From a candidate division CPR3 bacterium GWF2_35_18 (lineage in GTDB: Bacteria; Patescibacteriota; CPR3; GWF2-35-18), in the NCBI GenBank assembly GCA_001771135.1, contig MESW01000008.1, forward strand, positions 87,630 to 151,629: a DNA stretch of 64,000 nucleotides. The letters are read 5' to 3'. The notes below the pieces were generated by a model that did not search any database, was not told the origin of the DNA, and was given only the letters and a program-made list of their open reading frames with translations. Every line of letters begins with the position of its first letter. Position 1 is the stretch's first letter. The translations under genes and the position numbers were made by a program. Positions 1 to 64,000 of this stretch are shown here, piece after piece.

Positions 1-282
1 TTGAATATAAAAGTATTTGACAGATAGTAAATTTTATTGTTAGACTAATTAGTAATAATCTTAATGAGATGAAAATGATTTCACTGCCCAACAATTCTTC
101 TCAGAAACTCTTTAATCCTTTTGGGTTTACCCATTTTAATTCTAATATATTTCTAGATTTATTAAATAACGCTACATATAGACATTGTGATGATTTTACA
201 TCAGGCAAAAAAGAATGATGCTATAGACGATACTAATTTTAATTATTAGAATAATTACCTTGGAAGGAGGTGAAAAATAAAC

Positions 283-807
283 ATGAAGAAATTTTTAAAG
301 AGCCGTGAAGGTTTTACCTTAATCGAACTTTTAGTTGTCATTGCGATTATTGGTATCTTAGCCGCTGTAGTTGTGCTCGCGATCAACCCAGTAGCTATGA
401 TGCAAAAAGGTCGTGATTCCAATCGTAAATCAGACTTGGCTACTCTCTCAAAAGCAATTGATATTTATATGACTCAAGGGGCGACAGCTGTTCCTGGTGG
501 TGCTAATGTAAATCAAACTTCTCAGGGTATGACTAATTGTTGTAGTGGAACAGTGTCTACATGTACTGGTCCTACAACCTCTACAACCGGAGGATGGATA
601 ATTCCATTCGCTGTTTCTTGTGGAGTTGACCTTTCACCATATATCGCCAAAATTCCTATAGATCCAAATAATACTGCGACCTTAAGATATCATTATGATA
701 CTAATGCAACAGGAGATCGTTATTGTCTTGAGGCTGATATGGAACATGCTGATAGCGGACCGAGTTACAAAGTAGGAAGTGATTTAACGGGATGTGCTAC
801 ATACTAA
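283..807 (+). CDS. Type IV pilin / pseudopilin (prepilin-type N-terminal cleavage/methylation domain)
   Basis: N-terminus MKKFLKSREG|FTLIELLVVIAIIGILAAVV is a class III signal peptide with Glu at +5. GGAGG RBS at 266-270. Confidence 0.8.
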   Translation: MKKFLKSREGFTLIELLVVIAIIGILAAVVVLAINPVAMMQKGRDSNRKSDLATLSKAIDIYMTQGATAVPGGANVNQTSQGMTNCCSGTVSTCTGPTTSTTGGWIIPFAVSCGVDLSPYIAKIPIDPNNTATLRYHYDTNATGDRYCLEADMEHADSGPSYKVGSDLTGCATY

Positions 808-954
808 AGATTAATAGATGACGTAAATTGCATGCATTTACTAGAAAGAGGGGTTCTCATGAAACCCCTCTTTTGTATTTTTATTGACACCTTAATTCTT
901 CTCCCCTACAATGAATATCTAGATAATTCGATTGAAATGTCTGGAGGTTATAAC

Positions 955-1590
955 ATGCTCAAACTGCCAAAATCTATAAGTAACCCACTTGGTTTTACCC
1001 TGGTTGAATTACTAATTGTTATAACTATTATTGGAATTCTAGCTGGGGTGGTTACTCTGAATGTTACAAGTACCATTCCAACCTCTCGTGATGGTCGTCG
1101 CATAGCAGATATTAAAGCCTTAGAGGGTGCTTCGGAGCAATATTTTTCCGATAATAAAGATTATGTTCGTGGAAATACTTGTTATAATGATACCGATCCT
1201 TATTGTAAAGAGAATAGTCAATCAAATTACGGTGTTCCCTTTCTCAATACCCTTTTGACTTCGGGTTATATCAAATCGGATACCAAAGATCCTCTTAATG
1301 ATGGAACGTATGCGTATTGGTATGGTACTCCTTACGCTCCCAATCCTCCTGACGAATACATTCTTTTTGCTAGATTAGAGAGAAAAACTTCTGGAGAAAA
1401 TATTTATCAGCTTTATAATACTTCAGGAGCAGCTGTTAGTCCGGCTGTTTATTATTACGCTGTTTTTTCTGATTACAACTATTGGTACAATAATTTTCGG
1501 GATAACTCTTCTGCAACGTCTTGTACGCATGCAGGAGAATGGGCACATATACTTGTTGGAACAGCCGGTTGTTTACATAAAACATGGTAA
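955..1590 (+). CDS. Prepilin-type pilin-like protein
   Basis: Internal start MLKLPKSISNPLG|FTLVELLIVITIIGILAGV with GGAGG about 10 nt upstream. The track ORF from 832 carries an implausible leader. Exact start uncertain. Confidence 0.7.
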   Translation: MLKLPKSISNPLGFTLVELLIVITIIGILAGVVTLNVTSTIPTSRDGRRIADIKALEGASEQYFSDNKDYVRGNTCYNDTDPYCKENSQSNYGVPFLNTLLTSGYIKSDTKDPLNDGTYAYWYGTPYAPNPPDEYILFARLERKTSGENIYQLYNTSGAAVSPAVYYYAVFSDYNYWYNNFRDNSSATSCTHAGEWAHILVGTAGCLHKTW

Positions 1591-2507
1591 TTATCTTTTT
1601 TCTTTTTATTCTAGGGATTTCGATTGGTTCTTTTCTGGATGTCATTATTTCCAGAGTTTATCTTGATGTTTCGCCTAAATTGTCTAAAGATATTATCTCT
1701 TCTCGATCGGCATGCGCTTCTTGTAAGTATACTTTAAATTTTTGGGATCTTATTCCTCTACTCTCTTTTTTATTTCTGCGGGGAAAATGTCGTTACTGCG
1801 GGGCAAAAATTCCCTTCCGTTGTTTTTTGATGGAACTTTTTACAGGTATTTTGTTTGCTTTATATGGAATATTTGTTTTAAAAGGGTTTTCCCCATCAGC
1901 TTTACAAAACTGGATGCTCATTTTGTACTCTCTTATCGTAATTAGTTGCTTGATTATAATTTTCCAAGTAGATCTGCATAAATACATTATCCCAAATCCT
2001 ATCATTTTTTCTTTAATTGGTTTAGGTTTATTACTAGAACCAATTTGGGGATTGTTAAATTTAAAACACCAAATGATTCCACTCAATCATTTTTTATTTG
2101 ATATTTACTGGTTAATAAAAAGTTTATTAACCAATTTTGGGATAGAAATGTCTTTATCATATTCGCAACTACCGGTAATTTCTCCTTTTTTGAATCCGAT
2201 ATTCAGTGCTTTTTTTCTGGGATTATTCTTTTATTTAATCGTTTTTTTGACACGTGGAAAAGGAATGGGGATGGGAGATGTAAAACTTGCTTTCTTTATG
2301 GGGCTTTTTTTAGGTTGGCCGGAGAGTATTTTAGCACTATACCTTGCTTTTGTCTCTGGAGCTATTGTATCATTGATAATGGTATTAATAAAAAAGAAAA
2401 AGCTAAAGCAAAAAATTCCTTTTGGTCCATTTTTGCTCTTTGGTTTTTTTTGCACTTGGTTCTGGAATGCTGAAATTATATCTATTTTTGCAAGAATTGC
2501 TCATTAA
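1584..2507 (+). CDS. pilD: Prepilin peptidase (A24 family, PilD-like)
   Basis: Polytopic membrane protein. N-terminal CASC...CRYC zinc-binding motif typical of prepilin peptidases. GMGMGDVKL matches the catalytic GGDVKL region. Confidence 0.85.
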   Translation: MVIIFFLFILGISIGSFLDVIISRVYLDVSPKLSKDIISSRSACASCKYTLNFWDLIPLLSFLFLRGKCRYCGAKIPFRCFLMELFTGILFALYGIFVLKGFSPSALQNWMLILYSLIVISCLIIIFQVDLHKYIIPNPIIFSLIGLGLLLEPIWGLLNLKHQMIPLNHFLFDIYWLIKSLLTNFGIEMSLSYSQLPVISPFLNPIFSAFFLGLFFYLIVFLTRGKGMGMGDVKLAFFMGLFLGWPESILALYLAFVSGAIVSLIMVLIKKKKLKQKIPFGPFLLFGFFCTWFWNAEIISIFARIAH

Positions 2508-2529
2508 GTAAAAAGTTTTAAACAAAAAA

Positions 2530-3123
2530 ATGCCCAAGAATTTTTCGTGTAAATATTTTATTTCTTCCGCTGGTTTTACCTTGGTTGAATTATTGGTTGT
2601 GATGGCGATCATTTCAATCGTAACTATTATATCATTTCCTTCTTTCTCAACTTTTTCTCGTCAGCAAATATTGCAATCAGAAGCGGAAAAAATGGCTTCT
2701 CGGATAAAATTGGCTCAATCAAATGCCAGGTCTGGAAATCAGGGAGAAGATGAAACTGAAGAAGTGCAAGGGTTTATGATTGACTTTATAAACGTTGATT
2801 CCACTAATAAGTATTATCTCAAAAAGCATCGTAACGATCTAACAAATCCCTATAGCTATGTGGTGACAGAAGATGAATATACGCTAGATCAAAGTATTAC
2901 GAATATTACTTTTGAGGTTGGAGGAACTGAAGTTACAACTAAGGTATTTTATTTTCAATCTTCTCGCGGATATCTTTCATGTCTAACTGCTGTTCCTGTA
3001 AACGGGAATGATCAAGCTGAATGTGTTGTGTCTCAATTCAAAATTACTTTATTAAATTCCCAAGGAGAGGCTAAATATGTCTATATTGAAAGAGGAGGAG
3101 CTGTTTATGCAAGCGATTCTTAA
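2530..3123 (+). CDS. Pseudopilin / minor pilin (prepilin-type)
   Basis: ...ISSAG|FTLVELLVVMAIISIV N-terminal motif. Confidence 0.7.
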   Translation: MPKNFSCKYFISSAGFTLVELLVVMAIISIVTIISFPSFSTFSRQQILQSEAEKMASRIKLAQSNARSGNQGEDETEEVQGFMIDFINVDSTNKYYLKKHRNDLTNPYSYVVTEDEYTLDQSITNITFEVGGTEVTTKVFYFQSSRGYLSCLTAVPVNGNDQAECVVSQFKITLLNSQGEAKYVYIERGGAVYASDS

Positions 3124-3679
3124 AAAAATTCAAAAAGAACAGTCCGGAATGTCAATTATTGAGATTCTTGCGGCCGTAACATTTTCAATAGTAACTTTAG
3201 GAGCTTTGATAACCTTGGGTATTGTAACTTCTCGATCTTCGGACGCAGCAAGAAAAAGATCCCAAGCGGTTGAATTCGCAAAACAGGGAGTTGAAGCTGT
3301 CAGAGCTATTCGTGATAATGTTTCTGAGTTTCAAGGTCAAGAGTTTGCGGTTTGTGGAGAAAGCTGTTCTCCAGCCTGTGCCGGTTGGGATTGGGTATTG
3401 ATAAACGCCTGTCCTTGGAGTAATGGAACTTCGAATATGACTTTCTTTTTAGGTAGTAGTAGTGATAAGTGGAATCTACAATATGTGAATGATGGTGGAG
3501 ACGATTTGCATACCAGCTATCAGATTCCTGCAGATACTAATTTCTATCGGAAAGTTATTGTTGTTGAAGGACCTAGTGCTGATGGAAGTGATAAAGAAAT
3601 CGAGGTGCGTATCTCTTGGAAAGTGAGAGAGCAAGTTTTTACAGTTTCGGAAAGAATTCTTCTTACTGATTGGAGATAA
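3107..3679 (+). CDS. Pseudopilin / minor pilin (prepilin-type)
   Basis: MQAILKKIQKEQSG|MSIIEILAAVTFSIV with Glu +5. AGAGGAGGAG RBS lies 6 nt upstream of the ATG at 3107. Overlaps the previous gene. Confidence 0.65.
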   Translation: MQAILKKIQKEQSGMSIIEILAAVTFSIVTLGALITLGIVTSRSSDAARKRSQAVEFAKQGVEAVRAIRDNVSEFQGQEFAVCGESCSPACAGWDWVLINACPWSNGTSNMTFFLGSSSDKWNLQYVNDGGDDLHTSYQIPADTNFYRKVIVVEGPSADGSDKEIEVRISWKVREQVFTVSERILLTDWR

Positions 3680-3689
3680 TATTTAAATT

Positions 3690-4253
3690 ATGAATTATAA
3701 ATTTAGTATTACGAAAAATGAACAAGGTTTTACATTGGTTGAATTACTTGTTAGTCTAGTTATTTTTAGTATTGTGATGGGTCTTGGAAGTACGGCGTTG
3801 CTTTCGATTATGCAAAGTAATAATAAAGCAAAGTTGATTAACCGTTTGCGTACTGATGGTAGTCGCGTGATTGAAGAGATTGAAAGAGAAATTAAAGTTG
3901 CAGATGAGGTTCAGGCTTTAACTTCATATAACCTTGATTACCGAAAAAACGGTAATGAATATTATCGTTACAGCATCATTGATAATTCGAGTACTGATAA
4001 CAATAATTCAATCGTAAAAACACAATGTACTGGTTTGGGAATAGGATGTACAACAAGTTTATATACCTTAACTCCTACTGATAATCAAAATGGTTTGAAC
4101 GTGGCTCTCCCTCCAAGCTCTAGTTTTACTTATTATGACTATGGTGAAGTGAAAATAATCTTTACGTTTGAACAACCAGTGGGTTTGCCGGATAGACAAG
4201 AATATCAAGGAAGTATTACTTTAAATAGTAGTGTTACCTTACGAGATTATTAA
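3690..4253 (+). CDS. Pseudopilin / minor pilin (prepilin-type)
   Basis: MNYKFSITKNEQG|FTLVELLVSLVIFSIV. Confidence 0.7.
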   Translation: MNYKFSITKNEQGFTLVELLVSLVIFSIVMGLGSTALLSIMQSNNKAKLINRLRTDGSRVIEEIEREIKVADEVQALTSYNLDYRKNGNEYYRYSIIDNSSTDNNNSIVKTQCTGLGIGCTTSLYTLTPTDNQNGLNVALPPSSSFTYYDYGEVKIIFTFEQPVGLPDRQEYQGSITLNSSVTLRDY

Positions 4254-4270
4254 TATAGTAAGATAACAAA

Positions 4271-4301
4271 ATTGTTATACTCGAATTAACCTATTTTGCA
4301 A
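4271..4301 (-). promoter_or_regulatory. Promoter-like element in antisense orientation within the pilus locus
   Basis: Minus strand TTTGCA-17nt-TATAAC. 29 of 33 nt identical to the rpsP promoter element at 14890-14920, including the spacer. Confidence 0.35.
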
Positions 4302-4404
4302 ATTGAAATGACAGTAATTCGGATATAACTACCTGCGTAGGCTCAACTACTTTCATTTTTAAATTCAAGGAAGTTGGGTATATAATTATTTCAAGGAGTA
4401 GTAT

Positions 4405-5346
4405 ATGTTTCAATTCACCAAAAATGAACGAGCCCATTTGTCCCTCAAAGAAGAACAAGGTCAAGCTCTTGTCCTTGTGATTCTGATTATGTTAGTAGCT
4501 TTGACTGTTGGTGTTTCTGTTTCGTCTCAAGCTTTGATAGGTTCCAAAGAAGCTGTCTCTGAAGAACAGTCAGCTCAAGCATACGCCGTTGCCGAATCAG
4601 GAGCAGAGATTGCGTTGAAGCACTTAAAAACTTGTACTGAAGGAGTAGATTGTCTGACAGCTTCACCAGTTACTGGAAGCATTGGAGGTTCTACTTATAC
4701 CTATACTATTTCTTCGGCTTCGCTTTTGGCTTCGAATATTTATGAAACTAGACTTCAAAAAGATGAGGTTGTTCAGATTGATCTTAGTAATATTGCGGGT
4801 CTTACCAGCTCCAATAACGATGTTAAAATATATTTTTGGAGTGATGATTCTGATAGAGGTGTAAATGCAGATACTTCAAGTAATACATGTAGCCTTCCTG
4901 ATATTCCTGATGCGGCGATAGAATTTATCTATTTAGCTTATGATACTGGTTCCAATCCTTCTTATTTTGTTCGAGAGAAACAAGTTTATGATAGTTGCAC
5001 TGTTAGGCCTACTTCGAACAATTTTTCCGCTAGTGTGACAGGAGGAGTTATTGGTGGATATGATTATGACTTTTATGCTAAAAAAAGCGCTTTAGAAGAT
5101 TATTCTTTCAAAATGAATACAGATGATGAACAACGATTACTCAGGATCCGATCTTGGTACAACAATACTTGGATAGCTGTCGTTCTACATGATGTAAGTA
5201 TTCAGTTTCCGAATCAAGGTTATGAAATCGTATCTTCTGGAACAACGGGTGAGAATAAGCGTACAGTAAAGGTCACAAAGTCGAATCCTTATTTACCGGC
5301 AATCTTTGATTATGTTTTATTTTCCGGTGGAGATTTGCAAAAGTAA
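4405..5346 (+). CDS. PilX-like minor pilin / pilus assembly protein (N-terminal hydrophobic helix, no Glu+5)
   Basis: N-terminus ...EEQGQALVLVILIMLVALTVGVSV resembles the PilX_N type. AGGAG RBS. Position after the pilins. Confidence 0.5.
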   Translation: MFQFTKNERAHLSLKEEQGQALVLVILIMLVALTVGVSVSSQALIGSKEAVSEEQSAQAYAVAESGAEIALKHLKTCTEGVDCLTASPVTGSIGGSTYTYTISSASLLASNIYETRLQKDEVVQIDLSNIAGLTSSNNDVKIYFWSDDSDRGVNADTSSNTCSLPDIPDAAIEFIYLAYDTGSNPSYFVREKQVYDSCTVRPTSNNFSASVTGGVIGGYDYDFYAKKSALEDYSFKMNTDDEQRLLRIRSWYNNTWIAVVLHDVSIQFPNQGYEIVSSGTTGENKRTVKVTKSNPYLPAIFDYVLFSGGDLQK

Positions 5347-5440
5347 GAAAAAATTGCCAGGGATATTAAAAATTGTTAAGCTGATACTTATTAAAATATA
5401 TTTTGAAATGATATCTAAAAACCATCTGAAGGAGCTATCT

Positions 5441-7540
5441 ATGAGCCGTAAAATTTTTCTCACAGCCTTGGCTGTTTTATTTTTGATTATTGTATCCCCT
5501 CCCTCGACTCAAGCGGCTTTACAATCTATTCACTATCAAGGGAGATTGAGAGTAATAAATGGAGCTCTTGTTAATGGTGTCACGAGATATTTCAAAGTAT
5601 CCTACTATAATTCTCAAGTAGGGGGAACACTCTTTTGGGCAGATGGTACATGTTATAGTTCAGCTGTCTCATATGGCAATTTCGAACTTAATTTAAGTAC
5701 CGCTCCTGCTTCTTTGGGTTATTTTGATGCGACTAATTATTGGATGACGTTACAGATGTATTCAAATAGTAGCTGTACAACACTGTTAGATACTTTTCCT
5801 CGAGAGCAGATATCAGCTTCCCCTATTGCGATAACAAGTTCATATTTATCGGGAATTAGTGGTAGCGGAACAAATATTTTAGGTGATGCCAGAATTGGAT
5901 ATGTGACTAATGATAATGGAAGTACGGTAGGTTATGGTAATAGACTCTATTTTTCTGGTGGAGATGATTGGGCATCTTGGGATAGCGATAATTCAGATTC
6001 TATATATATAAGTAGGTATAACTCAGGTAGTGATTATACTGAATTAAGAGTTAATATTGGTGATAACGCCAGTCAAGCAGCGGATAAATTTGTTGTAGGA
6101 ACGACTGATCCTTCTTGGACTCCACGTTTAACAGCGCAGATGAATGGTTATGTTGGGATTAATAAGGGTAGTCCAGAGTATCCTTTAGATGTAGCTGGTT
6201 CTGGAAGTAATTATCTTGCAAGATTTCAAAGTCCTGATGGATATTTATTGTTAGGTCCTGCGAATAGTGGATGGGCTCATTTAGCAACGGATAGAGCACG
6301 TTTTTATATGAATACTGGTCTTACCGTAGATACCGGGAATATTGGTAGTTATAACGAAAATTTAAGTTTGCAAACCTCGGGAACAACTCGTTTTACTATT
6401 TTGAATAGTAATGGAAATATAGGTATTGACGATACGACTCCATCTCATAAACTTGATGTTAATGGTGATATTGCAATGAAAAGCGATATGCGAATGAATA
6501 CTAGTTTTTCCGTCGATAACGGAACATTAAGCATTTTTAATGATAGAATTGATGATGCTTGGGATTATAACAATTTTAGGATTTGTGCTAATTCTAATTG
6601 TAGTTATGGATTTCAGATAGAAACTTCTCCTGCAGGTAATCCTACTCTTAGTGCCATTGGACAAGATTTTATAACTATTAACGATGCTTTGTGGCTAACT
6701 ACGGCGCAAACTAGAGTTATAAATCTGGGTGAATCTATTATATCTGATCTTTGGGGAGCCGATGGAACAGATGATTTTGTCATCCATGGTCCTGGATGGG
6801 ATGGTTCTTCAAATAATAACTATGGTACAGTCGTGGGAGGGCATTTTTATTCTTATGGTGGTATGGATATTGGTTCCGGAAACGGCAGATTAGCAGGACA
6901 AGGACAACTATACGTACAAGGATTATCAACTTTTAATGGAGATATTGTTGTTGGTGAATATAATAGTGGTGTTGGTATGTTAACTTTGTATGGAGATTAT
7001 GATGGTCAATATTCCGCTGCGGGGATTGATATGCATTTTGGTGACGGTGATCTTTGGCATCTGGGTGCGCGTGGTTCTTTAGATGCAGATCCAAGTAAAG
7101 CCATTAAGTTCTGGTTCTATGATGATCCAGATGCTCCTGATCCAGATAGTTGGTCAAATCCTCTTACAATAAATCCACCAGGAAATACTTATGTAGTTAA
7201 AGTAAATGGAGCGATGTATGCAACTTCATATGCTTGTGCTTCGGATGAAAATTTAAAGAAAGATATCGAAGGTATTGATGGCAAAACAGCAATAGAAAAG
7301 TTTAAACAGATAAATGGAGTGAACTTCAAATGGAGAGAAGGAGATGAATCATTACAGCTTGGAGTGATTGCACAGGATGTAGAGAAAGTCTTTCCAGAAG
7401 CAGTAAAAACAGATGAAAATACCGGGTTCAAATCAGTTAATTATGATAACTTAGTAGCTCCTTTAATCGAAGCGGTGAAAGAACAGCAAAGAGAGATTGA
7501 AGCATTACAAAGAGAAATTGAAGATCTAAAAAATAATTAA
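5441..7540 (+). CDS. Secreted fibre-like protein with C-terminal peptidase S74 intramolecular-chaperone (auto-cleaving) domain
   Basis: GAAGGAG RBS and ATG at 5441. Signal peptide MSRKIFLTALAVLFLIIVSPPSTQA. The last about 99 aa, SDENLKKDIEGI...NGVNFKW...GVIAQDVEKVFPEAV...VNYDNLVAPLIEAVKE...coiled coil, match the endosialidase/tail-spike chaperone domain. Confidence 0.7.
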   Translation: MSRKIFLTALAVLFLIIVSPPSTQAALQSIHYQGRLRVINGALVNGVTRYFKVSYYNSQVGGTLFWADGTCYSSAVSYGNFELNLSTAPASLGYFDATNYWMTLQMYSNSSCTTLLDTFPREQISASPIAITSSYLSGISGSGTNILGDARIGYVTNDNGSTVGYGNRLYFSGGDDWASWDSDNSDSIYISRYNSGSDYTELRVNIGDNASQAADKFVVGTTDPSWTPRLTAQMNGYVGINKGSPEYPLDVAGSGSNYLARFQSPDGYLLLGPANSGWAHLATDRARFYMNTGLTVDTGNIGSYNENLSLQTSGTTRFTILNSNGNIGIDDTTPSHKLDVNGDIAMKSDMRMNTSFSVDNGTLSIFNDRIDDAWDYNNFRICANSNCSYGFQIETSPAGNPTLSAIGQDFITINDALWLTTAQTRVINLGESIISDLWGADGTDDFVIHGPGWDGSSNNNYGTVVGGHFYSYGGMDIGSGNGRLAGQGQLYVQGLSTFNGDIVVGEYNSGVGMLTLYGDYDGQYSAAGIDMHFGDGDLWHLGARGSLDADPSKAIKFWFYDDPDAPDPDSWSNPLTINPPGNTYVVKVNGAMYATSYACASDENLKKDIEGIDGKTAIEKFKQINGVNFKWREGDESLQLGVIAQDVEKVFPEAVKTDENTGFKSVNYDNLVAPLIEAVKEQQREIEALQREIEDLKNN

Positions 7541-7560
7541 ATTAATTAGAGGTTTAAATT

Positions 7561-8238
7561 ATGCATAATAGAGTATTTATTATCTTAAGTATTTTGTTTT
7601 TATTATTAATTACAAGTTTAAATATTGGACCTGTTTTTGCCGCTTGTGAAACAAGTGGTTGTTGTCCTGCAGGCTCGCAAAATTCATGTTGTGGTGGTGG
7701 TGATGGTGGTGGTGGTTATACCTATGATTGTACTGCATGTGGTACAACTCCTAGTCCTACGGGTAAATGTTGTATGGAATGGCCAGATGATAGTTGTGGT
7801 TGTCCTTCAGCAACTCATTGTGGCGGTGGCGGGTGCGGTTATGGAGATACATGTGGTTGTACTATTGGAGCCTGTAGTACTGGGGATGATGATGATTGTA
7901 ATCAACCATGTGGTGGGTGTTTTCCTTGCGATGCTTGTGCAACGATTGGAAGTATCCCTGAAGAAAATCCACTGATGTTAAGTTTTACAGATGCAGAATA
8001 TGGAAAGACTACAGAAGAAGAGATAACTTCTTGTCAAAATAGTTTGGTTGGAACAGTAAATGCATCTTCTTCAGATAAAGAGGTTGTATTAAGCAGTCTG
8101 AATACTCCAATTTGGAAATTGGCAATATTCGATACGTATGATTGGATAGACAATAATAAGACTTTACTTTTAGGCGGTATAAGTGGTGTTTTAATTCTGA
8201 TTGCTGTTTCGTTAAAATTAATTTTTAGAAATCATTAA
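7561..8238 (+). CDS. Cys/Gly-rich secreted protein with C-terminal membrane anchor
   Basis: Signal peptide, then about 100 aa with about 26 Cys (CC, CxxC, GGGG runs), then a C-terminal hydrophobic helix LLLGGISGVLILIAVSL. Confidence 0.6.
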   Translation: MHNRVFIILSILFLLLITSLNIGPVFAACETSGCCPAGSQNSCCGGGDGGGGYTYDCTACGTTPSPTGKCCMEWPDDSCGCPSATHCGGGGCGYGDTCGCTIGACSTGDDDDCNQPCGGCFPCDACATIGSIPEENPLMLSFTDAEYGKTTEEEITSCQNSLVGTVNASSSDKEVVLSSLNTPIWKLAIFDTYDWIDNNKTLLLGGISGVLILIAVSLKLIFRNH

Positions 8239-8239
8239 T

Positions 8240-9511
8240 ATGAAAAAGTATCTGCTTTTTTTATCTCTAATTATTATCGGAGTTCTTTCAATCGTATTTT
8301 TTAAATATTATTCCGATGAGATTAATGAAAAAAATAAAACATTAACGACAAGAAATAGCCTTATTTCCCAAAAAAAGGAAAGTTTAAAAACTGAGGATTT
8401 AGATATTTTACTAGACGGTAGCATACATAGCTCTGGTGAATGGTTACTTCGTAATCAGAAGGCAGATGGTTCTTTCAACTATGAACGTGATGTGACTACG
8501 GGTGAAATTACAGATAGCGAGAATAATATAGTGCGTCAATCAGGAACTTTATACGGAGTGGCAAAACTTTATAACTATACTAAAGACACTAGATACAAAG
8601 AAACACTTTTAAAAGGTTTTAATTATTTTGATACACTAGCCGAAACTAAAGATCTAGAGGGAACGACAGTTAGATACTTTAAAGAAGGCGGTAGTGTTCA
8701 AGCAAATACCGTAGCTCTACAGATTTTGGCGTATTTGGAACTTGCGAAAGCTGATCGCGATTTACCCTCTGACTTAAGTACAAAATTAGAAGAAATGGTT
8801 AATTTCATTAAATTATCTCAGCAAAGTAATGGTGCTTTTCAGAACTATTTTTTAAATAAGATCAAGATTGAGTGTTGGGAATCAGATTATAACAATGGAG
8901 AATCCTTTTTTGCTTTAACTAGTTACTATAAATATTCATCCGATGAAACTTTAAGACCTCTTTTAGAAATATCCGCAAATTACTTTTTAGAAAAGTACAA
9001 AGACTTTAATATTGAATTTTACTCTTGGGGGATGATGGGTTTTTCGCAGCTTTATGAAATTACTGGAAATACTAACTACCGAGATTATATTTATCAAAAT
9101 ACTGATAATATGATAAATGTAGCTGGGACGAACTTTCTCGGGATTGGGGCGTATTTAAAATCGACAAATGAAGCAAATCCATTACCAGATTATAGTCAAA
9201 TAGTTCAGACAGAGGGACTGCTATATGTTTATAAAATAGCGGTAATGGATAATCCAGAAAAAGCTTCGACTTATAAGAATGCGATTATAAATAGTCTAGC
9301 GTTTCATGCAGTCTTTCAGTCCCCTTGGGAAGAAACTCTTCCAAACAGAATATATGATGTTGTCAAAGGTGGTTTTTGTAACCGTTCGGACTGTTCTATC
9401 CAAAGGATTGATATGGTTCATCATGCTTTAAGTGCATTTATAGATGCTCTTAATTTTATCGATAATAGTAACCTGCAACTTTCTGTTGCAAATAGTATAA
9501 ATACAAAATAA
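8240..9511 (+). CDS. Membrane-anchored protein with alpha/alpha-toroid (prenyltransferase/squalene-oxidase-like) repeats
   Basis: N-terminal TM helix. Repeated Q..(D/N)G(S/A)F motifs (QKADGSFNYE, QQSNGAFQNYF) typical of alpha-toroid repeat proteins. No LanC-type Cys/His motifs. Confidence 0.45.
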   Translation: MKKYLLFLSLIIIGVLSIVFFKYYSDEINEKNKTLTTRNSLISQKKESLKTEDLDILLDGSIHSSGEWLLRNQKADGSFNYERDVTTGEITDSENNIVRQSGTLYGVAKLYNYTKDTRYKETLLKGFNYFDTLAETKDLEGTTVRYFKEGGSVQANTVALQILAYLELAKADRDLPSDLSTKLEEMVNFIKLSQQSNGAFQNYFLNKIKIECWESDYNNGESFFALTSYYKYSSDETLRPLLEISANYFLEKYKDFNIEFYSWGMMGFSQLYEITGNTNYRDYIYQNTDNMINVAGTNFLGIGAYLKSTNEANPLPDYSQIVQTEGLLYVYKIAVMDNPEKASTYKNAIINSLAFHAVFQSPWEETLPNRIYDVVKGGFCNRSDCSIQRIDMVHHALSAFIDALNFIDNSNLQLSVANSINTK

Positions 9512-9513
9512 AG

Positions 9514-11487
9514 ATGTTCAGGCGACTTAAAGAATCAAAATGGAATAGATTTATAATCTTATACCTGTTTGCAATTATTTGTTTGATATCCCCTACTCTT
9601 TCTTATGCAAAATTGACTGGGACTACCTATGAGATTGAGGACGAACTTTTTGATAATGGAGGCGGAATGTCAACTGGAACTGCCTATCAATTAGATAATT
9701 CTAGTATTAGCCAATGGGTTCAAGGGAAGTTTACTGGCGGAAGTTATGATGCTCTTGTAGGTCACTGTTACAAAGATGTTACTTTACCTGTTTGTTCTGG
9801 AATGAGTTTTTATTTACCTGATCCAAATAATATTTTGCTGGTGAGAGTGAATTGGGGGGCGACAGATCAAAATAACAACGAGTTTGATACTGGAGTGTAT
9901 GGATATGATGTTGATTATCGTATCGATGGTGGAGCGTGGACTAACCTTTATCCAACAGTTAATAATGCCTATGGCGCAAATACTTCTGCAGATCTGGTTA
10001 TTAACCCCACCAGTACTTATACTTTTAGAGTTTGGGCTTTAGATAATGTGGGAAACGTGAACGTTCTTTGTGGGATGGATAGTGTTCAATTTGGAGCTTT
10101 GTGGTTTCAGGGAGTTGATGGATATGTGCGTGCAGAAAATAATCTCGTCTGTGATATCTCTTCTTTTTCAACCGATGGATATGTTGACTTTGATAGTTCT
10201 GGAGCAGGAGGGTTAAAAGGTGGTATTCCTTCTGCCGGAGGGAATATTGACCAAGGTTATGGAGATTTTTCTTCGCGTGGTAATAACGAAGGATGGAATG
10301 TTTCTCCAAACTATCTAATAGCTGAAACTAATCATTACAACTATGCTTGGTTTTACAGTAATTTGAATGGACAAGAAGCAGCGTTAGTTCCAGATGGTGG
10401 AGATGGGACTGTTAACGCCACTGAGCTAATTAATGCGATAAACAGTACCGTAACTACCAGAATTTTTGCCAGCGATACAGATGCTTTTATCTGGGGTCGT
10501 AGAGGAAGTAGTTATAATAGTTGTCGAAATACGAGTGGCGGTTACAACTCAAGCTCAACAACAAGCAGACTTGGTCAGTACGATGAAACATCGGGGCCAA
10601 TTGCTACTTATAATTGTTATAGATCCTATTTTGAGTTTGATACAGGTAATATTCCTGATGATGCCAGTGTTCTTGACGTGAAATTGGGACTAAAAGTAGC
10701 TACGGATCTTTCGACAGTAGACTTCGATGTACGTATTAATAAATTTGATTGGAATTCTCCTATGTCTGCAGCAAATAGAGAAGCAAATTATGATGCAGCA
10801 GGTACTGTTTTTGATCAAGTTTGGCGTAATACTTCTGGGATAAGCACGGGAGTTTATTATAGTAATACGACATCTCTAGATACAAATTGGATTAATAAAA
10901 CGGGAATAACTTCCTATCAGTTGCGTTCTTCAAGAGATGTTTCAGCGATCATTCCTACTACTGCAGAATTTATTGACCTGATGACGGCAGAAAGTACAGG
11001 GACTACGAACGACCCTTATCTAGATGTTACCTATACAAATACTGGAATTTATTATGTCGATGGAGATTTAAATATTAATGGAAGTATCAATGCCCTTCAA
11101 AATAAAAATGTAATTATTTTTGTAAATGGAGATATTACGTTTAGTTCAAACCCAGTTGTGCACAGTTCCAGTAATTTATCTTTTATTTCAAACGGAGATG
11201 TGACTATTAATAACGCTGTAACGCAGATTGATAATTCTTTGATTTTTACAGATGGAAATTTGGTAACCGCTTCTGCCTCTACAAACGCAAATCAACTTCT
11301 TGTTGATGGAAGTTTAATCAGCAAAGGAATATTAAATTTAAGCCGGAAACGAGATATTTCTATTCAGGAAAACTTAAGTTCTCCTACAGAAAAAGTGACC
11401 TTAAATCCGGATGCATATTTTACATTAGGTCTTAATGAAAATCTGTTGGGAATACCTAGAGTTATATGGGAAGAAGTGACTGAATAA
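9514..11487 (+). CDS. Large secreted protein; C-terminal region with beta-helix-like repeats
   Basis: Signal peptide ...ICLISPTLSYA. Repetitive NGD(I/V)T..N motifs near the C-terminus. Translationally coupled to the preceding gene. Confidence 0.5.
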   Translation: MFRRLKESKWNRFIILYLFAIICLISPTLSYAKLTGTTYEIEDELFDNGGGMSTGTAYQLDNSSISQWVQGKFTGGSYDALVGHCYKDVTLPVCSGMSFYLPDPNNILLVRVNWGATDQNNNEFDTGVYGYDVDYRIDGGAWTNLYPTVNNAYGANTSADLVINPTSTYTFRVWALDNVGNVNVLCGMDSVQFGALWFQGVDGYVRAENNLVCDISSFSTDGYVDFDSSGAGGLKGGIPSAGGNIDQGYGDFSSRGNNEGWNVSPNYLIAETNHYNYAWFYSNLNGQEAALVPDGGDGTVNATELINAINSTVTTRIFASDTDAFIWGRRGSSYNSCRNTSGGYNSSSTTSRLGQYDETSGPIATYNCYRSYFEFDTGNIPDDASVLDVKLGLKVATDLSTVDFDVRINKFDWNSPMSAANREANYDAAGTVFDQVWRNTSGISTGVYYSNTTSLDTNWINKTGITSYQLRSSRDVSAIIPTTAEFIDLMTAESTGTTNDPYLDVTYTNTGIYYVDGDLNINGSINALQNKNVIIFVNGDITFSSNPVVHSSSNLSFISNGDVTINNAVTQIDNSLIFTDGNLVTASASTNANQLLVDGSLISKGILNLSRKRDISIQENLSSPTEKVTLNPDAYFTLGLNENLLGIPRVIWEEVTE

Positions 11488-11572
11488 ATGAAGACAGTGG
11501 TTGACAGTAAATACCAGCTGCTTTACACTGGAATAATTATAGTTTTGATAATAATTTTTCGTAAAGGATAAA

Positions 11573-12613
11573 ATGGCAGATAATTTTTTAGGTCTTGATA
11601 TCGGTTCCAATAATATTAAAATTGTGGAGTTAAAAAGAACAAGTAACGGTTTATTGCTTCAAGCCTATGGGAGTATCGAAACTCCTAAGGGAGCCTCAAA
11701 ATCAGAGTCTCAAGCAGATCTGGAAGAGATTGCTACTGCTACCAGAAAATTGATGAAGGAAATACATGTAACTACAAATAAGGTAGTAGTTGGTCTTCCT
11801 GAATCAGTTGTTTTTACCAGAGTAGTAGAATTACCAGTAATGAGTGATCAAGAATTAAAAACGGCTATGCGTTGGGAAGCAGAACAATTTATTCCAATTC
11901 CTCTAAAAGATGTGAAATATGATTACGAGGTAGTAAAAAGACCTACCAAAGAGTCTAAAGACTCTAAAGATAAAATGAGTGTTTTTTTTGTAGCCGTTCC
12001 GAATACAACGATTGAGAGATATTTAAAGATTATGAAAGTTGCAGCTTTAGAGCCGGTGGCTTTTGAAACAGAACTTTTAGCCTTGGTTCGTTCTTTGTCT
12101 CCAGAAGGAAACGCTTCCCCATCAACTTTAATTATTAATATTGGAGCGGAAACAACAGATTTGTGTATTGTTTCTAAGGGAAATATTGCCTTTACACGTA
12201 GTATTTCTTCCGGTGGAAACGCTCTTTCAAAAGCAATCGCACAAGAGCTAGGTTTTGAGATGACACAGGCAGAAGAGTATAAAAAGAGTTACGGATTACT
12301 TGAAAATGAGCTTGAAGGTAAGATCCAAGAGATTATTAAGCCAATTTTTGATGTAATTGTTGGAGAGGTTGAGAGAGGTTTACTTTTTTATCAAACACAT
12401 CATCCTACTGACTCAGTTAAAAGAATTATTCTTTGTGGTGGGACTGCAAAACTTCCGGGAATTGTGATGTATTTAGCCGGTGCTTTAGACTTAGAAGTAC
12501 AACTTGGCGATCCATGGAATAACGTCAAAAAAGGATCACCAGATTTAGCCAAGAAACTCGAAGAACATGCCCCTTTGTACGCGGTGGCGGTTGGATTGGC
12601 AATGAGAGTTTAG
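11573..12613 (+). CDS. pilM: Type IV pilus assembly ATPase-like protein PilM
   Basis: N-terminus FLGLDIGSNNIKIVEL, actin-like fold signature of PilM. Size matches. Confidence 0.85.
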   Translation: MADNFLGLDIGSNNIKIVELKRTSNGLLLQAYGSIETPKGASKSESQADLEEIATATRKLMKEIHVTTNKVVVGLPESVVFTRVVELPVMSDQELKTAMRWEAEQFIPIPLKDVKYDYEVVKRPTKESKDSKDKMSVFFVAVPNTTIERYLKIMKVAALEPVAFETELLALVRSLSPEGNASPSTLIINIGAETTDLCIVSKGNIAFTRSISSGGNALSKAIAQELGFEMTQAEEYKKSYGLLENELEGKIQEIIKPIFDVIVGEVERGLLFYQTHHPTDSVKRIILCGGTAKLPGIVMYLAGALDLEVQLGDPWNNVKKGSPDLAKKLEEHAPLYAVAVGLAMRV

Positions 12614-12691
12614 GATACTTTCTAACTCCTGTTGCAAAAAAATAGAAAATGAGCATATAATTTAAATATACCTTAAAAATAGGAGTCTTTA

Positions 12692-13291
12692 ATGGCTGTC
12701 AATATCAACCTTCTCCCAGATATAAAGTCTGATGAGAAGAAAAAGAAAAAACTGCTCCAAACGATAAACATCGTTTCTTTGGCAGTCACAGGATTTATCT
12801 TACTCATTGCAATTGGGGTTTTTGTTATTAACCAGATTTTGAACTCAAATCTTAGTGAGATCAATGAAAGTATTTTGGCTCAGGAAAAAATCGTTGATGA
12901 GAATTTAGAGGCAGAAACGGTCTTAGTTGGTCTACAGAGTCGTTTGAGTTCCATTGACTCTATCCTAGTTACTCGAAAAAAATACTCTGTTTTCCTGACC
13001 AATTTTACCAGTTACGTTCCACAATCAATAATAATTAATGATATGACTGTTGGTTCTGATGGTAGTGTTTTAATAAACGGAGAAGCTCCTTCATATGAGA
13101 AGTTGGCGGGATTTGTTTTAGTGCTTTCTGGGGAGAATACTCTCGAGTCTACAGAAGAAGCTACCGTTGACGTTTCTTCAAATTCGATTTATAGCAATGT
13201 TTCTTTGAACTCGGTTTCACGTGGTGATGACGGTGGGAGTGTTCGATTTACAATCAGCTTTACAGCTAAGGAAGGAGCTTTTCATGAATAA
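12692..13291 (+). CDS. pilN: Type IV pilus assembly protein PilN
   Basis: N-terminal INLLP motif followed by a single TM helix. Follows pilM. Confidence 0.75.
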   Translation: MAVNINLLPDIKSDEKKKKKLLQTINIVSLAVTGFILLIAIGVFVINQILNSNLSEINESILAQEKIVDENLEAETVLVGLQSRLSSIDSILVTRKKYSVFLTNFTSYVPQSIIINDMTVGSDGSVLINGEAPSYEKLAGFVLVLSGENTLESTEEATVDVSSNSIYSNVSLNSVSRGDDGGSVRFTISFTAKEGAFHE

Positions 13292-13973
13292 TATACTTTC
13301 AAAAGTTAAAGAGTATCTTATCCTGATTATTTGTGGTTTCATTTCAGTTATTTCGTTAGTCATCATTATTCCAGGAATTCAAAGTATCTTTTCCACTAGA
13401 GAAGAGATGACTGCTAAGGAAAGAACTAGAGATCTTTACGATCAGAAAATTGATATTCTTTCAAGCCAAAATTTACCTGGGATCAAAAAAGATCTGATTA
13501 ATAGCTTATTAGCTTTGCCATCTTCTTATGATTCTCCAAGTCTTTTGAATGCTTTGGAAAAAATAGCCACGGCTTCTGGAGTTTCCATTTCAGGTCTACA
13601 ATTTTCTCAACCTTCTACTGCTGGAGGTGGTGAAGCCGTTACGACTGCGACCAAAAACACTTTTGCTTTATCTACAAACTCTGATTATGCTCATATAATC
13701 GCCTTATTTAGGAATTTTGAAAATACTCTACCATTATTTACAATTGAAAATATCGGGTTGCGTTCTGGAGGAGAAGGATCTGCTGATCTTTCTCTTTCTT
13801 TTGGAATTTCTTCTTATTATCAATCTTTACCAACTACTCTTGGTGATAAAACAACTCCGGTAGCTGATCTTGCAGTTTCTCAAAAAGAACTTCTTACGGC
13901 TTTGGAAGGATATAGTAACTATCCTTTAGTTCCTGATACATCCGGAGTCGGGAAAACGAATCCTTTTAAATAA
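13284..13973 (+). CDS. pilO: Type IV pilus assembly protein PilO-like
   Basis: AAGGAAGGAG RBS. Start overlaps the pilN stop. Single N-terminal TM. Position after pilN. Confidence 0.55.
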   Translation: MNNILSKVKEYLILIICGFISVISLVIIIPGIQSIFSTREEMTAKERTRDLYDQKIDILSSQNLPGIKKDLINSLLALPSSYDSPSLLNALEKIATASGVSISGLQFSQPSTAGGGEAVTTATKNTFALSTNSDYAHIIALFRNFENTLPLFTIENIGLRSGGEGSADLSLSFGISSYYQSLPTTLGDKTTPVADLAVSQKELLTALEGYSNYPLVPDTSGVGKTNPFK

Positions 13974-13998
13974 ACAGAATTTTGATTGTAATAAAAAA

Positions 13999-14030
13999 GG
14001 GTGAGACCTTTTATTAAAAGGTCTCACCCT
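13999..14030. terminator. Bidirectional rho-independent terminator between convergent pilO and KH-protein genes
   Basis: Perfect 14-bp inverted repeat GGGTGAGACCTTTT/AAAAGGTCTCACCC flanked by an A-run (13993-13998) and a T-run (14031-14034). Confidence 0.75.
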
Positions 14031-14050
14031 TTTTACGTTGTACTAATTTA

Positions 14051-14392
14051 TTAGACAGTCGGTTGTTCGGAAGTAATTTCTTGAGAAGGTTTTTCATTAA
14101 CAGGTGTTTCTTCGCTTGGGAAAACCTCTGAAGTATTATTTTCACTTTGGTTTGGGTTTCTTTCGTCAATAAGTTCAAGGCGTACATTTTCGCGATTTTT
14201 TAATCCCGCAGCTTTTAAAATGGTTCTTAAACTGGAAATTGTTTTACCATGTTTTCCGATAATCCTACCCATATCAGTGTTATCGACTTTAATGAAATAA
14301 GTTACCCCAATTTCGTTTTTTTCTTCAGTAATTTCGACACTTTCTTTTTTCTCAACTAAAGATTCAATGATTTGTTCTAAAATTTCTTTCAT
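14051..14392 (-). CDS. KH-domain RNA-binding protein (YlqC/UPF0109-like)
   Basis: IGKHGKTISSLRTIL KH motif. Conserved position downstream of rpsP. Confidence 0.8.
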   Translation of the reverse strand: MKEILEQIIESLVEKKESVEITEEKNEIGVTYFIKVDNTDMGRIIGKHGKTISSLRTILKAAGLKNRENVRLELIDERNPNQSENNTSEVFPSEETPVNEKPSQEITSEQPTV

Positions 14393-14414
14393 AGTTTTAC
14401 CTTTTTAAGAATTA

Positions 14415-14771
14415 CTAATTTTTAGGAGTTTCTTTAGGCTCTTCAGTGGCCTTTTCAGCTTCTGTTTTAGCAGGGGCTACTTCTTTTTTCTCGGCTAATT
14501 TTGCCTGTTTTTCCAAAACTCTTTTATTCTTTGAGTAATCTCTTTTCGGTTTTTCACCCAATAGTCTTTGAACCGTTTCGGAAAGTTGGGCTCCCTTTTC
14601 ACGCCACTGTTTAATTTTTTCGTTATCAAATTTCATCTCTTTAGTTTTAGGGTTAAAAAATCCTAGAATTTCAAGAGCTTTAGTGTTTCTTTTAGTCCTT
14701 GCGGGAACTAAAATAAGTCGATAGTGAGGGTTGTTTTTTGACCCTACTCTAGTAAGTCGAATCTTCAGCAT
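14415..14771 (-). CDS. rpsP: 30S ribosomal protein S16 with Lys-rich C-terminal extension
   Basis: MLKIRLTRVGSKNNPHYRLILV...LGFFNP matches the bS16 N-terminus. Confidence 0.9.
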   Translation of the reverse strand: MLKIRLTRVGSKNNPHYRLILVPARTKRNTKALEILGFFNPKTKEMKFDNEKIKQWREKGAQLSETVQRLLGEKPKRDYSKNKRVLEKQAKLAEKKEVAPAKTEAEKATEEPKETPKN

Positions 14772-14889
14772 ATTAAAAAACCTTTCTTATGTTTATCTTT
14801 CAATTTATATAAAAAACCATAAATGTCACATTTTTAAAATCGGATTATCAAATGAATTGGTGACATCTGATAGATCAACATGAAGTCTA

Positions 14890-14920
14890 TATTATACCCG
14901 AATTAACTTAATTTGCAAAT
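14890..14920 (-). promoter_or_regulatory. Sigma70-type promoter for the rpsP operon
   Basis: On the minus strand TTTGCA-17nt-TATAAT: -35 is the complement of 14914-14919, -10 is the complement of 14891-14896. About 110 nt upstream of the rpsP start. Confidence 0.55.
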
Positions 14921-14942
14921 AAAGCTTCAGGCTCAAAATAAG

Positions 14943-15644
14943 CTAATCTATTGTTCCAGGCCAAGTTGTTAGAGCATCTTTAGCAGCAATTTGTTCAGCT
15001 ATCTGTTTGCTTTTCCCCTCACCAATTCCAATTCGTTTTTTGTTAATAAATACTCCTACTTGAAACCATTTGTTGTGATCTGGCCCTTTTTCATCTAAAA
15101 CGTCATAATGTGGAGTTACATTAACTTTTTCTTGAGTGAGCTCCTGGAGTTCGCTCTTTGGATCTTTATATTCTTGATTAGCGATAATTTCCTCAAGTTC
15201 TGGTAACAAGAATTTATGAACAAATCCTTTCGCATTTTCCAAACCTTGATCCAAATAAATGGCGCCTAGAACAGCTTCAAAAGTATTTCCCAAGATATAA
15301 GGTCTTGTTCTTCCTCCACTTTGCTCTTCTCCCTTAGAAAGTAGTAGATATTTTCCAAAGTCTAGCTCTTTCGAGATTTTACTTAAACTCTTAGAACATA
15401 CTAAGGCCGATCGATATGCAGTTAGCACCCCTTCTTCTTTATCGGGAAATGTTTCATAGAGGTATTGGGAAACGATAAATTCCAGAACGGCATCACCCAA
15501 AAACTCTAATCGTTCGTTTGATCCCCCATTGTAATCTTTGTGTTCATTCAGATAAGAACGGTGCACAAAAGCATTGTGGATTAACTGGATATTTTTAAAT
15601 TTAATTTTTATTTGTTTCTCTAGGGGTGAAAAATCTTCTTTCAT
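14943..15644 (-). CDS. rnc: Ribonuclease III
   Basis: ERLEFLGDAVLE catalytic signature. C-terminal dsRBD (GEGKSKQIAEQIAAKDAL). Start chosen at MKEDFSPLEK by alignment logic. The ORF extends to 15683. Confidence 0.85.
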   Translation of the reverse strand: MKEDFSPLEKQIKIKFKNIQLIHNAFVHRSYLNEHKDYNGGSNERLEFLGDAVLEFIVSQYLYETFPDKEEGVLTAYRSALVCSKSLSKISKELDFGKYLLLSKGEEQSGGRTRPYILGNTFEAVLGAIYLDQGLENAKGFVHKFLLPELEEIIANQEYKDPKSELQELTQEKVNVTPHYDVLDEKGPDHNKWFQVGVFINKKRIGIGEGKSKQIAEQIAAKDALTTWPGTID

Positions 15645-15719
15645 AAAATTTTTTAAAAATTCTAATTTTAAAATACTAAACATTTTTCGAATTTTATTAA
15701 TATGTTTAGAGTTTAAAAA

Positions 15720-16172
15720 TCAGGATTTCGAATCTCCTTTTTCAACATTTTTTAAATGTTCTATATTTTTTAAAATAGTTCCTAAAACTCCATTAATAAA
15801 TTTACTTGAGGTATCGCCACTAAATTCCTTTGAGAGCTCTACTGCTTCATCAATTGAGACTTTGTTGGGAATTCCTTTTATATATTGTAATTCGGCACTA
15901 GCGATACGTAGAATCGTTAGGTCAATTTTTGATATTTGCGATATTGGCCAAGCTGGGGCTGCAACTTCTATTTGCAAATCAATTTTTTCTCTATTACTCA
16001 CAACATTACTTATTATTTCAGATAACAAGTTAAAATCTAGCTTATTATTATCAGTTTCTTTGATAATTCGATTAGCAATATCTTGAGGATTAGAGGAATG
16101 CATACTCCATTCAAACAAAGTTTGAAGAGCAATCTGTCTAGCACAGTGTCGAGGATCGGTTTTAGTTTTCAT
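15720..16172 (-). CDS. nusB: Transcription antitermination factor NusB
   Basis: [16 protein letters not shown]-terminal NusB signature. Size 150 aa. Confidence 0.8.
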
Positions 16173-16223
16173 ATTGCCTAGCGTTTAGCTTTACTACATT
16201 TTAAAGCTACTTGCTAATGAAGC

Positions 16224-16427
16224 CTATACTCTGGTAACTTTAGTTTCGGCTTCTTTTTTAATCACTTCTTTTCCCTTATAAAAACCACAATAAGGACATA
16301 CGATATGGGGTAGTATTTTTTTACTGCAGTTTGAACATTTTACTAATTCTGGAATTTTAACTCTCAGAGCCCCTTTTCTTTTACGGCTACGGGTTTTCGC
16401 CATTTTTTTCTTTGGTAGTGCTGCCAT
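16224..16427 (-). CDS. rpmF: 50S ribosomal protein L32
   Basis: MAALPKKKMAKTRSRKRKG...CSNC...CPYCGFYKGKEV: bL32 with a zinc ribbon. Confidence 0.8.
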   Translation of the reverse strand: MAALPKKKMAKTRSRKRKGALRVKIPELVKCSNCSKKILPHIVCPYCGFYKGKEVIKKEAETKVTRV

Positions 16428-16528
16428 AGTATTAGTTTTAAATTATTAAATCTTCTTTCTTAACGATTACTTAGTATACCGGCTCTAGTGTGCTTTTGTC
16501 AATCATTAGGAAGGTATTCTTTCACATT

Positions 16529-17068
16529 CTAATTCTGTAAGATAGTGATAAAACCAAAACTCAGTTTCGTTTGTGAGAGAGTTCTAAAAGGATAGAATGA
16601 GTTGGTAAAGGGTCTTATTAGTCGCAGTACAATAATACCGTGGATATTCATTTTGTTAATAAGCGCACGAATTACAGAAGGTGTTTGGGTGTAGGTAGAA
16701 TCAGGATCAATAAAGACAAAATCGTATTTTTGATAATTCTCTGTTATGTACGAAAGTACATCCTCTTTTTTCAAAGAACCTTTTCCTAAAAAGTAGCTAT
16801 GATTTAGATTGTGAGTTATGGCTTCAATGGAATACGGATGTTTATCAACAAAATCAACATGCTTTGCTCCAAGACTTAGAGCTTCTATTCCTAAAGCTCC
16901 TGTTCCCGCAAAAAGATCCAAACCAATTTTATCTTTGAAATCAAAATGGGTGTTTTTTTCAACGAGTTCAAATATTTGTTGTCTATTACAGGATAAAGTT
17001 GTTGAGAAATCAGGAATGAGAGGTTTTCGTAAAGAATGTCCTTTAGCTTTTCCGTGGGCAATTTTCAT
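16529..17068 (-). CDS. rsmD: 16S rRNA (guanine-N2)-methyltransferase RsmD-like
   Basis: LDLFAGTGALGIEALSLGAKHVDFVD SAM-binding motif and a DPPY-like FIDPD motif. Confidence 0.7.
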   Translation of the reverse strand: MKIAHGKAKGHSLRKPLIPDFSTTLSCNRQQIFELVEKNTHFDFKDKIGLDLFAGTGALGIEALSLGAKHVDFVDKHPYSIEAITHNLNHSYFLGKGSLKKEDVLSYITENYQKYDFVFIDPDSTYTQTPSVIRALINKMNIHGIIVLRLIRPFTNSFYPFRTLSQTKLSFGFITILQN

Positions 17069-17095
17069 ATATCCAACCTTTTTAAGACTATCAAA

Positions 17096-19174
17096 TTAAT
17101 TTGGAGAGATATCTTTTGCTTTGATATTATTTAGTTTATCACGAAGATTAGGATATTGGTCAAGTTTCGGATCCTGCTTCCAGATTTTTAGGGCAATAGC
17201 TTTTGTCTTTTTAATTAACTCGTAATCTGTTAAAGATGCTACTTTAAGGTTTGGAAGTCCATGTTGTTTCAATCCAAAAACTTCTCCGGGACCACGCAGA
17301 TTCAGGTCTATTTCCGAGAGTTTTATTCCCAAATACTCTTTTTCTAGATAAAAAAGGCGGTTAATTACTTGAGGATTATTTGAATCTGAAAAAAGAAAGC
17401 AGTACGACTCAATATCATTTCGTCCGATTCTTCCCCTCAACTGATGTAATTGAGCTAGCCCAAAACGATCAGCATGTTCAATGATCATAATCGTTGCATC
17501 AGGAATATCAATTCCAACCTCAACAACGGAAGTGGATATTAAAATTTGGATCTGTTTACCTTTGAATTTATTAATTATTTCTTCTTTTTCCTTACTTTTG
17601 AGCCTACCGTGTAGGAGTCCAATTTTCAGCTTTTGAAAACGTTTTTGTAGCTTTTCATATTCTGTCGTTGCAGCTCTGATATCTTTCATGGTTTCTGACT
17701 CTGACTCTTCAATCAGGGGATAGACAATAAAAGCCTGTTTTTTATAACCTGATTTTACAATTTCGTCTTCAATCCAGTTATAAGCTTTTTGTCTTTTTTC
17801 TTGGGGTGTAAAAAATGTTTTGATTTTTTTTCGCCCTTTTGGCATTTCATCAATAATTGATAGTTCTAGATCGCCATAAAAAGTGAGAGCCAGAGATCTT
17901 GGAATTGGGGTTGCCGTCATCGTAAGTACATGTGGAACTTCAGCGGCAATTTTTTCAGCCAAGAAAGTCCTCTGTTCTACTCCAAAACGATGTTGTTCAT
18001 CGATGATAATCAATCCGGGATTCTTATAAAGATTCTTTTTATAAAGCAAAGCATGAGTTCCAATAAAAATATTCGTTTTTTTAAAACTTTCATTCTTTAT
18101 TTTTTTACTCCCGGTAAGTAAGCTTGTCATAATTCCAAAAGGTTCTAATAATTTAGTTATAGTAAGATAGTGTTGCTGTGCCAAAATTTCCGTCGGAGCC
18201 ATAAAGATGGTCTGATATCCATTCAAAAAAGTAACGTAAGCCGCAATACAAGCTACGACAGTTTTTCCTGAACCAACATCGCCTTCGAGTAAACGGTTCA
18301 TCGGTTTTGTAGAAATAATATCCGTAAATATTTCTTTGATCACTCTCTGTTGAGCTTGAGTGAGTTTAAATGGTAAACTTGCAATTAATTTTGCAACTTT
18401 ATTATTATCAATCTGAAAGGGTTGTTGTCTTACTTTACTTTGCCATTCTGATTTTTTGTAAAAATTAAGAAGCTGAAGCATAAAGAGCTCTTCAAAAGCA
18501 AAGCGTTTTGCCGCATTTTTTGCCTCTTCTAGTCTATCTGGAAAATGGATTTTTCCCAAAGCTTCATTTAACTCAATTAAATTTTCGGTTTTTAATATAT
18601 CAGAAGGCAAGAACTCTTTTTGTTTATAAGTTTTTAAAGCAATTGAGATCCTTGATCTTAACCATTTTGATGAAAGTGAAGCTGTTTCAGGATAGACTGG
18701 AACTAGTCTGCCAGTATGAATGGTGTGTACTAGATCTTGATTTTTTTCTTTAATAATTTCGTATTCCGGTGAGATTAAAGTTTTCTGATAATTAAATAGA
18801 TCAATTTTTCCCGAAAAAGAAACGGTCATTCCTTTTTTTAAGGTTCGAGTCAAGAAATGTTGATTAAACCAAATTGCTCTTAAATTCCCATATTGATCTG
18901 AAACTATAGCTTCCGTGAGTCTTTTACGATTTTTGGTATAAATATTTTTAATATTGGTAATCGTTCCGATTACGGTTACGGTTTCCCCCATTTTGGCGCT
19001 AAAAGTATTTAAAACATTACTAAAATCGTTATAACGGGTTGGAAAGTGATAAAGAAGATCTGAGATAGTAAGGATTTCTAATTTAGCGAGTCTCTTTTGA
19101 TAAGATGGCCCTACTAAGGGAATTTTCGAAACCGATGATAAAGTCTCTAACATACAATTCTCACTATTGATCAA
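17096..19174 (-). CDS. recG: ATP-dependent DNA helicase RecG
   Basis: LLEGDVGSGKTVVA Walker A in RecG context. DEQHRFG motif II. Wedge-domain N-terminus. 692 aa. Confidence 0.9.
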   Translation of the reverse strand: MINSENCMLETLSSVSKIPLVGPSYQKRLAKLEILTISDLLYHFPTRYNDFSNVLNTFSAKMGETVTVIGTITNIKNIYTKNRKRLTEAIVSDQYGNLRAIWFNQHFLTRTLKKGMTVSFSGKIDLFNYQKTLISPEYEIIKEKNQDLVHTIHTGRLVPVYPETASLSSKWLRSRISIALKTYKQKEFLPSDILKTENLIELNEALGKIHFPDRLEEAKNAAKRFAFEELFMLQLLNFYKKSEWQSKVRQQPFQIDNNKVAKLIASLPFKLTQAQQRVIKEIFTDIISTKPMNRLLEGDVGSGKTVVACIAAYVTFLNGYQTIFMAPTEILAQQHYLTITKLLEPFGIMTSLLTGSKKIKNESFKKTNIFIGTHALLYKKNLYKNPGLIIIDEQHRFGVEQRTFLAEKIAAEVPHVLTMTATPIPRSLALTFYGDLELSIIDEMPKGRKKIKTFFTPQEKRQKAYNWIEDEIVKSGYKKQAFIVYPLIEESESETMKDIRAATTEYEKLQKRFQKLKIGLLHGRLKSKEKEEIINKFKGKQIQILISTSVVEVGIDIPDATIMIIEHADRFGLAQLHQLRGRIGRNDIESYCFLFSDSNNPQVINRLFYLEKEYLGIKLSEIDLNLRGPGEVFGLKQHGLPNLKVASLTDYELIKKTKAIALKIWKQDPKLDQYPNLRDKLNNIKAKDISPN

Positions 19175-19308
19175 GCGATAATTAACTAAAAATCAGTGGA
19201 AGTAACGAAGCCGCGATCAAACTGACTGTGGAGATTGCGGTAATAATTACCCAAACTTTTTTATGTTTACGAAAAAAATCCATAATGTTTCAATCTATAA
19301 ATACTAAA

Positions 19309-19791
19309 TTATAACTTGTATCCGATTTCCCGTAAAAATTCTTTTCTTTTTTTAACATCTTTTTCATTTTCAATTCCCTGAGATTTTCCGCCATCAATCA
19401 CACCCATAATTCCCCTACCCAGCTTCGTTTCTGTGATAATAACTTCTACCGGATTGGCGGTGGCGCAGAAAATATGAACGACTTCCGGAATTTCTTTGAT
19501 GCGTGGTAAGACATTAATGGGAAAAGAATCTTTTAGAAAAATAATAAAGCTATGTCCGCAGGAAAGCGTTTTCATATTTTCGATTGAAAGATCAGTAAGC
19601 TTTTGATCCGTTCCGCTGTAACGAATTAAACATGGTCCTGATGCTTCGGCAAAGGCTAATCCAAACTTAATCCCTGGGATACAGTTAACGAGGGTTTCAT
19701 GTAGATCCTCAACCGTTTTAATAAAATGTGATTGTCCCAAAATAAGGTTTAAAGAATTTGGATTTTTGATTTTAACAAGTTGAAGATCCAT
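19309..19791 (-). CDS. Hypothetical protein (about 160 aa; possibly DUF355/adenosine-specific-kinase-like)
   Basis: Clean ORF between recG and tyrS. The family assignment is weak recall only. Confidence 0.4.
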
Positions 19792-19807
19792 AGTATCTCC
19801 TTCAAGA

Positions 19808-20998
19808 TTACTTTAATTTTAGCTTTGCATAATTACGTTTTCCAGCTCTGATAATGGTTCCGTCTGAAATATTAATTTCTTGATGCCAATCGGAAATTAC
19901 TTTATCTTCTACCGTAACAGCAGATTGTTCTATTAATCTTTTAGCTTCCGATTTACTACTTACTAATTTACAATTCAGAATAAGATCCGTAATATTAGTT
20001 TTTTTGGTAGAAATTAAGCATTCCTTAATTTTATTCGGAATGCCTTTTTCTTGAACTACTCTTTCAAAAGTATTTTCCGCCTGTTGAGCTTCTTTCTTCG
20101 AATGATAAAATTCGGTAATTGTAAAAGCTAGTTTTTTCTTCAGATCCATCGGATTTTCTTCTCCACTCTGGAGTTTCTTTCTCATAACCTCAATTTTTTG
20201 AAGCTCTACATCTGTTAATAAAATAAAATAGTCGATGATCATCTCATCACTAATACGCATTAGTTTTCCGTACATATCCTTGGGATTTTCTGTTAAAGCA
20301 ACATAATTACTGTAAGACTTACTCATTTTGCGACCATCGAGTCCATTAATAATCGGTGTTGTGAGAACCCATTTTTTTTTGTTATGATAAAGTTGTTGTA
20401 GATTTCGTCCCATCATCATATTAAAAGTTTGATCTGTTCCTCCAAGTTCCAAGTCAACGTTCATAGCTACAGAATCATATCCTTGCAGAAGTGGATACAA
20501 AATTTCGTGAGTGAAAATAGGGAGATTTTTTTTAATCCTTTCCTGAAACATATCTCGCTCAATAAGTTGCTGGAGTGTAGTTTTGGCTGCAAGCTGAATG
20601 ATTTCAGGCATTGCTAGTTTATCAAGCCAGTCACCGTTTCGTTTAATCGTTATCTTTTTAAAATCGAGGATTTTACTAGCCTGAGACTTCCAGGTTTTAA
20701 AATTTTCTTCAATTTGAGCATCGGTGAGCATCGGTCTTGTAGAATCTCGGCCTGTCGGATCTCCGATTTTGACCGTTCCGTTTCCAATCAAAAGGATCAC
20801 TTCATGTCCAAGGTCTGCAAACTGTTTTAGTTTTCGTAAGACAACACTATGCCCTAGAGTCAAAAGTGAGCCAGTTGGATCTATTCCTAAATATAACTTG
20901 ATTTTTCTTTTTGCCATTAACTTTTTGAGAGTTTCTTTGTCGGGAAGAATCTGAGCTACTCCTCGAGTGAGGACTTCATCAATATTTATATTTTTCAT
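19808..20998 (-). CDS. tyrS: Tyrosyl-tRNA synthetase
   Basis: [13 protein letters not shown] (HIGH-type), KMSKS, C-terminal S4 domain. 396 aa. Confidence 0.9.
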
Positions 20999-21112
20999 TA
21001 TTTTCTCCTTTTTGAATCAGAATTAGTATATCACTAAATTAATTTTCTTTTAAGAATTTTGTTGTTAGAGCCATTTTGTTTTCATCTTTCAAATATTAGT
21101 TTAAAATATAGA

Positions 21113-21172
21113 GCAAGGGTAGGCACACGATACGTGTACGAGCGTAGTTTAATTGCCTACCCTTGCTTTTTT
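21113..21172. terminator. Hairpin between the unknown protein and tyrS (putative terminator/attenuator)
   Basis: 12-bp stem GCAAGGGTAGGC/GCCTACCCTTGC with a 30-nt loop. T6 follows on the plus strand and U-rich sequence on the minus strand. Confidence 0.4.
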
Positions 21173-21184
21173 GTCATTCCTTTC

Positions 21185-22375
21185 TTACATTCGTGAGAAT
21201 CTCGCGTGAGCTTCTTTAGCAAATTGACTCATGATTTTATAGTTTGCGTTATCATGAATTGAGGAGAGACCAAATGGAATTAAGGTTCTTCCTGTTCCTG
21301 GTTTGAGTAGACCAAACCAGATTTCGGGTGGAGAAATTATTTCCATTAATTTCCCTTGTTGTAATATTGTAGCGCATATCTGAGGTTTGATCACTGTAGG
21401 AATTGCTCCTACAGTCGATAACATCTTTTGTAAGCGAATGTTTTGAGGTTTATTTTTGAGGATAAACCGGATAAAACGAACGTTTTTGAAAAGGCGTTCA
21501 GAGATTTCCTCCAATGTTTGTAGATTAAGATTTTCTTGTGGGAAAACCTCAGCAAACTGGTTTCCATAGGTTTTGATTACGGTTTCATTTTGATTATGAC
21601 CGTTATTAATTGTTCTTGAGCTTATTTCTGGATAACTTTGGGTATTACTTAACCAGATGCCAGAAGCTAGAGTGGCGAGAAGATCGTTTTCGGAATCAAG
21701 ATAAAGAGGTTCAGAATACCACTTTAGAGCTTCAGAATTCCAGAAACGATATGAGATTTGAAAGAATTCTGTGAGAGGAACTCTTTTTGATACTTGCCAC
21801 GCAGTAGCGATGAGGGGTTCAAAACCAAAAGCTGTCATCATCAGATGGTTCATTGCGATAGACAGCATTTGCGGTCCTCCGGGGATAGTATAGCCATTGT
21901 TTACAACCGTGATTCCTGTACGAACTTCAGCCGAAAGTCCGATCGTGGTTTGCACTAGATTCGGATGTTCAAAGAGCTCCCTTATGCTAATGAGTATGGT
22001 TATAGAACCAGGAAAGTCCATAAATTGAGGATTTTTGGCGCAACGAACAACATCCCAGAATAGCTTATTTCTAGTAAGCTGAAAACTGGAAGTAGCAATT
22101 GGGGTATTGTCTGTTTCATCGTAGGAGATCCAGGTTAAGAGTTTCATTTCTCGCATTTCGGCTGCGATTTCTTCTGGTGTTTGTCCGGCCAGAATACCAT
22201 GTCCGTGATGTCCATAAACAGATTCAACTATTTGTTTATGATGAGAGGCAAAAAGTTTCAACTCCTGATTTTGAGTTAAGAGCTTGAGAGAGGAAACGGT
22301 ATGGAAATGCATTCCAGATGCGTTTGCTCTTTGAGTTAATCTTTCAATTTGAGTGGTTAAGATTCCAGTACCCAT
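21185..22375 (-). CDS. Hypothetical protein (396 aa) under T-box control; visibly higher G+C than its neighbours
   Basis: Uninterrupted ORF. AAGGAG RBS 8 nt upstream of the ATG. No family recognised by eye. Preceded by a canonical T-box leader. Confidence 0.6.
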   Translation of the reverse strand: MGTGILTTQIERLTQRANASGMHFHTVSSLKLLTQNQELKLFASHHKQIVESVYGHHGHGILAGQTPEEIAAEMREMKLLTWISYDETDNTPIATSSFQLTRNKLFWDVVRCAKNPQFMDFPGSITILISIRELFEHPNLVQTTIGLSAEVRTGITVVNNGYTIPGGPQMLSIAMNHLMMTAFGFEPLIATAWQVSKRVPLTEFFQISYRFWNSEALKWYSEPLYLDSENDLLATLASGIWLSNTQSYPEISSRTINNGHNQNETVIKTYGNQFAEVFPQENLNLQTLEEISERLFKNVRFIRFILKNKPQNIRLQKMLSTVGAIPTVIKPQICATILQQGKLMEIISPPEIWFGLLKPGTGRTLIPFGLSSIHDNANYKIMSQFAKEAHARFSRM

Positions 22376-22454
22376 TATCTTTCTCCTTTTTTTGTATGGG
22401 GATTGGTTTTTACTATCTCTTTTAGAGATAATGACTTTTGTAAATGTGCAAACA

Positions 22455-22870
22455 AAAAAGCTCGTCCTTAAATAGAAAATTTTCTATTTAAGGACGAGCT
22501 TTTAATGAACTCGTGGTACCACCTTTAATTTCAGGTACAAAAAACACTCCAATTATGGAGTGTCCTGCATTTAATCATTTTATACCTGCTTGTTGATTCA
22601 AGTGCTTGACTTTGCAGTGACACTTTAGCCTTTGATAACGGAGGCATTCCGTCCCGCATTTAGTGCGAGAAGCTCCAGAGGGTATTTCGATTTTTTTACG
22701 TTCTGCAGGTTTTCAGGATTCCCTTGCTTTCTAAAAGTTACCGTAAAATTCTACTATTTCTCTTTCATCGCTTTTATACCGAATTGACTTAAATTGAACA
22801 TCAAAATAACGTTAATTCGGAGATATCCAACTACAATCTTATTATTTAATGAAGTTGAATATATAAAATT
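22455..22870 (-). promoter_or_regulatory. T-box riboswitch leader (tRNA-sensing antiterminator) upstream of the 396-aa unknown protein and tyrS
   Basis: Minus strand AAAUUAAAGGUGGUACCACGAG (complement of 22510-22531) against T-box consensus AAUUAGGGUGGNACCGCG. The antiterminator is AAGG[UGGUACC]ACGAG paired with CUCGU-CCUU, a 7-nt bulge. The terminator GCUCGUCCUUAAAUAG/CUAUUUAAGGACGAGC (22460-22499) is followed by U6. The Stem I start GCGAUGAAAGAGAAAUAGUAG carries a K-turn-like GA motif and an AGUA S-turn. Confidence 0.8.
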
Positions 22871-22876
22871 TGAAAT

Positions 22877-22905
22877 ACTATATCGGAATTTTTTCAATAT
22901 GTCAA
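22877..22905 (-). promoter_or_regulatory. Sigma70 promoter for the T-box leader
   Basis: Minus strand TTGACA-17nt-TATAGT: -35 is the complement of 22900-22905, -10 is the complement of 22877-22882. Lies about 100 nt before Stem I, so a nearer TSS is possible. Confidence 0.5.
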
Positions 22906-23114
22906 CTTGTTAATATTTCAGAAATTTTTTAAAATAGATAATATCTAAAATTGTAACTAATATTTAGTAAATTCGTTGTATAGATAGTAGAATTGTATCT
23001 CGAGTATCAAAAGTGTATAATTTTATCTACATAAACAAGCTAGTAATTAGCTTTTTTGTTTTTATTGACGACACAAAATAATTCGAATTTTAGTTTAAAA
23101 AGCAATAAGATAAC

Positions 23115-25769
23115 ATGGGTTTAATCCCATGTGAGATTTATTATATGATTACTTCAAAAAGAGCCTGGAAACAAACTAAATATAAATTACAGAAGACTTT
23201 GAAACAGCTGTCGCCGATCGAAATTAAATACCGGCCATACAAATCGTATCGGAAAAAAAGTCATACTCGAGTACCTCAAGTATTGGCATTTTTAGCAACA
23301 GCCGCTTTTTTCTTATTCTTAATTGGGATTGTTGGTTCTGCTGGTGTTATCGCATATTTTTCTCGTGATTTACCTTCACCATACAAATTGACCAATAGGG
23401 ATATTGAACAATCAACAAAGATTTATGATCGTAATGGGAAATTACTCTATGACATCTATGGAGATGTTAATCGCACAATGGTGGACCTAGAAACTGTTCC
23501 GCCTGACTTAGTTAATGCGACTTTAGCAGTTGAAGATGCGGATTTCTATATTCATAAAGGTTTATCTATTTCGGGAATTATACGTTCTGCTATTTTGAAT
23601 CTAACCAGTCAAGGACTTTATGGTGGTTCAACCTTGACTCAGCAGGTTGTCAAAAATACTTTATTAACTCAAGAGCGGACAGTACCGCGTAAGATTAAAG
23701 AGATGGTTTTAACCATGCAGGTTGAGAAAAGATATACTAAAGACGAAATTCTAAAAATGTACCTGAATGAAGTCCCCTATGGAGGAACCTCTTATGGAGT
23801 TCAAGCCGCATCTCAACTTTATTTTAATAAAGATGTTAAAGATCTTACCCTAGCTCAATCAGCTCTTCTTGCTGGATTACCGCAATCACCTACGAACTAT
23901 TCTCCTTTTGGAGCTTATCCGGAAAATGCGAAAGCACGTCAGGAAACAGTTCTTAAATTAATGTACGAAAAAGGTTGGAAAGATAAAGACGGAAACCAAC
24001 AAAAAATAACTCAGGAACAGTATGATGCAGCTTTGATTGAAGAGATTAATTACGCTTCAGGAAAAACTCAGATTTTAGCTCCTCATTTTGTCCTTTATGT
24101 CAAAAGCATTTTGGAAGAAAAATATGGAACCAAGTTAGTTGAACAAGGTGGTCTTCAGGTAACAACTTCTCTTGATTATGAAATGCAGAAAATTGCAGAA
24201 GAAGAGGTACGTTTTCAAATAGATAGATTAGCTTCTCAAAATGCAAATGCGAGAAACGGTGCTTTAGTAGCAATAGATCCTCGAACGGGTGAAGTCCTTT
24301 CAATGGTAGGTTCTGTTGATTATTTTGATGCTGCGAATGACGGAAATGTAAATGTAGCTTTGTCTTTGCGTCAACCTGGATCTTCCATGAAACCAATAAT
24401 GTACGCTGCCGCTTTTGAAAAAGGTTATACCGCGGCAACTTTTCTATCGGATATCCAAACTACCTGGCCTGATGGTGCGGGAGGCTATACTCCAAAAGAA
24501 TCAGATGGAAGATACTGGGGGCCGATGTTGCTACGTGAAGCTTTAGCAAACTCTCGTAATGTCCCGGCGGTAAAGATGATGCAGCTTACCGGAGTTCAAA
24601 CTGTAGTTGATCTCTCTCACAAAATGGGAATTACCTCTCTAAATAATCCTGAAAAATATGGTCTCTCTTTAACTTTGGGTGGTGGTGAAGTTCAGCTTCT
24701 TGAGCACACCTCAGCATTTGGAACTTTTGCTAATAAAGGTATCCATCAACCTCATGTTTCAATTCTAAAAGTTGAAGATTCTAAGGGAAAAGTTTTGGAA
24801 GAATTTAAATCAGGTGGTGGTACAAAAGCATTAGATGAGAGCGTTGCTTATTTAGTAACTGATATTTTATCTGATAATCAGGCACGATTAAAACTTTTTG
24901 GGAGCGGAAACTTACTTCAAATAAAAGATTGGCGCGTAGCCGTAAAAACCGGAACTACAGATGATGGACGAGATGCTTGGACTGTCGGATATACTCCAAC
25001 CTTAGTTACTGGAGTTTGGGTTGGTAATAATAATAACGAACCCACGAATGGAATACAGGGGTCTACAGGTGCAACTCCTATTTGGCATTACTTTATGGAA
25101 AAGGTTTTAACAAACCGCGATCGAGGAGAATTTGTAAAACCAGAACAGAACTTCGTTTCTTTACAGGTTGACAGTCTTTCTGGAATGCTTCCTGGTTCAA
25201 GTTCAGAAGGTACACGATGGGAAATTTTTATTAAAGGAACAGAGCCTACCGAGCAAGATAACTTTCATTTAAAAGTAGATGTTTGTAAAGATCAAGGGTT
25301 GCTTGCAACTGAGATTGATAAGAAGTTAGGAAATGTAGAAACAAGGAATTTCAAACAGCTTATTGAAATAAATAGTGATTGGCAGAAATACACTGATGCT
25401 TGGATGAATGCTGTTGGTGGATACAGTAAGGCTCCAACTAAACAATGCAATCCTTATCAAAACTTTACAGAACCGGTGGTTATCATAAAAAGCCCAAATA
25501 ATAATCAAGCAGTACAAAAGAATTTTAGCGTTTCTACTGAAGTTTTTTCTCCCAACACGATCACCAAAGTAGAATTTTATTATGATGATACTTTATATAA
25601 ATCTATCTCTACAACACCATATAGCGTTGATTTTCATCTAGCTAGTGATATTTTGGGAATACATGAAATTATGGTTAAAGCTTATGATTCTAAGGGAGAA
25701 GAAGGACAAGCGAAGATTAATGTTACGGTGAGTACTTCAGAAGCTACTTCTTCCGCAAGCGAAGATTAA
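23115..25769 (+). CDS. Class A penicillin-binding protein (glycosyltransferase + transpeptidase, PBP1A-type)
   Basis: GT51 motifs EDADFYIHKG, GGSTLTQQ, RKIKEM. Transpeptidase motifs SSMKP (SxxK), SRN, KTGTT. N-terminal TM anchor. Confidence 0.85.
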   Translation: MGLIPCEIYYMITSKRAWKQTKYKLQKTLKQLSPIEIKYRPYKSYRKKSHTRVPQVLAFLATAAFFLFLIGIVGSAGVIAYFSRDLPSPYKLTNRDIEQSTKIYDRNGKLLYDIYGDVNRTMVDLETVPPDLVNATLAVEDADFYIHKGLSISGIIRSAILNLTSQGLYGGSTLTQQVVKNTLLTQERTVPRKIKEMVLTMQVEKRYTKDEILKMYLNEVPYGGTSYGVQAASQLYFNKDVKDLTLAQSALLAGLPQSPTNYSPFGAYPENAKARQETVLKLMYEKGWKDKDGNQQKITQEQYDAALIEEINYASGKTQILAPHFVLYVKSILEEKYGTKLVEQGGLQVTTSLDYEMQKIAEEEVRFQIDRLASQNANARNGALVAIDPRTGEVLSMVGSVDYFDAANDGNVNVALSLRQPGSSMKPIMYAAAFEKGYTAATFLSDIQTTWPDGAGGYTPKESDGRYWGPMLLREALANSRNVPAVKMMQLTGVQTVVDLSHKMGITSLNNPEKYGLSLTLGGGEVQLLEHTSAFGTFANKGIHQPHVSILKVEDSKGKVLEEFKSGGGTKALDESVAYLVTDILSDNQARLKLFGSGNLLQIKDWRVAVKTGTTDDGRDAWTVGYTPTLVTGVWVGNNNNEPTNGIQGSTGATPIWHYFMEKVLTNRDRGEFVKPEQNFVSLQVDSLSGMLPGSSSEGTRWEIFIKGTEPTEQDNFHLKVDVCKDQGLLATEIDKKLGNVETRNFKQLIEINSDWQKYTDAWMNAVGGYSKAPTKQCNPYQNFTEPVVIIKSPNNNQAVQKNFSVSTEVFSPNTITKVEFYYDDTLYKSISTTPYSVDFHLASDILGIHEIMVKAYDSKGEEGQAKINVTVSTSEATSSASED

Positions 25770-25783
25770 AATTAAAACTTTTT

Positions 25784-26860
25784 CTAGATAAATTGTTTTA
25801 ATTTACCGTCTTTTTTAAAGTATCCCACAACATCTTTTACTTTAGGTACCTGGTCGCGATGGACAACTACAAGAGCATCTTTAGTATTTACAATTACAAA
25901 ACCATCAAGACCAATTGTCGTCACAATTTTATTTTCATCTTCATTAATAATGATGGAATCTGTCGTTTCGTAGGCATAGGTTAGACCTTTTTCATAGTTT
26001 GAGTTTTTATCTTTTACTAAAGACTCTTTTAAGGCATACAATGTCCCGGGGTCAGCCCAATTCATATTGACAGTAATAACTACCGCTTGTTGAGCCGGGA
26101 CATTCTTGATAATGGCATCATCAAAAGAAATCGCCTCAATTTCAGGATAGATTTTCTTCAAGGTTTTTACTTCGTCTAATGTCCCCATATCAGCTCTAAT
26201 TATACTTAGTTTTTTATACATGTCCGGCTGAAACTTTTCATAGAGTTTAATTGTGGTATTTAGATCAACAATGAAATATCCAGGATTCCAAAACCAATTT
26301 CCATCTTTAAACATTTTTTTACATTTTTCTAATGGAGGTCGGTAATGCCATTCTAAAAATTTGTGAACTCCATCATATACTTTTTCTCCCACATGAATCC
26401 ATCCTAAATTATGATTAGGAAAACGTGGATTTTCTCCTATAAAAACAAGCTGTTTTGGATTTTTCGTAACCAGTTTTTTTCCTAATTTTAAGGCTTTCAC
26501 AAATTCATTGACATTAATCATCGTATGATCTGCCCACAGAATTGCAACCGGTCCAATATACCCAAGTTTTTGTAAACGCATAAAGTTATATCCAATAGCA
26601 GCCGCCACGTCTCGTTTTTCTGGTTCAGCCACAATATTTGAAGAAGGTATTTGCGGAAGCTGTTGTTTAACCATTGATACATAGCTTTCCTGAGTACTGA
26701 TATAGACATTTTCCGTATCAAAATCTTTTTCAACTCTTTCAACCGCTAATTGAAGTGTAGACTTTCCATTAAAGATTTGTCCGAATTGTTTAGGTGAATT
26801 TTTTCTAGACAGAGGCCAGAGACGAGTTCCAGTACCTCCTGCAAAGATGATGATTTTCAT
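25784..26860 (-). CDS. Sugar-phosphate nucleotidyltransferase (mannose-1-phosphate guanylyltransferase-like)
   Basis: N-terminus MKIIIFAGGTGTRLWPLSRKNSPKQF matches the GDP-mannose pyrophosphorylase signature. Confidence 0.7.
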   Translation of the reverse strand: MKIIIFAGGTGTRLWPLSRKNSPKQFGQIFNGKSTLQLAVERVEKDFDTENVYISTQESYVSMVKQQLPQIPSSNIVAEPEKRDVAAAIGYNFMRLQKLGYIGPVAILWADHTMINVNEFVKALKLGKKLVTKNPKQLVFIGENPRFPNHNLGWIHVGEKVYDGVHKFLEWHYRPPLEKCKKMFKDGNWFWNPGYFIVDLNTTIKLYEKFQPDMYKKLSIIRADMGTLDEVKTLKKIYPEIEAISFDDAIIKNVPAQQAVVITVNMNWADPGTLYALKESLVKDKNSNYEKGLTYAYETTDSIIINEDENKIVTTIGLDGFVIVNTKDALVVVHRDQVPKVKDVVGYFKKDGKLKQFI

Positions 26861-26884
26861 GTTTTGTTCTCCTTGGGAAATAGG

Positions 26885-29011
26885 TTACTCTCTAATTTGT
26901 GCTTGATATTCTTTTTTGAGAGTTTGGATAATCTTATGTCTAATAAACTGAGTTTCGGTATTATTTAATGTTTTTTTAGAATTGCGATATTCAATAGTAA
27001 AAGTAACCGATTTTTTGTTATTTCCAAATTTAACGGAATAAAAGGGTCTTTCTTTCAGTGTAACGTTCGATATTTGTTCGTCGACTTCATCGATCTTTTG
27101 TCTTAAAGTTTCCACCGGAAGATTTCCACTCACAATGAAAGATAAATCTTCAAAAAGAGATGGGTAACGAGATAAGGGATGATATCTATTCTTCTCCGGA
27201 ATATTAACTAGCAGTGACTCAAAATCAAGATCAAAAACAGTTGCACATCCATTCATAGAGAAATTGTTACGGACTTCTTTATTCAAGTTTCCAAGGTAAC
27301 CTAAAATGATTTCGGTTGGTTTTTCTTTTGCCATTTGAACTTTCGATTTATACAAATTCCCGGTAGTATTATAAATAAGTAGTTTAATTTGGGCACTTTT
27401 ATTGGGGTCTAAAAATGGTTGTGGATTTTCTTGTAACACGAACTGATAATTAGTAATATCTAGATGATTGAGTAATGTTTCTACGATGCCTTTTACTTTG
27501 TAAAAAGTTTCATTTTGATTCTTACTATAATAAATTCCTGATATTTTCTTTTTTTCTTCAGGAAGTTTTTTTAGTGATAAAGAATGAATTTCTTTTCCTA
27601 TCTCAAAAATTCCGAATTCTTCAAAATTGCGACAATTCACCTCGGCTTTTTCCAAAACTGAAGGAATAATACTATCACGAACATATCGAAGTTCAGGAGA
27701 AATCGGATTTTTAATTGTAAGCATTTTTTGATGGTCGAGTTGAGCTTTCCGGTATAAATATTCACTAACGAAAGAATACGAATAAATTTCATGAAGACCT
27801 AAGAAGGATAGAATCGAAAGAATATTGTTAGAATTTTTTCTTTCAAGATCTTCAGTTACGGGATTGATAGCACGGGTTGGAAGTTGCGGAGTGATTTTGT
27901 CATAGCCATAAATTCTCGCAATTTCTTCGACAAAATCTTCTTCAATCTCAATATCATTGCGGAAGGAAGGAACGGCCAATTTTAATTGATCATCTTTTTC
28001 TTCAACGATTTCAAACTCAAGTCTTTTTAAGATCTTTTTAATTTCAGTATCTTTAATTTCCGTTCCAATTCTTCGTGTGATTTTTTGAGTATTTATAACG
28101 ACTGACTTCTGCTTTGTCTTTTGTGGATAGATATCAATAATTGAAGATACCAGTTTTGCTTTTGCATATTTTTCCAAGAGTTGAATGACATAAACGATCG
28201 CTGGATAAGTCAAATTTGGATCCTGTCCTTTTTCAAATCTTAACGTTGCTTCAGTGTGTAATCCAGTGATTTTTCCGGTTCTCCTTATTGAATATTCGTT
28301 AAAGTTGGCAGATTCAATGACAATTGTTTTGGTATCTTCAGAAATTTCGGTATTCGCGCCACCCATAATTCCGGCAATTCCGATTGCTTTCTCTAAGTCA
28401 GCAATGACAATCATATCTTTTTTCAATTCTCTCTGAATACCATCAAGAGTCGTGATCCTTTCGTTTCGTCTAGCGAGCCTCACAATAATTTCTCGAGTGT
28501 TCCCTTTTTCTTTAATTTTTTCATAATCAAAAGCATGTAAAGGTTGACCCAGTTCCAGCATTACGAAATTCGTAACGTCAACGACATTATTAATCGGCTT
28601 TACGCCGCAAGCAAGTAGTCTTTCTTGAAGCCATAAAGGTGACGGATTTATGTGAATATCTTTAAGAATGACGGCCGTGTACCGTTTACAAAGATTATCT
28701 TCTTTCAAAGTTACTTGTAGTGGTAAAGTCTTTTTGGGAAAAGTGAGTTTTTTCTTATTCAATTTTTCTAAAGGATTTTTGAAGTTTAACCTTTCAATGC
28801 AGGCAATTTCTCGAGCGATTCCGATATGAGAAAAGCAATCAGGTCGATGCGTCAAAGCTTTGTTTTCAATTTCCATGACCACATCTACTCCTCGAAAATT
28901 CTCAATCTTTTCCACCTCAGTTAAAGATACGGATACTCGTTGCGCGAGCTCTTCGGCTTTTCTTTTATCGATATCAACAAATTGTCCAATCCAGTTTAAT
29001 GAAAGTTTCAT
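26885..29011 (-). CDS. pheT: Phenylalanyl-tRNA synthetase beta subunit
   Basis: MKLSLNWIGQFVDI N-terminus and B3/4 and B5 domain layout. Directly downstream of pheS. Confidence 0.85.
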   Translation of the reverse strand: MKLSLNWIGQFVDIDKRKAEELAQRVSVSLTEVEKIENFRGVDVVMEIENKALTHRPDCFSHIGIAREIACIERLNFKNPLEKLNKKKLTFPKKTLPLQVTLKEDNLCKRYTAVILKDIHINPSPLWLQERLLACGVKPINNVVDVTNFVMLELGQPLHAFDYEKIKEKGNTREIIVRLARRNERITTLDGIQRELKKDMIVIADLEKAIGIAGIMGGANTEISEDTKTIVIESANFNEYSIRRTGKITGLHTEATLRFEKGQDPNLTYPAIVYVIQLLEKYAKAKLVSSIIDIYPQKTKQKSVVINTQKITRRIGTEIKDTEIKKILKRLEFEIVEEKDDQLKLAVPSFRNDIEIEEDFVEEIARIYGYDKITPQLPTRAINPVTEDLERKNSNNILSILSFLGLHEIYSYSFVSEYLYRKAQLDHQKMLTIKNPISPELRYVRDSIIPSVLEKAEVNCRNFEEFGIFEIGKEIHSLSLKKLPEEKKKISGIYYSKNQNETFYKVKGIVETLLNHLDITNYQFVLQENPQPFLDPNKSAQIKLLIYNTTGNLYKSKVQMAKEKPTEIILGYLGNLNKEVRNNFSMNGCATVFDLDFESLLVNIPEKNRYHPLSRYPSLFEDLSFIVSGNLPVETLRQKIDEVDEQISNVTLKERPFYSVKFGNNKKSVTFTIEYRNSKKTLNNTETQFIRHKIIQTLKKEYQAQIRE

Positions 29012-29017
29012 AATAAA

Positions 29018-30058
29018 TTAAAATTGTTTTAAAAATCTTAAATCTCCGGCATGAAAGTGTCGGATATCTTCAATACCGTATTTGAGCATGACGAGTCTAT
29101 CTAAACCCATTCCCCAGGCAAATCCGGAATATTTTTTTGGATCTAACCCAGCCATTTCGATTACTTTTGGATGTGTGAGTCCGCAGGGAATTAGCTCTAA
29201 CCATCCAGAATGTCCACAGGTCGAGCAAGGAATTTTATCTTTTTCCCCTTTTCCATCACACATGACACAAGAAACCAAAAATTCCAATCCCGGTTCTACA
29301 AAAGGAAAATATGAAGGTTGAATCTTATAACGTAGCTCTTTCTGGAAATATTCTTGTAAAAATGTCAAAATCGTACCGATTAGATGGCTGAGGTTTATAT
29401 TTTCACCGATATATAATCCCTCAACTTGATAAAAGGTGTGTTCATGATGGGCATCTGTGGCTTCATGTCTAAAACAACGGCCGGGAACAATAACGCCAAA
29501 AGGAGGCGTTTTCTCTTTCATAGCTCTATTTTGCATTGAAGAAGTATGGGTAATCGGAATTAGGTCATTTTCGGTCCAGAATGTATCCCACATGTCACGA
29601 GCAGGATGTTGTGGAGGTAAATTCAGACTCGTAAAGACATGGTAATCATCATCAATTTCATTTGGATTTAAGATCTCAAAACCCATTTTTTGGAATATTT
29701 TTTCTACCTGAAGTCGTACTTGAGTGATTGGATGTAAAGTTCCAATGTTAAATTTTTCTCCTGGGAGAGTAATGTCAAAAAAAGAATTTTCAGAGTTAGT
29801 TATTTGTCCTAAAGTTTTCTCTTTTTTGTCAAAAGCAATCGTAAGGGCGTTTTTAACTTTATTAATTAAAGGTCCAATCTCTCTTTTTTCGGCAATTGAA
29901 AGATCTGGGATATTCTTCATAAGTAAGGTTAATTTACCTTGTTTCCGACCCATATATTCAACCCTTAATGCTTCAAGCGCTTCTCCATTTGTGATTTTTT
30001 CAATTACGCTTATGGCCTGATTGTATATATTATCAATTTCATTTTTCATAAGAGGCAA
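29018..30058 (-). CDS. pheS: Phenylalanyl-tRNA synthetase alpha subunit (with Cys4 insertion)
   Basis: Class II motifs. FAWGMGLDRLVMLKYGIEDIR is motif 3. Insertion CVMCDGKGEKDKIPCSTCGHSG. Confidence 0.9.
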   Translation of the reverse strand: MPLMKNEIDNIYNQAISVIEKITNGEALEALRVEYMGRKQGKLTLLMKNIPDLSIAEKREIGPLINKVKNALTIAFDKKEKTLGQITNSENSFFDITLPGEKFNIGTLHPITQVRLQVEKIFQKMGFEILNPNEIDDDYHVFTSLNLPPQHPARDMWDTFWTENDLIPITHTSSMQNRAMKEKTPPFGVIVPGRCFRHEATDAHHEHTFYQVEGLYIGENINLSHLIGTILTFLQEYFQKELRYKIQPSYFPFVEPGLEFLVSCVMCDGKGEKDKIPCSTCGHSGWLELIPCGLTHPKVIEMAGLDPKKYSGFAWGMGLDRLVMLKYGIEDIRHFHAGDLRFLKQF

Positions 30059-30063
30059 AAAGT

Positions 30064-30282
30064 TTAAAATATTAAAGTCGCAAGCGGGAAAATAATTGCC
30101 TGCAGAACTAAGGCAGATACAAATACAGCAAGATATGTTTTAAGATATTTTTCTTTAAATATTTTTTGGAAGACTTCGATAACATCGGGAGTCCGGGAAA
30201 ACTCGAGCAACGAAAATAGAACCATAAAAACAAGTGTAATTATCGTAGCATTTTTAAGAATCAGTTTTAGTGTATCTAACAT
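30064..30282 (-). CDS. Small hydrophobic protein (72 aa) between rplT and pheS
   Basis: Two predicted TM helices. Occupies the position of the pheM leader in E. coli. Coding status uncertain. Confidence 0.3.
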   Translation of the reverse strand: MLDTLKLILKNATIITLVFMVLFSLLEFSRTPDVIEVFQKIFKEKYLKTYLAVFVSALVLQAIIFPLATLIF

Positions 30283-30314
30283 TGTATTTTTAGAAATTAC
30301 ACACTACACAGTAT

Positions 30315-30653
30315 TTAACTAATTTTTTTTACAATTTTGTCGAACGTTTTTGGGTCGTTGATCGCAATCTCGGATAATATCTTTCGGTTCAATATAATTT
30401 TATTATCCTTTAGTTTTTTAATAAATAAAGAATAGTTTAATCCTTGTGATTTTACTGCAGCAGATAGTCTGACAATCCAAAGGCTACGGACATTTCTTTT
30501 CCTTTGTTTTCGACCGGCAAAGGCATTTTGCCCAGATTTTAATAGTGTTTCTTTGGCACGACGAACTAGCTGTCTTGATTTTGCAAATCCTTTGACACGT
30601 TTTAATAATTTAGTATGTCTTTTATGCGATGGTACTTTAGTAGTGGCTCTCAC
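30315..30653 (-). CDS. rplT: 50S ribosomal protein L20
   Basis: MRATTKVPSHKRHTKLLKRVKGFAKSRQ... matches bL20. Confidence 0.9.
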   Translation of the reverse strand: MRATTKVPSHKRHTKLLKRVKGFAKSRQLVRRAKETLLKSGQNAFAGRKQRKRNVRSLWIVRLSAAVKSQGLNYSLFIKKLKDNKIILNRKILSEIAINDPKTFDKIVKKIS

Positions 30654-30667
30654 TTTTTAGCTCCTTT

Positions 30668-30886
30668 TCATGAATAAGGTAATAATTTTTTGATTCTTTT
30701 AGTATCAGAGGGTGAGGTTATTTCATCTTTTGATTTACGTCTTCTGGTTCTGGATGATTGTTTTTCTTTAAGATGCGAAGTCGCAACGTGTTGTCTTTTG
30801 AATTTTCCAGATCCGGTGACTTTTACTCTTTTTGATATTATTTTTTTAGTTTTTAGCTTCAATTTTTTTACTTTTGCTTTTGACAT
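30668..30886 (-). CDS. rpmI: 50S ribosomal protein L35
   Basis: MSKAKVKKLKLKTKK...GKFKRQHVATSHL pattern of bL35. Position between infC and rplT. Confidence 0.85.
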   Translation of the reverse strand: MSKAKVKKLKLKTKKIISKRVKVTGSGKFKRQHVATSHLKEKQSSRTRRRKSKDEITSPSDTKRIKKLLPYS

Positions 30887-30904
30887 ATAAATCTTTCTTT
30901 ATAA

Positions 30905-31465
30905 TCAACTTTTAATTGCCGATTTTGCATTGGGACCAAAAATACAAATCATTATTCCACCTTGTTTTAATGGCGGTTTTTCGATTTGAATTTTATCCCC
31001 AAAGAAATCCAGAATTTTTTGCATTAATTCATAACCCAATTCTTTTTTAGTGTTTTCTCTACCACGGAAAAAGAGGCTGACCTTGATTTTATTTCCTTTT
31101 TTCATGAATTCTGTCATACGATTCAGTCTGATCTCTAAATCATGTGGAGAGATATTGAGTTTTAAACGGAATTGCTTTAATTCAACTTCTTTTTGTTTTT
31201 TCTTCGCTTTTTTCTCTTTTTGTTGCAATTCGTATTTGAATTTGTCTAAGGAGATTGCTTTACAAACAGGAGGGTTTGCATTCGCAGAAATTTCGATTAA
31301 ATCAAGCTCTCGAGAATAAGCATAATCTAAAGCTTCTTTTAATGAAACAACTCCGACTTGTTTGCCGTCTTGTCCAATTAATCTGACTTTATCTGCTTTA
31401 ATCTGCAGATTTTTTCGGAAAAATTGCTCTTTTGGTCTAATATTATAGTGAGTTAGTCTATTTAT
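30905..31465 (-). CDS. infC: Translation initiation factor IF-3, apparently initiating at a non-AUG codon (AUA)
   Basis: The track ORF begins at a TTG (31228) inside the protein. In-frame upstream sequence encodes an IF3 N-domain: ...NLQIKADKVRLIGQDGKQVGVVSLKEALDYAYSRELDLIEISANANPPVCKAISLDKFKYE. Between the stop at 31499-31501 and that TTG there is no ATG, GTG or TTG. The ATA at 31463-31465 has a GAAGGAG SD 8 nt upstream. Confidence 0.75.
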   Translation of the reverse strand: MNRLTHYNIRPKEQFFRKNLQIKADKVRLIGQDGKQVGVVSLKEALDYAYSRELDLIEISANANPPVCKAISLDKFKYELQQKEKKAKKKQKEVELKQFRLKLNISPHDLEIRLNRMTEFMKKGNKIKVSLFFRGRENTKKELGYELMQKILDFFGDKIQIEKPPLKQGGIMICIFGPNAKSAIKS

Positions 31466-31586
31466 CTTGTTTTCTCCTTCGCAAAAAACAGAGATATCTT
31501 AGCATAAACCCCTTTAATTCGCAAGGGTAAATTAGGTTAAAGGTTGATATACCAATAACAATATTCAAATTTAAAGGGATTTATGC

Positions 31587-31618
31587 TTCTGGAGGGTTAA
31601 GAAATGACCCTCCAGAAG
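31587..31618 (-). terminator. Stem-loop downstream of thrS and upstream of infC (putative terminator/regulatory hairpin)
   Basis: Perfect 11-bp inverted repeat CTTCTGGAGGG/CCCTCCAGAAG with a 10-nt loop. Confidence 0.4.
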
Positions 31619-31635
31619 ATATTTCCAATCAAGAA

Positions 31636-33414
31636 TTATATATTTTTCTTCTCTGAGATCTCTTTTTGGATCTTTTGAATAAATTCTTCAACTTCCAGAT
31701 CATTCATTTTCTCTCCATTACGAAGCCTTAGAGAGATTTTTTTATTCTGTACCTCCCTATCGCCTAAAATCATCATGTATGGTATTTTTTGTGTAACCGC
31801 ATCACGGATTTTGGCTTGCATAGTGTCATCACGGCTATCAATCTCTGATCTAAGCCTGTTTTTCTGTAACTCTTGCGCGATCTCTTGCGCGTATTCTGCG
31901 TGATTAGAAGATATTGGAATGATTTTCACTTGTATTGGAGATAGCCATACTGGAAAGGCTCCAGCATAATGTTCAATCAAAATTCCCAGAGTTCTTTCGA
32001 TAGAACCGGTTAATCCGCGATGTAAGATAACTGGATGCTGCTCTTTCCCATTTTTATCGGTGTAAACAAGTTTTAATCTTTTTCCCATAAATAGGTCAAG
32101 TTGCAAGGTGCTCATTTGCCATTCACGTCCCAAAGAATCTTTAACCATATAATCGATTTTGGGACCGTAAAATGATGCTTCTCCTTGTGCTTTGACATAT
32201 TTTAGCTTGTTATCTTTGATGATCTTCTCGAGGAGTTTTCCGGCCTTTTGCCAAGTTTTGCTGTCGGCAATGTATTTTACCGCATCAGATGGATCTGCTA
32301 GCGATAAACGTACATAATATTCTTTGAGTCCAAAAGCTTCGAACATTTTGGCAACCATTTTGATACAGCGGGCAAACTCCGATTCTATCTGGTCTTCAGT
32401 CATTAAAATATGTGAATCATCAATGGAAAGTGCACGTACTCGCATTAGTCCGGAGAGCTCTCCGCTTTTTTCATATCGATAGCAAGTACCAGGTTCGGCG
32501 ACCCTATAAGGTAATTCACGATAACTTCGAGGGCGGCTTTCAAAGATCATATAGTGATGTGGACAATTCATGGGTTTCAAAACATATTCTTCACCATCAA
32601 TTCCAAAGGGTGCATACATTACGTCTTTGTAATGTTCCCAGTGACCAGTACGTTTATAAATTTCGGAACTGGCTATATGAGGGCAAGTAACATGTTGGAA
32701 GCCGTTTTCAACTTCAAGTTCATACTCATAGTTCAGAATTTCTTTTCGAATAATCGTTCCCTTAGGGGTTAAAAGCGGAAGACCTTTACCGATTGAATCA
32801 CTGATGACAAAAAGATCCAGCTCTTTACCCAATTTTCGGTGATCTCTCTCTTTCGCTTCTTTACGAACATAGAGAAATTGATCGAGCTCTTTTTGTGTGG
32901 GGAAAGCCGTTCCATAAATACGAGTTAACATTTTATTCTTTTCATCACCGTGCCAGTATGCTCCAGCGATAGAAAGCAACTTGAATGGACCGATTTTTCC
33001 GGTTGATTCAACATGTGGACCGGAGCAGAGATCTACCATGGAATTTTTTTGTCCTTCTTTACCTGTCCAGTAAATAGTTATTTTGGAGCCTTTTTTGGCA
33101 ATTTCATCAATCCATTCCTGTTTATATGGATTATCTTCAAAAAGTTTTCGAGCTTCTTTTTCTGAAACCTCCATTTTGGTAATGGGTAGGTCAAGATCAA
33201 TAATCTCCTTCATTCTTTTTTCGATTTTGGGAAAGTCGGATTCGGAAATTTTGTAAGAAGCAGGATCAAAATCATTGTAAAATCCGTCTTCGGTGGCTGG
33301 TCCCATAGCAAGATGGACTTTTGGAAAAAGCTCTTTTACAGCTTGATGCATGATATGTTCTGCCGAATGTCTCATGGCTTGCAGTTCAATTGGATTTTGT
33401 TTTTTTACTGACAT
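31636..33414 (-). CDS. thrS: Threonyl-tRNA synthetase (lacks N-terminal TGS domain)
   Basis: DHRKLGKELDLF...KPMNCPHH...GLMRVRALSIDDSHI are collinear with E. coli ThrRS. Editing-domain RHSAEHIMHQA motif. 592 aa. Confidence 0.9.
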   Translation of the reverse strand: MSVKKQNPIELQAMRHSAEHIMHQAVKELFPKVHLAMGPATEDGFYNDFDPASYKISESDFPKIEKRMKEIIDLDLPITKMEVSEKEARKLFEDNPYKQEWIDEIAKKGSKITIYWTGKEGQKNSMVDLCSGPHVESTGKIGPFKLLSIAGAYWHGDEKNKMLTRIYGTAFPTQKELDQFLYVRKEAKERDHRKLGKELDLFVISDSIGKGLPLLTPKGTIIRKEILNYEYELEVENGFQHVTCPHIASSEIYKRTGHWEHYKDVMYAPFGIDGEEYVLKPMNCPHHYMIFESRPRSYRELPYRVAEPGTCYRYEKSGELSGLMRVRALSIDDSHILMTEDQIESEFARCIKMVAKMFEAFGLKEYYVRLSLADPSDAVKYIADSKTWQKAGKLLEKIIKDNKLKYVKAQGEASFYGPKIDYMVKDSLGREWQMSTLQLDLFMGKRLKLVYTDKNGKEQHPVILHRGLTGSIERTLGILIEHYAGAFPVWLSPIQVKIIPISSNHAEYAQEIAQELQKNRLRSEIDSRDDTMQAKIRDAVTQKIPYMMILGDREVQNKKISLRLRNGEKMNDLEVEEFIQKIQKEISEKKNI

Positions 33415-33587
33415 ATATAACTCCTTTAAAATTTACTTTATGTTTAATTAAAATAACTACAAATATTACCCCCAAAAGGGGTTGTGGCTGTTAAATGATA
33501 TATAGTTTTATTCAGCATTTTAAATTTGATCATTTTTCCTTTAGTATTGCGTCGTTTAGAAGTTCAGCATAAAAGCGTTCTATACGC

Positions 33588-33800
33588 AAAAACTCTCGTC
33601 TGTTTGCAAATAGCCTAAAAAACAAATTGTTAAAAGCTAATTTACAAAGAGACGAGAGTTTTTTCTCGTGGTTCCACTCTTTTTATTCTTGTACCTTTTT
33701 CCGCTGGGTAGCGGTCTCAAAGCAAATAGTTAAATGGTTTCGATTAAAATAAAGCTAAGAAAAGTTTGCATCTAAAAATACTTTTCCTCTCTTGTAGTTT
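33588..33800 (-). promoter_or_regulatory. T-box riboswitch leader of thrS, specifier ACC (Thr)
   Basis: Minus strand AAGAG[UGGAACC]ACGAGA is the antiterminator (complement of 33664-33681), pairing with UCUCGU-CUCUU. The terminator CUCUCGUCU.../...AGACGAGAG (33593-33658) is followed by U5. Stem I carries AGAGA and AGUA motifs. Specifier-loop context AAUCGAA-ACC-A gives ACC as the complement of 33736-33738. Confidence 0.75.
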
Positions 33801-33830
33801 TTTTAATCTACTTGTTTTAACGCTTTGATA

Positions 33831-34268
33831 TTAATTTTCAAGCAAAACTGTAAACTGGTCGTAATGTTTTTCTTCGTCCGTCAAAATATTGGCAAAAAGA
33901 AGTTTTGTAACGTAGTCTTTTTCGCTATCAGCTTTCGCTATAATTTCTTTATAAAAAGCGATGGTATCTTCTTCAGCTTTTGCGTCTTCATGAAGCATTT
34001 CTTCGAAGCCATGTCCTACTTTAATTGGAGCAGGCTTTGTTATTGGTTCACCGCCTAAGTAGTTCAATCTTTCTGCAATCATCTCAGCATGTTTCATTTC
34101 ATCGATGGAAATTTTTTTCAAAATCGGAGCGATTGAAGCTGATTCTTTTCCAACCATAGTAATATGTTGCCACATATACTGGATAATTCCTTGTAGTTCA
34201 CCGGCTAGAGCTTTATTTAACATCTCAATAAGATTAGGGTTATTTTTCTTTTGGTTATCTTTTGGCAT
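33831..34268 (-). CDS. Bacterioferritin / ferritin-like protein
   Basis: Collinear with bacterioferritin: ELQGIIQYMWQH...SIDEMKHAEMIAERLNYLGGEP...EEKHYDQF. Start placed at MPKDNQ, which has an AGAGGAG RBS. The track ORF extends to 34316. Confidence 0.7.
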   Translation of the reverse strand: MPKDNQKKNNPNLIEMLNKALAGELQGIIQYMWQHITMVGKESASIAPILKKISIDEMKHAEMIAERLNYLGGEPITKPAPIKVGHGFEEMLHEDAKAEEDTIAFYKEIIAKADSEKDYVTKLLFANILTDEEKHYDQFTVLLEN

Positions 34269-34719
34269 ATTCTCCTCTTTCTTTTCAACTTTTTGTTTTT
34301 TGAAGATAGTAATCATATTTTCATGTAAAATTTACTGACACTATTATACTCCATTAGAGCAAGAACGCCAAAGTACATCGTTGAACATGATGTATTAAAA
34401 GTATGATATATTCAGGATTCGTACCATTTTTGGGATGCAATATCCAAAATCCCCATATCCCCCATCCGTTTTTTATTCGGACTAATAATCCGGAAAGGAG
34501 AAAAAATATAAGAATACAATCTAACTGATTTTTGTTTTAGTTATAACTTTCTTGTACATATAAAACCAGGGACTATTCAAATTAAGAAAGGATTCAAGGC
34601 CATGACTCCGCAACAAAATTTGGGATTTATTTTTCTATTTGAACTATATTTTAAGATTGAAATTAATAAAGATTATTATTTTAACTTAAATTGGATGATA
34701 TTATAAGAGATAATAGAGA

Positions 34720-34796
34720 TGGTGGACCCAAGTGGACTCGAACCACTGACCTTTACAATGTCAATGTAACGCTCTAACCAACTGAGCTATGGGTCC
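34720..34796 (-). tRNA. tRNA-Val (anticodon GAC), CCA encoded
   Basis: Minus-strand sequence GGACCCATAGCTCAGTTGGTTAGAGCGTTACATTGACATTGTAAAGGTCAGTGGTTCGAGTCCACTTGGGTCCACCA folds as a cloverleaf. Anticodon loop TTGACAT. Confidence 0.85.
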
Positions 34797-34825
34797 AAAT
34801 TTGACAATAAATACTAATATAATAT

Positions 34826-35956
34826 CTATTTACTAGCGAGATCTTTTAAGCGCTGAATTGTCTTATCGCGCTGTAAACTGTATTTAATATAGACTTTTTG
34901 TTCTGGTTTTTCAAGCTCTTGTCTCATCTTTTCATCAGAAACAGTTGATAAAACTTTGTTGATATCTTCATCTGTAATCATGATATTTTCGGATTTGGCT
35001 ACTTCGCTTAAAGCAAATTCTAACTTTACACTTTTTTCAGCTTGTGGTTTCCATTCTTTTTTCAAATCGTCGCGAGTTTTTTTCTGGTGTTTAAGATAAT
35101 CATCAAAACTAACGCCAAGAGGTTTGAATTGAGCTTCCATACTCTGTTCCATCTCTTTTAGTTCCTGTTCAATCAAAACTTCTGGAAGATCAATGTTCGT
35201 CATCTTCACAAGCTGCTCCAAGATTTCATTTAAGAAATTTTTCTCTTCTTGATTAATCTTCTGTTCACTTAAAGATTCAGTTACTTTTATGTCGAGTTCT
35301 TCTCTTGTTTTGACACTATTGGCTTTTAAGAAATCTTCAAAGGTAAATTCTTCTCCCAGCTTAGAGATATCTAGGAAGTTATCATCTTTTTTATCTTCGA
35401 TTCCTTTTTGTTTTGCTTCAGAAAGACTAGAAGCGGTTTCGACCTTAATCTCATTTTTTTTCTTTTTCGCTTCTTTTTGTTGTGATTTCCAGCTTTCAAA
35501 AGAGGCCTCGATAAGGTCCTTAACCTCTTTTTCGTTAACTTTGTTTGGTTCCTTACGTTTTACCTTAATTTTTTGATAGTTACCGAGTTTCGCAGTCGGT
35601 CTAATGCTCACAATTGTTTTTACAACAAGGTCTTTATCTTTTGTCAGTTTTGCTTCTTTCTGGAGGTTATCTAATTTGAATTCGGGATAAGAGATAGGAT
35701 TTAAGTTGTGTTCTTTGATCGCTTGCCTATAAGATTCAAAAATCTCATCGTTTAAAGCTTCCTGTAAAATTCGGTCTCGACCTAATGAATCTTCAATTAG
35801 ATTTCTGGGTGCCATGCCAGGTCGAAAACCTTTTAAGGTCACACTTGGCGCCATTTTTTTATATTCTTCTTCATAAGCTGTAGCGATTTTTTCACCCTTA
35901 ATTATTAGTTCCAATTCTACTTGAGATTTCGGTAAGTTTTTTAGTTTTGTTGGCAT
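34826..35956 (-). CDS. tig: Trigger factor (short form)
   Basis: N-terminal ribosome-binding signature GFRPGMAP. Acidic/coiled C-terminal arm. 376 aa suggests a reduced or absent PPIase domain. Confidence 0.7.
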   Translation of the reverse strand: MPTKLKNLPKSQVELELIIKGEKIATAYEEEYKKMAPSVTLKGFRPGMAPRNLIEDSLGRDRILQEALNDEIFESYRQAIKEHNLNPISYPEFKLDNLQKEAKLTKDKDLVVKTIVSIRPTAKLGNYQKIKVKRKEPNKVNEKEVKDLIEASFESWKSQQKEAKKKKNEIKVETASSLSEAKQKGIEDKKDDNFLDISKLGEEFTFEDFLKANSVKTREELDIKVTESLSEQKINQEEKNFLNEILEQLVKMTNIDLPEVLIEQELKEMEQSMEAQFKPLGVSFDDYLKHQKKTRDDLKKEWKPQAEKSVKLEFALSEVAKSENIMITDEDINKVLSTVSDEKMRQELEKPEQKVYIKYSLQRDKTIQRLKDLASK

Positions 35957-35992
35957 ATTTAAAAAATCCTTTAAAAATAAAAAAGCTATGTT

Positions 35993-36022
35993 TAGGGTTT
36001 GTATTATATACTTAACTTCTTA
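35993..36022 (-). promoter_or_regulatory. Sigma70-type promoter for tig
   Basis: Minus strand TTGCAA (36017-36022) then a 16-18 nt spacer then TATATAAT (35993-36000). Confidence 0.45.
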
Positions 36023-36168
36023 AAATTTGCAATATATCCATCTTTATATTCATCTTTTTCTAACCTGTCTGATTAGTAAGGCGGATTTGTATAAATTGTT
36101 GATGGGTATTATTCAAATTAACATGATTTATACATAAAGAAAAGTAATTATTCGGATATAAAAAAACG

Positions 36169-36495
36169 TTAAATCTTCTGAGCTGAAATTCTTTGAGTTT
36201 TTCTTTTTACAAGAGCGTTTTTGATATTTGTTATTTCTGTTTCAATCTTGGTAATTCTTTCGTTAACTGTTAGTATTTCTTTTTTTGGTTCATCGACAAA
36301 GTAAGATAAAGGAATATTTGTCATTTCAGCAATTTTTTTTATCACGTATAAAGGAGGATTATTCCGACCGCGTTCATAGGATGAAATTGATTTTGCATCT
36401 AGACCTACGGCATCGGCAATTTTCTGTTGAGGCCATTCTAAATTTTCACGCACTTCTTTGATTTTTAGACCAATATCAGATTGTGTTTTCGACAT
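36169..36495 (-). CDS. XRE-family HTH transcriptional regulator with coiled-coil tail
   Basis: ...QQKIADAVGLDAKSISSYERG... HTH_XRE pattern. Confidence 0.7.
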   Translation of the reverse strand: MSKTQSDIGLKIKEVRENLEWPQQKIADAVGLDAKSISSYERGRNNPPLYVIKKIAEMTNIPLSYFVDEPKKEILTVNERITKIETEITNIKNALVKRKTQRISAQKI

Positions 36496-36498
36496 TGT

Positions 36499-36783
36499 TT
36501 AAACTTGTAAAAGTTTTTTGACTTCTGCAAGTTCCTGTTCAATTTTTTTTAGCTTAGTTTCAATCGTATAGTCGGGAGAGGATTCATCTGTAAAGAACGA
36601 TACAGGCTTTTCAACGGCATCAGCGATTTTTTGGAGAGCAGGAATGTTTGCTTTCAGTCTCCCTTTTTCATAAGCAGAAATTGTTTTATTGGAAAAGCCT
36701 GTTTCATCGGCGAGCTTTTGCTGACTCCAGCCCATTTCTATTCGAGCCTGTTTAATTTTTGCAGCGGGATCTTTAATCTCCAT
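36499..36783 (-). CDS. XRE-family HTH transcriptional regulator (tandem paralog)
   Basis: ...QQKLADETGFSNKTISAYEKG... HTH_XRE. Both end in a KKIEQE/ITKIETE coiled coil. Confidence 0.7.
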   Translation of the reverse strand: MEIKDPAAKIKQARIEMGWSQQKLADETGFSNKTISAYEKGRLKANIPALQKIADAVEKPVSFFTDESSPDYTIETKLKKIEQELAEVKKLLQV

Positions 36784-36868
36784 GATCTATGGATACTAGA
36801 ATTAAATCTACAATTAAATAGTAGCATGGATATTTTTCACTGACAAGTAGAAAAGATCTCTAAAAATA

Positions 36869-37948
36869 TCAGCTTACTTCTGGGATAAACTGTTCCAGAA
36901 TCTGAGCCATTTTTTCTAGAGAAGAGATAGTTACATATTCATTAGTTGCATGAGCGTTTGCAGTATTTGGTTCCGTCAGAATTACTGGAATTTTTTTGGA
37001 AGTAAAGAATCTGGCATCAGATGCTGCTGGATCACGAGTGATTGAAACTTTTCTTTTCAAAACTTTCTCAGCAATTTCATGATAAATTTTGAGATATTGA
37101 TTATTTTTATCGGTAAAAAATGGATTACCATCTACAGTTTCCTTAGGTTTTATTCCAGTTAAATTTGTAATTTTATTAAAAATTTCTTTTTTTGTGTATT
37201 TGGCTGGATAACGGATATCACATTCAGCTGATGCGTAATCAGCGATTTTGTTACTAGCCTCTCCTCCATAGATTTTTCCGATATTAAAAGAGATGCACCA
37301 ATCTTCTAAGCTTTGTGGGTTTTTAAAAGTTTTACGTAGTTTTATACAGGCTAACATTAATTTATCAATAGCGCTTTCTCCGAGGTATGGTCTAGAAGCA
37401 TGACAAGCGACTCCTTTGGTTTCAAGTGTAAAACTCAAAACTCCTTTTTCTTCAACGATAATATCGAAGTTATGTCCTCCGTCTGGAATAAAGGTAATAT
37501 CGGTTTTGTATTTTTCTTTCTCAAGGAGATATTTGACGCCGTCAAATCCGCCTATTTCTTCATCAGTTGTGAGCATTAGGGCAAAAGAAAGTTTGGGATT
37601 TTGTTGATAAAGTTTTTTCATGATGACCATCATGGTAGCGCAAGCCCCTTTCATATCACCAGCGCCTCGAGCGATCAGCTTATCCCCTTCAATTTTTGGT
37701 TTAAATTGATCCTTCTCTGCTTCGATGACATCAAGATGTCCGTTTAGAATTAGTTTTGGATGTTTTGTTTCTTTAGTTAAGATCATTACGGAGGGTTTAT
37801 CGTTGGAAACGTATTTTTTGATGATCATTTTGGTGTCTTTGAAGTAATCGGCAGCAACATCAACAACTTCTTTGAGTCTTTCAGGTTTACTTCTAATTGA
37901 TTCAATCTGAATAAGTTTTTTAGTTAATTCTAAAATTTCTTTTTTCAT
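36869..37948 (-). CDS. M20-family metallopeptidase (DapE/ArgE-like deacylase)
   Basis: LNGHLDVIEAE and ARGAGDMKGA metal-binding motifs of the M20 family. Confidence 0.75.
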   Translation of the reverse strand: MKKEILELTKKLIQIESIRSKPERLKEVVDVAADYFKDTKMIIKKYVSNDKPSVMILTKETKHPKLILNGHLDVIEAEKDQFKPKIEGDKLIARGAGDMKGACATMMVIMKKLYQQNPKLSFALMLTTDEEIGGFDGVKYLLEKEKYKTDITFIPDGGHNFDIIVEEKGVLSFTLETKGVACHASRPYLGESAIDKLMLACIKLRKTFKNPQSLEDWCISFNIGKIYGGEASNKIADYASAECDIRYPAKYTKKEIFNKITNLTGIKPKETVDGNPFFTDKNNQYLKIYHEIAEKVLKRKVSITRDPAASDARFFTSKKIPVILTEPNTANAHATNEYVTISSLEKMAQILEQFIPEVS

Positions 37949-38837
37949 AATTTTCTCCTTTAATTATTAGACATGCTCCAAGGCATGCTCCATGATCTAT
38001 GTTGGAAATTACGATATCTTTAAAATGGAAAAATTTAAAGGTATTTTTTTTATATTTTTCAATAGCTGGCGTCAGAAATTTTTCAGCTGATTTTTTCAAA
38101 GATCCATTAATAATAATTCTTTCTGGATTATAAAAATATGATACTATTTGAAGAAAATTATATAAATGCTCTGTAAAAATCAAAATCGCCCTTTGTGCAT
38201 CTGGGTCATCATTTTTACTTTTAAAAATTTGTTTGGCATCTTTATTTTGTCTGCTAATTTCTTGGTATATTTTTGCCAAACCTTTTCCAGATAAAAAACT
38301 ATCAATAATTGTTTCTTTGTCATGTAGCTCTGGAACTAAATATTTCATTTGGGATATTTCTCCCAGGTTATTTGAATAACCTCCAATAAGTCGTCCGTGT
38401 GAATAAAAAGATAATCTAATTCCTGTTCCTAAATTTATAAGTACAAAGCTTTCAGTTTTTTTCCCTAGTCCAAAAACTGCTTCTGCTTTTGCCATTGCGT
38501 TTACATCATTTTCTAAGATGATCTTTCTTCTAAATTTCTTTTCCCATTTTTTTACGAGAGGATAATTAACATATCCTCCCAAAAGAGAACTGTAGGTGAT
38601 TTTTCCCTTATTCACTACACAATTGAAACTAATGCCGATAACTTTTACTGAATCTTCAATTCTTTTTTGAATTAATTCTTCTAATATTTCTAAAAATTGT
38701 AGACTATTATGCTTAAATTGATCTGTTGAGATCTTCTCACTATCGATTAGATTATATCTATTATCAAAAGAACAGATCTCGATTTTTGTCCCACCAATGT
38801 CAATTCCAAGAAAATAGGGTTTATTTAATTTTTTCAT
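37920..38837 (-). CDS. ROK/BadF-type sugar kinase-like ATPase
   Basis: YFLGIDIGGTKIEI N-terminal ASKHA motif. Confidence 0.6.
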   Translation of the reverse strand: MKKLNKPYFLGIDIGGTKIEICSFDNRYNLIDSEKISTDQFKHNSLQFLEILEELIQKRIEDSVKVIGISFNCVVNKGKITYSSLLGGYVNYPLVKKWEKKFRRKIILENDVNAMAKAEAVFGLGKKTESFVLINLGTGIRLSFYSHGRLIGGYSNNLGEISQMKYLVPELHDKETIIDSFLSGKGLAKIYQEISRQNKDAKQIFKSKNDDPDAQRAILIFTEHLYNFLQIVSYFYNPERIIINGSLKKSAEKFLTPAIEKYKKNTFKFFHFKDIVISNIDHGACLGACLIIKGENYEKRNFRIN

Positions 38838-39954
38838 AGTAGAAAGGTTTTTTTTCTTTGTCGATATCTAAAAATACTTTTGTGAATTTTCCAAAAGATC
38901 TTTTTAAATCTATTAAATATTTTAAATCGAATGTATTGTTATTACTCAAAACTGGAACACTATGGTACGGTAGTTTATCAATATCTTTACGAATTGGAAT
39001 AATTCCTAGTCTATTGAATTTTGGAGATACAGATAAAGGTAAGCTATGTGGTACTGTTTTTTGAAGATAATCAATATCATCTCTAACCTTCAAATAAGCA
39101 AAATAGCTAAAGATACATTTATGTGTTTTTTCTTTAAGTGAATTTCTTATTTCTGAAGCCTTTGGAGAAATCTCATCGTCAGATAATTTTGTATTATAAA
39201 CATCCATTAATATTTTCTCTTCATTATCAGTAGTAAATACAATTTTATAAATTACCGGAAATACTGAATTGTATTTTTCTAAAAAATCTGTATTTCTATC
39301 TTCATAAAGTTTTTTGTATTCAGAGATTCTTTTATCCATTTTTTCAGAGAAATCAGGAACAGTTTTTTCCATCTCCGATAAATCAATAATATTCACACTT
39401 TTTGATAATTTTAATTGACTGTTTAATTCTTCTAAAAAAACCCTATATGCTATCCAGTTAGCTTTTGGTACTCCAGTAAATGGTCCAAACCCTCCTTCTG
39501 TAAAAAGTGTAATTCTAGCCCCATTCTTGTAAATATTCGTAATAAGTTTGGTGATAACTGAAAGTCTATGTAGAGCAAGGACTTCTCCCATGTCAGGAAA
39601 GATTCTATTGGTTTTCAATGGAACAGGGATTTTAAACGGAAAACCTAAGATTGTAAATTGTATAGGTAGATTTTTACTCGTAAAATATGAAATTCTTTCT
39701 ATCCATTTTTTAATATTAGAATTAATAAATTCCACTGGTCCAAAACGATAGTTTTCATCTTGAAATATTGATAATATCTTTTCTTCAATTGAAGTGCCTG
39801 TAATTTGGGGAATTGGAATTAATATTCTATTTTCTAGAAAATCTGCAATGTCATTGATACTGACTATTTTTTCTTGAATAAAATTGTTCCGTAAATTTTT
39901 ATTTGAAAGCTCTTCAAAGTCAATTGAAGGATAAACATGAGGATTTGATTTCAT
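38821..39954 (-). CDS. Hypothetical protein (377 aa); distant paralog of the 41664-42728 protein
   Basis: Shared core blocks with the other copy: PIQFTILGFPFKIPVPLK / PVPITISFAVGSRMPNLLK and GARITLFTEGGFGPFTGVP / GMQILLFDEATLFAGVIPG. Confidence 0.5.
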   Translation of the reverse strand: MKSNPHVYPSIDFEELSNKNLRNNFIQEKIVSINDIADFLENRILIPIPQITGTSIEEKILSIFQDENYRFGPVEFINSNIKKWIERISYFTSKNLPIQFTILGFPFKIPVPLKTNRIFPDMGEVLALHRLSVITKLITNIYKNGARITLFTEGGFGPFTGVPKANWIAYRVFLEELNSQLKLSKSVNIIDLSEMEKTVPDFSEKMDKRISEYKKLYEDRNTDFLEKYNSVFPVIYKIVFTTDNEEKILMDVYNTKLSDDEISPKASEIRNSLKEKTHKCIFSYFAYLKVRDDIDYLQKTVPHSLPLSVSPKFNRLGIIPIRKDIDKLPYHSVPVLSNNNTFDLKYLIDLKRSFGKFTKVFLDIDKEKKPFYYEKIK

Positions 39955-40733
39955 AAGATTTCCTTAAAAATATTATCTAAATTTTCTAAAACTATATCAG
40001 CTTTTTGTTTTACTTGTGAAGTGGCAGTTCTTAAAGCAACATTAAGTCCAAAATTTTTGTCAAAAATAGGCAGATCATCATCATCATGAGCAAAGACCAT
40101 GATTTCATTTTTTGAAATGTTTAAATGTGTTCCTAAAATAAAAGCCGCTTGTTTTTTAGAAACTCCAGGATTAACAAAATTAATGTTTCCATTGTCATGA
40201 ACAGCGTTTGATTTTATGGGAGGCTTAGGGTTATTAAAAGTTATAATGGCGATTTGAGAAGGATGTTTTCTATAAGCCAACTCAAAAAGATTCTCAATAT
40301 TTCGATAAATTTTAATCTTAATATTTGGAATTGATTCAAGAAATTCGTCTTTTCTATTAGGTTTAATAAATGCATAAAGTTGGGTGTGATTTGGATCCCA
40401 AAAGCCGATAAACTTGATTTCGTTATGATAACGATAAATATAGTTTTCGATTCTTTCAATCTCGATATTTTCTAGAGACGAAAAAAAGAGATTCTTTCTT
40501 TTGCTATCACAAATACAGCTGCCATCAGATATTATTAATGGAGCATTTAATTTTAGGTCATTTAGCTCATGATGAGTTGTTAAGAATCCTCTTCCTGTAG
40601 CTACAGTACAGTAAATTCCTTTATCTTGGATTTTTTTAATAATTTTTTTAGTTTGAATGTCAATTTTTACATGTTTTTGTTTTAAAGTACCATCAATGTC
40701 AAAAACACATAATCTAATATTTTTTTTATTCAT
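39951..40733 (-). CDS. HAD-superfamily hydrolase (Cof-like, subfamily IIB)
   Basis: Motif I LCVFDIDGTL. C-terminal cap and GDDDND-like motif. Confidence 0.75.
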   Translation of the reverse strand: MNKKNIRLCVFDIDGTLKQKHVKIDIQTKKIIKKIQDKGIYCTVATGRGFLTTHHELNDLKLNAPLIISDGSCICDSKRKNLFFSSLENIEIERIENYIYRYHNEIKFIGFWDPNHTQLYAFIKPNRKDEFLESIPNIKIKIYRNIENLFELAYRKHPSQIAIITFNNPKPPIKSNAVHDNGNINFVNPGVSKKQAAFILGTHLNISKNEIMVFAHDDDDLPIFDKNFGLNVALRTATSQVKQKADIVLENLDNIFKEIL

Positions 40734-41517
40734 AATTTATTAATTTTTCAAGAAATAGTGGCAAATCTTTCGGTCCTTCAATCTGTTCTATAGCCTGATT
40801 TTTCAGTTTAGTATTACCTTTTCCAACCAATACGAAATTTTCTGCAAATTCGGCCATGGAAAGATCGTTATCATCATCACCAAAAACCATGATTTCTTTA
40901 GTTTTAATTTTATAATTACTACAAAGTTTCTGAATTCCAGATTTTTTAGAAATATCCTTATTTACAAAGTTTAAAGTATCATCGTTATAAGTAGCGTTAT
41001 ATTGACCATTTAATTCCAACTTCTTTATGGTTTTAATAAATAGCAGAGATGGTTTATCTTTGGGAAGATCTTCAATAAAGCAATTATTATTTGAGTAAAA
41101 TTTATATTTTAAATAAGGATATTCTTTAACAAGATTCTCTTTTCCCTTTTCAGAAATAGCAATATGCAGTGTATGATCTTTAGGGTGCCAATAACCGTTA
41201 AAAATGATTGATTCTCTATATTTTTTAATGAAATCAGCTGCTTGTTCGACTATTTCCTTTTCTAAAGGGGAAATAAAAAGGGTATTTTTGTTATTATCAA
41301 TCATGCAGCTGCCATCCAGAATAACGTATGGAGCGCTATAAGTTATTTTTGATATTGCGTTAATAGTCGTATCATGTCCGCGTCCAGTGGCGACAGTATA
41401 GAAAATATTTTCTTTTTGTAGTTTGTGTATAGTTTCAATTAGCTTTTTTGATATCGGCTTTCCCTTTTCTTTCAAGGTTCCGTCAATATCAAAAACACAA
41501 AGTTTAATTTTATTCAT
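40726..41517 (-). CDS. HAD-superfamily hydrolase (Cof-like), tandem paralog
   Basis: MNKIKLCVFDIDGTLKE. FGDDDNDLSMAE motif. Confidence 0.75.
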   Translation of the reverse strand: MNKIKLCVFDIDGTLKEKGKPISKKLIETIHKLQKENIFYTVATGRGHDTTINAISKITYSAPYVILDGSCMIDNNKNTLFISPLEKEIVEQAADFIKKYRESIIFNGYWHPKDHTLHIAISEKGKENLVKEYPYLKYKFYSNNNCFIEDLPKDKPSLLFIKTIKKLELNGQYNATYNDDTLNFVNKDISKKSGIQKLCSNYKIKTKEIMVFGDDDNDLSMAEFAENFVLVGKGNTKLKNQAIEQIEGPKDLPLFLEKLINYE

Positions 41518-41565
41518 AATTACTTCTTTAACTAAAATATTAACATATTTAATTTTTTAGAGAAG

Positions 41566-41611
41566 AAGGGGATGAAGCTGCAATGTAAATACATTGAAGA
41601 TTCATCCCTTT
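41566..41611 (-). terminator. Hairpin downstream of the GC-rich 354-aa gene (putative terminator)
   Basis: AAGGGGATGAA/TTCATCCCCTT 11-bp stem enclosing a CAATGTA/TACATTG sub-palindrome. Confidence 0.45.
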
Positions 41612-41663
41612 ATGGGGGTTAGTCTCTCATCTCCTTCTTCTTGTTGAATCTCAGCAAAAAAAC

Positions 41664-42728
41664 TTACTTGCCGAGGTAATAAAATACGAACGGTACACCT
41701 TGTGTACCAAATTCGTTGGGAGAAATTCGAACCGGGATAGCGCCAGGGTGTTCACGTTGGAGCCGATATTCCGGAACAATATGGACGACGAGTCGTCCAT
41801 TCGCATCTCGATAAACCACTGGCATCCCATGATTAGTTAAAACCTTGGTGACATCAATGACCACTCTCTCACTTTTGTCGGTGATGCATGCGTTGATGTG
41901 GTTTTGGAAGCCGAGATCATTTAAGAGTCGTTCAAAGAGCCGGTTCTGTTTGCGGAGTGCCAGAGTGCGTAATACCCGTTCAGACAGAGTGATTGCCGTT
42001 TGCCATGTTTCTTCACCGATGAGCATTCGTAGTACAAGATAGTCTTTGGCTCGATTGGTATAGAGAGGATCCATGGCATCGGGATTGGTCATCCCTGGAT
42101 AACAGCAGGCCATGGCGTAGGTAATGGCATCATGACTAGACATGGGGATATGTTGAGCCTGTTCCCAGGGAAGCATTTCTGGAGTCATGGGGATAATGGT
42201 GATAGGCGCTCCGATTGCAGTTATGATTTGATTGAAATACTGAAGTTGTCTTTCAACATCTTCAGCTACAATTCCAGGAATCACTCCTGCAAATAGGGTT
42301 GCTTCGTCAAAGAGTAAGATTTGCATTCCAGGTTTATAGATTCTTTGGATCTTTTCGTTGATGAAGCGGAATACCCAAGCCATGTGGAGCCAACCTAAAG
42401 TTGGATAAGCAATCAGTTCTTTAAACTTGAGAAGATTCGGCATCCGTGATCCGACCGCAAAGGAAATTGTAATGGGTACCGGTTGCTGTAGATTAATTGC
42501 CTGTTGAATAACATCCCAAAGACGGATTTTTTCATCGTCGGAGAGTTTAATGCAATTTTCAGTGTGTCCGAGGATGATTTTTAGGACAGCCATAGCAGTG
42601 TCCGTTTCCTTGGGTAAATGGTATTGATCCATCCGCCAGCCAAGGAGACTTTCCAAAAAGGCAACTTCGGTTGCCAATGTGGTCATTCCATTGGTGTGCG
42701 GCAGTATGATGGATGGTCGAGCGTTCAC
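41664..42728 (-). CDS. Hypothetical protein (354 aa), GC-richer; paralog of 38821-39954
   Basis: GTG start with AGGAGGTG SD 5 nt upstream. Composition clearly differs from the flanking AT-rich genes. Confidence 0.55.
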   Translation of the reverse strand: MNARPSIILPHTNGMTTLATEVAFLESLLGWRMDQYHLPKETDTAMAVLKIILGHTENCIKLSDDEKIRLWDVIQQAINLQQPVPITISFAVGSRMPNLLKFKELIAYPTLGWLHMAWVFRFINEKIQRIYKPGMQILLFDEATLFAGVIPGIVAEDVERQLQYFNQIITAIGAPITIIPMTPEMLPWEQAQHIPMSSHDAITYAMACCYPGMTNPDAMDPLYTNRAKDYLVLRMLIGEETWQTAITLSERVLRTLALRKQNRLFERLLNDLGFQNHINACITDKSERVVIDVTKVLTNHGMPVVYRDANGRLVVHIVPEYRLQREHPGAIPVRISPNEFGTQGVPFVFYYLGK

Positions 42729-43733
42729 AAAACACCTCCTAAGGAATTAATGGTGAGCTAACTTGCCGCCCACCTGATCCGCAGGGGGCGGATTAGTGAA
42801 TTCCGTTATTAGCGGGATTTTCGAGGATATTTATTGCTATAGTACCTTCGTTGATTTTTACGCCCTCCTTCTTTGGGTCGTTTTGAATATCTTCCAATAC
42901 CTCTCGGGGCAATTTTTTTACACATTACATTCTCTCCAAATGGGGTTTTACTCTTCCAGATAGAGTATATAAAAGGCTTAAGGTTAGACTTTGCCATCAA
43001 GCATGTATTTTCGAGTATCTCTGGTAATACTCTAGTTATCTTTTTTAGGTCATAGCTGACTAGGCTGTATCAAAAGATAACGATTTTAATGTAAGTCGAT
43101 TCTCCTTTGGTCTATTGACCAGAATTTCCCTTACGGGTTCATAAAACAGGCCTCCATTTTTGGTGGGGGAAAAGATTTGGTAGCTAGAAATAGGTTTATT
43201 ATCTACCCTATCTTTTTCCCCACCAAGATAATTGCTTGATGGATTTTAAAATTTATTTTTTAGGTGCAAAAATTTTATCTTTCGAATAAAATGAGGAATT
43301 TATAATTATTTTTACTTCTCATTTTGTCTAAAGGATAAAATCCTTTATATTTATTTAGATCTAACTAAAAAAACCTCCATTTTTAGGGAGGTTTTAATTG
43401 CTTTTTTATTTAGTTTGTTTTAGTTCCTACATACCTCCCCAAAGATTAATGCCTACAAAAAGGACCATAATAAGGCAAATGATGACAAAAAGATAAGTCA
43501 TCCAATCAATGGATCGGACCTGGGTGGTAGCATTTATATGAGATGGATTTGATTTCGTGTTAGATGTCATTTTTACAAATAATAATAAAACCTGATGGGA
43601 CAAGCTTCTACATATTTTGCCAAAAGGTCTTTGATTTGTCAAGCAGAAATACTGTGAGTACTTTTTTATAAATATTAAATGAGGAGAGGCATTTTTAAAT
43701 TATATTTAAAAATGCCTCTTATAAAAGGCGGTG

Positions 43734-44171
43734 TTAATCTTGTTTATGTTGCAAGCGATAGCTGCGATGTTCGAAGGCTTTTTTTACTTCTAGAAGTAAC
43801 GATCGTTGATTGTAATATTGTCCCATAAACCAATGTATGCCCATTCCCATGGCTTCTCGGCCAATAGTCCAGTCTGTCCCGAATTCTGGATCAGTTGGTA
43901 CAACCGCTACTGTGAATCGATGTAAACCTTTTAGATCTGCCTTGATCTTTTGGAGCAGGGCGATTGTTTTTGGATGATTCATTTTTTCCACAATGATAAA
44001 GATAACGTCAGCTTTGCAGATGTCATCGTCCGTCATAGTTTCATAATGAACCATTTTTACGGTATGCTGGAATTCTTTCACAATGAGTGTTTCTAAGTCA
44101 TGTGCCAGCACACTTCGGTGACCGTGAAGTATCGTTATGTTGAGATGAGAGGAATTAACATTATCGTTCAT
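43734..44171 (-). CDS. Hypothetical small protein, receiver (CheY)-like topology
   Basis: 145 aa with an alternating hydrophobic-strand and helix pattern. Paralogous to the next ORF. Confidence 0.4.
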   Translation of the reverse strand: MNDNVNSSHLNITILHGHRSVLAHDLETLIVKEFQHTVKMVHYETMTDDDICKADVIFIIVEKMNHPKTIALLQKIKADLKGLHRFTVAVVPTDPEFGTDWTIGREAMGMGIHWFMGQYYNQRSLLLEVKKAFEHRSYRLQHKQD

Positions 44172-44202
44172 TTACGGAAATCCTTTCTGTCTGAAGTGGT
44201 TA

Positions 44203-44637
44203 TTAATCAAGGCGATTTCTTGTAGGTCTTGTTATTGCAATAAGGCGATCCATGGTTTCAAATGCTTCTTGAAGTTCTTGTTCTAATTCCTTTCCGGAAT
44301 AGGTCCCGATGAAATAATGTGCTCCGAAAGCAATAGCCTTTCGGCCTAAATTATAATCAATCACTTGTAGATCGTTAACATCAACGACGGCAATGATATA
44401 TCTGATCATGCCACGAACGATGGTTCTAATTGTAGTCAGTAATGTTAAAATTCGTTGGTTGTTGTTTTGAGGGGTGACGACCATAAAGACGTCATAGGCG
44501 ACTAATAGTGATGCAGCGATATTGTCAAACTGCATGATTGTAACGTGAAATCCAAAGGATTTTAATAAGGAGGAAAGTTCTTCACAAAAATCACAATGAT
44601 CTTCATGAATGAGAATTAGGTCTAGATCATAGTTCAT
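44203..44637 (-). CDS. Hypothetical small protein, receiver-like (tandem paralog)
   Basis: 144 aa. LDLILIHED...DVFMVV...IIAVVD pattern. Confidence 0.4.
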   Translation of the reverse strand: MNYDLDLILIHEDHCDFCEELSSLLKSFGFHVTIMQFDNIAASLLVAYDVFMVVTPQNNNQRILTLLTTIRTIVRGMIRYIIAVVDVNDLQVIDYNLGRKAIAFGAHYFIGTYSGKELEQELQEAFETMDRLIAITRPTRNRLD

Positions 44638-44985
44638 TGATTTTGTTCTCCGTTTGTCAAGGTTTGTTGTTTAATTCAATCACAACATCTGTTTCGATAG
44701 TCTGTCTCCTGTTTTGAAATATAACGAATACGATGGTTACCCAAATATTTATTCATTGGGGAAATTTAAAGCCAAAAATTAGTTTCAAATCCCCCCAATG
44801 AAATATTCAAGGTGCAAGCTAATTGAAAGATTTAACATCAGAGTTTATAAAAAAGGTTAGTCGAGAAATCCTATTGCTCAAAGAGATCTCAACTAACCTT
44901 TTTAAGGTCTCTCTCCTTTATTTATTAACTATTACCATTACAGTATTAGATTGTCAAGAATTTATTTTACATTAACGTATAGATA

Positions 44986-46251
44986 ATGAGTGGAAATTCT
45001 GATAAAATGATATTTCCCATCAGAGAGTTAAAATCCCCATTTTATTCAAAGACAGAAAGGAGAAGATCCAGAGACAAAGTAAACTTTGCTAGTTTTCAAA
45101 TATCAACCCTCAAAAATTTCGTTCATTCAGTTAGAAAGGAGACTACTGTGGCTGGAAAATTGCCTGATCAATCTTTGTATGGGTTCCTACCAGAAAGTGG
45201 ACAGTTATCACTTGGTCCTTTGTCTGTGATCCAAGGCATTCACTATTCACGATGTGTCTGGGGAGGGTTGACACTCGTTCCGCTAGATTCAACATGGACG
45301 AGATTTAATATTTTAGACGTCGTTGCTCCGGATGATCACCTCATGCGGCCGTTTTGGCACCCAATAATTCAGGATCTGGGAGTTTCAGGACATCTTCTGC
45401 GGTTCTGTGATTCCATGCTCAAGATGGGAATGGTAATAGATCCTCGATACACAGGGATTGATATTGATTACCATAATCCAGAATATTGGCTCCAAATGAT
45501 CTATTTTATAAAAGACCTTATTGAGAAGATGATCAAAGCAAACAAAGAAAACCTTCTCAACCTCAAAAATACATCATGGGATCGTGTTTATATTCGGCCC
45601 ATGGCCTTATGCCAAGCACAAGGAATTGGTCCAGTTCAACCAGACATCGCACATCCCACTATGGCTGATTTGTATCTCATAGCCCAAGCTTTCGCTGATT
45701 ATGGCAAAAGGGATGCGGTTTTGGTCCGTGCTCCAAGAGCTCTGGCCACGATTACCGGTACCATCAAGATGTCCGGTAACTACGGGTCATATCTGACGTT
45801 GAAGAAGATAGCTCTCGATGCTGCTAAATTAGTTGGCATTGAGGCCGATGACTGTTACCAGGTCAAGTACGACATTAATGGTAGATTAGTCCTCGGAGAA
45901 GCTAGTACCTGTGCCCTGGGTACAGTTTTTCAAAGAAAGTCGGGACCCAAGTTAATCGTTCCAGATCCACTATCCACGGATACCTTACCTAGCTTTACGG
46001 CACGATGGGTCATCAGACTAGCTCAAGAGCAACTCGGGATTAATGCTGGCTATGGAGCCATTCCAATTCGTCAATTTGAGGAAGAAGTTCTTGAACTTAT
46101 GCGATGCGGAAACGCTACACGCGTTAAACCTGTTAGTGCTATTGGCCGTCGTCCGTTAGTCACGGAAATCGGTAACCAAATCTCCGTATTATACGAAAAA
46201 GTTGTTCGCGGAGAACTTTATCCCGAACACTCAACTGTAATTCAAATTTAA
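44986..46251 (+). CDS. Fold-type IV PLP-dependent aminotransferase-like protein (BCAT/D-aaT/ADC-lyase family) with about 170-aa N-terminal extension
   Basis: C-terminal 250 aa collinear with E. coli IlvE: YIRP..., TIKMSGNYGSYL (against AAKAGGNYLSSL, with the Lys), DINGRLVLGEAST...IVPDP (against DVNGYISEGAGENLF...FTPP), LPSFTARWVIRLAQE. Confidence 0.6.
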   Translation: MSGNSDKMIFPIRELKSPFYSKTERRRSRDKVNFASFQISTLKNFVHSVRKETTVAGKLPDQSLYGFLPESGQLSLGPLSVIQGIHYSRCVWGGLTLVPLDSTWTRFNILDVVAPDDHLMRPFWHPIIQDLGVSGHLLRFCDSMLKMGMVIDPRYTGIDIDYHNPEYWLQMIYFIKDLIEKMIKANKENLLNLKNTSWDRVYIRPMALCQAQGIGPVQPDIAHPTMADLYLIAQAFADYGKRDAVLVRAPRALATITGTIKMSGNYGSYLTLKKIALDAAKLVGIEADDCYQVKYDINGRLVLGEASTCALGTVFQRKSGPKLIVPDPLSTDTLPSFTARWVIRLAQEQLGINAGYGAIPIRQFEEEVLELMRCGNATRVKPVSAIGRRPLVTEIGNQISVLYEKVVRGELYPEHSTVIQI

Positions 46252-46270
46252 CTTTCACTTTTTCACCTAT

Positions 46271-46307
46271 GGAGGGGGGACGTAACAAGCTTACTTGTTC
46301 CCCCTCC
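46271..46307 (+). terminator. Rho-independent terminator after the aminotransferase-like gene
   Basis: GGAGGGGG.../...CCCCCTCC stem with an inner ACAAG/CTTGT pair, followed by a T-rich tract. Confidence 0.6.
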
Positions 46308-46362
46308 TTGAAATTTTCATTTAATGTTTACTTATTACTGATTGTTATTCTATAATAAAATT

Positions 46363-47742
46363 ATGAATTTCTTAGACGCACTATCCCCTCTTGATGGTCG
46401 TTACTTATCTCTTACCTCTTGCCTACGTCCTTATTTTTCCGAAAAAGCTTTAATTTACTATCGAATTTATATTGAAATTTCGTATGTGGTTTCGTTAGTA
46501 AGATTTTTAAATGTTGAAAGAATCAGCAAGCAAGAAGAGAAAAAATTATTTGTCTGGGTAAAAAATCTTTCGGAACGCGATTTTGCCAAAGTGAAAGAAA
46601 TTGAGTCAGAAACTAAACATGATGTCAAAGCGGTTGAATATTTTATCCGTAAGAATCTCCCAAAATTAAAATTGCAAAAATTATCACCTTGGATTCACTG
46701 GGGAGTCACTTCTGAAGACATTAATAATTTAGCTTTTTCGCTAATGACTCAGAAAGCCAAAGAGGAAATCTTGCTACCTCAAATTAAAGAGATTATCTCC
46801 AAACTCCTAGAGCTTTCGGAAAAATATCTTGATGTTATGATGCCGGCCCGTACCCACGGACAGATTGCGGTTCCCACGACATTGGGAAAAGAGCTTGTGG
46901 TTTTTGCCTCACGATTAAGTTATTTTTATGAAAAATTAGTAGATTTGAAACTGGGTGGGAAGTTAAACGGTGCGGTTGGTAATTTCAATTCTTTTCAAAA
47001 ACTTTATCCCCAAAAAGATTGGGTGAATTTTAGCAAACAGTTTGTTGAGAATTTAAGTCTGAATTTTAGTTTAATAACAACCCAAATTGAACCAGCTACC
47101 AAATTAGTTTACATGTTAGACTTGATCCGACAGGTAAACAATGTTTTTTTAAATTTAGCCAAAGATTGTTGGTTATATATAAGCTACGATTACTTAATGC
47201 AAGAAGTTGTAAAAAGCGAAACTGGTTCTTCGACCATGCCACACAAAGTAAATCCTATTAATTTTGAAAATGCTGAAGGAAATTTTGACCTAAGCAATAG
47301 TTTGTTGTTTGCTCTTTCGAATAAATTTCCCCTCTCACGTCTGCAAAGAGATTTATCCGGAAGTACGGTAATGAGAAATATTGGAGTCGCTTTTGGATAT
47401 ATGGTGGTTGCTTTAAAAAATGTAATGCGTGGTTTACAAAAAATTTCTCCGAATAAAGAATTATTAAAAAACGAAATTATTGGCCATCCAGAGATGATGA
47501 GTGAAGCTTTGCAACTTTATCTTAAGGTTCATGGACAAGAAAAAGCTTATGAAAAAGTGAAAGAAAAAGTGAGAGGCAAAAAGATAACTTGGGAAGAGAT
47601 GATTTCTGGTTTACCAATAAAATTTCACAAGGAGTTAGAAAATTGGAAAGTAGAAAATTACTTAGGATTGGCGGATAAGATTACAAAGACAGAGATCAAA
47701 AGAATTAGGAAAATTTTATACTCGAATAAAAATCCTAAATAA
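46363..47742 (+). CDS. purB: Adenylosuccinate lyase
   Basis: N-terminus MNFLDALSPLDGRY. Fumarate-lyase signature GSSTMPHKVNPI. The track ORF begins at a TTG at 46342. Confidence 0.85.
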   Translation: MNFLDALSPLDGRYLSLTSCLRPYFSEKALIYYRIYIEISYVVSLVRFLNVERISKQEEKKLFVWVKNLSERDFAKVKEIESETKHDVKAVEYFIRKNLPKLKLQKLSPWIHWGVTSEDINNLAFSLMTQKAKEEILLPQIKEIISKLLELSEKYLDVMMPARTHGQIAVPTTLGKELVVFASRLSYFYEKLVDLKLGGKLNGAVGNFNSFQKLYPQKDWVNFSKQFVENLSLNFSLITTQIEPATKLVYMLDLIRQVNNVFLNLAKDCWLYISYDYLMQEVVKSETGSSTMPHKVNPINFENAEGNFDLSNSLLFALSNKFPLSRLQRDLSGSTVMRNIGVAFGYMVVALKNVMRGLQKISPNKELLKNEIIGHPEMMSEALQLYLKVHGQEKAYEKVKEKVRGKKITWEEMISGLPIKFHKELENWKVENYLGLADKITKTEIKRIRKILYSNKNPK

Positions 47743-47747
47743 TTTAA

Positions 47748-49085
<1,338 letters not shown>

Positions 49086-49091
49086 AAAAAA

Positions 49092-49583
49092 CTATTTTAT
49101 CACTTCTTTGGCTTTTTGAAGGAAATGGAGATCTCTTTTTTGGATAAACTTTCCTTCGTAATCAGTTGGCTGATCTTTTTGGAGTTGAGCGATCGCTTCA
49201 TCCAAGGTAATCCAGATTAGTCTGAAACCTTCGTCAATTTCGCTTTGTTCAAAGTGAGGAGTTCCTTTGCTGATAATTTTTCCATAGTAGCAGTGTGATG
49301 TTTGATGAAGGTTCCACTCTCCTCGATACTCAACGATTATCCCTATTTCACCGTTAACTTCAATTTCACTTCCGACCTCTTCCATCACTTCCCTTTTTAA
49401 AGCTTCAAGTACCGTTTCTCCTTTGTCGATTCCACCACCGGGTAGTTTATGGTATTTATATTTTGAAACATAAAGAATGGGAATTAAATTATTTCCATCA
49501 AAAAGGACAGCTCGTGAAGCGCTACGCTTTTTGACATTTTTAGCCGGAATCTCTTGGTCTTTAATTGTTTCGAGTAATTGCAT
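49092..49583 (-). CDS. NUDIX hydrolase
   Basis: Nudix box GGGIDKGETVLEALKREVMEEVG. Confidence 0.8.
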   Translation of the reverse strand: MQLLETIKDQEIPAKNVKKRSASRAVLFDGNNLIPILYVSKYKYHKLPGGGIDKGETVLEALKREVMEEVGSEIEVNGEIGIIVEYRGEWNLHQTSHCYYGKIISKGTPHFEQSEIDEGFRLIWITLDEAIAQLQKDQPTDYEGKFIQKRDLHFLQKAKEVIK

Positions 49584-49588
49584 GTAAT

Positions 49589-50350
49589 TTACTTTACTTT
49601 GTTTGTAATAAATTCGTACACTTTCTCGACCATTTCAGTCCGTTGTGGTCCTTCGGGAAACCAATGATCAGCACCTTTAATTTCATGTAGTCTACCGTTT
49701 TTAACTAAACCTGCAAACTTTCGGCTTTGGGTAACAGGAACGCAGGTATCATGATCTCCATGAACAATAAACACTGGACAATTAATTTTTTTTGCTACTT
49801 TGTATGGCTTATTAAACTCGATATCTTCATAGAGAGAATATTTGAGTTTGTGTAATTTACCGGCATCTTCAATTTCCGTAATCCCTTTTTCCTTCCACTG
49901 TTTGATTTTTTCTATCCCTAAACTTTGGATAAGCTCTTGTCTATAATCACAAACGGGACAACGCAGTGCGAGAAAAATTGCTTCTGGAAATTTCGAAGCC
50001 GCCATAATGCTGGAGATTCCACCGAAGCTACTGCCAAGCAAACCGATTTTAGTGTATCCCCTATTTTTGACAAGTTCGATTGCTTTTATAATGCCGTCAA
50101 CCGCCTTACTAACTGTGATATCCTCAAGTTTTCCGTAGCTTTCCCCGTGAGCAAAAAGATCAATCCTAAACGTGGCTATTCCTTTACCATTAAGTAATTC
50201 CACGAGGTTACCCCAGGATTTCGTATCTTTGCTGGAAGTAAAGCCATGTGAAATAATCACGATCGGCTTATCTGTAGAATCTGTGTTATTTGAAATAACT
50301 CCACACATCTTTTCGCCGTTTGAATTTTGATAATATATTTTTTCTTGCAT
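49589..50350 (-). CDS. Alpha/beta hydrolase (dienelactone hydrolase/esterase-like)
   Basis: GLLGSSFGG nucleophile elbow (GxSxG). HGDHD near the C-terminus. Confidence 0.7.
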   Translation of the reverse strand: MQEKIYYQNSNGEKMCGVISNNTDSTDKPIVIISHGFTSSKDTKSWGNLVELLNGKGIATFRIDLFAHGESYGKLEDITVSKAVDGIIKAIELVKNRGYTKIGLLGSSFGGISSIMAASKFPEAIFLALRCPVCDYRQELIQSLGIEKIKQWKEKGITEIEDAGKLHKLKYSLYEDIEFNKPYKVAKKINCPVFIVHGDHDTCVPVTQSRKFAGLVKNGRLHEIKGADHWFPEGPQRTEMVEKVYEFITNKVK

Positions 50351-50354
50351 AGCT

Positions 50355-50630
50355 TTAATACTCTTTCCATTTAAATTTTGGATGTCTTTTTTCGTATTCT
50401 GCTGTGGATTCTTTTATGGCTCGATGCCAAGGAATACCCTTTTTAGCTCCCACAATTCCGGCTAGAGCAGAACGACACAGAGTCGGGTCAACTTTAATAA
50501 GCAATTCTTCGAAAATTTCATAAAGATCACGAGCAATAAAATCGGTAGCAGTTTTGATTCCAATTTGTTCTAATTTCTTGATCGTTACTTTTCCAAGATT
50601 GGGTAAAGATTCCAGAGAATCTTTTGTCAT
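50355..50630 (-). CDS. Small HhH DNA-binding protein (TfoX C-terminal-domain-like)
   Basis: LESLPNLGKVTIKKLEQIGIKTATDF helix-hairpin-helix pattern. Confidence 0.5.
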   Translation of the reverse strand: MTKDSLESLPNLGKVTIKKLEQIGIKTATDFIARDLYEIFEELLIKVDPTLCRSALAGIVGAKKGIPWHRAIKESTAEYEKRHPKFKWKEY

Positions 50631-50631
50631 A

Positions 50632-51117
50632 TTATTCTATTTCTCCTACAATGACGGTATAGTTATGTCCATAAACTTTGGCGCATTTCGGGCAGGTTGT
50701 GTACCACATATACCATTTTTTAATTTTTTGTTTTTTCTCCTTCGCATATTTCTCAAAATCTTGACACCAAATACCGGTATCTTTGAAATTCCCATCATAG
50801 ACTTTGGTTAAAAACTTTCCCGAAATCGTCACGTTTTCCGCGTTAGGAACTTCCTTATCTACAGCTAGATATAGATCCATGTTCCATTTATTCGTGTGAT
50901 CAGAGAGGCACATCATTTCTGGCATTTTAGCTTGTGCTTTTTCAACTTTTTCAGTGACCCTTTTCATAACCGGACCGAAATTTACCGGCATATAAAAAAC
51001 CGTGAACACTTTGTCTTTTATAAATCTTTTATCTTTCCAAGTCAGAGTTTTTTCATCCCAAGGGGTTGGGTCAAATTTTGGGCAACAGCCGGTTTCCGCA
51101 ATTTCATTTTTGATCAT
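50632..51117 (-). CDS. Hypothetical protein (161 aa, CC and CPKC motifs)
   Basis: Clean ORF with the stop adjacent to the next gene's start. No family assigned. Confidence 0.45.
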   Translation of the reverse strand: MIKNEIAETGCCPKFDPTPWDEKTLTWKDKRFIKDKVFTVFYMPVNFGPVMKRVTEKVEKAQAKMPEMMCLSDHTNKWNMDLYLAVDKEVPNAENVTISGKFLTKVYDGNFKDTGIWCQDFEKYAKEKKQKIKKWYMWYTTCPKCAKVYGHNYTVIVGEIE

Positions 51118-51893
51118 AAAATTTCTCCTTTTTTATTAACAAAATCGATAACCATTGTATTAAATTTTTTGGACTCATACAAACACCAGGTATGATTACC
51201 GGTTAATTCCAAGAGCTTGGCTTGAGGAATTTTTGCTTTTAACTTCTTTATCTGTTCTGGAGTGAAGATTTCATCTTGCTTATTGGCAATAATCAAAGTA
51301 GGGACTTTTATCTTCTGAAAGTCACTAAAATCAGCATAAAGCAAATTAAAAACCACTTTACTTATTTGGTTAACCTTCTTTGATTTTTTGATTAAGCTGG
51401 TGAAAAAATCTTTGGCAATAAGATTAAAAACTCGGAGATCTTTATAGAATAGAAGGTCTTGAAATGTTCTTTTGAAAAAGAATTTATAAATAATTTTATT
51501 TCCCTTATCTTTTGTGGCGATTCCCGAAGAATTTACAAGAATTAGAAATTCGATTTGTGGAGAGATTGAGGTTAGATGTAAAGCAATTCCTCCTCCCAAT
51601 GAATGTCCGATTAATACAATATTTTTTGCTTTTAAGTACTTAATAAAATCGAGAAAGAAATGAGCATATTCTTTATAATTCCAAGAAGATTCAGGAACAT
51701 CAGAATCTCCAAAACAGGGAAGGTCAGGGGCGATCACGTGAAAGTTAAGAGATAGCTGTTTCAATAAGTTTGTGTAGGTTGAAGCTTTTACGCATCCGCC
51801 ATGAAGGAAAAGTAGTGTTTGACCTGTTCCCCCTTCCAGGTATTTGATTTTACAATCTTTGTTTTGGAAAAATTTAGTTTGGAAATTTTCCAT
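51114..51893 (-). CDS. Alpha/beta hydrolase fold protein
   Basis: LFLHGG oxyanion region and VLIGHSLGGGIAL nucleophile elbow. Confidence 0.7.
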   Translation of the reverse strand: MENFQTKFFQNKDCKIKYLEGGTGQTLLFLHGGCVKASTYTNLLKQLSLNFHVIAPDLPCFGDSDVPESSWNYKEYAHFFLDFIKYLKAKNIVLIGHSLGGGIALHLTSISPQIEFLILVNSSGIATKDKGNKIIYKFFFKRTFQDLLFYKDLRVFNLIAKDFFTSLIKKSKKVNQISKVVFNLLYADFSDFQKIKVPTLIIANKQDEIFTPEQIKKLKAKIPQAKLLELTGNHTWCLYESKKFNTMVIDFVNKKGEIL

Positions 51894-51902
51894 GTGATAA
51901 TG

Positions 51903-52178
51903 TTAATTCATTGTTTTCGAGTGATATTTTTCCCAAATTCGACGAAATACAGGTAATGTTAAGGTAGAAATAAAGAAACCTAGTGCCGGGACAATCGCGT
52001 TGATCCAAGGTTTTTCGATGTTGATAAAGTGAAAATAGATAGCGACCGAAAAATAGGTAAAAATAATTAATAAAATTCTTCTTAAGAAGCTTACTTCCCA
52101 AGCCTTTTCAATCTCTACTTTTTGGTTTCTCTGTTCAATTTTGATGATTCTTTTCTCAAGATTAGAAAGATCTGTCAT
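51903..52178 (-). CDS. Small membrane protein (2 TM)
   Basis: Hydrophobic segments ILLIIFTYFSVAIYF and AIVPALGFFISTLTLPV. Confidence 0.35.
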   Translation of the reverse strand: MTDLSNLEKRIIKIEQRNQKVEIEKAWEVSFLRRILLIIFTYFSVAIYFHFINIEKPWINAIVPALGFFISTLTLPVFRRIWEKYHSKTMN

Positions 52179-52191
52179 ATATAAAATATAA

Positions 52192-52542
52192 CTATTTTTT
52201 CGATGGAGGCAGTTTACTTAAATCGATCAGATCCATAAATAAAACTAATTTCAGAACTGGTTTTGTGGCAAAATAACTATAAGTAGCATTTGGAGGAATA
52301 ATTATGACATCACCTGCTTTTCCAATCGTTTTATCACCATTAACTGTAAATTCTCCTTCGCCATCGATAATGAAGTAAAATCTGGGTTTATCCCCAATTA
52401 CTCTCTGACCATGATCGCCTGTCACTTCCGCATAGATTATTGATCTTCCGTTATCTATGTTTGGAAATTGATAAAACCAGCCATCGTAAGCTTCGGTATT
52501 GTGGTTAACTGCTTCTTTTTGGGATATTTTTTGAATAGACAT
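52192..52542 (-). CDS. Cupin-domain protein
   Basis: Motif HGQRVIGD...FYFIIDGEGEFTVNGDK...AGDVIIIPPN. Confidence 0.65.
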   Translation of the reverse strand: MSIQKISQKEAVNHNTEAYDGWFYQFPNIDNGRSIIYAEVTGDHGQRVIGDKPRFYFIIDGEGEFTVNGDKTIGKAGDVIIIPPNATYSYFATKPVLKLVLFMDLIDLSKLPPSKK

Positions 52543-52612
52543 AATATTAATATTTTAACATATAATTATTTCCATTGGTAACGACGATTACTTCATTTTG
52601 TATATTTAGGAA

Positions 52613-53251
52613 TTAACCCAGATAGGCACGTACAGCGATCGTAAATTCTGTTTGGGAAGGCTGATATTTTTTCTCTTTTTCTTGAAAATTTTTATCAAAT
52701 TCTTCCGCTTTCTTCTCATCGAGATCATAAGCTTTGCTGTAGAAAAATTTCCACTTCTTTTTTCCAAAAAATCCCTTTTCCAGTTCCAGAACTAGTTGTC
52801 CGTAGGGGTACTTTCCTTCGCTATTACTTATCTGATAATCGATGCAGTTTTTGAATCCATGTTTACAATAGTTGTATGGACAACCGAGGACAATGATTGC
52901 TTTGACTTTATTCTTGATGGCGATTTCCTTTGTCTTATTGATGAGAGCCGTTCCGATCCCCTGTCTTTGAAAGGCGGGTAGAACGCACAGAGGCCCAAAT
53001 GTTAAAGTGTCGATTTTGTTATTTTCTTCATCAACAATATATGATTTTGTATACATAATACTGCCGACGACTTTATCATCGACAACGGCAACATAGTCTA
53101 ATTCAGGCACAAAATCCGGATGATCTCGCAAAATATGAGCAACGTAATGTTCATTACAGCCTGGCATGTAGAGATTCCAAAATGCTTCTCTGGTGAGTTC
53201 TTCGACTATGCGGTAATCTTTAGTTTTTTCGGGTCGGATGGTGAGGTTCAT
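52613..53251 (-). CDS. GNAT-family N-acetyltransferase
   Basis: LCVLPAFQRQGIGTALI motif A. Confidence 0.75.
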   Translation of the reverse strand: MNLTIRPEKTKDYRIVEELTREAFWNLYMPGCNEHYVAHILRDHPDFVPELDYVAVVDDKVVGSIMYTKSYIVDEENNKIDTLTFGPLCVLPAFQRQGIGTALINKTKEIAIKNKVKAIIVLGCPYNYCKHGFKNCIDYQISNSEGKYPYGQLVLELEKGFFGKKKWKFFYSKAYDLDEKKAEEFDKNFQEKEKKYQPSQTEFTIAVRAYLG

Positions 53252-53278
53252 GGTAAAAAATGTTGGTGAAGTTTGAAA

Positions 53279-54010
53279 TTATTTTATGAATTCCTGTAAT
53301 TTTGTTCCCGAAGTAGTTGTTTTCCTAGCTATTATTTCTGTTTTTTGATTATAATTAACACCAGAAGCACCAGAAGAAATACTTTGTAAATTAACATTCA
53401 GGGTTGGAAATTCAGGAATGTTTTGGATGTATTGATTAACATCTTGTTTAGTAGCTTGCAATTCATTTAACAATATTCTATATCCTTCAATAAACGAATT
53501 CTGTAGTTGTTGGTTTTTTTTATTAAGTGATTCGTTTTTTATTCTTTGATAAGTTTTTTGGAAATCAAGGTAAAAGCTTTTAATATCAATATTAAGTTCG
53601 TCATTTTGTGTTTTTGTAAGATTTCCTTTATTTCTTTTAGTTAACTGTATACCAAACTTTACTAAAAAAAAGTGAGCCGTTCCATTTCGAATGGTGTATC
53701 TAAATATCTTTTGTAAGCGCTTATCATTGTATTGAGAATTATCTTTTACAAAATAGTTATCCCAGAAATATCCGAACGCGTGTTCATCTTTTTTTCCCTT
53801 TGATAATACAATACCTAATAATTCCATTCCACATAAGATTGTATGTACTGAAGGATAACTAAGTCCACCTATTGGCATGTCTAGTACTTTATAGATCATA
53901 GTATTCAGGTCACCAATTAGATAATCGTCTAAAAGTCGAAAGAAGGATTTGATGATATCTTGATTCATATTGTCGAAGGTTAAACTAATAGATTGATCTA
54001 AAGCCATCAA
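53279..54010 (-). CDS. Hypothetical protein (243 aa) flanking the R-M/defence cluster
   Basis: Clean ORF. No family recognised. Confidence 0.45.
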   Translation of the reverse strand: MMALDQSISLTFDNMNQDIIKSFFRLLDDYLIGDLNTMIYKVLDMPIGGLSYPSVHTILCGMELLGIVLSKGKKDEHAFGYFWDNYFVKDNSQYNDKRLQKIFRYTIRNGTAHFFLVKFGIQLTKRNKGNLTKTQNDELNIDIKSFYLDFQKTYQRIKNESLNKKNQQLQNSFIEGYRILLNELQATKQDVNQYIQNIPEFPTLNVNLQSISSGASGVNYNQKTEIIARKTTTSGTKLQEFIK

Positions 54011-54245
54011 TATCCCTGGCGGGGAGGGAGCCCAACAAATTGTTCACTAACATTCACAATTTCCGAACCCTTGATCCGACGTTGTCGGATGGATTCTCAT
54101 CCGTATTCTATACTTCGACAAACTCAGATACTCTCGTACTGAGCTTGTCGAAGTACGGAGAACCGTTGACGAAGTTCGAACCTATTTTATGAAAAATTTC
54201 AATATAACTCTTGCCTCATCAACTATTTAAAATAGTGTAAGTTAT

Positions 54246-55199
54246 TTACTTCGTAAGAGTCCAGAGATCTGTGAGTAATAATTTTTGAAAATCTCTAACT
54301 TGCTCTGCAAGTTTAAGATTATTTGTCATCTCAGGACGAGGGTCGATATAATAAACACCATCAAGTTTATTTAAAGCAACCGTATATCCAAGGAAATGGT
54401 TGGTCTTGAAAGTCGAATTGATTCCAAAAATACTTTTTCCTTTTACGGCTCTCTGAACATCATGCAAAAAAATAGCAATAACTTTTATGTCTCTTCCTAG
54501 TAACTTTGATAATAGAAATTTATCTAAAAAAATCTTGTCTATCCTATCTTTACTTGTAGTTTTTACAGAACCAACTATTTCTGATGGGTGTATGAATTTT
54601 GTTTCAGATGTCAAAATTGCTTTATTTTTTGAAAAGACAAGATCCAACTCATAAGACATAGTGTAACCTGATTGATTAGGTATAGGGAGATTAACTGTGC
54701 GTGGTTCACATTCCATTCCCAATTCTTTGATTATCAACTTAATTAAAACTTCAAATAACATTCCAATTCTCTTTCTTGACTGATTAGAATTATCAAAAGA
54801 ATCTCCAATGCATCCAATAGTTTGTTGAATCGTATAAATTACACTATCTATTTCTCTAGACTTAATGTAATCATCGTATTTTTCATTACTTGTTATTTTT
54901 TCTCGTTGTTTCTGCAAATCAGACAGAAATGAAATAAATCTTTCGAATTTACTTTTCATCTCCTCCGGAAATTCAATAAAAAGATTGCTATTTAATGGAC
55001 GAGTTATCTTATATCCATCGCTCTTACTATATTGGTAAAAAATATAATTATTTTGAGAGGGAGATACTATTCTGGTTGGATTTGAATTTTGAAGATAACT
55101 TAAAAATGCCTTAGCCATTTTAAGATAGTCTCCGAGTTGAACAAAAGCGGATTTGTCTTGTACACTTGCTTGTAAATCGTGTAAATTTATTGTTTTCAT
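54246..55199 (-). CDS. Putative type II restriction endonuclease (PD-(D/E)xK-like)
   Basis: Start overlaps the methyltransferase stop (ATGA). Candidate catalytic YELDLVF...SETK. No other family signal. Confidence 0.5.
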   Translation of the reverse strand: MKTINLHDLQASVQDKSAFVQLGDYLKMAKAFLSYLQNSNPTRIVSPSQNNYIFYQYSKSDGYKITRPLNSNLFIEFPEEMKSKFERFISFLSDLQKQREKITSNEKYDDYIKSREIDSVIYTIQQTIGCIGDSFDNSNQSRKRIGMLFEVLIKLIIKELGMECEPRTVNLPIPNQSGYTMSYELDLVFSKNKAILTSETKFIHPSEIVGSVKTTSKDRIDKIFLDKFLLSKLLGRDIKVIAIFLHDVQRAVKGKSIFGINSTFKTNHFLGYTVALNKLDGVYYIDPRPEMTNNLKLAEQVRDFQKLLLTDLWTLTK

Positions 55200-56149
55200 C
55201 TTATTGATTTTCTACGATTAGTATTTTCATGATCAAATTTTACCCAACGATCAATAGACCACTCCTTTACCATTTCTACTCGATTTGCAGCCATTTTACA
55301 ATAGCTTCTTGAAAGATCGCATCCCTTCCATCTTCTCTTCAATTGCTCTGCTGTCGTAATTGTTGTCCCAGATCCCAAAAATGGGTCGAGAACCAAATCA
55401 CCTTCATGAGATGAGGCTAAAATGATCTTTCTTAATAACTCTTCTGGCTTTTGGGTTGGGTGAGATGTTCTTTCTTCAGCACCATTACTTATCGTTGGGA
55501 TTTCCAAAACATCACGTGGTTTTGCCCCTAAAGGATTTGGACTCCATAATTTCCCTCCGTTTTTCTCCTTTCCATATTGGCTCGTTACCGCCTGTGGATG
55601 AACGGGATATTTTAAAGTGTGATCACCATAAGGTATACGGACAAAGTCGACATTGAAAATAAAATCCTTACTCTTTCTCAAATGTAAGATGCTCTCATGT
55701 GATCTTCCCCAATCATTTCCTAAGTTGGCTTTATTCTTATAATGCCATATTATCCACCGACAACCTTTAAAAAACTTCATGGCAGGATGTTTTAAATCAG
55801 CTAAAATTTCGGAAAATCCACAAATGTAAAGAGATCCATTCTTCTTTAATATTCGAGACGATTCCTCAATCCACCTCAGAGACCATTCAATATACTTTTC
55901 TTGAGATTCAAAATTATCCCACTCTGCCTTCTTAATATTATAAGGGGGATCAGCGAATATAAGGTCAACTGACTCAGAATCTAGATCCTTAAGCCAGGTT
56001 TCTGATTTACCTAACCAGATTTCACCATGAGGATGTGTGTAGAATAAAATTGGTTTGCTTTGATTCGATAAATCATTATCAATTCTCTGGAATCTTCCTT
56101 TCCTTAATTCATCTCCGAACAAAGTTAGTGATTTTATATTTTTTTTCAT
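55196..56149 (-). CDS. DNA methyltransferase, beta-class (N6-adenine or N4-cytosine)
   Basis: Motif IV IFADPPYNI precedes motif I DLVLDPFLGSGTT, the beta-class order. Confidence 0.85.
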   Translation of the reverse strand: MKKNIKSLTLFGDELRKGRFQRIDNDLSNQSKPILFYTHPHGEIWLGKSETWLKDLDSESVDLIFADPPYNIKKAEWDNFESQEKYIEWSLRWIEESSRILKKNGSLYICGFSEILADLKHPAMKFFKGCRWIIWHYKNKANLGNDWGRSHESILHLRKSKDFIFNVDFVRIPYGDHTLKYPVHPQAVTSQYGKEKNGGKLWSPNPLGAKPRDVLEIPTISNGAEERTSHPTQKPEELLRKIILASSHEGDLVLDPFLGSGTTITTAEQLKRRWKGCDLSRSYCKMAANRVEMVKEWSIDRWVKFDHENTNRRKSIR

Positions 56150-56161
56150 ACTGTTATATTA

Positions 56162-59100
56162 TTACAAACCCCTTCTTTCTTCCTGAATCTTTTCATGTTC
56201 AATTTGTTTGTCAAGAGAATCTATCATTTCATCCAACCATCGCTTTACATTATCATTATCTTCATTTTTTTTAAAAGCTACTAACTGTTCCTTCTTTTGT
56301 TGATAGTGTAGGCTTGCAGGACCAGACCAGCCTTCGGTATAAAAGTTTGCACCCATTTCTTTCCGAACATCGTTCCTACCTCCATATCGTGCTAAAACCT
56401 CTCTTGCCCAACATATTTTTCCTTCCTCTCTGAAAAGGAGCTTCGGAACGAAATAGGCGACATACCAAGCTCTCTTTTTAACATTTGCATCTACCCACTT
56501 CCATACTTTTTTTGGTGGGAAAAACGTTAATGCACCTGACATTCCCGCTGGCGAATGTTCACTTCCTCTCAGCCATTCTTTTATATGAAATGCTCTTGAA
56601 TCAATTGGTGGACCAAGATATTTAGCAGCGATATCCCATACCTCCGAGGGGTGATTTCGTGCAATTCCATCGATTACCTCTTGAGTCTGCGAATGATATT
56701 CCCCTAAGATACTATCATCTTCGCCAAAATGTTCCAGCATTACTTCCGCTAAGGGCAAGCTCTTCTTTGGATAAAGCTCGATAAACTTATTTCCAATCTC
56801 TTTCCAGTGAAAGTCGTCCATTTGGTTTCGTCTACCTTCTGACGGTTTTTTAAACAATGAAGGATGTGTGAGAAGCTTTAAAGTTAGGGTATCTGGTAAT
56901 TTGTGCTGAGACTCTTTTCTTAGATAAAAGAACTGATATAAATCAAGAGCAATCGAAACAGCATAATCCTCTGGACATTCGAGCAAAAATTCTATCCACT
57001 TCTTAAATATGTCCTCAGACAGATCTCGAATAACACTTCCGAGACCAAATACACGAAAATGTCCAGGCGTGATTACTTTCTTTTTGGCTAATTCCAACAC
57101 TCTTAAAGCTGCCCTGTATGACATACCAGATCGCCAAGTAAGGTCGGATACCCAGCTAGCTAGTTTTTCGTCTTTTGTTAAATCGTCTAGCAACGACTCC
57201 CATTTCTCCTTATCTTTTTCAAACAATACTCGCAGATATCCACCGATAAAGTAATCGCTAGAGTTGGGCTGTCTACTTACCTTACGCTGTGCATCTAATA
57301 GCATTGGTAATAAGGAAAAATCTTTATCCAGTTGACCCAGTTCATTACCAAATCGATACCCGCTCTTTGCTTCATTTGTTACTAACCAACTAAGTTCTGG
57401 TTTAAGCAGCTTAGGATCATCGACTACCTGTTGTGCAAGTTTTTTTATTGGAATTTCTGCCTTATCTACCCTGTTCCCGTCTTCGTCGAAACTATCTTCC
57501 AGGAGATCCATTCCAACATATCTCCTCATGAGAGAACTAAAATCGCTACCTTCCAGATCATCTCTTAATTTCTCCCATTTTTGTTTCATCTCAGCTGGCA
57601 TATCTTTTCCGTCATAGTGGAGAATAGCAATCACTCTTTCTAGAATTTTTTCCTTGTTCCCATAAGGATTTTTTGATAATTCAGTGATGTTTGCAATTAT
57701 CATGTCTGTTAGCTTCGGAATCTTACCTAAACCTCTTGAGTTATCAAGAAGAACATCAATTGCCTGATCCTGCTCATCTTCTGGTAGGACTTCCAGTTTG
57801 CCATATAAAAGTTCCCAAACCTTCTGATAGGCATCCCACAATTCGTCATATGTTTTTGCTCTCCACAGTTGAGCTTCTCTTCGCACTCCCTGATACTCCG
57901 CACCTATCATACGGGTAAAATGTTGGGATTCTAGTGCCTTATCACACGCCCGAATAGCAAGTTTCCGTCCTTCTTTTGAATCAGAATTGAGTGCCTCCTG
58001 AAGGACAGGTAGCCTTTCTTCTGGTGGTGCTTCAGTTGATGAAAGACCTACAGAAAATAGGTCTGCGAAAGTTCCACTAGCGTTATTGGCATAAGTTTCG
58101 TTTTCAGCCTCACCAAGAGCAAGAAGCAATCTTGCAGCATCAGCAAATAACTCTCTCCATACAACTATCTTTTCTAAAGCCCAAACAACATTTCTACGAG
58201 CTTCCCTAAACTCTAACAGTTCTTTTTTTCCCCACTTACCAATTGTTTCTTGTAAAGTTGCCAATGCCGACTCAGGATCAGCTTCGGTCAATTTTAAAAA
58301 AAAATCTCCGCCGAGCTTGGTTTTTATAAGTGTCCCATCAGAAAACAAACCATCTTTACCTAAAATTGCTTTAGCAAAATCTTTTCCTTTTTCTGAGGTT
58401 GCGATGTAAGGTAAATGGTCAAAAAATCTTTCGAGAAGATCAGCTCTAAATTCTTGTGGGATACTTTCAATAAATTCCTCGAACTTCTTCTTCGTAAAAC
58501 CGTGAGATTCCCACCATTCTTTAAGCAAGTATATTCTCAGCATGAAGGGGGTGACATAAATGTAATGCTGTCCCTGGATAATTCCTCTTTTTCTTTGTTC
58601 AGTCACTGCGTCTTGAAAGTCTGCAAATTCTACGCCCATCGTTTGTGCGACCCACTCGGATTCCTTTGATAATTTCCCCTCATAGCCAACTTTGCTGAAG
58701 AGGGATAGTCCCTGCAATACCTTCTTTGTTTTTCTAAAATGATCAGTTGTAAGATCTCGTCCACCAATCAAGCGGTTCATTAAAGCCTCATCGCTAACAT
58801 CCAAAAAATCTTTTTGGTCATCGGTTTTACTGGCTAAATAACTTTCAGCTAGTAAAACGCCTATTCGTGGATAGCCGTCTGCAAATTGACTTAGTCTATC
58901 AATAACATCATTTGGCAAGGCTGATGCTTCGGCTTTTAGGATTGTTTTAATGGAATCTTGACTTAATTTAGTTACTTTAAGTGATAAGGAAGGAGATGGG
59001 ATATTTCCTATCTCATAAGACAAAGTGATCAAAGCTAGTCGATTTCCTCTGGAAGAGAATGAGCGGACAAATTCGTCGTGCTGTTGTAAATCGCATTCGT

Positions 59101-59950
59101 CTATAACCACAATGGCAGACAGGTTTTGGTCATTTTGCAAAGTTGTGAACAAGGATGACAAACGGAAAGCGTCCGCCTTGACATAAATAACCCTTTGTTT
59201 TAGGTCGTCGGGAGCTAAAGCTTCATAAACAAACCTAGTTTTACCAATTCCTGAAAGCCCAGTAATTCTGAAAACAACACATTGCCCGTTACAATTTCTC
59301 AGTTTATCCGATATCTCTTCGGCTAATTTCTTTCTCTCGTCATCAAACACAAACGCCTTTGGCAACTGGATTTCTCTGTTTTCTTCCCATGAGGAATACG
59401 GCAAACATTGGCTAAGATCGTTTTTGAACCAAGCAACTAAAGAAGGAAAGCGTTCAATAAAACCAATCAACTGAGTCGCCGTGTAAAGGCGGACTTTAGG
59501 ATTGGGGTAACCCAATCGAACAAGTTCGTCTTTAATGGCTTGCTCTCTTGGGGCAGTAGCTCTTGGACTTGTTATGTCGGCAAATAGAACGAGCGTATAA
59601 GTTCCGTCAGCATCAAGAATTTTTTTTATTTCTGGCTTCAGCGGTTGATTTAAATCGTTTCCTATATGAAGTTCTTTTTTACAGGCAGCTGGAATAAGGT
59701 CGGAGGATTTTATTTGGTATCCACTTGTTCCATTGGGAATCACTTCATCCAAAGTCGGACCTGCATCATTTACATAAGCATCAACTCCACCATCTCCAAC
59801 ATTAATACACTGAGGAACATTGATGATATTTTGCCCAACTCCCACTCTTCCAGCCTCTGCCCACAAGAGTCTTCTAAAGGAGTCAACGGCACGATCTTGA
59901 CCAAGATTGGTTAAATCACTTACCTGCAAGGTAAACGGTGTAGTTGTCAT
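56162..59950 (-). CDS. Large STAND-type NTPase with N-terminal nuclease-like domain and C-terminal helical repeats (Avs-like antiviral candidate)
   Basis: 1262 aa. N-terminal GDGGVDAYV...GYQIKSS is PD-(D/E)xK/Mrr-like. Walker A ITGLSGIGKTRFVY, Walker B AIVVIDECD. About 900-aa helical C-terminus. Confidence 0.65.
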   Translation of the reverse strand: MTTTPFTLQVSDLTNLGQDRAVDSFRRLLWAEAGRVGVGQNIINVPQCINVGDGGVDAYVNDAGPTLDEVIPNGTSGYQIKSSDLIPAACKKELHIGNDLNQPLKPEIKKILDADGTYTLVLFADITSPRATAPREQAIKDELVRLGYPNPKVRLYTATQLIGFIERFPSLVAWFKNDLSQCLPYSSWEENREIQLPKAFVFDDERKKLAEEISDKLRNCNGQCVVFRITGLSGIGKTRFVYEALAPDDLKQRVIYVKADAFRLSSLFTTLQNDQNLSAIVVIDECDLQQHDEFVRSFSSRGNRLALITLSYEIGNIPSPSLSLKVTKLSQDSIKTILKAEASALPNDVIDRLSQFADGYPRIGVLLAESYLASKTDDQKDFLDVSDEALMNRLIGGRDLTTDHFRKTKKVLQGLSLFSKVGYEGKLSKESEWVAQTMGVEFADFQDAVTEQRKRGIIQGQHYIYVTPFMLRIYLLKEWWESHGFTKKKFEEFIESIPQEFRADLLERFFDHLPYIATSEKGKDFAKAILGKDGLFSDGTLIKTKLGGDFFLKLTEADPESALATLQETIGKWGKKELLEFREARRNVVWALEKIVVWRELFADAARLLLALGEAENETYANNASGTFADLFSVGLSSTEAPPEERLPVLQEALNSDSKEGRKLAIRACDKALESQHFTRMIGAEYQGVRREAQLWRAKTYDELWDAYQKVWELLYGKLEVLPEDEQDQAIDVLLDNSRGLGKIPKLTDMIIANITELSKNPYGNKEKILERVIAILHYDGKDMPAEMKQKWEKLRDDLEGSDFSSLMRRYVGMDLLEDSFDEDGNRVDKAEIPIKKLAQQVVDDPKLLKPELSWLVTNEAKSGYRFGNELGQLDKDFSLLPMLLDAQRKVSRQPNSSDYFIGGYLRVLFEKDKEKWESLLDDLTKDEKLASWVSDLTWRSGMSYRAALRVLELAKKKVITPGHFRVFGLGSVIRDLSEDIFKKWIEFLLECPEDYAVSIALDLYQFFYLRKESQHKLPDTLTLKLLTHPSLFKKPSEGRRNQMDDFHWKEIGNKFIELYPKKSLPLAEVMLEHFGEDDSILGEYHSQTQEVIDGIARNHPSEVWDIAAKYLGPPIDSRAFHIKEWLRGSEHSPAGMSGALTFFPPKKVWKWVDANVKKRAWYVAYFVPKLLFREEGKICWAREVLARYGGRNDVRKEMGANFYTEGWSGPASLHYQQKKEQLVAFKKNEDNDNVKRWLDEMIDSLDKQIEHEKIQEERRGL

Positions 59951-60147
59951 TCTTCTTTTTCTTTGCTTTCTAATATTGTTTCAATATCTTTTGGATCGTA
60001 ACGTCTATCACCACGCTTGCTTACAATGATCGCTTTTAATCTGCCACTTTTATCCCATCGTCTTAGTGTTTCCACATGAACATTTAATATATCTGCTACT
60101 TGACGGATATTTAATAATTTTGGTAGGGACGTATTTTTCTTCTGCAT
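59947..60147 (-). CDS. Small HTH DNA-binding protein (excisionase/AlpA/MerR-like)
   Basis: LLNIRQVADILNVHVETLRRWDKSGRLKAI. 4-nt overlap with the STAND gene. Confidence 0.6.
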   Translation of the reverse strand: MQKKNTSLPKLLNIRQVADILNVHVETLRRWDKSGRLKAIIVSKRGDRRYDPKDIETILESKEKEE

Positions 60148-60392
60148 AACTCAACTTAATTATACATTATTTTTGTAAAAGATAAATTATTTTTATAGTA
60201 ACTTCGTTTGTGATTAAAAGCAGATTGTAATATAATCTATCTATAAAATTCAGCGGCGAAACAATGGTTTTTACAACCAGTCTCAAACCTAAAAGTGGGG
60301 CAATCCCATTGGGTTTGAGGCTTCGCCGCTGAAAAACACCAGGGGTTGTCCCGCTTTTCGTTTGGGCACCCCAACTAATAAATTAAAGGAGG

Positions 60393-60908
60393 TTGCTCAT
60401 GGAAGATAATCAAAATCAAAACACTCAGCCAATAATTGAAAAGAAATCGTTGATAAATAAAAAGAACGTAACTTTCCTCCTTATAATTATTGGTATTATT
60501 AGTCTTGTAGGCTTGTCTAAGCTATTTTCAGCAGCAAGTAATACACTTGACGATGCTAACGTAAGGAGACAACAGGAAGAGATACAAAAAGAAGCAGAGA
60601 AAGATGAATTTAATAGAAAAAGAGACCTACTACGTGCAAACCTAAAAGAAGTACTCTTACAGCAGGATAGTATATTTACGCAATTTCAAATGGAAACTAT
60701 AAGTGATTATGTTTCCCTGGAGTTAACCGTTTCTGATAGTTGGTATTATACTGAGAAGTATTTACAAGATAGAATTTTAGATGATGCTTTCCAAACGTAT
60801 AATCTACTTGCAGTCAAACATGGACTTAGAACTGAAGGCGATCTTGCGTGGCCTATAAACATAGTGGACGAATACGGTGTTGAATTAGCAAAAAAGGGTC
60901 GGCTCTAA
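60393..60908 (+). CDS. Hypothetical membrane-anchored protein
   Basis: AAAGGAGG RBS. One TM helix. Coiled-coil segment. Confidence 0.45.
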   Translation: MLMEDNQNQNTQPIIEKKSLINKKNVTFLLIIIGIISLVGLSKLFSAASNTLDDANVRRQQEEIQKEAEKDEFNRKRDLLRANLKEVLLQQDSIFTQFQMETISDYVSLELTVSDSWYYTEKYLQDRILDDAFQTYNLLAVKHGLRTEGDLAWPINIVDEYGVELAKKGRL

Positions 60909-60956
60909 ATTATATGATATTTGAAATCTACTAAGGCTTAGTCTCTCTATCATTGG

Positions 60957-61463
60957 CTACTCATTTTGGGACAGTAATTCTATAGCTTTATCTAAACACT
61001 TAGCAATTTCATCTTTATGTGGTGATTGTCTGATTTCGTTTGCAACTTCAGCACTAGAGAGATAACCAACTTTCGGTAAGAATATACCTTCATTCAATAT
61101 GCTGGGGTAAAGCTCTTTCTCGGCTTTGAACAGGTTTACGAAGGCAAGAATTAAGCGATAATCGTCAATACCGTTAAAATCTGTTTCAGATAATTTCGAT
61201 AATAATTTGTCAGTAATGTTTTTTATTATTTTAGTCTGTCTATTCCTAACTTCATAAATTGATAAATCTTGACTATCCAACACACTACTTTCAATTTCTT
61301 TAAGCCTTTTTTTTCTTTCTTCGAACCACATTTCTTTAGAAGCCTTGTCCTTCACCGTTCCCAAAGGAATATCATATTTTTCTGATACCATGGAGACGGT
61401 TATTGTTTCCGAAGAAAAGTAATATTTTTTTAGCGTTAGCCAATCAATAGTTGTTTTTGCCAT
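60957..61463 (-). CDS. Hypothetical protein (phage-like region)
   Basis: Clean 168-aa ORF. Confidence 0.4.
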   Translation of the reverse strand: MAKTTIDWLTLKKYYFSSETITVSMVSEKYDIPLGTVKDKASKEMWFEERKKRLKEIESSVLDSQDLSIYEVRNRQTKIIKNITDKLLSKLSETDFNGIDDYRLILAFVNLFKAEKELYPSILNEGIFLPKVGYLSSAEVANEIRQSPHKDEIAKCLDKAIELLSQNE

Positions 61464-61503
61464 TTTGGTTCAGTAAAAGCATGTCATTATGCTATTATAT
61501 GCT

Positions 61504-61532
61504 TGACAAGCATTACATACTAGTATATACTA
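61504..61532 (+). promoter_or_regulatory. Sigma70 promoter for 61556 gene
   Basis: TTGACA-17nt-TATACT. Confidence 0.4.
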
Positions 61533-61555
61533 ACCTAAATTTGAGGTCAAATAAA

Positions 61556-61888
61556 ATGAGCGATTTAAAATCCAAAGACGAGCTTAAAAGCTATTTCAGA
61601 AAATATAGTATCAAAAAAATCCAACTATTGAATGAGATTTCCAAAGGACTTTCTACCACATTTGGCTTAAAGGAAACTATAAAAATGGACGTTAAACCCT
61701 TGGGTGGACAAATCTCGTCTTTAGTAAGAACTCAAATTGATGGTGAGCCACTCATACAGCCAGTAGCAAGGGATGAAAAGTATGGTATTATCTGGAAATC
61801 TAATGACAGAATTGCTTCCAAAGAAACTATAAATCAGGCTACTAGCGAGATATTAAAAGAGGTTAACGAATGGCAAAAGAGCAAATAA
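61556..61888 (+). CDS. Hypothetical protein
   Basis: ATG at 61556 after the promoter. The track ORF from 61451 likely starts too early. Confidence 0.4.
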   Translation: MSDLKSKDELKSYFRKYSIKKIQLLNEISKGLSTTFGLKETIKMDVKPLGGQISSLVRTQIDGEPLIQPVARDEKYGIIWKSNDRIASKETINQATSEILKEVNEWQKSK

Positions 61889-62067
61889 AAACTCTCGGAG
61901 AACTATTTGAAGAATTGAAAACGGTGTCAGGAACATTTTCTCAATACATATGGCAACAACCTATTAGTCTCATCTTTGATGAAAATAACGGTAAGTTGTT
62001 GGTGTACGAAGGTGGAAAAGAATTAAGAAATAGACTTTTTATTCGAAAACTATCAAAAAATAAATAA
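61870..62067 (+). CDS. Hypothetical small protein
   Basis: Overlapping start. 65 aa. Confidence 0.3.
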   Translation: MAKEQIKTLGELFEELKTVSGTFSQYIWQQPISLIFDENNGKLLVYEGGKELRNRLFIRKLSKNK

Positions 62068-62402
62068 TTATTCTGAAGTATGATGAAGAGCCAAGAATTG
62101 AAATAAGGCTCTTTCTCTAAAGTGAATTGGAAAAGGCACGATTATAATATCGTGCTTTTTTTTATTTGCTTTGTCGTAGAGGGTCCGACCGTTGCGGATG
62201 TTTGGGCGACGTAAAACAAAATCAAACAAAGATTAACGGCGACCGACCGAAGCGACCGACGGTGATTATTAAAAAGCCAGATGGAAACTTCAGAGATAAT
62301 TTTCTATCTCTAAGAATACATCTAGATATAGATATCACCAGAGGGAGCGAGGGAGGGAAGGGATGAAAGTATTAGGGTATTCAGGAAAAGGCGGAGCCTT
62401 TT

Positions 62403-62558
62403 ATGAGTCGACAAAGTGACAACAAAAACACAAAACAGGTCCGAATTGATGCCGAACTGCATAAATTACTAAAGATTGAAGCAGCTGAGACTAGAAGCAC
62501 CATCAAAAGGCTAATAGAGTCTATTATTTTGGAATCGTATGACCCTACTACTAACAAA
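62403..62558 (+). CDS. Ribbon-helix-helix (CopG/Arc-like) DNA-binding protein, 51 aa (not in ORF track)
   Basis: KQVRIDAELHKLLKIEAAETRSTIKRLIESII is a beta-strand-helix-helix pattern. Its stop overlaps the next ATG (TAATG). Confidence 0.45.
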
Positions 62559-62758
62559 TGGAAAAAATAATGGGATTATCAAAACAAGCTGTAAGTGACT
62601 TTAAAAGTGCTTACTTTAAAAGGTACGGAAAAGTTATATCGGATACAGAAGCTCAGGAAAAAGGTCTGGAATTACTAACTTTTTTCAAAATTATTTACAA
62701 GCCAATCCGAACTAGTTCGAATAACGATTGGAAACAAATTGGAGGTAAAAATGAATAA
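62558..62758 (+). CDS. Hypothetical small protein
   Basis: 66-aa ORF coupled to its neighbours. Confidence 0.35.
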   Translation: MEKIMGLSKQAVSDFKSAYFKRYGKVISDTEAQEKGLELLTFFKIIYKPIRTSSNNDWKQIGGKNE

Positions 62759-63014
62759 ATATGAAAAATTAGTCAAAAACTTTGTTCAAAAAGCTAATAG
62801 TGGGATAAGGGTAAGTGCAACTAAAGCCATAAGAATGTACTGTTTAGATTGCATGGGATACCAATATAAAGAGGTTGATAGATGTCCCAGTCAATTAAGA
62901 TGCCCATTATTCCACTTTAGAAAAGGTAAAAATACTACAGGGATATCTAATACTAAAAAGAAGGTATCGGAAATTAGTCTTCGAAATTTATCGGAAAGAA
63001 AATCCAAAGAATGA
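62739..63014 (+). CDS. Hypothetical small zinc-ribbon protein
   Basis: CLDC...CPSQLRCP. Confidence 0.35.
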   Translation: MEVKMNKYEKLVKNFVQKANSGIRVSATKAIRMYCLDCMGYQYKEVDRCPSQLRCPLFHFRKGKNTTGISNTKKKVSEISLRNLSERKSKE

Positions 63015-63195
63015 AACGTAGTGTCAGTTGGAAGCATTATAAAAGAACTCGGTAATAAAACTGTATATTATTGACTTAGAAAACCTACTGTGTGATGATT
63101 AAGTCGTGCTCAACTTAATGAATCGTTTTTTTAGATGGCCGTCTTGGACAACTTGAAGCGATTCATGTTGAGCACAACCAGGGCGGCCTTTTAAG

Positions 63196-64000
63196 TATGA
63201 ATGACCAAACAAATCTACAACAATTAAAGTTTTTCATGTACTGTCGTAAAAGCACGGATAGCGAAGACCGACAAGTTGCTTCTTTGCCTGCTCAGATAAA
63301 AGAGCTCACAGAAATCAAGGATCGTGAGAAGCTAAATATTGTTGATGTATATCAAGAATCTCATTCTGCCTTCCATCCAGGTAGACCAATGTTTAACGAA
63401 ATGCTTGAGAGGATTGAGAATGGTGAAGCTGATAGTGTTTTAGCATGGGCTACCAATCGCATTGCAAGAAACTCAAAAGATTCAGGGGAATTCATTTATT
63501 TAATAGACCAAAAAAAAATAAAGGTTGTCAAAACGAAGGATCGGACTTTCTACAATAATTCTGATGATAAATTCACACTTAATATCGATTTTACAGTAGC
63601 TAAAAAATCCTCAGACGACTTGAGTGCTGTAGTTCAAAGAGGAAATAGAGAAAAGTTTTTCGAAAGACGCGAATGGGGTGGAGTGGCCAAGATTGGATAT
63701 TTGAACTATACAGATCCGATATCAAAAAAGAAGAAGGTAATTTCTGACTCTAGTAGATTCCAGCTTATAAGAGATGCTTTACACCTCATGATTTACAAAG
63801 GTTATACCCCTATGGAGGCTTTGGATGTTCTGAATAATGAATGGCAGTTTACCACCAGAAAGACACTTAAACTCGGCGGTAAACCAATGAGCCGTACCAG
63901 TTGGTATGACATTATTAAAGACTCATTTTATTTTGGTTTAATGGAAAGAAAAGTTGATGGGAAAAAGGAAACTATTATGGGAATTCATGAACCAATGATA
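63196..64000 (+). CDS. Large serine recombinase (partial, continues past window end)
   Basis: N-terminal catalytic motif FMYCRKSTDSEDRQVASLPAQ (the YxRxST serine-recombinase nucleophile) followed by a recombinase-domain region. No stop codon before 64000. Confidence 0.8.

Follow-up and report, generated by a model that had tools for sequence, protein, structure and literature searches.

The window, the whole 64-kb stretch of DNA from candidate division CPR3 bacterium GWF2_35_18 that we analysed, carries on its minus strand a promoter-like site, a structured RNA leader, a gene for a hypothetical protein (A2X44_02060, here ORF X or simply X) and the gene for tyrosyl-tRNA synthetase, tyrS. The features below are listed in the order in which they would be transcribed.

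22877–22905, minus strand: sigma-70-type promoter-like site, near-consensus TTGACA-17 nt-TATAGT (11 of 12 matches)
22778–22876, minus strand: AT-rich 5′ leader extension of ~95 nt, from the promoter to Stem I
22672–22772, minus strand: Stem I, placed by the Rfam alignment
22682–22684, minus strand: putative specifier codon UAC (Tyr), within the 8-nt loop GAA-A-UAC-C (22681–22688)
22638–22670, minus strand: shortened Stem II and IIA/B-like hairpin, CGGAAUGCCUCCG
22533–22588, minus strand: extended Stem III, terminator-like, with an inner GC hairpin followed by U6 (CACUCCAUAAUUGGAGUG-UUUUUU)
22490–22525, minus strand: antiterminator, fold −8.1 kcal/mol, with helices A1 (AAGG/CCUU) and A2 (ACGAGUU/AGCUCGU)
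22454–22503, minus strand: intrinsic terminator, with a 22-bp stem at 22456–22503 (−31.8 kcal/mol; z = −10.9) and U6 behind it
22383–22388, minus strand: Shine-Dalgarno sequence AAGGAG, 7 nt ahead of the ATG of ORF X
21185–22375, minus strand: ORF X, 396 aa, hypothetical protein A2X44_02060
21113–21166, minus strand: hairpin after ORF X, with a 14-bp GC-rich stem, a 27-nt loop and the tail CUAUAUUUU
21025–21053, minus strand: promoter-like site before tyrS with an extended −10 element (TTAAAA-17-TATACT, TG present)
19808–20998, minus strand: tyrS, tyrosine--tRNA ligase (TIGR00234, 345 bits)

The Rfam T-box covariance model (RF00230) matched the leader at 22487–22777 on the minus strand. The match scored 100 bits (E = 7e-21), where the gathering score is 93, and spanned the whole model, positions 1–219. 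An earlier note on this DNA, which had proposed this check, described a T-box with GA and AGUA motifs, a 7-nt UGGUACC bulge and a mutually exclusive terminator, and we found all of these elements on the minus strand. In the alignment to the model, Stem I contains a K-turn/GA motif (GCGAUGA...UGGAGC) and a specifier loop with AGUA (AAUAGUA) and GAA S-turn motifs; GAAAUACC was aligned to the model as well, and an independent MFE fold left it, with the eight nucleotides of the specifier loop, unpaired. The U-run of Stem III pairs with an A-run upstream. The T-box sequence itself is AAAGGUGGUACCACGAG, and UGGU of its bulge (UGGUACC, 22515–22521) is complementary to the ACCA-3′ end of a tRNA with A73. 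Terminator and antiterminator are mutually exclusive, because the 3′ half of the antiterminator, CUCGUCCUU, is common to both. Helices A1 and A2 covary across six homologous leaders (A-U to G-C, AG/CU to UU/AA), and the terminators of these six leaders differ in sequence while all folding at −35 to −42 kcal/mol with U-runs. By its anatomy, the window leader is a genuine class I (transcription-terminating) T-box, which would respond to tRNA. Our literature searches found no paper describing T-boxes from Patescibacteria/CPR.

In its plan, the leader resembles the tyrS T-box of Bacillus subtilis (class I, RF00230), with which it shares a Stem I with K-turn and S-turn specifier loop, Stem II/IIA-B, Stem III, a UAC specifier, a 7-nt bulge with UGGU matching A73, a competing terminator and the link to tyrS. 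It differs from the B. subtilis leader in its host (CPR3/Patescibacteria), in its 8-nt specifier loop with a pyrimidine in place of the conserved purine, in a shortened Stem II, a divergent distal platform and an extended, terminator-like Stem III, and in its first gene, which encodes an uncharacterised GNAT-like protein and is followed by tyrS 186 nt later, behind a hairpin. The word ‘canonical’, used in the earlier note, thus fits the transcriptional type of the T-box, but not the pyrimidine after the codon, the short Stem II or the divergent distal platform.

The window leader is also the most diverged among its homologues. Its AG bulge reads AGAAA and its distal loop GGGAAUCCUGAAAAC, where relatives have AGAGA and GCGGUUGGUGAAAGC, and its Stem II lacks the GAA...AGUA S-turn that is present in relatives; docking of the tRNA elbow could be impaired by the divergent AG bulge and distal loop together with the short Stem II. 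Moreover, shuffled sequence folded no less stably than Stem I alone (z = +0.35). Such traits would suit a decaying relic, in which the terminator still works, relief by tRNA has been lost, and X is either not expressed or expressed only by leak-through. We consider decay very unlikely, as the leader still passes the Rfam gathering threshold and retains an intact K-turn, specifier loop, T-box sequence, bulge and antiterminator along with a near-consensus promoter, and as the 396-aa reading frame of X is intact in a genome of 35% GC.

For the specifier, the earlier note had offered either AUA (Ile) or UAC (Tyr). We compared nine Patescibacteria lineages (the window, L010/L101, L011/L095, L028, L098, L042, L066, L097 and L096/99/100), whose homologous leaders all read (G/A)AA-N-UAC-Y, with UAC invariant. 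The nucleotide before UAC is A or U, and since it is U in L011/L095, where the earlier register reads UUA, AUA was rejected, although it shares the register of the thrS leader of the same window (specifier ACC in GAA-ACC-A). A class of T-boxes with an 8-nt specifier loop has been described in which the codon lies one nucleotide after GAA (PMC4574755). The GAA-N-codon-N layout of this class, exemplified by the Staphylococcus aureus glyS T-box, points to the UAC register here. A third register, ACC/ACU (Thr), which the earlier note had not considered, lies two nucleotides on from its AUA register and is as conserved as UAC across all homologous leaders. It would, however, leave no unpaired nucleotide between codon and helix, and the bulge argues against it as well, because UGGU in the Tyr leader implies A73, whereas the thrS T-box of the window has UGGA. 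A search of the related loci for tRNA-Thr genes, from which the discriminator base could be read, found none. The window leader is followed by tyrS, as is the leader of each of the six related lineages whose contig is long enough to show it, and in L066 a tRNA-Tyr(GUA) gene with A73 directly follows the T-box, the sole tRNA-Tyr among five tRNAs detected in 65 loci. On this comparative evidence, the T-box is predicted to be specific for tRNA-Tyr through UAC, and a leader that responds to tRNA-Thr or tRNA-Ile is very unlikely.

One feature sets these leaders apart in any register. A purine immediately 3′ of the specifier codon is said to be conserved in all T-boxes, and is G112 in S. aureus glyS (PMC4574755), but none of the three registers supplies it, which the non-Tyr readings could claim in their favour; the window leader has C directly after UAC, and its homologues all have either C or U there. 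The absence of the purine from the window leader and all its homologues does not suffice to exclude them from the T-box class, and the pyrimidine of this lineage is of interest for models of T-box/tRNA recognition.

In the mechanism that we propose, transcription would start from the promoter at 22905–22877, and Stem I would present UAC (22684–22682) to the GUA anticodon of tRNA-Tyr. If the tRNA is uncharged, its ACCA-3′ end would pair with UGGU of the 7-nt bulge and stabilise the antiterminator, which by itself is weak (−8 kcal/mol) beside its very strong competitor, the terminator (−32 kcal/mol), so that RNA polymerase would read into ORF X (21185–22375). X would be induced when charged tRNA-Tyr is low, and its product would salvage L-Tyr or remove a competitor of L-Tyr.

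What X encodes was not evident from sequence searches. ORF X had no match in Pfam, NCBIfam, PHROG or PDB sequences, and neither X nor its relative P0004 had one in plasmid and phage collections. The X family is tiny, with about ten relatives among 1.8 billion representatives; its first six members had no match in Pfam, NCBIfam or PDB sequences, nor did the family profile against the PDB, and when metagenome loci were scanned with its four closest members, none of the 148 pattern matches was a relative. Within the family alignment, X is only 20–24% identical to its relatives and is without several of their conserved motifs (VPRYQV, TAGIHFST). The AlphaFold model of P0004 (pLDDT 80.9, pTM 0.81) has a GNAT fold, and the model of X itself, which is poor (pLDDT 48), gave the same GNAT matches. 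The structural match is partial, with ~125–165 residues aligned and no match over the whole length. The canonical acyl-CoA motif A (Q/R-x-x-G-x-G/A, the pyrophosphate loop) is absent from the family, and the most conserved family stretch, N-x-P-x-N-I-x-x-Q...G-x-x-P (X residues 308–326), forms a strand-loop-helix at the position equivalent to motif A. X is thus predicted to belong, as a divergent member, to a GNAT-fold family that is very rare. The earlier statement that the first gene has no recognisable family holds for sequence searches in Pfam, NCBIfam, PHROG and the PDB, but no longer for the modelled fold.

Members of the X family are regulated in a way that recalls the window. Phe-rich leader-peptide attenuators lie upstream in five of the five close relatives with DNA (L089, L090, L091, L093 and L094), each with a leader peptide containing FFF-FFFFFF, alternative CCCC/GGGG hairpins and a terminator (GCCCCGCG..GCGGGG-U6-7) just before the X homologue. 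The best match to Rfam Phe_leader (RF01859), that of the L090 leader, scored 49 bits (E = 6e-6), below the gathering score of 55. All five resemble known Phe_leader attenuators of the pheA/pheST type in having a short ORF with 3–6 consecutive Phe codons, alternative hairpins and a terminator, but they occur in low-GC hosts and not in enterobacteria. A Phe attenuator senses charging of Phe-tRNA and is in this sense the counterpart of a T-box that senses charging of Tyr-tRNA, although it is mediated by the ribosome rather than by a tRNA-binding RNA, and none is present in the window. Phe-charging control in five of five relatives argues that regulation by aromatic aminoacyl-tRNA is a property of the family, not of the locus.

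The neighbours of these relatives point to N-acyl-amino-acid chemistry. Genes for N-acyl-amino-acid deacylases adjoin the X relative in six of the seven loci with DNA, among them an M20 ArgE/DapE deacylase in L089, L090 (two copies), L093 and L094, and AstE/AspA genes that flank the X homologue in L092. An NSAR/OSBS racemase is encoded nearby in L090 and L091 (TIGR01928, 239 bits vs. a cut-off of 200.65), and a PaaK-like ligase is present in L090 and L093. (The 715-aa ORFs of L092 and L096 were considered as relatives of each other and rejected, because BLASTP found no similarity.) A gene set of GNAT, NSAR and M20 has been described as a D-to-L amino-acid pathway (bioRxiv 10.1101/2022.03.03.481873). 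The X relatives share its NSAR/OSBS (TIGR01928) and ArgE/DapE M20 components, and their predicted GNAT fold would fill the position of the succinyltransferase (succinyl-CoA:D-amino-acid N-succinyltransferase), for which a Geobacillus enzyme is the reference. They differ from the described set in that X-family proteins are longer (~390–430 aa), with an extra domain and no GNAT Pfam match. The window differs further, as X stands alone, no NSAR gene was found anywhere in the 64 kb, and the only M20 gene (36869–37948) is 15 kb from X. From these parallels we propose, at somewhat less than even odds for the specific chemistry, that X uses acyl-CoA to N-acylate an aromatic amino acid, which in the window would be tyrosine, possibly D-Tyr.

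Two other activities are conceivable for X. It could be an aminoacyl-tRNA-dependent transferase (Fem/FemX-like or a peptide synthase) with Tyr-tRNA as donor, which would be the novel tRNA-associated function raised in the earlier note, since proteins of this kind are similar in size to X and likewise have no canonical acyl-CoA motif. Fem-type matches scored no better than ordinary single-domain GNATs, however, the deacylase, racemase and CoA ligase neighbours of the relatives indicate chemistry on free N-acyl-amino acids, and inducing a consumer of Tyr-tRNA while Tyr-tRNA is scarce would make no sense as regulation; we regard this activity as very unlikely. Alternatively, X could use N-acylation to detoxify D-tyrosine or an antimetabolite of tyrosine that inhibits TyrRS, with uncharged tRNA-Tyr serving as the alarm for TyrRS inhibition. 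Without an NSAR gene, the full D-to-L route is not evident in the window, and there is a precedent for T-box-controlled protection against D-Tyr in B. subtilis tyrZ, which encodes a second TyrRS and is reported to be a T-box-regulated defence against D-Tyr (PMC9437257, citing Williams-Wagner 2015). It resembles the window in that a Tyr T-box controls an accessory function guarding tyrosine charging, for tyrZ selectivity against D-Tyr, and not the housekeeping synthetase; in the window, by comparison, the product would have a GNAT fold, the link to D-Tyr is one that we infer, and no MarR partner was seen. Disposal as the sole role of X nevertheless seems unlikely, because deacylases and racemases consistently accompany the relatives, which fits return to the L-amino acid.

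We then consider how X relates to its position. The slot between leader and tyrS lies downstream of a divergently transcribed PBP1A gene, and across 80 relatives the PBP1A-tyrS interval ranges from ~250 nt to >3.4 kb. Homologous T-boxes were found by nhmmer, regular expression and Rfam in only five of these 80 tyrS loci. Extra genes follow every homologous Tyr T-box, and lie between leader and tyrS wherever the contig reaches tyrS; a T-box placed directly in front of tyrS in relatives was rejected, as every T-box-bearing tyrS locus has intervening genes. Nor do the T-box-bearing genomes form one clade, being scattered in a rough TyrRS neighbour-joining tree. The cargo behind the Tyr T-box varies between lineages and elsewhere comprises a methyltransferase with a MetE-like protein, a PLP Cys/Met enzyme and DUF3604, with no evident tyrosine link. 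(A 304-aa cargo protein of L066, L097 and L070 was considered as a TyrRS/TrpRS-like paralogue, a proposal that Pfam and PDB sequence searches did not support.) Relatives that lack the T-box also fill the slot, with a Phe hydroxylase (Biopterin_H) in L015, L055 and L075 and an M20 gene in L012 and L030. Phe hydroxylase makes Tyr. Plainly unrelated genes (AbiEii toxin, PAP2, NYN, SIMPL) likewise occur in the interval among the 80 relatives. Some cargo operons have been kept across divergence (77–80% amino-acid identity between L010 and L097, 59–60% between L028 and L098). Taken together, the locus comparison suggests that accessory genes, some of them tyrosine-related, have repeatedly docked in this slot within the clade.

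In composition, X stands out modestly. The earlier remark that it is GC-richer than the genome is weakly borne out, as its GC content of 39.5% compares with a mean of 35.0% for the window and is equalled or exceeded in six of 48 ORFs, counting X by the same threshold; no ORF of the window has a lower coding-strand GC skew than X (−0.147), its codon-usage distance is 0.162, and the contigs that carry the X family are scattered over 31–47% GC. X is a diverged family member and was probably acquired horizontally. This raises the question of whether the T-box merely serves tyrS, with X an unrelated passenger in a variable hotspot that plays no role in tyrosine use. The atypical composition of X, the scatter of its family, the variable interval with its unrelated genes and the lineage-dependent cargo would all agree with a passenger. 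Against this stand the Phe-charging control of all five relatives, the retention of cargo operons behind the Tyr T-box across substantial divergence, and the appearance of Phe hydroxylase in the same slot in three genomes, and we consider an unrelated passenger unlikely.

Our preferred reading, to which we assign a probability of about 0.6, is that a Tyr-specific T-box drives X as the gene of a GNAT-like acyltransferase for aromatic-amino-acid salvage or detoxification, in a slot that recruits accessory genes. Of the Tyr- or Ile-linked salvage enzyme suggested earlier, the evidence thus favours the Tyr-linked form. The riboswitch is ordinary and works by a textbook mechanism; its target gene is new. 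The value of the T-box lies in the functional label that it puts on an unannotated protein, namely one that is wanted when charged tRNA-Tyr is scarce. This label agrees with the Phe-sensing leaders and the deacylase and racemase neighbours of the relatives, and so gives an orphan gene a specific, testable biochemical hypothesis. Scavenging is thought to be how CPR/Patescibacteria meet their need for amino acids, and a charging-controlled route by which they obtain tyrosine or protect its use would extend the picture of their lifestyle.

A broader proposal is possible, though doubtful. X and its roughly ten relatives may constitute a previously unrecognised GNAT-fold family for aromatic-amino-acid salvage, which would carry out the N-acylation that starts D-to-L conversion, or recycle N-acyl-Phe/Tyr, under two unrelated sensors of tRNA charging, the Phe leader-peptide attenuators in the relatives and the Tyr T-box in the window. 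The Tyr T-box leader would then act as a docking platform for tyrosine-starvation genes, with the tRNA-Tyr gene, the methyltransferase and MetE-like pairs and the PLP enzymes among its recruits. If true, this would expose a tyrosine-acquisition regulon, so far unknown, in organisms thought to lack amino-acid biosynthesis.

Finally, the 186 nt between ORF X and tyrS hold both the hairpin and the promoter-like site listed above, whereas in relatives the cargo genes abut tyrS. The hairpin is unique in the window, and its interpretation as a repeat or the end of a mobile element was rejected for this reason; it is possibly a weak terminator or a stabiliser of the RNA. Some transcripts that have passed the T-box probably continue beyond ORF X into tyrS.

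An Rfam scan of the window returned a single above-threshold T-box, a full-model match to RF00230 at 22487-22777 (-) that scored 100 bits (gathering score 93; E 7e-21). The region 22455-22905, described as a canonical T-box leader in the earlier note, covers the whole unit from promoter through terminator:

22905-22877 (-): promoter, near-consensus TTGACA-17-TATAGT (sequence match)
22503-22454 (-): terminator hairpin of 20-22 bp, then U6 (terminator search and folding)

The Rfam alignment places a K-turn (GCGAUGA / UGGAGC), S-turn motifs (AGUA and GAA) and the T-box sequence AAAGGUGGUACCACGAG in the leader. When the 3' domain was folded, an antiterminator formed at −8.1 kcal/mol, its UGGUACC bulge flanked by helices AAGG/CCUU and ACGAGUU/AGCUCGU; the terminator, at −31.8 kcal/mol (z −10.9), shares CUCGUCCUU with it. 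Because the terminator is far stronger and reuses this segment, the switch would be off by default. The entire leader also folded much better than its shuffles (z −6.4), and the description in the note, from motifs and bulge to competing terminator, was borne out. Comparison of six leaders shows covariation in the antiterminator helices; their terminators vary in sequence, all reaching −35 to −42 kcal/mol with U-runs. Within its family, the window leader has diverged furthest (AG bulge AGAAA, odd distal loop, shortened Stem II). Judged by its sequence, it is a real, transcriptional, presumably Tyr-specific T-box, an ordinary member of the known class with lineage-specific quirks. A GC-rich, terminator-like hairpin with U6-7 lies inside Stem III (22541-22566, -) and at the same position in related loci L010, L011, L028, L042 and L066; its U-run is able to pair with an upstream A-run, and it could act as a pause site or as a second attenuation point.

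The specifier had been offered as either AUA (Ile) or UAC (Tyr). An independent fold left GAAAUACC (22688-22681, -), the specifier loop's 3' side, unpaired. We searched 80 loci encoding close TyrRS relatives by regular expression, Rfam and nhmmer profile, and found a homologous T-box in only five (L010, L011, L028, L042, L066); a lineage-specific DNA pattern yielded seven further metagenome loci (L095-L101), including three new lineages. All homologous leaders read (G/A)AA-N-UAC-Y. In L011 and L095, N is U, so that the register of thrS gives UUA there and AUA in the other leaders, which excludes Ile; UAC is invariant. Specifier loops of the '8-nt class' place the codon at the position matching UAC here (PMC4574755). 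The Thr register (ACC/ACU), one step beyond UAC and not considered in the note, is likewise conserved across the homologous leaders, but would leave no unpaired base ahead of the helix. The bulge UGGU, moreover, pairs with A73, whereas UGGA stands in the window's own thrS T-box, whose 7-nt loop carries an ACC specifier and whose Stems II and III are mostly missing:

33645-33827 (-): second T-box, upstream of thrS (31636-33414); Rfam 56 bits, below gathering score

Also against Thr, the window has tyrS downstream, as do all six related lineages with a contig long enough to show it, and in L066 a tRNA-Tyr(GUA) gene with A73 follows within 5 nt of the T-box terminator. No other tRNA-Tyr is among the five tRNAs of the 65 related loci scanned. 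We give Tyr as the T-box amino acid a probability of about 0.9. Whichever register is taken, this lineage has a pyrimidine 3' of the codon, whereas a 'conserved purine' there is said to mark all T-boxes (PMC4574755).

The order PBP1A (divergent)-tyrS-recG was kept in most of the 80 loci. Those that bear a T-box do not group together in a rough TyrRS tree but are scattered over it. None of the relatives carried a T-box directly on tyrS; other genes follow every homologous Tyr T-box, and stand between leader and tyrS wherever the contig includes tyrS:

L010/L101, L097: methyltransferase and MetE-like (Meth_synt_2) pair
L028, L098: 360-aa protein (methyltransferase-like) and Cys/Met PLP enzyme
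L066: tRNA-Tyr gene
Further cargo: unknown proteins of 173, 293 and 304 aa; 323-aa protein with DUF3604 and ASCH

The last cargo gene is ≤50 nt from tyrS in most relatives with tyrS on the contig (L011, at ~200 nt, is the exception), implying one operon. The first two cargo pairs look methionine-related, not tyrosine-related, despite their UAC T-boxes. In L066 (2650-3061), the UAC T-box is followed ~5 nt past its terminator by tRNA-Tyr(GUA) (2977-3061), then a 304-aa ORF and tyrS; this T-box appears to control the gene of its own tRNA ligand. A ~300-aa cargo protein adjoining tyrS recurs (L066:3063-3977, L097:9101-9805, L070:2902-3375); its ..FFGxG.MT.. and ..VADQHA.TN.. motifs resemble class Ic synthetase signatures, but Pfam and PDB sequence searches came back empty and did not support a synthetase-like paralogue.

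The main rival explanation for X, the 396-aa ORF behind the window T-box, is that a variable hotspot carries it as a passenger. The PBP1A-tyrS gap ranges from ~250 nt to >3.4 kb in the 80 loci, and the slot upstream of tyrS is also occupied by the plainly unrelated AbiEii, PAP2 and NYN. Two cargo operons (L010/L101/L097; L028/L098), however, persist at only 59-80% protein identity, and so seem maintained rather than accidental. Among T-box-less relatives, an M20 deacylase gene lies just upstream of tyrS in L012 and L030, and three Patescibacteria have a Biopterin_H aromatic hydroxylase (Phe to Tyr; phenylalanine hydroxylase-like) immediately before it:

L015:3240-3950, L055:3257-3970, L075:2394-3170: Biopterin_H gene

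X (21185-22375, preceded by an AAGGAG ribosome-binding site) is hypothetical protein A2X44_02060 of candidate division CPR3 bacterium GWF2_35_18, and its locus was found in many groundwater assemblies. That it has no recognisable family held up in Pfam, NCBIfam, PHROGs and PDB sequences, none of which gave a match. When 1.84 billion representatives were scanned exhaustively with HMMER, just three distant full-length relatives emerged; two profile searches brought the family to ~10 proteins. In the family alignment, X shares 20-24% identity with the other members, yet it aligns over its full length, with 22 invariant columns. AlphaFold modeled X poorly (pLDDT 48) and its relative P0004 well (pLDDT 80.9, pTM 0.81). 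The fold match to GNAT acyltransferases covers ~125-165 aligned residues, with no whole-length match; as modeled, the T-box target X belongs to a new GNAT-fold family, a predicted two-part architecture on a known fold. A canonical acyl-CoA motif is absent, and we infer that the family's best-conserved stretch, N308...Q316...G323..P326 (X numbering), is a strand-loop-helix at the place of GNAT motif A.

The genomic context of the X relatives, seven of whose loci came with DNA, supplies the main new evidence. All five P0004-subfamily loci have a short ORF with a Phe run ahead of the X-family gene (MESLVLSTVRFFFNPKFGGVLW, MKKIKNTNFFFFFHPTFCGAIF, MKIAPNNFWFFFFNPTRAGS, MRNLRKFENNFFFFTPLYRGAIFFKLKI, MSTILKTFFFFFFNPSNGGAGF):

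L089:905-1040, L090:4845-4985, L091:380-495, L093:2478-2622, L094:408-545: Phe-rich leader-peptide attenuators on low-GC metagenome contigs

The peptides run FFF to FFFFFF, then N/H/T-P; every one of these ORFs shares sequence with a CCCC...GCGGGG hairpin and has a GCCCCGCG..GCGGGG-U6-7 terminator behind it. By sequence, these are putative classical Phe attenuators; their design is akin to that of Rfam Phe_leader, though they fall under its threshold (L090, 49 bits, E 6e-6, just under gathering score). A weak Phe_leader-like match (37 bits, E 0.0065) also lies at L042:1935-2055, upstream of a 176-aa ORF and ~640 nt before the L042 Tyr T-box. Neighbours of X relatives include M20 ArgE/DapE-type deacylases (L089, L090 twice, L093, L094), an NSAR/OSBS racemase (L090, TIGR01928, 239 bits vs a 200.65 cut-off; L091 copy 68% identical), PaaK-like CoA ligases (L090, L093) and two AstE/AspA deacylases (L092). 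The recurrence of these attenuators and deacylase/racemase neighbours thus ties the family to aromatic aminoacyl-tRNA status and N-acyl-amino-acid chemistry. How the relatives are regulated, and what lies next to them, suggests that N-acylation serves aromatic-amino-acid salvage or detoxification; for X itself, the specific chemistry is inferred. B. subtilis tyrZ, a T-box-controlled defence against D-Tyr, offers a conceptual precedent (PMC9437257).

X had been called GC-richer than the genome, which holds only modestly (39.5% vs 35.0% for the window). It has the lowest coding-strand GC skew among 48 ORFs and a codon-usage distance high for its length; this modestly atypical composition fits lateral acquisition. 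The 186 nt between X and tyrS contain a promoter-like site with an extended -10 and a weak candidate terminator:

21113-21166: hairpin, 14-bp stem, poor U-tract (hairpin search)

Transcriptional read-through from X into tyrS is plausible. A 354-aa ORF (41664-42728, -) without a Pfam match has the top GC in the window (45.8%) and, like X, a negative coding GC skew. No NSAR was found within the window, and its one M20 gene (36869-37948) belongs to a cluster at 36869-41517 (-) of 27-29% GC, with a ROK kinase, a DIT1_PvcA family protein and two HAD hydrolases. DIT1_PvcA is the family of tyrosine isonitrile / dityrosine biosynthesis; the cluster is possibly another tyrosine-related set, and its composition suggests that it was acquired.

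What the first reader, a model, noticed from the sequence alone, without database searches (positions are those of the whole stretch)
31439..31501. infC lacks any canonical start codon for its N-domain: AUA (or AUU) initiation
The IF3 N-terminal domain is encoded in frame upstream of the first ATG/GTG/TTG (a TTG at 31228 inside the protein). After the in-frame stop at 31499-31501 the only plausible initiator is ATA at 31463-31465, with a GAAGGAG SD at 8-nt spacing. An ATT at 31439-31441 is the alternative. This matches the conserved IF3 autoregulatory use of a non-AUG start, here with the rarer AUA.
Basis: partly seen in the sequence, partly recalled or inferred. Interest (0 to 1): 0.5.

Follow-up and report, generated by a model that had tools for sequence, protein, structure and literature searches.

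The report
infC starts at a conserved AUA
The gene for translation initiation factor IF3 in this uncultivated (CPR3) bacterium has no normal start codon and most likely begins at an AUA behind a strong ribosome-binding site; this is a known peculiarity of this gene in other bacteria, so the case is ordinary, but the public annotation probably starts 8 codons too late.

Summary
On the minus strand, infC sits in a thrS-infC-rpmI-rplT-pheST cluster. After the in-frame TAA (31501-31499) there is no ATG, GTG or TTG until TTG 31228, which lies downstream of the complete IF3 N-domain.

Comparison supports it. Five independent relatives (92% to 61% protein identity) all carry (A)GGAG or GGGAG 6-10 nt upstream of an in-frame ATA at the same position, 25-27 codons before the "VRLI" strand. 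The alternative ATT 31441-31439 has no Shine-Dalgarno sequence. It is TCT in the closest relative and is absent from the others. GenBank uses this ATT (178 aa), and older records use the TTG (107 aa).

A TTGC-N16-TGnTAAnAT extended -10 promoter lies just upstream in all six sequences and predicts a 24-nt leader here.

AUA-initiated infC is already documented in Staphylococcus aureus, Flavobacterium johnsoniae and Deinococcus/Thermus. IF3 autoregulation through the weak start codon is inferred, not shown.

Verdict: a real feature, a new member of a known kind, and of low interest beyond a small annotation correction.

The parts
30905..31465 (-). infC coding sequence as proposed here (186 codons plus TGA stop at 30907-30905), starting at ATA
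   Evidence: Translation. Pfam IF3_N and IF3_C, and TIGR00168. PDB IF3 matches at E 5e-36. The same start position is found in five relatives.
31463..31465 (-). Proposed initiation codon ATA (AUA)
   Evidence: It is in frame and 8 nt after AGGAG. An in-frame ATA lies at the homologous place in L025, L001, L002, L003 and L014.
31474..31480 (-). Shine-Dalgarno sequence GAAGGAG
   Evidence: Sequence. AGGAG at 5-8 nt spacing is the usual ribosome-binding site of genes in this window. It is conserved in all relatives at 6-10 nt spacing.
31496..31524 (-). Predicted infC promoter: -35 TTGCGA (31524-31519), 17-nt spacer, extended -10 TGcTAAGAT (31504-31496). The predicted transcription start is near G 31489.
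   Evidence: The pattern TTGC-N16-TGnTAAnAT is present upstream of infC in all six sequences. It occurs once in the window against 0.14 expected. The role is inferred from conservation and was not mapped.
31499..31501 (-). In-frame stop TAA that closes the frame upstream; it lies inside the -10 hexamer
31439..31441 (-). Alternative start ATT (codon 9), used by GenBank OGB62792.1 (178 aa); judged unlikely
   Evidence: No SD within 20 nt. It is TCT in L025 and absent in L001, L002, L003 and L014. P0001 begins MRPKEQ.
31226..31228 (-). First canonical in-frame start codon (TTG), inside the inter-domain linker; used by older annotation KKP69984.1 (107 aa)
31205..31411 (-). IF3 N-terminal domain (aa 19-87)
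   Evidence: PF05198, E 7e-26, model positions 2-70 of 70
30932..31186 (-). IF3 C-terminal domain (aa 94-178)
   Evidence: PF00707, E 5e-23
31586..31618 (-). 12-bp perfect hairpin just after the thrS stop. It is a likely thrS transcript end, although no U-tract follows.
   Evidence: the repeat finder pair I2 and fold. L025 has a different GC-rich hairpin followed by TTT at the same place.

Best explanation
This is the gene for initiation factor IF3 of a candidate division CPR3 bacterium. It is transcribed from its own extended -10 promoter in the thrS-infC spacer, which gives a leader of about 24 nt. Translation starts at AUA 31465-31463. The 30S subunit is positioned there by a strong Shine-Dalgarno sequence (GAAGGAG, 8 nt upstream), and initiator tRNA reads AUA with a third-position mismatch. 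The product is a 186-residue IF3 with a short basic/aromatic N-terminal tail ahead of the N-domain. IF3 itself destabilises initiation complexes on non-canonical start codons, so the AUA most likely makes infC translation fall when IF3 is in excess and rise when it is scarce, as shown for the AUU of E. coli infC.

Shown here: the gene identity, the lack of a canonical start, and the conservation of the SD-ATA unit and of the promoter motif.

Inferred: the use of AUA in vivo, the transcription start, and the autoregulation.
For: A full-length IF3 lies in one frame. Six independent sequences all have (A)GGAG or GGGAG 6-10 nt before an in-frame ATA, 25-27 codons upstream of the V of VRLI. They are the window, L025 (92% aa identity), L001, L003 and L014 (63-64%) and L002 (61%).

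In L003 and L014 the frame opens only 5 and 3 codons upstream of ATA. No other candidate follows until a codon inside the first beta-strand, so ATA is the only way to include the conserved FF(R/L)KN segment.

Between the window and L025, the 25 nt GAAGGAGAAAACAAGATAAATAGAC are identical. Meanwhile about a quarter of downstream codons carry synonymous changes, and the ATT has become TCT.

Across the six sequences, the first 18 codons after ATA contain 0 stops in frame, against 5 and 9 in the other two frames.

Genes in the window commonly use AGGAG at 5-8 nt spacing. 28 of 50 long ORFs have an SD-preceded start, against 6.6% of internal in-frame start codons.

The promoter motif TTGC-N16-TGnTAAnAT is present in all six. 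It occurs once in the window against 0.14 expected.

Literature: an AUA start of infC was seen by retapamulin ribosome profiling in S. aureus (PMC13009471), proven by mass spectrometry plus mutagenesis in F. johnsoniae (PMC7797042), and proposed for Deinococcus/Thermus (PMC2830850). E. coli AUU autoregulation is cited.
Against: There is no direct evidence such as a mapped N-terminus, ribosome profiling or a mapped transcript 5' end.

Codons 4-9 differ at 5 of 6 residues between the window and L025, with no synonymous changes. That stretch therefore evolves as if unconstrained, which is what an untranslated leader would also show.

Protein length does not discriminate. Tails of 16 residues (ATA) or 8 residues (ATT) before the R-x-N motif both fall within the range of solved IF3s.

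In E. coli extracts, an AUA mRNA was only weakly repressed by excess IF3 (20-25%, against more than 60% for AUU; PMC5499595). Autoregulation through AUA is therefore less certain than through AUU.

The generic sigma-70 scan did not report the promoter, which matches only 8 of 12 consensus positions.
Confidence: 0.8

Rival explanations
1. Translation starts at ATT 31441-31439, as in the current GenBank annotation (OGB62792.1, 178 aa, MRPKEQ...). The upstream SD-ATA would then be part of the leader.
For: ATT is the classic infC start codon. The strongly constrained coding sequence begins right after it: from codon 10 onward there are 48 synonymous and 10 non-synonymous codon differences against L025, whereas codons 4-9 show non-synonymous changes only. 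NCBI chose this codon.
Against: No SD-like motif lies within 20 nt upstream, in a genome that uses AGGAG. The codon is TCT in the 92%-identical L025, and no ATT occurs at that position in L001, L002, L003 or L014. This reading leaves unexplained the perfectly conserved SD-N8-ATA block 24 nt upstream and the always-open frame from ATA onward.
Confidence: 0.08
2. Both AUA 31465 and AUU 31441 are used in this strain, giving two IF3 isoforms that differ by 8 N-terminal residues.
For: Both are near-cognate AUH codons in frame. Nothing found here excludes leaky scanning-like use of the second codon.
Against: The ATT has no SD and is not conserved even in the closest relative. Bacterial 30S subunits are placed by the SD, which here sits 32 nt from the ATT.
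Confidence: 0.05
3. Translation starts at TTG 31228, or at another site inside the gene, and gives a C-domain-only IF3. This is the older annotation (KKP69984.1, 107 aa). The N-domain would then be a relic.
For: TTG 31228 is the first canonical start. The IF3 C-domain alone can sustain E. coli growth (abstract of PMC9723500).
Against: The N-domain matches the Pfam model end to end. It is under purifying selection: across the codons between the ATT and the TTG (10-79), 12 differ synonymously from L025 and 5 non-synonymously. It is conserved in all relatives. No SD lies before the TTG.
Confidence: 0.01
4. The missing start is an assembly or sequencing artefact: an indel hides a canonical start. 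Alternatively, the upstream ATG at 31505 is the real start, as in the 199-aa call for L025 (P0124).
For: In L025 a T-run one base shorter puts the ATG of the TATGCTAAGAT motif in frame with infC.
Against: In the window that ATG is out of frame and opens a 15-codon ORF ending at TAG 31460-31458 (sequence). In L001, L002 and L014 the same ATG opens ORFs of 7, 3 and 3 codons, and in L003 one of 32 codons (sequences). It is therefore not a conserved coding start. The ATG lies inside the conserved extended -10 element, upstream of the predicted transcript start. The 178-aa product encoded by this locus (identical apart from its first residue, which is read as Met) is on 4 GenBank contigs, and the 107-aa call from the same frame is on 22 contigs. 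Six independent assemblies share the arrangement.
Confidence: 0.02

Closest known systems
E. coli infC: AUU start codon and IF3 translational autoregulation (Butler et al. 1987; Brombach and Pon 1987; Sacerdot et al. 1996; Sussman et al. 1996; cited via PMC5499595 and PMC7797042)
   Same: The same gene lies directly after thrS and before rpmI-rplT. It has a non-canonical AUH start behind a good SD, and no canonical start is available for the N-domain.
   Different: The codon is AUA, not AUU. The promoter lies in the thrS-infC spacer rather than inside thrS (the E. coli arrangement is from my own knowledge). Autoregulation was not tested here, and in E. coli extracts AUA responds less to IF3 than AUU does.
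AUA-initiated infC of Staphylococcus aureus (PMC13009471), Flavobacterium johnsoniae (PMC7797042) and Deinococcus/Thermus (PMC2830850)
   Same: infC has an AUA start. In S. aureus an extended SD is predicted to direct use of the non-canonical codon, as the strong GAAGGAG would here. In these organisms too, annotation pipelines placed the start wrongly.
   Different: Those cases rest on experiment (ribosome profiling, or mass spectrometry plus mutagenesis) or on a curated alignment. This one rests on comparison only, and it comes from a different, uncultivated lineage (CPR3). F. johnsoniae ribosomes do not use the SD, whereas this organism clearly does.
Firmicute infC-rpmI-rplT operon controlled by the L20 leader (Rfam RF00558)
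   Same: The gene order infC-rpmI-rplT is the same, and the neighbouring thrS has a T-box-like leader.
   Different: No L20 leader was detected in the window at E<=1. L025 gave only a chance-level match (24 bits, E 0.47, gathering score 58.7). The predicted leader of about 24 nt is too short for such an element.

Membership tests
Bacterial translation initiation factor IF3 (infC; TIGR00168; PF05198 + PF00707) | N-terminal domain, Lys-rich linker and C-terminal domain in one polypeptide | tested here: met
   PF05198 at 90.6 bits (cut-off 26.9). PF00707 at 81.4 bits (cut-off 34.8). TIGR00168 equivalog at 172 bits (cut-off 60). PDB IF3 chains match at E 5e-36 over aa 16-179.
Bacterial translation initiation factor IF3 (infC; TIGR00168; PF05198 + PF00707) | Usual genomic context thrS-infC-rpmI-rplT(-pheST) | tested here: met
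   ORFs. The same order is seen in L001, L002 and L025 with Pfam labels.
infC genes with a non-canonical (AUU/AUC/AUA) initiation codon | No ATG/GTG/TTG in frame between the upstream stop and the N-domain | tested here: met
infC genes with a non-canonical (AUU/AUC/AUA) initiation codon | In-frame AUH codon at functional distance (about 5-10 nt) from a Shine-Dalgarno sequence | tested here: met
   AGGAG, then 8 nt, then ATA. This is the typical spacing for this genome.
infC genes with a non-canonical (AUU/AUC/AUA) initiation codon | The same start codon position is conserved in relatives | tested here: met
   Five of five relatives at 61-92% identity have SD-ATA at the homologous position. A more distant relative (L008, 42%) has ATT there, but its SD is unclear.
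infC genes with a non-canonical (AUU/AUC/AUA) initiation codon | Experimentally mapped N-terminus or initiation site | not testable with these tools
   Needs proteomics, ribosome profiling or toeprinting.
IF3-autoregulated infC (E. coli paradigm) | Expression repressed by IF3 in a manner that depends on the non-canonical start codon | not testable with these tools
   Inferred only. The in-vitro data for AUA in E. coli extracts show a weak effect.
L20-leader-controlled infC operon (RF00558) | Covariance-model match to the L20 leader upstream of infC | tested here: not met
   No match at E<=1 in window 29500-33500, and none at the gathering threshold in the whole window.

The most novel reading that the evidence does not exclude
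The AUA start could be part of a lineage-specific control module in the CPR3 clade. All six relatives keep the same arrangement upstream of infC: a TTGC-N16-TGnTAAnAT promoter whose -10 region contains an ATG, usually a G-U-rich transcript start, a strong SD, and AUA. In read-through transcripts from the T-box-controlled thrS, that ATG opens a short upstream ORF. In the window and in L003 this ORF ends on or just past the AUA. Translation of the upstream ORF could therefore gate AUA initiation, coupling IF3 synthesis to thrS read-through in addition to IF3 autoregulation.
Probability: 0.04. Interest if true: 0.4.

Novelty: new member of a known kind. Interest (0 to 1): 0.13.

Why it matters
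The practical gain is an annotation correction. The three public calls for this protein (98/107 aa from TTG, 178 aa from ATT, 199 aa from a promoter ATG in a relative) are probably all wrong, and the true product is most likely 186 aa starting at AUA. The result also extends the known non-AUG start of infC, and by inference IF3 autoregulation, to a Candidate Phyla Radiation lineage with a reduced genome. It gives a clean comparative example that gene callers limited to ATG/GTG/TTG truncate infC systematically. It does not open a new question.

Tried and rejected
It returned only four distant relatives (38-40% identity: Ruminococcaceae, Catabacter, Chitinophagaceae). These use ATG or ATC and give context only.

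2. Rfam found no L20 leader or other known RNA between thrS and rplT. A 24-bit L20-leader match in L025 was judged chance, driven by a terminator hairpin.

3. The generic promoter scan found nothing. The conserved promoter scores only 8 of 12 against consensus and was recognised only by comparison.

4. The thrS-infC spacer folds strongly as RNA (z = -6.2). This is due to a 12-bp hairpin after thrS and a 17-nt inverted repeat (31501-31517 / 31571-31587). The 5' arm of the repeat is not conserved in L025, and the repeat lies upstream of the predicted transcript start, so it was not taken as part of the start-codon mechanism.

5. A weak hairpin pairs the leader U-run with the A-rich SD-start spacer (-4.8 kcal/mol). 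It is absent in L014 and different in the others, so it was not taken as functional.

6. The upstream out-of-frame ORF from ATG 31505 was considered as a leader peptide. It was rejected because its length varies (15, 7, 3, 32 and 3 codons) and it lies upstream of the predicted transcript start.

7. ATC 31495 was rejected as a start. It has no SD and lies directly after the -10 box, upstream of the predicted transcript start.

Full report
OBSERVATION. The minus strand between 33414 and 26885 carries thrS, infC, rpmI, rplT, a 72-aa ORF, pheS and pheT. In the infC frame, the stop TAA at 31501-31499 is followed by GAT ATC TCT GTT TTT TGC GAA GGA GAA AAC AAG ATA AAT AGA CTA ACT CAC TAT AAT ATT AGA CCA AAA. 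There is no ATG, GTG or TTG until TTG 31228, so the mechanical ORF list shows only a 107-aa fragment.

IDENTITY. Counted from ATA, the product is 186 aa. Pfam IF3_N covers aa 19-87 (model positions 2-70 of 70) and IF3_C covers aa 94-178. The NCBIfam equivalog TIGR00168 scores 172 bits against a cut-off of 60. Solved IF3 structures align from residue 16-17 onward. The N-domain is complete and contiguous with the C-domain, so there is no frameshift. The closest database protein is 'translation initiation factor IF-3 [candidate division CPR3 bacterium GWF2_35_18]'. It is identical apart from its first residue, which places the window in that organism or a near-identical one.

WHICH CODON STARTS THE PROTEIN. 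I collected relatives by exact-protein look-up and by one metagenome scan for the clade motif PPVC-x5-DK[FY]KYE. I then read the DNA upstream of each N-domain. Five independent relatives belong to the same clade: L025 (92% aa identity), L001 (64%), L003 (63%), L014 (63%) and L002 (61%). All five have an in-frame ATA preceded by a Shine-Dalgarno motif:
- window: AGGAG, 8 nt, ATA
- L025: AGGAG, 8 nt, ATA
- L001: AGGAGG, 10 nt, ATA
- L002: AGGAG, 7 nt, ATA
- L003: GGGAG, 7 nt, ATA
- L014: AGGAG, 6 nt, ATA (the second of two adjacent ATA codons)

The ATA always lies 25-27 codons before the V of the conserved VRLI strand. In L003 and L014 the frame opens only 5 and 3 codons before the ATA. No other candidate follows until a codon inside the first beta-strand, so ATA is the only way to translate the conserved FF(R/L)KN segment.

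The alternative ATT of the window (codon 9) has no SD within 20 nt. It is TCT in L025 and has no counterpart in the other four.

The window and L025 differ synonymously at 48 of the 177 codons from codon 10 onward, with 10 non-synonymous differences. Yet the 25 nt GAAGGAGAAAACAAGATAAATAGAC are identical in both. A conserved SD-spacer-ATA block makes sense only if it is the initiation region. The first 18 codons after ATA contain no stop in frame in any of the six sequences, against 5 and 9 stops in the other two frames. Weak protein-level features recur in the tail: Arg at position 2-3, an aromatic residue or His soon after, and Pro near position 10 in five of six.

One caveat remains. Codons 4-9 differ at five residues between the window and L025, with no synonymous change. 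That part of the tail is essentially unconstrained, and on its own this would also fit an untranslated leader.

THE ORGANISM USES SD SEQUENCES. Of 50 long ORFs in the window, 28 have a canonical start preceded by an SD motif at 4-11 nt, most often AGGAG at 5-8 nt (for example thrS, AGGAG-6-ATG). The figure for internal in-frame start codons is 6.6%. The infC site is therefore a typical strong ribosome-binding site for this genome, and the SD-less ATT is atypical.

PROMOTER AND LEADER. All six sequences match TTGC-N16-TGnTAAnAT just upstream. In the window this is -35 TTGCGA 31524-31519, a 17-nt spacer, and extended -10 TGcTAAGAT 31504-31496. The pattern occurs once in the window against 0.14 expected. 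The in-frame stop TAA is part of the -10 hexamer. A start near G 31489 would give a 24-nt leader and would exclude ATC 31495. The generic scan missed the promoter because it matches only 8 of 12 consensus positions. thrS ends in a 12-bp hairpin (31586-31618) and has a T-box-like leader of its own. This fits separate transcription of infC. The promoter is inferred from conservation only.

PUBLIC ANNOTATION. Three different products are on record for this locus or its 90% cluster:
- 107 and 98 aa from the TTG (KKP69984.1, KKP85955.1), covering the C-domain only
- 178 aa from the ATT (OGB62792.1 and three others)
- 199 aa for L025, from the ATG inside the TATGCTAAGAT promoter motif

That ATG is in frame in L025 only because its T-run is one base shorter. 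In the window the same ATG is out of frame and opens a 15-codon ORF. In the other relatives it opens ORFs of 7, 3, 32 and 3 codons, so it is not a conserved coding start.

MECHANISM. Established knowledge: IF3 destabilises 30S initiation complexes on non-canonical start codons, and the AUU of E. coli infC makes its translation self-limiting (references 19-22 of PMC5499595; PMC7797042). AUA starts of infC are documented by retapamulin ribosome profiling in S. aureus, where an extended SD is predicted to direct the choice (PMC13009471). They are also documented by mass spectrometry plus mutagenesis in F. johnsoniae (PMC7797042) and by alignment in Deinococcus/Thermus (PMC2830850). I therefore infer that this AUA, helped by a strong SD, is read by initiator tRNA and is subject to IF3 discrimination. 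This step is not shown here. In E. coli extracts, excess IF3 reduced an AUA mRNA by only 20-25%, against more than 60% for AUU (PMC5499595).

WIDER CONTEXT. Other IF3 genes picked up by the scans use GGAGG-9-ATC (L010, L012, L020), ATC (L016, probably L004), ATT at the homologous position (L008 group, 42% identity, SD unclear), GTG (L022) or ATG (L005-L007, L021). Non-canonical starts are common in this gene but not universal. [quoted passage not shown]

VERDICT. I put about 0.8 on the start assignment and less on autoregulation. It is a new instance, in a CPR lineage, of a well-known feature, so interest is low. The useful output is a corrected start 8 codons upstream of the GenBank call.

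Noticed in passing
window 22777-22487 (-) and 22375-21185 (-): A T-box leader above Rfam's gathering score (100 bits) has a specifier position that reads UAC (Tyr) by my alignment to the consensus. It precedes a 396-aa gene with no Pfam, NCBIfam or PDB sequence match. A T-box-controlled gene of unknown family may be worth a separate look.
   Followed up: partly
window 33827-33645 (-); L001 206-409: A T-box-like leader lies upstream of thrS (56 bits, E 1e-11, below the gathering score). A relative has one before its thrS too (75 bits).
   Followed up: partly
window 30282-30064 (-); L001 3900-4124; L002 1215-1433: A 72-aa hydrophobic ORF lies between rplT and pheS. It is conserved in sequence (57-63% identity) and in position in two relatives, and has no Pfam family.
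   Followed up: partly
window 31501-31517 and 31571-31587: A 17-nt inverted repeat (94% complementary, 53 nt apart) has one arm in the spacer and -10 region of the predicted infC promoter (31501-31517). The other arm is not conserved in L025. Its meaning is unknown.
   Followed up: partly
window 31505-31458 (-); L025 1501: The ATG inside the conserved TATGCTAAGAT motif opens a 15-codon out-of-frame ORF that ends 3 nt past the ATA start. In L025 a one-base shorter T-run puts it in frame with infC, and a gene caller used it (199 aa).
   Followed up: yes
L003 831-878: The longer infC leader of this relative has an 8-bp hairpin (CGCCACTT/AAGTGGCG) followed by TTTGTTTTT, between the promoter and the SD. 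It looks like a terminator, so an attenuator is possible. The window has nothing similar.
   Followed up: no
L010, L012, L020 (metagenome contigs): A separate IF3 clade has a conserved GGAGG-9-ATC start and no canonical start codon. The L008 group (7 identical contigs) has ATT at the position homologous to the CPR3 ATA, but without a clear SD.
   Followed up: partly
window 41547-41537 (-) and 52562-52552 (-): There are two further matches to the extended -10-like motif TATGnTAAnAT. The first lies 20 nt upstream of an ATG at 41517. This may be the common promoter form of this organism.
   Followed up: no

Follow-up and report, generated by a model that had tools for sequence, protein, structure and literature searches.

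Only two chemistries are known for the DIT1/PvcA protein family (Pfam PF05141): one condenses an amino acid with ribulose 5-phosphate (PMC12946266, PMC7949033), and the other is N-formyl-tyrosine synthesis by yeast Dit1, which is thought to yield an N-formyl amino acid (PMC13005658). Here we describe a locus in candidate division CPR3 bacterium GWF2_35_18 that contains two proteins with the fold of this family, set among a sugar kinase, two phosphatases, and a deacylase. We propose that these genes form a conserved metabolic module, that a non-canonical branch of the PvcA/IsnA (PF05141) fold lies at its core, and that it links a sugar phosphate and an amino acid by C–N chemistry—a reading to which we give a probability of about one half.

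The locus was found in a window of 64,000 nucleotides (assembly GCA_001771135.1, contig MESW01000008.1, positions 87,630 to 151,629). It comprises six genes, all on the minus strand, in the order B-type, HAD, HAD, A-type, ROK, M20, and every open reading frame was confirmed at the coordinates given below. The last five genes overlap by 8 nt (HAD b/HAD a), 4 nt (HAD a/A-type), 17 nt (A-type/ROK), and 29 nt (ROK/M20), and are therefore taken to be translationally coupled; the B-type gene is separated from them by a 146-nt spacer (41518..41663), near which there are hairpins that are weak and terminator-like only. The initial annotation had the two paralogs bracketing kinase and phosphatase genes, which holds for the two HADs but not for the ROK, as the latter lies downstream of A-type.

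Two divergent copies of the PvcA/IsnA fold

The 377-aa protein, here called A-type (38821..39954, minus strand), is a genuine DIT1/PvcA protein: it scores 75.9 bits against PF05141 (cutoff 26.4; E 4.8e-21), and its AF2 model (pLDDT 92.9) matches PvcA (3E59) in Foldseek at 1.8e-14 with a TM of 0.76. It belongs to a CPR-wide clade, with orthologs in more than 120 clusters, nearly all of them from CPR bacteria. All eight superfamily-universal residues are present, along with the motifs FP.K.P..K, PD..E, PGA.I, and HG that it shares with IsnA/PvcA; like those enzymes, A-type probably has an amino acid and a ketose phosphate as its ligands, and it is the probable catalytic subunit of the module. 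The differences lie in an identity of ~19-20%, an N-terminal extension of ~85 aa, and individual residues—A-type has E153 and S310-P-K312 where PvcA, PIsnA, and P0233 have D and H-P-Q.

These data bear on a canonical reading of the locus, in which A-type, with or without B-type, would be an isonitrile synthase converting an amino acid and ribulose 5-phosphate to an alpha-isocyano acid or an N-formyl amino acid, with the M20 enzyme as deformylase or deacylase and with the ROK and HAD proteins doing no more than managing the sugar-phosphate pool. The Pfam score above the gathering threshold, the PvcA/PIsnA fold, and the full set of universal residues all favour it, and in NCBI the orthologs go by the name 'L-tyrosine/L-tryptophan isonitrile synthase family protein' already. 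On the other hand, A-type reaches 35.9 bits against a PvcA equivalog cutoff of 600 bits, and the substitutions at positions 153, 310, and 312 set it apart from all three comparison proteins. We regard this reading as unlikely, and return to it below with the partner genes.

The 354-aa protein, B-type (41664..42728, minus strand, GTG start), equals, at 100% identity, a protein annotated as hypothetical in candidate division CPR3 bacterium GWF2_35_18 and has no match in Pfam or NCBIfam. Its paralogy with A-type is invisible to BLASTP (E 0.11); in contrast, hhalign aligns the two at 96.4% (E 1e-9) over 285 columns, residues 38-353 against 50-375, with a score of 78.5 compared with 17.0±3.4 (maximum 27.7) for a column-shuffle null (z≈18). 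An HMM built from 72 B-type sequences picks up a variety of PF05141 proteins, with values of 1e-15 to 1e-28, and the AF2 model (pLDDT 82, pTM 0.83) finds PIsnA (9DHM, 3.1e-11) and PvcA (3E59, 1.2e-10) as its top PDB matches. B-type is thus a true, very divergent paralog of A-type with the PvcA/IsnA fold; for both paralogs, Foldseek matches to PvcA (3E59) and PIsnA (9DH4/9DHM) fall at E 1e-10 to 1e-14 with probability 1.0. The tentative assignment to DIT1/PvcA in the initial annotation was therefore right in both cases—Pfam bears it out for the 377-aa protein, whereas for the 354-aa one profile-profile comparison and structure do so—and the sequence blocks it had noticed in the pair are exactly the conserved superfamily motifs.

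Three of the eight universal residues, a D, an E, and a Y, are lost in B-type (T110, W113, Q161), a further difference from IsnA/PvcA; five are retained (K101, Y131, E142, H300, and R95, the last a conservative K→R), as are the branch residues K285 and R288. The family counts about 75 representatives at 50% clustering, about one third of which carry an N-terminal extension of ~165-260 aa; the B-type of the window is the short form without it. Seven B-type sequences of 40-46% identity share 63 invariant columns, a pattern indicative of strong purifying selection.

The ancient duplication that had been suggested for the pair is supported by the size of the B-type family and by its position beside A-type in many CPR lineages. 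The suggestion that one copy is an acquired xenolog, made from base composition, fared differently. The contrast is real (GC3 0.445 in the 354-aa gene vs 0.175 in the 377-aa gene), but the xenolog argument does not hold, since B-type has the higher GC of the two in almost all genomes examined: its total GC exceeds that of the adjacent A-type in 12/12 other genomes, and its GC3 in 11/12. The nearest relatives of A-type and B-type also share foreign contigs (P0009/P0002, P0010/P0003, P0016/P0004), which points to co-inheritance of the pair.

Partner enzymes of the module

The kinase gene (37920..38837, minus strand, 305 aa) encodes an atypical member of the ROK family. Like the ROK sugar kinases NagK, NanK, Glk, and AlsK, it has a full-length PF00480 domain (4e-35), an ASKHA DxGGT ATP motif (DIGGT), and the catalytic ENDVN; unlike them, it lacks the hallmark zinc motif CxCGxxGC, which is absent in 14/14 module orthologs. 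The best scores of module ROKs to named families are at most 79 bits, compared with cutoffs of 250-450. Alignment to the ROK of the Sinorhizobium module is nearly gapless (28% identity, E 3e-45), and the window ROK is orthologous to the kinase encoded after A-type in CPR bacteria and alphaproteobacteria, the module ROKs together forming one clade without the zinc motif.

The two HAD-IIB (Cof-type) phosphatases, HAD b (40726..41517, minus strand, 263 aa; PF08282 6e-36) and HAD a (39951..40733, minus strand, 260 aa; PF08282 1e-31), are tandem paralogs with 37% identity (E 3e-46). HAD b reaches 122 bits against a TIGR00099 cutoff of 137 and contains the motifs DIDGT and GDDDND. The final gene encodes an M20 ArgE/DapE-type metallo-deacylase (36869..37948, minus strand, 359 aa; PF01546 1e-29, plus the M20_dimer domain PF07687) that scores 205.8 bits to TIGR01910 (cutoff 217.6) and is an accessory member of the module.

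For the isonitrile or N-formyl route these partners cut both ways. A deacylase of ArgE/DapE type, translationally coupled to the operon, speaks for it, and an N-formyl amino acid such as the Dit1 product could be acted on by an M20 deacylase; Dit1 also offers a precedent within PF05141 for a structural or primary role, in the spore wall, rather than an antibiotic one. Dit1, however, works with the P450 Dit2, and neither a P450 nor a PvcB/IsnB partner (Fe/2OG dioxygenase) was found in the window or in any Pfam-annotated locus; in place of PvcB/IsnB, A-type is accompanied by the second diverged copy and the ROK, neither of which is known to have an equivalent in isonitrile clusters. Moreover, IsnA itself eliminates the phosphate, so that neither a HAD fusion nor a dedicated phosphatase would be expected on this route.

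Gene order in CPR bacteria and Alphaproteobacteria

The functional module that the initial annotation had supposed is borne out by gene order, which is kept in relatives. In 13/17 CPR-type loci, spanning many CPR classes with differing flanking genes, the gene immediately upstream of A-type is B-type. A third family, C-type, takes that position in 3 more of the 17; it is collinear with A-type over ~240 columns with all motifs in register (32.8 vs a null of 17.2±2.8, maximum 26.1). Directly 3' of A-type lies the ROK gene, in 10 CPR loci as well as in 5/5 alphaproteobacterial loci, where the arrangement is TRAP–A–ROK, with or without a second A-type; this second copy follows the ROK in three alphaproteobacteria, independently. 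A-type is thus nearly always paired with a second diverged copy of the fold (B-type, C-type, or a second A-type) and with a dedicated ROK without the zinc motif. HAD-IIB phosphatases (9 loci) and the M20 deacylase (4 loci; inside the module or close to it in L017, L022, and L023) are frequent additions; within the flanks examined, roughly half of the CPR loci have no HAD and roughly a third no ROK.

Such conservation makes it very improbable that the genes share no pathway, being neighbours by chance or by small-genome gene order, with the 354-aa frame a decaying or non-functional relic. HAD, ROK, and M20, the families of the module, are indeed common and promiscuous, housekeeping genes such as those for ThrRS and trigger factor also recur in its neighbourhood (both in the window and in L005), and B-type is both set off by its spacer and aberrant in composition. 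But the A-ROK pair is common to CPR and Alphaproteobacteria at ~30% identity in otherwise unrelated contexts, the B-A adjacency persists amid changing flanks, B-type has a confident fold and many invariant columns, and the gene overlaps indicate translational coupling; the synteny data largely refute the idea.

The alphaproteobacterial loci raise a different option. In all five, A-type and ROK stand straight behind a TRAP transporter (DctPQM), with a divergent AraC regulator alongside, as well as a GlmS-isomerase/NagB-II-like SIS protein—a classic inducible uptake and catabolic layout, comparable to the frl/fra fructosamine (Amadori) operons with their transporter, sugar kinase, SIS protein, and local regulator. 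Looking catabolic rather than biosynthetic, these operons speak against the mechanism that we propose below. The module could accordingly serve the salvage of an amino-acid-sugar conjugate (for instance a glycated amino acid of Heyns/Amadori type, or some other amino sugar that is carboxylated): after uptake, the ROK would phosphorylate the sugar, and the PvcA-fold proteins would split or rearrange the conjugate by reverse imine chemistry, so that an auxotrophic CPR cell would gain an amino acid and a sugar phosphate. The reliance of CPR bacteria on scavenging suits this option, as do the M20 genes of four CPR loci and the different M20 gene near the Tropicimonas operon. However, none of the CPR loci examined has a transporter or a SIS gene, the SIS matches in alphaproteobacteria are all far below family cutoffs, and the module differs from frl/fra in its kinase (ROK, not PfkB), its TRAP transporter, and its PvcA-fold proteins, which have no counterpart there. 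A SIS deglycase alone suffices for known fructosamine cleavage, leaving no obvious role for two such proteins, and a catabolic operon that encodes both a kinase and phosphatases would make sense only if these have different substrates. We regard salvage as somewhat unlikely.

A putative sugar-phosphate and amino-acid pathway

In the reading that we prefer, a conserved module whose C–N chemistry involves a sugar phosphate and an amino acid, the sugar would be phosphorylated by the ROK kinase. A-type would then link an amino acid, through its alpha-amino group, to a ketose phosphate at the carbonyl carbon, giving an imine at C2; we propose this since every characterised family member does so. 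B-type, which has lost three universal residues yet seems to be under strong purifying selection, would probably be a partner subunit or a diverged second step. The HAD phosphatases may strip phosphate from the product or a by-product, and the M20 enzyme may trim or recycle the amino-acid part. The product is probably other than a classical vinyl isonitrile; the envelope precursor and the ligase-type route suggested in the initial annotation are conjectural. Against the scheme stand the CPR loci that lack HAD or ROK and the preference of ROK kinases, which normally act on hexoses, whereas IsnA uses a pentulose.

The HAD step would follow the kinase, synthase, phosphatase logic of pathways with phosphorylated intermediates. 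In sucrose-P synthase/SPP, mannosyl-3-phosphoglycerate synthase/MPGP, and trehalose-6-P synthase/OtsB, a sugar-phosphate synthase is likewise followed by a HAD-IIB phosphatase, and a phosphatase step of the Cof/SPP/MPGP type makes such pathways irreversible. The window HADs have weak S6PP and MPGP-family matches; the likeness is in pathway logic only, as the module synthase would be of the PvcA fold, not a glycosyltransferase. The kinase/phosphatase logic offered in the initial annotation is plausible, and an independent HAD_2-PF05141 fusion protein also supports it.

The operon, which a tiny-genome CPR bacterium has in common with some alphaproteobacteria, pairs two very different copies of the isonitrile-synthase fold with an unusual sugar kinase and phosphatases. 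Such a set of genes suggests an undescribed sugar-phosphate/amino-acid pathway.

The module and its neighbours

The module consists of six co-directional genes on the minus strand, as read from their ORF coordinates, and none of them has an NCBIfam equivalog. The first is an ORF for a 354-aa protein, here called B-type (41664-42728; GTG start), which has no Pfam assignment. A hypothetical protein of candidate division CPR3 bacterium GWF2_35_18 is 100% identical to it, and the window accordingly comes from that genome. The B-type gene is followed after 146 nt by two predicted HAD phosphatases of the Cof type (40726-41517 and 39951-40733; PF08282), the 377-aa A-type protein (38821-39954; PF05141, DIT1_PvcA), a full-length ROK kinase (37920-38837; PF00480), and a predicted M20 deacylase (36869-37948; PF01546 plus the M20 dimerisation domain). 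These five downstream genes overlap in that order by 8, 4, 17, and 29 nt, and are thus translationally coupled.

Upstream of the B-type gene lies about 1 kb without ORFs (42729-43733), in which no Rfam match was found. A strong bidirectional terminator-like hairpin at 43370-43395, with a 9-bp stem followed by a T-run, stands between the B-type gene and a group of GC-richer ORFs. Two of these, on the minus strand (145 aa at 43734-44171 and 144 aa at 44203-44637), form a paralogous pair (26% identity, E 1e-17) with a GC content above that of the genome and no Pfam or NCBIfam match. The third, on the plus strand (421 aa at 44986-46251; 43% GC), fits a class-IV (branched-chain/D-amino-acid) aminotransferase in its C-terminal half, at 28.6 bits against a Pfam threshold of 28.5; its N-terminal region of about 170 aa has no assignment, and a PDB sequence search gave no match. 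Because all three are absent from each of the 30 other loci, they are placed outside the module. The 144/145-aa ORFs were also considered as a separately encoded N-domain of B-type proteins—about one third of which carry an N-terminal extension of 165-264 aa that the window protein lacks—and were rejected in that role, with an hhalign probability of 0.4% and no match of the N-domain HMM from the long B-type proteins to the window ORFs.

Elsewhere in the window, a T-box leader (22487-22777, minus strand; RF00230, 100 bits) stands before an ORF of 396 aa (21185-22375, minus strand) that has no Pfam and no PDB sequence match. This ORF is followed by a TyrRS, also of 396 aa (19808-20998); a relationship between the two was considered and rejected, as they are unrelated.

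Two diverged copies of one fold

The A-type protein matches PF05141 at 75.9 bits (gathering threshold 26.4 bits; E 4.8e-21) over profile positions 1-257 of 273. NCBI labels its orthologs 'isonitrile synthase family', so its family membership was already known. B-type is a different matter: the 354-aa protein has no PF05141 match at E≤0.1 and does not reach the gathering threshold, and two other B-type members fall slightly below it, at 25.0 and 21.5 bits. BLASTP between the A-type and B-type proteins returned nothing (E 0.11), nor did a sequence search of the PDB with the 354-aa protein; the relationship is therefore visible only by profiles or structure, and it is by profile-profile comparison and predicted structure only that B-type is placed in the superfamily.

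Alignment of the 354-aa family (7 sequences) with the 377-aa family (30 sequences) by hhalign gave a probability of 96.4% and an E-value of 1e-9 over 285 columns, nearly both full lengths; the score of 78.5 compares with 17.0±3.4 (maximum 27.7) in 60 column-shuffled controls. Exhaustive HMM searching with the 354-aa family recovered 75 representatives at E≤1e-10, with canonical PF05141 proteins in the tail, and a 72-sequence B-type profile matched diverse PF05141 proteins at 1e-15 to 1e-28. The AlphaFold2 model of B-type (pLDDT 82, pTM 0.83) has its best PDB matches in PIsnA (9DHM_B, 3.1e-11; also 9DH4) and PvcA (3E59, 1.2e-10), with TM scores of 0.60-0.65. The A-type model (pLDDT 92.9) matches the same structures (3E59_B at 1.8e-14, TM 0.76), and the next PDB matches after PvcA and PIsnA—TyrRS and CDPS—are at least 1e6-fold weaker. 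Both proteins are thus predicted to fit the PvcA/IsnA fold best. The initial annotation had proposed that the two are paralogs; with hhalign, HMM searches, and models in agreement, this paralogy is real, and the two sequence blocks on which it had drawn turn out to be conserved motifs of the superfamily itself.

The copies differ in their conserved residues. Eight positions are near-universal across diverse PF05141 proteins (K108, K114, D121, E124, Y142, E/D153, Y170, and H331, in A-type numbering), and A-type keeps all eight. B-type keeps five—K101, Y131, E142, H300, and R95, the last by a conservative K→R change—while T110, W113, and Q161 replace the universal D, E, and Y. A second set of residues (E153, S/T310, K/R312, and R315) marks a large uncharacterised branch that includes A-type, which has E153 and S310-P-K312; PvcA, PIsnA, and the PvcA-like homolog P0233 have D153 and H-P-Q, and this D...H-P-Q signature is missing in A-type and B-type alike. 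The marker residues of the A-type branch are present in B-type as E142, T283, K285, and R288, with T283-D-K285 where PvcA, PIsnA, and P0233 have H-P-Q. Conservation within B-type is nonetheless strong: seven B-type sequences, at 40-46% identity, share 63 invariant columns. From sequence we infer that A-type is the catalytic protein and B-type a diverged partner or a modified-step enzyme.

Conservation, composition, and origin

Synteny was assessed with homolog look-ups and with local profiles run on 26 loci from species-representative genomes. B-type lies directly upstream of A-type in 13 distinct CPR-type loci, whose hosts include Nealsonbacteria, Buchananbacteria, Moranbacteria, Paceibacterota, and Daviesbacteria-like genomes. 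In 3 further loci the upstream place is taken by a third family, here called C-type (400-440 aa, 23 clusters), and C-type contigs also carry A-type. C-type has no Pfam match, and a single sequence gave no signal against the A and B profiles. An 18-sequence alignment runs collinear to A-type for about 240 columns and brings each motif into register; the hhalign match is weak (probability 12.7%, E 0.0023), with a score of 32.8 that exceeds all 60 shuffles (17.2±2.8, maximum 26.1). As this above-null, low-probability match came only from the 18-sequence alignment, we regard C-type as a probable third clade within the fold, likewise diverged. In C-type loci the M20 gene adjoins one for a 446-aa protein (L005:12051-13391, minus strand, and its equivalent in L017) that matches ATP-grasp (MptN-like) faintly and may belong to this module variant as another accessory.

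The ROK gene lies directly downstream of A-type in 10 CPR loci; HAD-IIB genes occur in 9 loci and M20 in 4. The core also occurs in five alphaproteobacteria (Sinorhizobium medicae, a relative, Tropicimonas, Consotaella salsifontis, and a Devosiaceae MAG), in which A-type (30% identity) and the same ROK stand directly behind dctPQM, encoding a TRAP transporter; their neighbours are a divergent AraC regulator and a SIS protein resembling GlmS-isomerase/NagB-II. Three of the five have a second A-type copy after the ROK gene, the product of independent duplication. The second Tropicimonas paralog was considered as a B-type protein and rejected (5.6e-100 with the A profile versus 1e-4 with the B profile); it is A-type, and therefore an independent duplication. 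Given the CPR and alphaproteobacterial loci together, the combination of A-type, a second copy of the fold, and the module ROK recurs across phyla. The gene order of the module is conserved in relatives, both as B-A adjacency in the CPR-type loci and as A-ROK adjacency in CPR and alphaproteobacteria.

Several records call for separate comment. One B-A pair (L029) comes from a contig that was assigned to a Promethearchaeota archaeon in binning, and several CPR-like contigs (L016, L017, L018, L022, and L025) have 'uncultured Gammaproteobacteria' as their title. Errors of binning or labelling in these MAG records are the probable cause, with gene transfer as another possibility. In a Paceibacterota locus where A-type has neither B-type nor ROK beside it (L030:6821-7954), a stop codon divides the A-type gene into two ORFs, a sign that this copy may be decaying. 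L012 (9250-9840) and L004 have, downstream of the intact ROK gene, pieces of a second one.

The initial annotation had also noted a contrast in base composition between the two paralogs, reading it as an ancient duplication plus an acquired xenolog. The contrast itself stands: B-type has a GC3 of 0.445 and A-type one of 0.175, with ROK and the HADs (0.19-0.23) likewise richer in AT than the housekeeping neighbours (about 0.30). The ancient duplication stands as well. In other genomes the B-type gene is again richer in GC than the adjacent A-type gene, by total GC in 12 of 12 and by GC3 in 11 of 12; the skew is a systematic property of the adjacent pair. The nearest relatives of A-type and B-type also share the same foreign contigs. 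Together these observations mean that the GC contrast is not evidence of recent foreign acquisition, and such an acquisition of B-type in this genome was rejected, the skew recurring systematically from genome to genome. In almost all genomes examined (41664-42728 versus 38821-39954 here; L002 and L010-L029) B-type is GC-richer, and A-type AT-richer, than the surrounding DNA.

Proposed chemistry and significance

The window ROK kinase matches PF00480 at 4e-35 over residues 10-293. Module ROKs conserve DIGGT (the ASKHA DxGxT ATP motif) and ENDVN (the catalytic Asp motif), while the zinc motif CxCGxxGC(x)E is missing in all 14 (the window protein and 13 CPR and alphaproteobacterial orthologs). 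The CPR and alphaproteobacterial proteins are mutual orthologs, aligning almost without gaps (28% identity, E 3e-45), and module ROKs score far under the cutoffs for named ROK kinases; they form a dedicated, atypical sub-clade. The two HADs, tandem paralogs with 37% identity (E 3e-46), match PF08282 at 1e-31 and 6e-36, both with DIDGT; at 92 and 122 bits on TIGR00099 (cutoff 137) they are assigned by sequence to HAD-IIB, Cof-type, at family level. The M20 protein scores 205.8 bits on TIGR01910 (ArgE/DapE; cutoff 217.6), and all of its equivalog scores are far under cutoff.

The sole chemistries known for the PF05141 family are the formation of an isonitrile from the α-amino group of Tyr or Trp and C2 of ribulose 5-phosphate (PMC12946266, PMC7949033), and the production of N-formyl-tyrosine by Dit1 (PMC13005658). 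A canonical isonitrile or N-formyl product is quite unlikely for this module. On NF045653, the L-Tyr/L-Trp isonitrile synthase equivalog (cutoff 600 bits), A-type reaches 35.9 bits and B-type gives no match. No TauD/2OG (IsnB/PvcB-type) dioxygenase partner was found among the window genes or in the Pfam annotation of nine loci (L001-L009), the others (L010-L035) having been annotated with module-specific profiles only; nor was a P450 seen in the window or the Pfam-annotated loci. Against this reading stand also the dedicated kinase and phosphatases of the module, as well as an independent HAD_2-PF05141 fusion protein. Taken together, these features point to a pathway through a phosphorylated sugar-amine intermediate instead of a classical isonitrile.

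In such a putative route the ROK kinase would act first, PvcA-fold condensation second, yielding the phosphorylated sugar-amine intermediate, and a phosphatase third; the M20 protein would act on the amino-acid part. This general mechanism, running in either direction, is our preferred reading, at about even odds. The alphaproteobacterial layout, with its TRAP transporter, AraC regulator, and SIS protein, favours a catabolic or salvage direction, with a carboxylated amino-sugar or a glycated amino acid as the substrate; as an account of the module, this salvage reading is rather unlikely. A more novel reading, which we hold tentatively (probability roughly 0.35), is that A-type and B-type (or C-type) form a heteromeric PvcA-fold enzyme that would carry out a non-isonitrile reaction, for example the synthesis or cleavage, alongside the dedicated zinc-motif-less ROK, of an N-(sugar-phosphate)-amino-acid conjugate. 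The pathway would then be of core or salvage type, widespread among Patescibacteria and common to some rhizobia, with B-type and C-type as previously unrecognised families of diverged or pseudo-enzyme partners.

Other PF05141 proteins were met outside the module. The 659-aa protein P0225, a HAD_2-DIT1_PvcA fusion on a planctomycete-like contig (L036:6001-7980), has SDR and Zn-dependent alcohol dehydrogenase genes downstream; its locus looks like another uncharacterised PF05141 pathway with a phosphatase. Distant PF05141 proteins of a D/H-P-K type in Fructilactobacillus and Leuconostoc (L031-L033; A-profile E-values of 1e-28 to 1e-32) have no module neighbours, and are another uncharacterised branch of the family.

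Our search of the available literature found no published description of the 354-aa family as a diverged PvcA fold, or of C-type as a probable one; none of the obligate pairing of A-type with a diverged copy, the zinc-motif-less dedicated ROK, or the cross-phylum module; and no published link between PF05141 and ROK. Caution is needed in annotating these genes as 'L-tyrosine/L-tryptophan isonitrile synthase'.

The PvcA/IsnA/Dit1 fold has so far been tied to one kind of chemistry, in specialised metabolites, and the reduced genomes of CPR/Patescibacteria are generally thought to be poor in specialised metabolism. Here a distinct branch of the fold is broadly conserved in this group, in a fixed module with a second copy diverged beyond recognition, a dedicated kinase of atypical kind, and phosphatases. 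Because alphaproteobacteria that can be cultivated (Sinorhizobium medicae, Consotaella salsifontis, and Tropicimonas) have this core too, located behind a TRAP transporter and AraC regulator, its function can be approached by experiment. Such work could bring new enzymology of the fold to light, place the orphan B-type and C-type families structurally, and account for a conserved part of CPR metabolism.

Follow-up and report, generated by a model that had tools for sequence, protein, structure and literature searches.

The GC-rich stretch between positions 41566 and 46310 of the window (the whole 64,000-nucleotide stretch of CPR3 bacterial DNA analysed here) is real, and it is a patchwork of unrelated parts. 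We are inclined to read it as a stretch of mixed composition in which three unrelated units adjoin, rather than as one acquired module. The first unit, gene A, heads an operon conserved in CPR genomes and is predicted to be a remote paralogue of isonitrile synthases of the PvcA/Dit1 type. The second is the tandem pair B2-B1, and the third is the divergent gene C, which encodes a predicted aminotransferase. All four ORFs lie where the preliminary description of this DNA had placed them, as the ORF list confirms (Table 1).

Table 1. Features of the GC-rich stretch and of the operon headed by gene A (positions in the window).
Feature	Position	Strand	Remarks
ROK kinase	37920-38837	-	Pfam, NCBIfam
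DIT1_PvcA protein	38821-39954	-	Pfam, NCBIfam
HAD/Cof hydrolases	39951-40733 and 40726-41517	-	Pfam, NCBIfam
Composite stem-loop in A-HAD spacer; left edge of GC-rich stretch	41561..41641	-	I17
Gene A, 354 aa	41664..42728	-	GTG start, AGGAGG ribosome-binding site
Non-coding stretch upstream of A, 640 nt	42729..43369	-	no ORF of at least 80 aa
Putative small ORF, 47 aa from ATG (71 aa from TTG 43642)	43427..43570	-	ORF list
B1, 145 aa, lineage-restricted α/β protein, possible pseudo-receiver	43734..44171	-	
B2, 144 aa, B1 paralogue	44203..44637	-	
B2-C divergent intergenic region, AT-rich (31.0% GC)	44638..45147	.	includes 44986-45147
C, 367 aa	45148..46251	+	GTG 45148, AAGGAG 6 nt upstream
Intrinsic-terminator-like hairpin with T-rich tail after C; right edge	46271..46307	+	

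Base composition and codon usage

The preliminary description had proposed a GC-richer island, and the windowed calculation bears this out. The stretch has 39.9% GC against 34.7% in the rest of the window, the maximum among 593 sliding windows of 4745 bp. Synonymous codon usage, which was to be checked alongside, is atypical in three of the four genes, with z values of -3.5 for A, -3.1 for B1 and -2.6 for C, and marginal in B2 (-1.4). By gene, the GC content amounts to 45.6% in A (z +3.3), 43-44.6% in C (z +2.5), 40.0% in B1 (z +1.6) and 37.2% in B2 (z +0.7). The excess sits at synonymous sites when corrected for amino-acid content (GC3s z +3.4, +2.1 and +2.4). GC is uneven inside the stretch, where positions 43051-43733 (30.9%) and the 510-nt spacer between B2 and C (31.0%) are both host-like. 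The operon partners of A (37920..41517) are unusually AT-rich at 27-29% GC and form the compositional extreme opposite to A.

A, B1 and C, the three genes with the atypical synonymous-site composition expected of an island, may plausibly be of foreign origin. They would probably have been acquired from higher-GC CPR-like donors, a direction of transfer that, like its timing, we infer. The higher GC of A may partly reflect a property of its family and not recent transfer, since A-family genes are GC-richer than their neighbours, with GC3 above the locus average, at three loci in other genomes too (L001, L005 and L017). The same observation would suit an explanation that we consider unlikely, namely that the GC and codon anomaly is intrinsic to the genes, through family constraints or low expression, and that these genes have long resided in CPR3 without any transfer. 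The host-like spacers, the lack of mobility hallmarks and the divergence of B1 and B2 down to 26% identity, which implies long residence after their duplication, point the same way. However, the excess persists at synonymous sites after amino-acid correction, and the A homologues of L002 and L004 show no GC3 enrichment. Moreover, B1, B2 and C are without relatives in other CPR3-like or nearby lineages, and A differs sharply in composition from its own operon partners.

The stretch resembles genomic islands in its deviating local GC and synonymous codons and in a gene content limited to one lineage. It differs from them in its heterogeneous GC with host-like spacers and in that the remaining genes of A's operon are host-like. 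It also lacks the flanks that would mark an island: no integrase, transposase or attachment site was found, the only tRNA lies at 34720, the only direct repeats are short and at chance level, and no phage or defence family matched. Of the horizontally acquired module that had been suggested for this DNA, the compositional anomaly stands; the single coherent module and the D-amino acids find no support.

Gene A, a predicted remote paralogue of PvcA and Dit1

The 354-aa protein had been listed as unknown. The ORF is present, and profile comparison now places it as a remote PvcA/Dit1-type paralogue. A matches no Pfam or NCBIfam family, falling below every threshold of both; for DIT1_PvcA (PF05141), the best result among seven family members was a single match at E 0.11, with A itself giving none at the gathering threshold. 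By profile comparison, homology to PF05141 is found at the superfamily level. The A-family profile matches isonitrile synthase structures (9dhm/9dh4, E 1.4e-3; PvcA 3e59, E 0.078). In hhalign, it aligns collinearly, end to end, with the family of the neighbouring DIT1_PvcA protein (95.2%, E 2.7e-8), as far as the C-terminal motifs TDKxxR/SPKxNR, NHGMPVV/YHGVPV and FYY, whereas unrelated controls reach at most 0.6%. The profile of this neighbouring Dit1-like family itself matches 9dhm and PvcA at about 1e-14, and A directly matches the Dit1-like gene of L005 in tblastn (E 0.008). The link from A to PvcA is drawn by profile methods on shallow alignments (7 and 5 sequences), and on this evidence A is, judging by sequence, a divergent protein, remotely paralogous over its full length to isonitrile synthases of the PvcA/Dit1 type.

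The family of PvcA/IsnA and yeast Dit1 (PF05141; 3e59, 9dhm) has homologues in both A and the neighbouring protein (38821-39954). The core motif P-x-P-I-x-x-S/L-F/A-x-x-K/R-x-P-N/x-x-L-K, followed by Y-x-P-G-x-x-I, is kept, with A departing from the core motifs of PvcA and Dit1 by Lys to Arg, PD to PT and SDG to FDEA. Some A homologues are extended at the N-terminus by a further domain (about 150-190 aa), no remnant of which was found in the non-coding stretch upstream of A (42729..43369).

A is the first gene of the order A-HAD-HAD-DIT1_PvcA-ROK, which continues beyond the island's proposed left boundary as far as 37920. At seven loci in other genomes (L001, L002, L004/L018, L005, L017 and L019), A lies directly upstream of a DIT1_PvcA gene; HAD and/or ROK genes also occur at L001, L005 and L017. 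The Nealsonbacteria locus L001 shares the gene order of the window, and L005 and L017 share part of it. A thus belongs to a predicted CPR-conserved operon, A-(HAD)-DIT1_PvcA-(ROK). The 146-nt spacer from A to the first HAD gene holds a strong hairpin, so that co-transcription of the two in this genome is presumptive.

In the accounts of these enzymes given in PMC7345447 and PMC7949033, PvcA joins the amino group of tyrosine by condensation to a carbon that ribulose-5-phosphate provides, and Dit1 yields N-formyl-tyrosine. Isonitrile/N-formyl chemistry is established for PvcA and Dit1 only (PMC7345447). Both CPR paralogues stay below the cutoff of the NCBIfam equivalog for PvcA (35.9 bits against 600), so that isonitrile chemistry is proposed here by analogy only. 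A, an ancient and highly diverged paralogue, may act together or in sequence with the DIT1_PvcA protein to turn an amino acid, with a sugar phosphate as co-substrate, into an isonitrile or N-formyl amino-acid derivative. The ROK kinase and the HAD phosphatases would then handle the sugar-phosphate co-substrate or by-product. The CPR system differs from PvcA and Dit1 in that two diverged paralogues form a fixed pair, accompanied by a ROK kinase and HAD phosphatases. Also missing is the Fe/2-oxoglutarate oxygenase (PvcB/IsnB) or P450 (Dit2) of the known pathways, neither of which was found in the window operon or at L001, L002, L004 or L005.

B1 and B2, probable receiver-like domains

B1 and B2 had been taken for tandem paralogues with a CheY-like alternating topology and no obvious phospho-acceptor context. 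This agrees with their pairwise similarity (26% identity, E 1e-17), with a predicted secondary structure in which β and α elements alternate as in a (β-α)5 domain, and with an hhalign alignment to receivers in which the acceptor Asp is missing. No homologues were found outside this CPR3 population, no Pfam family matched even at E 10, and no receiver was among the PDB matches; UniProt names B2 'Response regulatory domain-containing protein'. B1 and B2 resemble CheY receivers (PF00072) in their length (~120-145 aa), in the β/α alternation and in a weak profile match, in register along the whole domain, that takes in the G-A-x-x-Y/F-h-x-K-P-F region. Unlike these receivers, they have no Pfam match and lack the acceptor and switch residues, and, unlike CheY-like systems, they carry no output domain, and no kinase gene lies close by.

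The two proteins could instead adopt another small α/β fold with an unrelated role, the UniProt name then stemming from a permissive profile match. We take this alternative seriously and judge it the less probable one. It is opposed by the hhalign alignment of the B family with receivers, which is weak but in register over 112 of 144 columns and sets GAHYFIGTY opposite the receiver motif GASGYVVKPF. The score lies about 4 sd above column shuffles and beyond all unrelated controls, and the (β-α)5-like alternation argues in the same direction. In this alignment, Asp57 of CheY corresponds to a gap or to Val/Ile, and Lys109 to Gly. Equivalents of Asp57, Thr87 and Lys109 are absent in both B1 and B2, and the Asp12/Asp13 pair remains only as Glu-Asp, in B2. 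B1 and B2 are probably receiver-like domains incapable of phosphorylation. These duplicated orphans, which form the second unit perhaps with the putative small membrane ORF, would therefore work via protein-protein contact.

Gene C, a predicted BCAT-like enzyme of fold type IV

The longest ORF call for C, at 421 aa, adds 162 nt (44986-45147) to the gene. Its first 54 codons, upstream of GTG 45148, are AT-rich and unconserved. The 367-aa protein and its closest homologue (368 aa) align over their entire lengths, residue 1 to residue 1, and in length the protein agrees with type-II BCAT. GTG 45148, behind the AAGGAG, is almost certainly the start of C, and the 421-aa start was rejected on these grounds. 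The N-terminal extension of about 170 aa described earlier is mainly a start-codon artefact, and what remains of it is the fold-type IV N-domain.

The 367-aa protein matches Aminotran_4 (PF01063) marginally, with 29.1 bits against a gathering cutoff of 28.5, and all four C-family members match this family (best E 4.2e-10). It has the two-domain fold-type IV architecture, in a structure model of low overall confidence (pLDDT 55.5). The PLP and catalytic residues are Arg85, Arg150 (YIRP), Lys207, Tyr212, Glu251 and Thr284, with roles that we take to be those of the corresponding residues of E. coli IlvE. The Schiff-base Lys, the Glu to the pyridine N1 and the Arg and Thr phosphate contacts are present. 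Lys207 aligns with the BCAT lysine (GKAKVGGNY against G-x-x-K-x-x-x-NY), and Glu251, Arg85 and Thr284 are conserved across the C homologues. The second phosphate-binding Thr, in the GTA motif, is Asn322 in C, and GNAT stands for GTA in the C family. The earlier assignment to the fold-type IV PLP enzymes is upheld by the PF01063 match and the catalytic Lys, and the lysine that it had pointed to (in TIKMSGNY) is conserved in every homologue covering it.

BCAT ranks first for C in every sequence and structure comparison. The suggested D-amino-acid link finds no support; neither Dat nor PabC comes nearer to C than BCAT does, which speaks against a D-amino-acid aminotransferase as well as an aminodeoxychorismate lyase. 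C also falls far short of orthologue-level membership in IlvE, with 39.0, 36.3 and 26.5 bits against the equivalog cutoffs of 307, 250 and 279 for PRK13357, TIGR01123 and PRK06606. When compared with solved BCATs (PF01063; IlvE type II, e.g. PDB 1wrv, 6gkr and 3uyy), C shares only 11-20% identity. It has about 50 extra residues in its N-domain, W-G-G in place of FEG close to the substrate pocket, and Asn for the second phosphate-binding Thr. The family is very rare, with about five members among 1.84 billion cluster representatives. From its sequence, C belongs to a deep branch of BCAT-like PLP enzymes with fold type IV. As the majority of its PLP-binding residues are preserved, it most likely works as an aminotransferase whose substrates are an L-amino acid and a 2-oxo acid.

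Linkage of the three units

Alternatively, A, B1, B2 and C could be one acquired amino-acid or D-amino-acid module in which C supplies or modifies an amino acid, A processes it and B1 and B2 regulate the process. We regard this as improbable. The four genes stand in one run flanked by two strong hairpins, atypical codon usage is common to A, B1 and C, and a PvcA/Dit1-like enzyme that modifies amino acids could plausibly draw on the product of an aminotransferase. The arrangement is also identical in every retrievable contig, all of which come from one CPR3 population. Against this, a conserved A-B-C linkage was found neither in the seven other A loci, which have the DIT1_PvcA partner and no B or C relative, nor in the three C-homologue loci, all on short contigs, which are devoid of A and B relatives (tblastn for L006 and L007, ORF list only for L020). 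Furthermore, host-like AT-rich spacers with terminator-like hairpins of their own split the units, C is transcribed divergently, and its first-ranking relative acts on L-amino acids. Neither mobility genes nor flanking repeats were found. Three separate units remain the reading that we prefer.

Hairpins, spacers and a small ORF

The hairpins described at both boundaries are present. The left stem-loop has 15-nt arms that are 93% complementary and folds at -35.3 kcal/mol (z -3.5). It is not a canonical terminator, as no U-tract follows it on the coding (minus) strand. The right hairpin, with its T-tract, is strong (-24 kcal/mol, z -3.8). In the non-coding stretch upstream of A, the GC content stays high (39.8%) for the first ~320 nt, and a hairpin with 27-bp arms (I1) lies at 43160-43226 (fold z -4.0); no Rfam family scored above threshold. 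The putative small ORF, which matches no family, would encode one hydrophobic helix and lies between terminator-like hairpins at 43685-43719 and 43370-43395 (I7 and the terminator scan). Two further hairpins, at 44752-44802 and 44850-44903, lie in the spacer between B2 and C.

Gene layout, composition and boundary hairpins

The region at 41566-46310 is a patchwork of the start of gene A's operon, two orphan receiver-like paralogues (B1 and B2) and a rare PLP enzyme resembling branched-chain aminotransferases (BCATs), encoded by C. Every retrieved contig with this gene arrangement belongs to one CPR3 population from groundwater metagenomes (GWF2_35_18 / RIFOXYB2_FULL_35_8).

Features in and around the region (window positions)
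Feature	Position	Strand	Remark
Tyrosyl-tRNA synthetase	19808-20998		
396-aa ORF	21185-22375		
T-box leader	22487-22777	-	
M20 deacylase, ArgE/DapE-type	36869-37948	-	Left flank
Two Cof-type HAD hydrolases, DIT1_PvcA-family protein, ROK kinase	37920-41517	-	Left flank
Composite stem-loop	41561-41641		Fold z -3.5; U-tract missing on coding strand
A	41664-42728	-	ORF, 354 aa
Leader upstream of A			640 nt
Hairpin inside the leader	43160-43226		27 bp; z -4.0
Candidate membrane ORF	43427-43570		47 aa; bracketed by two terminator-like hairpins
B1	43734-44171	-	ORF, 145 aa
B2	44203-44637	-	ORF, 144 aa
Hairpin	44752-44802		Between divergent B2 and C genes
Hairpin	44850-44903		Between divergent B2 and C genes
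C, longest ORF	44986-46251	+	421 aa
Hairpin with T-rich tail	46271-46307		Strong; fold z -3.8
purB, purA			Right flank
1262-aa ORF	56162-59950	-	

The region has 39.9% GC, compared with 34.7% in the rest of the window (35.1% overall), and is the GC maximum among 593 sliding 4745-bp windows. The GC-richer island of the preliminary description is thus real on average but not uniform, as 43051-43733 (30.9%) and the B2-C spacer (31.0%) are both host-like. Per gene, GC amounts to 45.6% for A (z +3.3 relative to 47 other ORFs), 40.0% for B1, 37.2% for B2 and, for C, 43.0% in the longest ORF or 44.6% in the corrected gene. The codon-usage log-likelihood z is -3.5 for A, -3.1 for B1 and -2.6 for C, and the GC3s excess z is +3.4, +2.1 and +2.4 respectively; this anomaly persists in synonymous-site tests corrected for amino-acid content. 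Atypical usage therefore holds for these three genes, but is weaker for B2 (-1.4 and +1.2).

Both hairpins that had been proposed as boundaries exist. The hairpin within the leader of A and the two between B2 and C are long, stable and non-coding, and have no Rfam match. Rfam searches of the long untranslated regions found no riboswitch or leader, only sub-threshold chance matches.

Gene A is the first gene of a conserved PvcA/Dit1-like operon

Protein A has no match in Pfam or NCBIfam. Its six homologues (39-46% identity) all come from CPR-type genomes or metagenomes. The best PDB matches of the A-family profile are the isonitrile synthases 9dhm/9dh4 (E 1.4e-3), over the conserved core motif, and PvcA (3e59, E 0.078). 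Profile-profile comparison of the A family with the adjacent DIT1_PvcA proteins gave 95.2% probability (E 2.7e-8), compared with at most 0.6% for unrelated control pairs. Under relaxed settings the alignment is collinear to the C-terminus, pairing TDKxxR with SPKxNR, NHGMPVV with YHGVPV and a terminal FYY present in both. The Dit1-like family profile in turn matches 9dhm and PvcA at about 1e-14. The relation is visible to profile methods only: between A and its Dit1-like neighbour, direct BLASTP gave nothing significant; direct tblastn of A produced an E 0.008 match within the Dit1-like gene of locus L005.

Loci with A homologues comprise L001 (Nealsonbacteria), L002, L004/L018 (Daviesbacteria-like), L005, L017 (Patescibacteria UBA2772) and L019; metagenome and genome scans added three of the A loci and only one C-family locus. 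In every locus from other genomes, a DIT1_PvcA gene lies directly downstream of the A homologue. A HAD gene is found between or near the two in L001, L005 and L017, and a ROK gene is next in order in L001 and L017. The window has the matching order A, HAD, HAD, DIT1_PvcA, ROK. Because this order is shared, the operon runs across the island edge that had been placed at 41566. The A loci from other genomes contain no relatives of B1, B2 or C. The four genes, which had been described as one island, thus do not form a single unit: A opens a conserved, uncharacterised operon with twin PvcA/Dit1-like genes, and its case shows that a compositional island boundary can split such an operon.

Several A homologues (P0003, P0004, P0005, P0007 and L017 7449-9044) are longer at the N-terminus by a domain of about 150-190 aa, which A lacks and which has weak PDB matches (E about 0.01) to the eIF2-alpha S1/OB domain. 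The 1-kb gap upstream of A holds no significant remnant of it. The M20 deacylase gene shares 29 nt with the end of the ROK gene, an overlap suggestive of translational coupling with the operon. In L001 this deacylase gene is absent beside the operon, so it may be a lineage-specific addition. Of the loci with A-Dit1 pairs, L018 (syntenic with Daviesbacteria L004) is on a contig labelled 'Gammaproteobacteria' and L019 on one labelled 'Promethearchaeota'; the label of P0020, a fragment with at least 90% identity to C, reads 'Bdellovibrionales'. All three are probably mis-binned CPR contigs.

B1 and B2 are orphan paralogues

B1 and B2 are related to each other as paralogues (26% identity, E 1e-17). 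No homologue outside this CPR3 population was found in a 5.8-billion-protein index, and a scan of viral contigs yielded nothing. Neither protein has a Pfam match at E up to 10 or a receiver among its PDB sequence matches; the UniProt name of B2 is 'Response regulatory domain-containing protein'. We compared the B family by hhalign with a small receiver profile of CheY, Spo0F, PhoB, OmpR and NarL sequences. This aligned 112 columns in register with a score of 22.3 and E 0.005, at a probability of only 7%. Column shuffles scored 12.2 on average (sd 2.5), two of 150 being as good, and unrelated controls scored 13-18. Equivalents of the acceptor Asp, Thr87 and Lys109 are missing, and an AF2 model of B2 (pLDDT 53) shows beta-alpha alternation, though its quality is too low to assign a fold. 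The description of B1 and B2 as two receiver-like paralogues thus stands for the paralogy and the missing acceptor residues, but gains nothing from Pfam or PDB; they are probably non-phosphorylatable receiver-like proteins, although this is unproven.

Profile comparison ruled out a relationship of B1/B2 to any of A, Dit1 and C, or to the N-terminal domain of the long A homologues. A relationship to the small ORFs beside Dit1 in L004/L005 or beside C homologues was likewise rejected.

Gene C encodes a BCAT-like enzyme with a corrected start

A full HMMER search for C across 1.84 billion cluster representatives returned five proteins, one of them a 50-aa fragment identical to C. The closest match, P0011, has 368 aa (48-49% identity) and P0012 has 353 aa (31% identity); the first residues of the homologues correspond to residue 55 of the 421-aa form. 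At 45148 there is a GTG with AAGGAG 6 nt upstream, and GC drops to 31% upstream of it. The 367-aa protein starting here aligns with P0011 residue 1 to residue 1 without gaps, P0011 itself starts with GTG, and one GenBank annotation already uses the 367-aa form. An 'MSGxSD' start shared in the MAFFT alignment had raised the alternative of a 54-aa in-frame insertion in C. We rejected this in favour of the GTG at 45148, given the ribosome-binding site, the gap-free alignment and the existing annotation. Since positions 115-316 of the type-II BCAT model align to residues 123-334 of the corrected protein, C has no extension relative to type-II BCATs. The long N-terminal extension ascribed to C is therefore mainly a start-codon artefact, of the kind by which an over-extended ORF call can produce a spurious 'novel N-terminal domain'.

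The assignment of C to the fold-type IV enzymes was borne out. Among 13 PDB matches of the C-family profile at E 0.01 or better, 12 are BCATs (best 2.7e-9), with collinear segments spanning the N-domain (HYG motif), the YIRP motif and the catalytic Lys. Lys207 and Glu251, the active-site pair singled out for checking, are conserved, as are Tyr212, Arg85, Arg150 and Thr284; one phosphate-binding Thr is replaced by Asn. These profile matches and residues argue that C is probably an active, BCAT-like fold-type IV PLP enzyme, as judged from its sequence. It scores 39 bits against a cutoff of 307 for the IlvE equivalog, and its AF2 model has a pLDDT of 55.5, with residues 1-87 of the 421-aa form below 50.

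On the short contigs with C homologues, no A- or B-like genes were found by tblastn (L006, L007) or in the ORF list (L020). Two distant C homologues precede a conserved 166-172-aa protein (L007 1926-2444, L020 788-1288) with an N-terminal membrane anchor, several Cys and no Pfam family; in L007 a tRNA gene lies downstream.

Origin of the region

Atypical codon usage and narrow distribution make a foreign origin of A, B1 and C plausible, in partial agreement with the horizontal acquisition first suggested. Searches for integrase and transposase genes, for a tRNA at the flanks and for direct repeats beyond chance level all came back negative, and PADLOC and PHROGs searches gave no defence or phage link. 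The foreign-origin reading is tempered by the A homologues, which are GC3-enriched over their neighbours in L001, L005 and L017 (not in L002 and L004), and by A's operon partners in the window, which lie at the opposite extreme (27-29% GC, z about -2) with host-like codon choice. This partner block is the most AT-rich of the window, so that one conserved operon joins both GC extremes.

Possible function

CPR bacteria have minimal biosynthetic capacity. No paper on isonitrile synthases in CPR/Patescibacteria turned up in the library of articles searched. PvcA converts tyrosine and ribulose-5-phosphate to an isonitrile and Dit1 yields formyl-tyrosine (PMC7345447; PMC7949033). By analogy, the A/Dit1-like pair would act on an amino acid with the help of a sugar phosphate, whose handling would fall to the ROK kinase and the HAD phosphatases, while C would work separately as a BCAT-like transaminase. 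A functional tie of C and the B proteins to the A operon is possible, though none of the compared loci joins them. The earlier reading as an acquired amino-acid or D-amino-acid module is supported only in part. In its most far-reaching form, which we consider improbable as a whole, the fixed pair of diverged PvcA/Dit1-like paralogues in CPR bacteria, coupled to the ROK kinase and the Cof-type phosphatases, would produce an amino-acid metabolite of isonitrile or N-formyl type that might serve, for instance, in metal handling, in the cell envelope or in host interaction. In the CPR3 lineage, a very rare BCAT-like transaminase of foreign origin and a pair of receiver-like proteins that cannot be phosphorylated would then have been recruited beside the operon to supply or gate the amino-acid substrate.

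If the product of the paired operon is indeed an isonitrile or an N-formyl amino acid, this would be a rare case of specialised metabolite chemistry in CPR bacteria, which are commonly regarded as lacking it, and A would stand for a so far unannotated family for which Pfam has no model. Within the fold-type IV PLP enzymes, the C family forms a deep branch with hardly any sampled members, and it could have a new substrate specificity.

Elsewhere in the window, no Pfam family matches the 1262-aa ORF at E 0.001 or better. The T-box leader (Rfam 100 bits, over the gathering score) precedes the 396-aa ORF, which also has no Pfam family and is followed by the tyrosyl-tRNA synthetase gene. As a CPR protein of no known family that a T-box would control, it may merit separate study.
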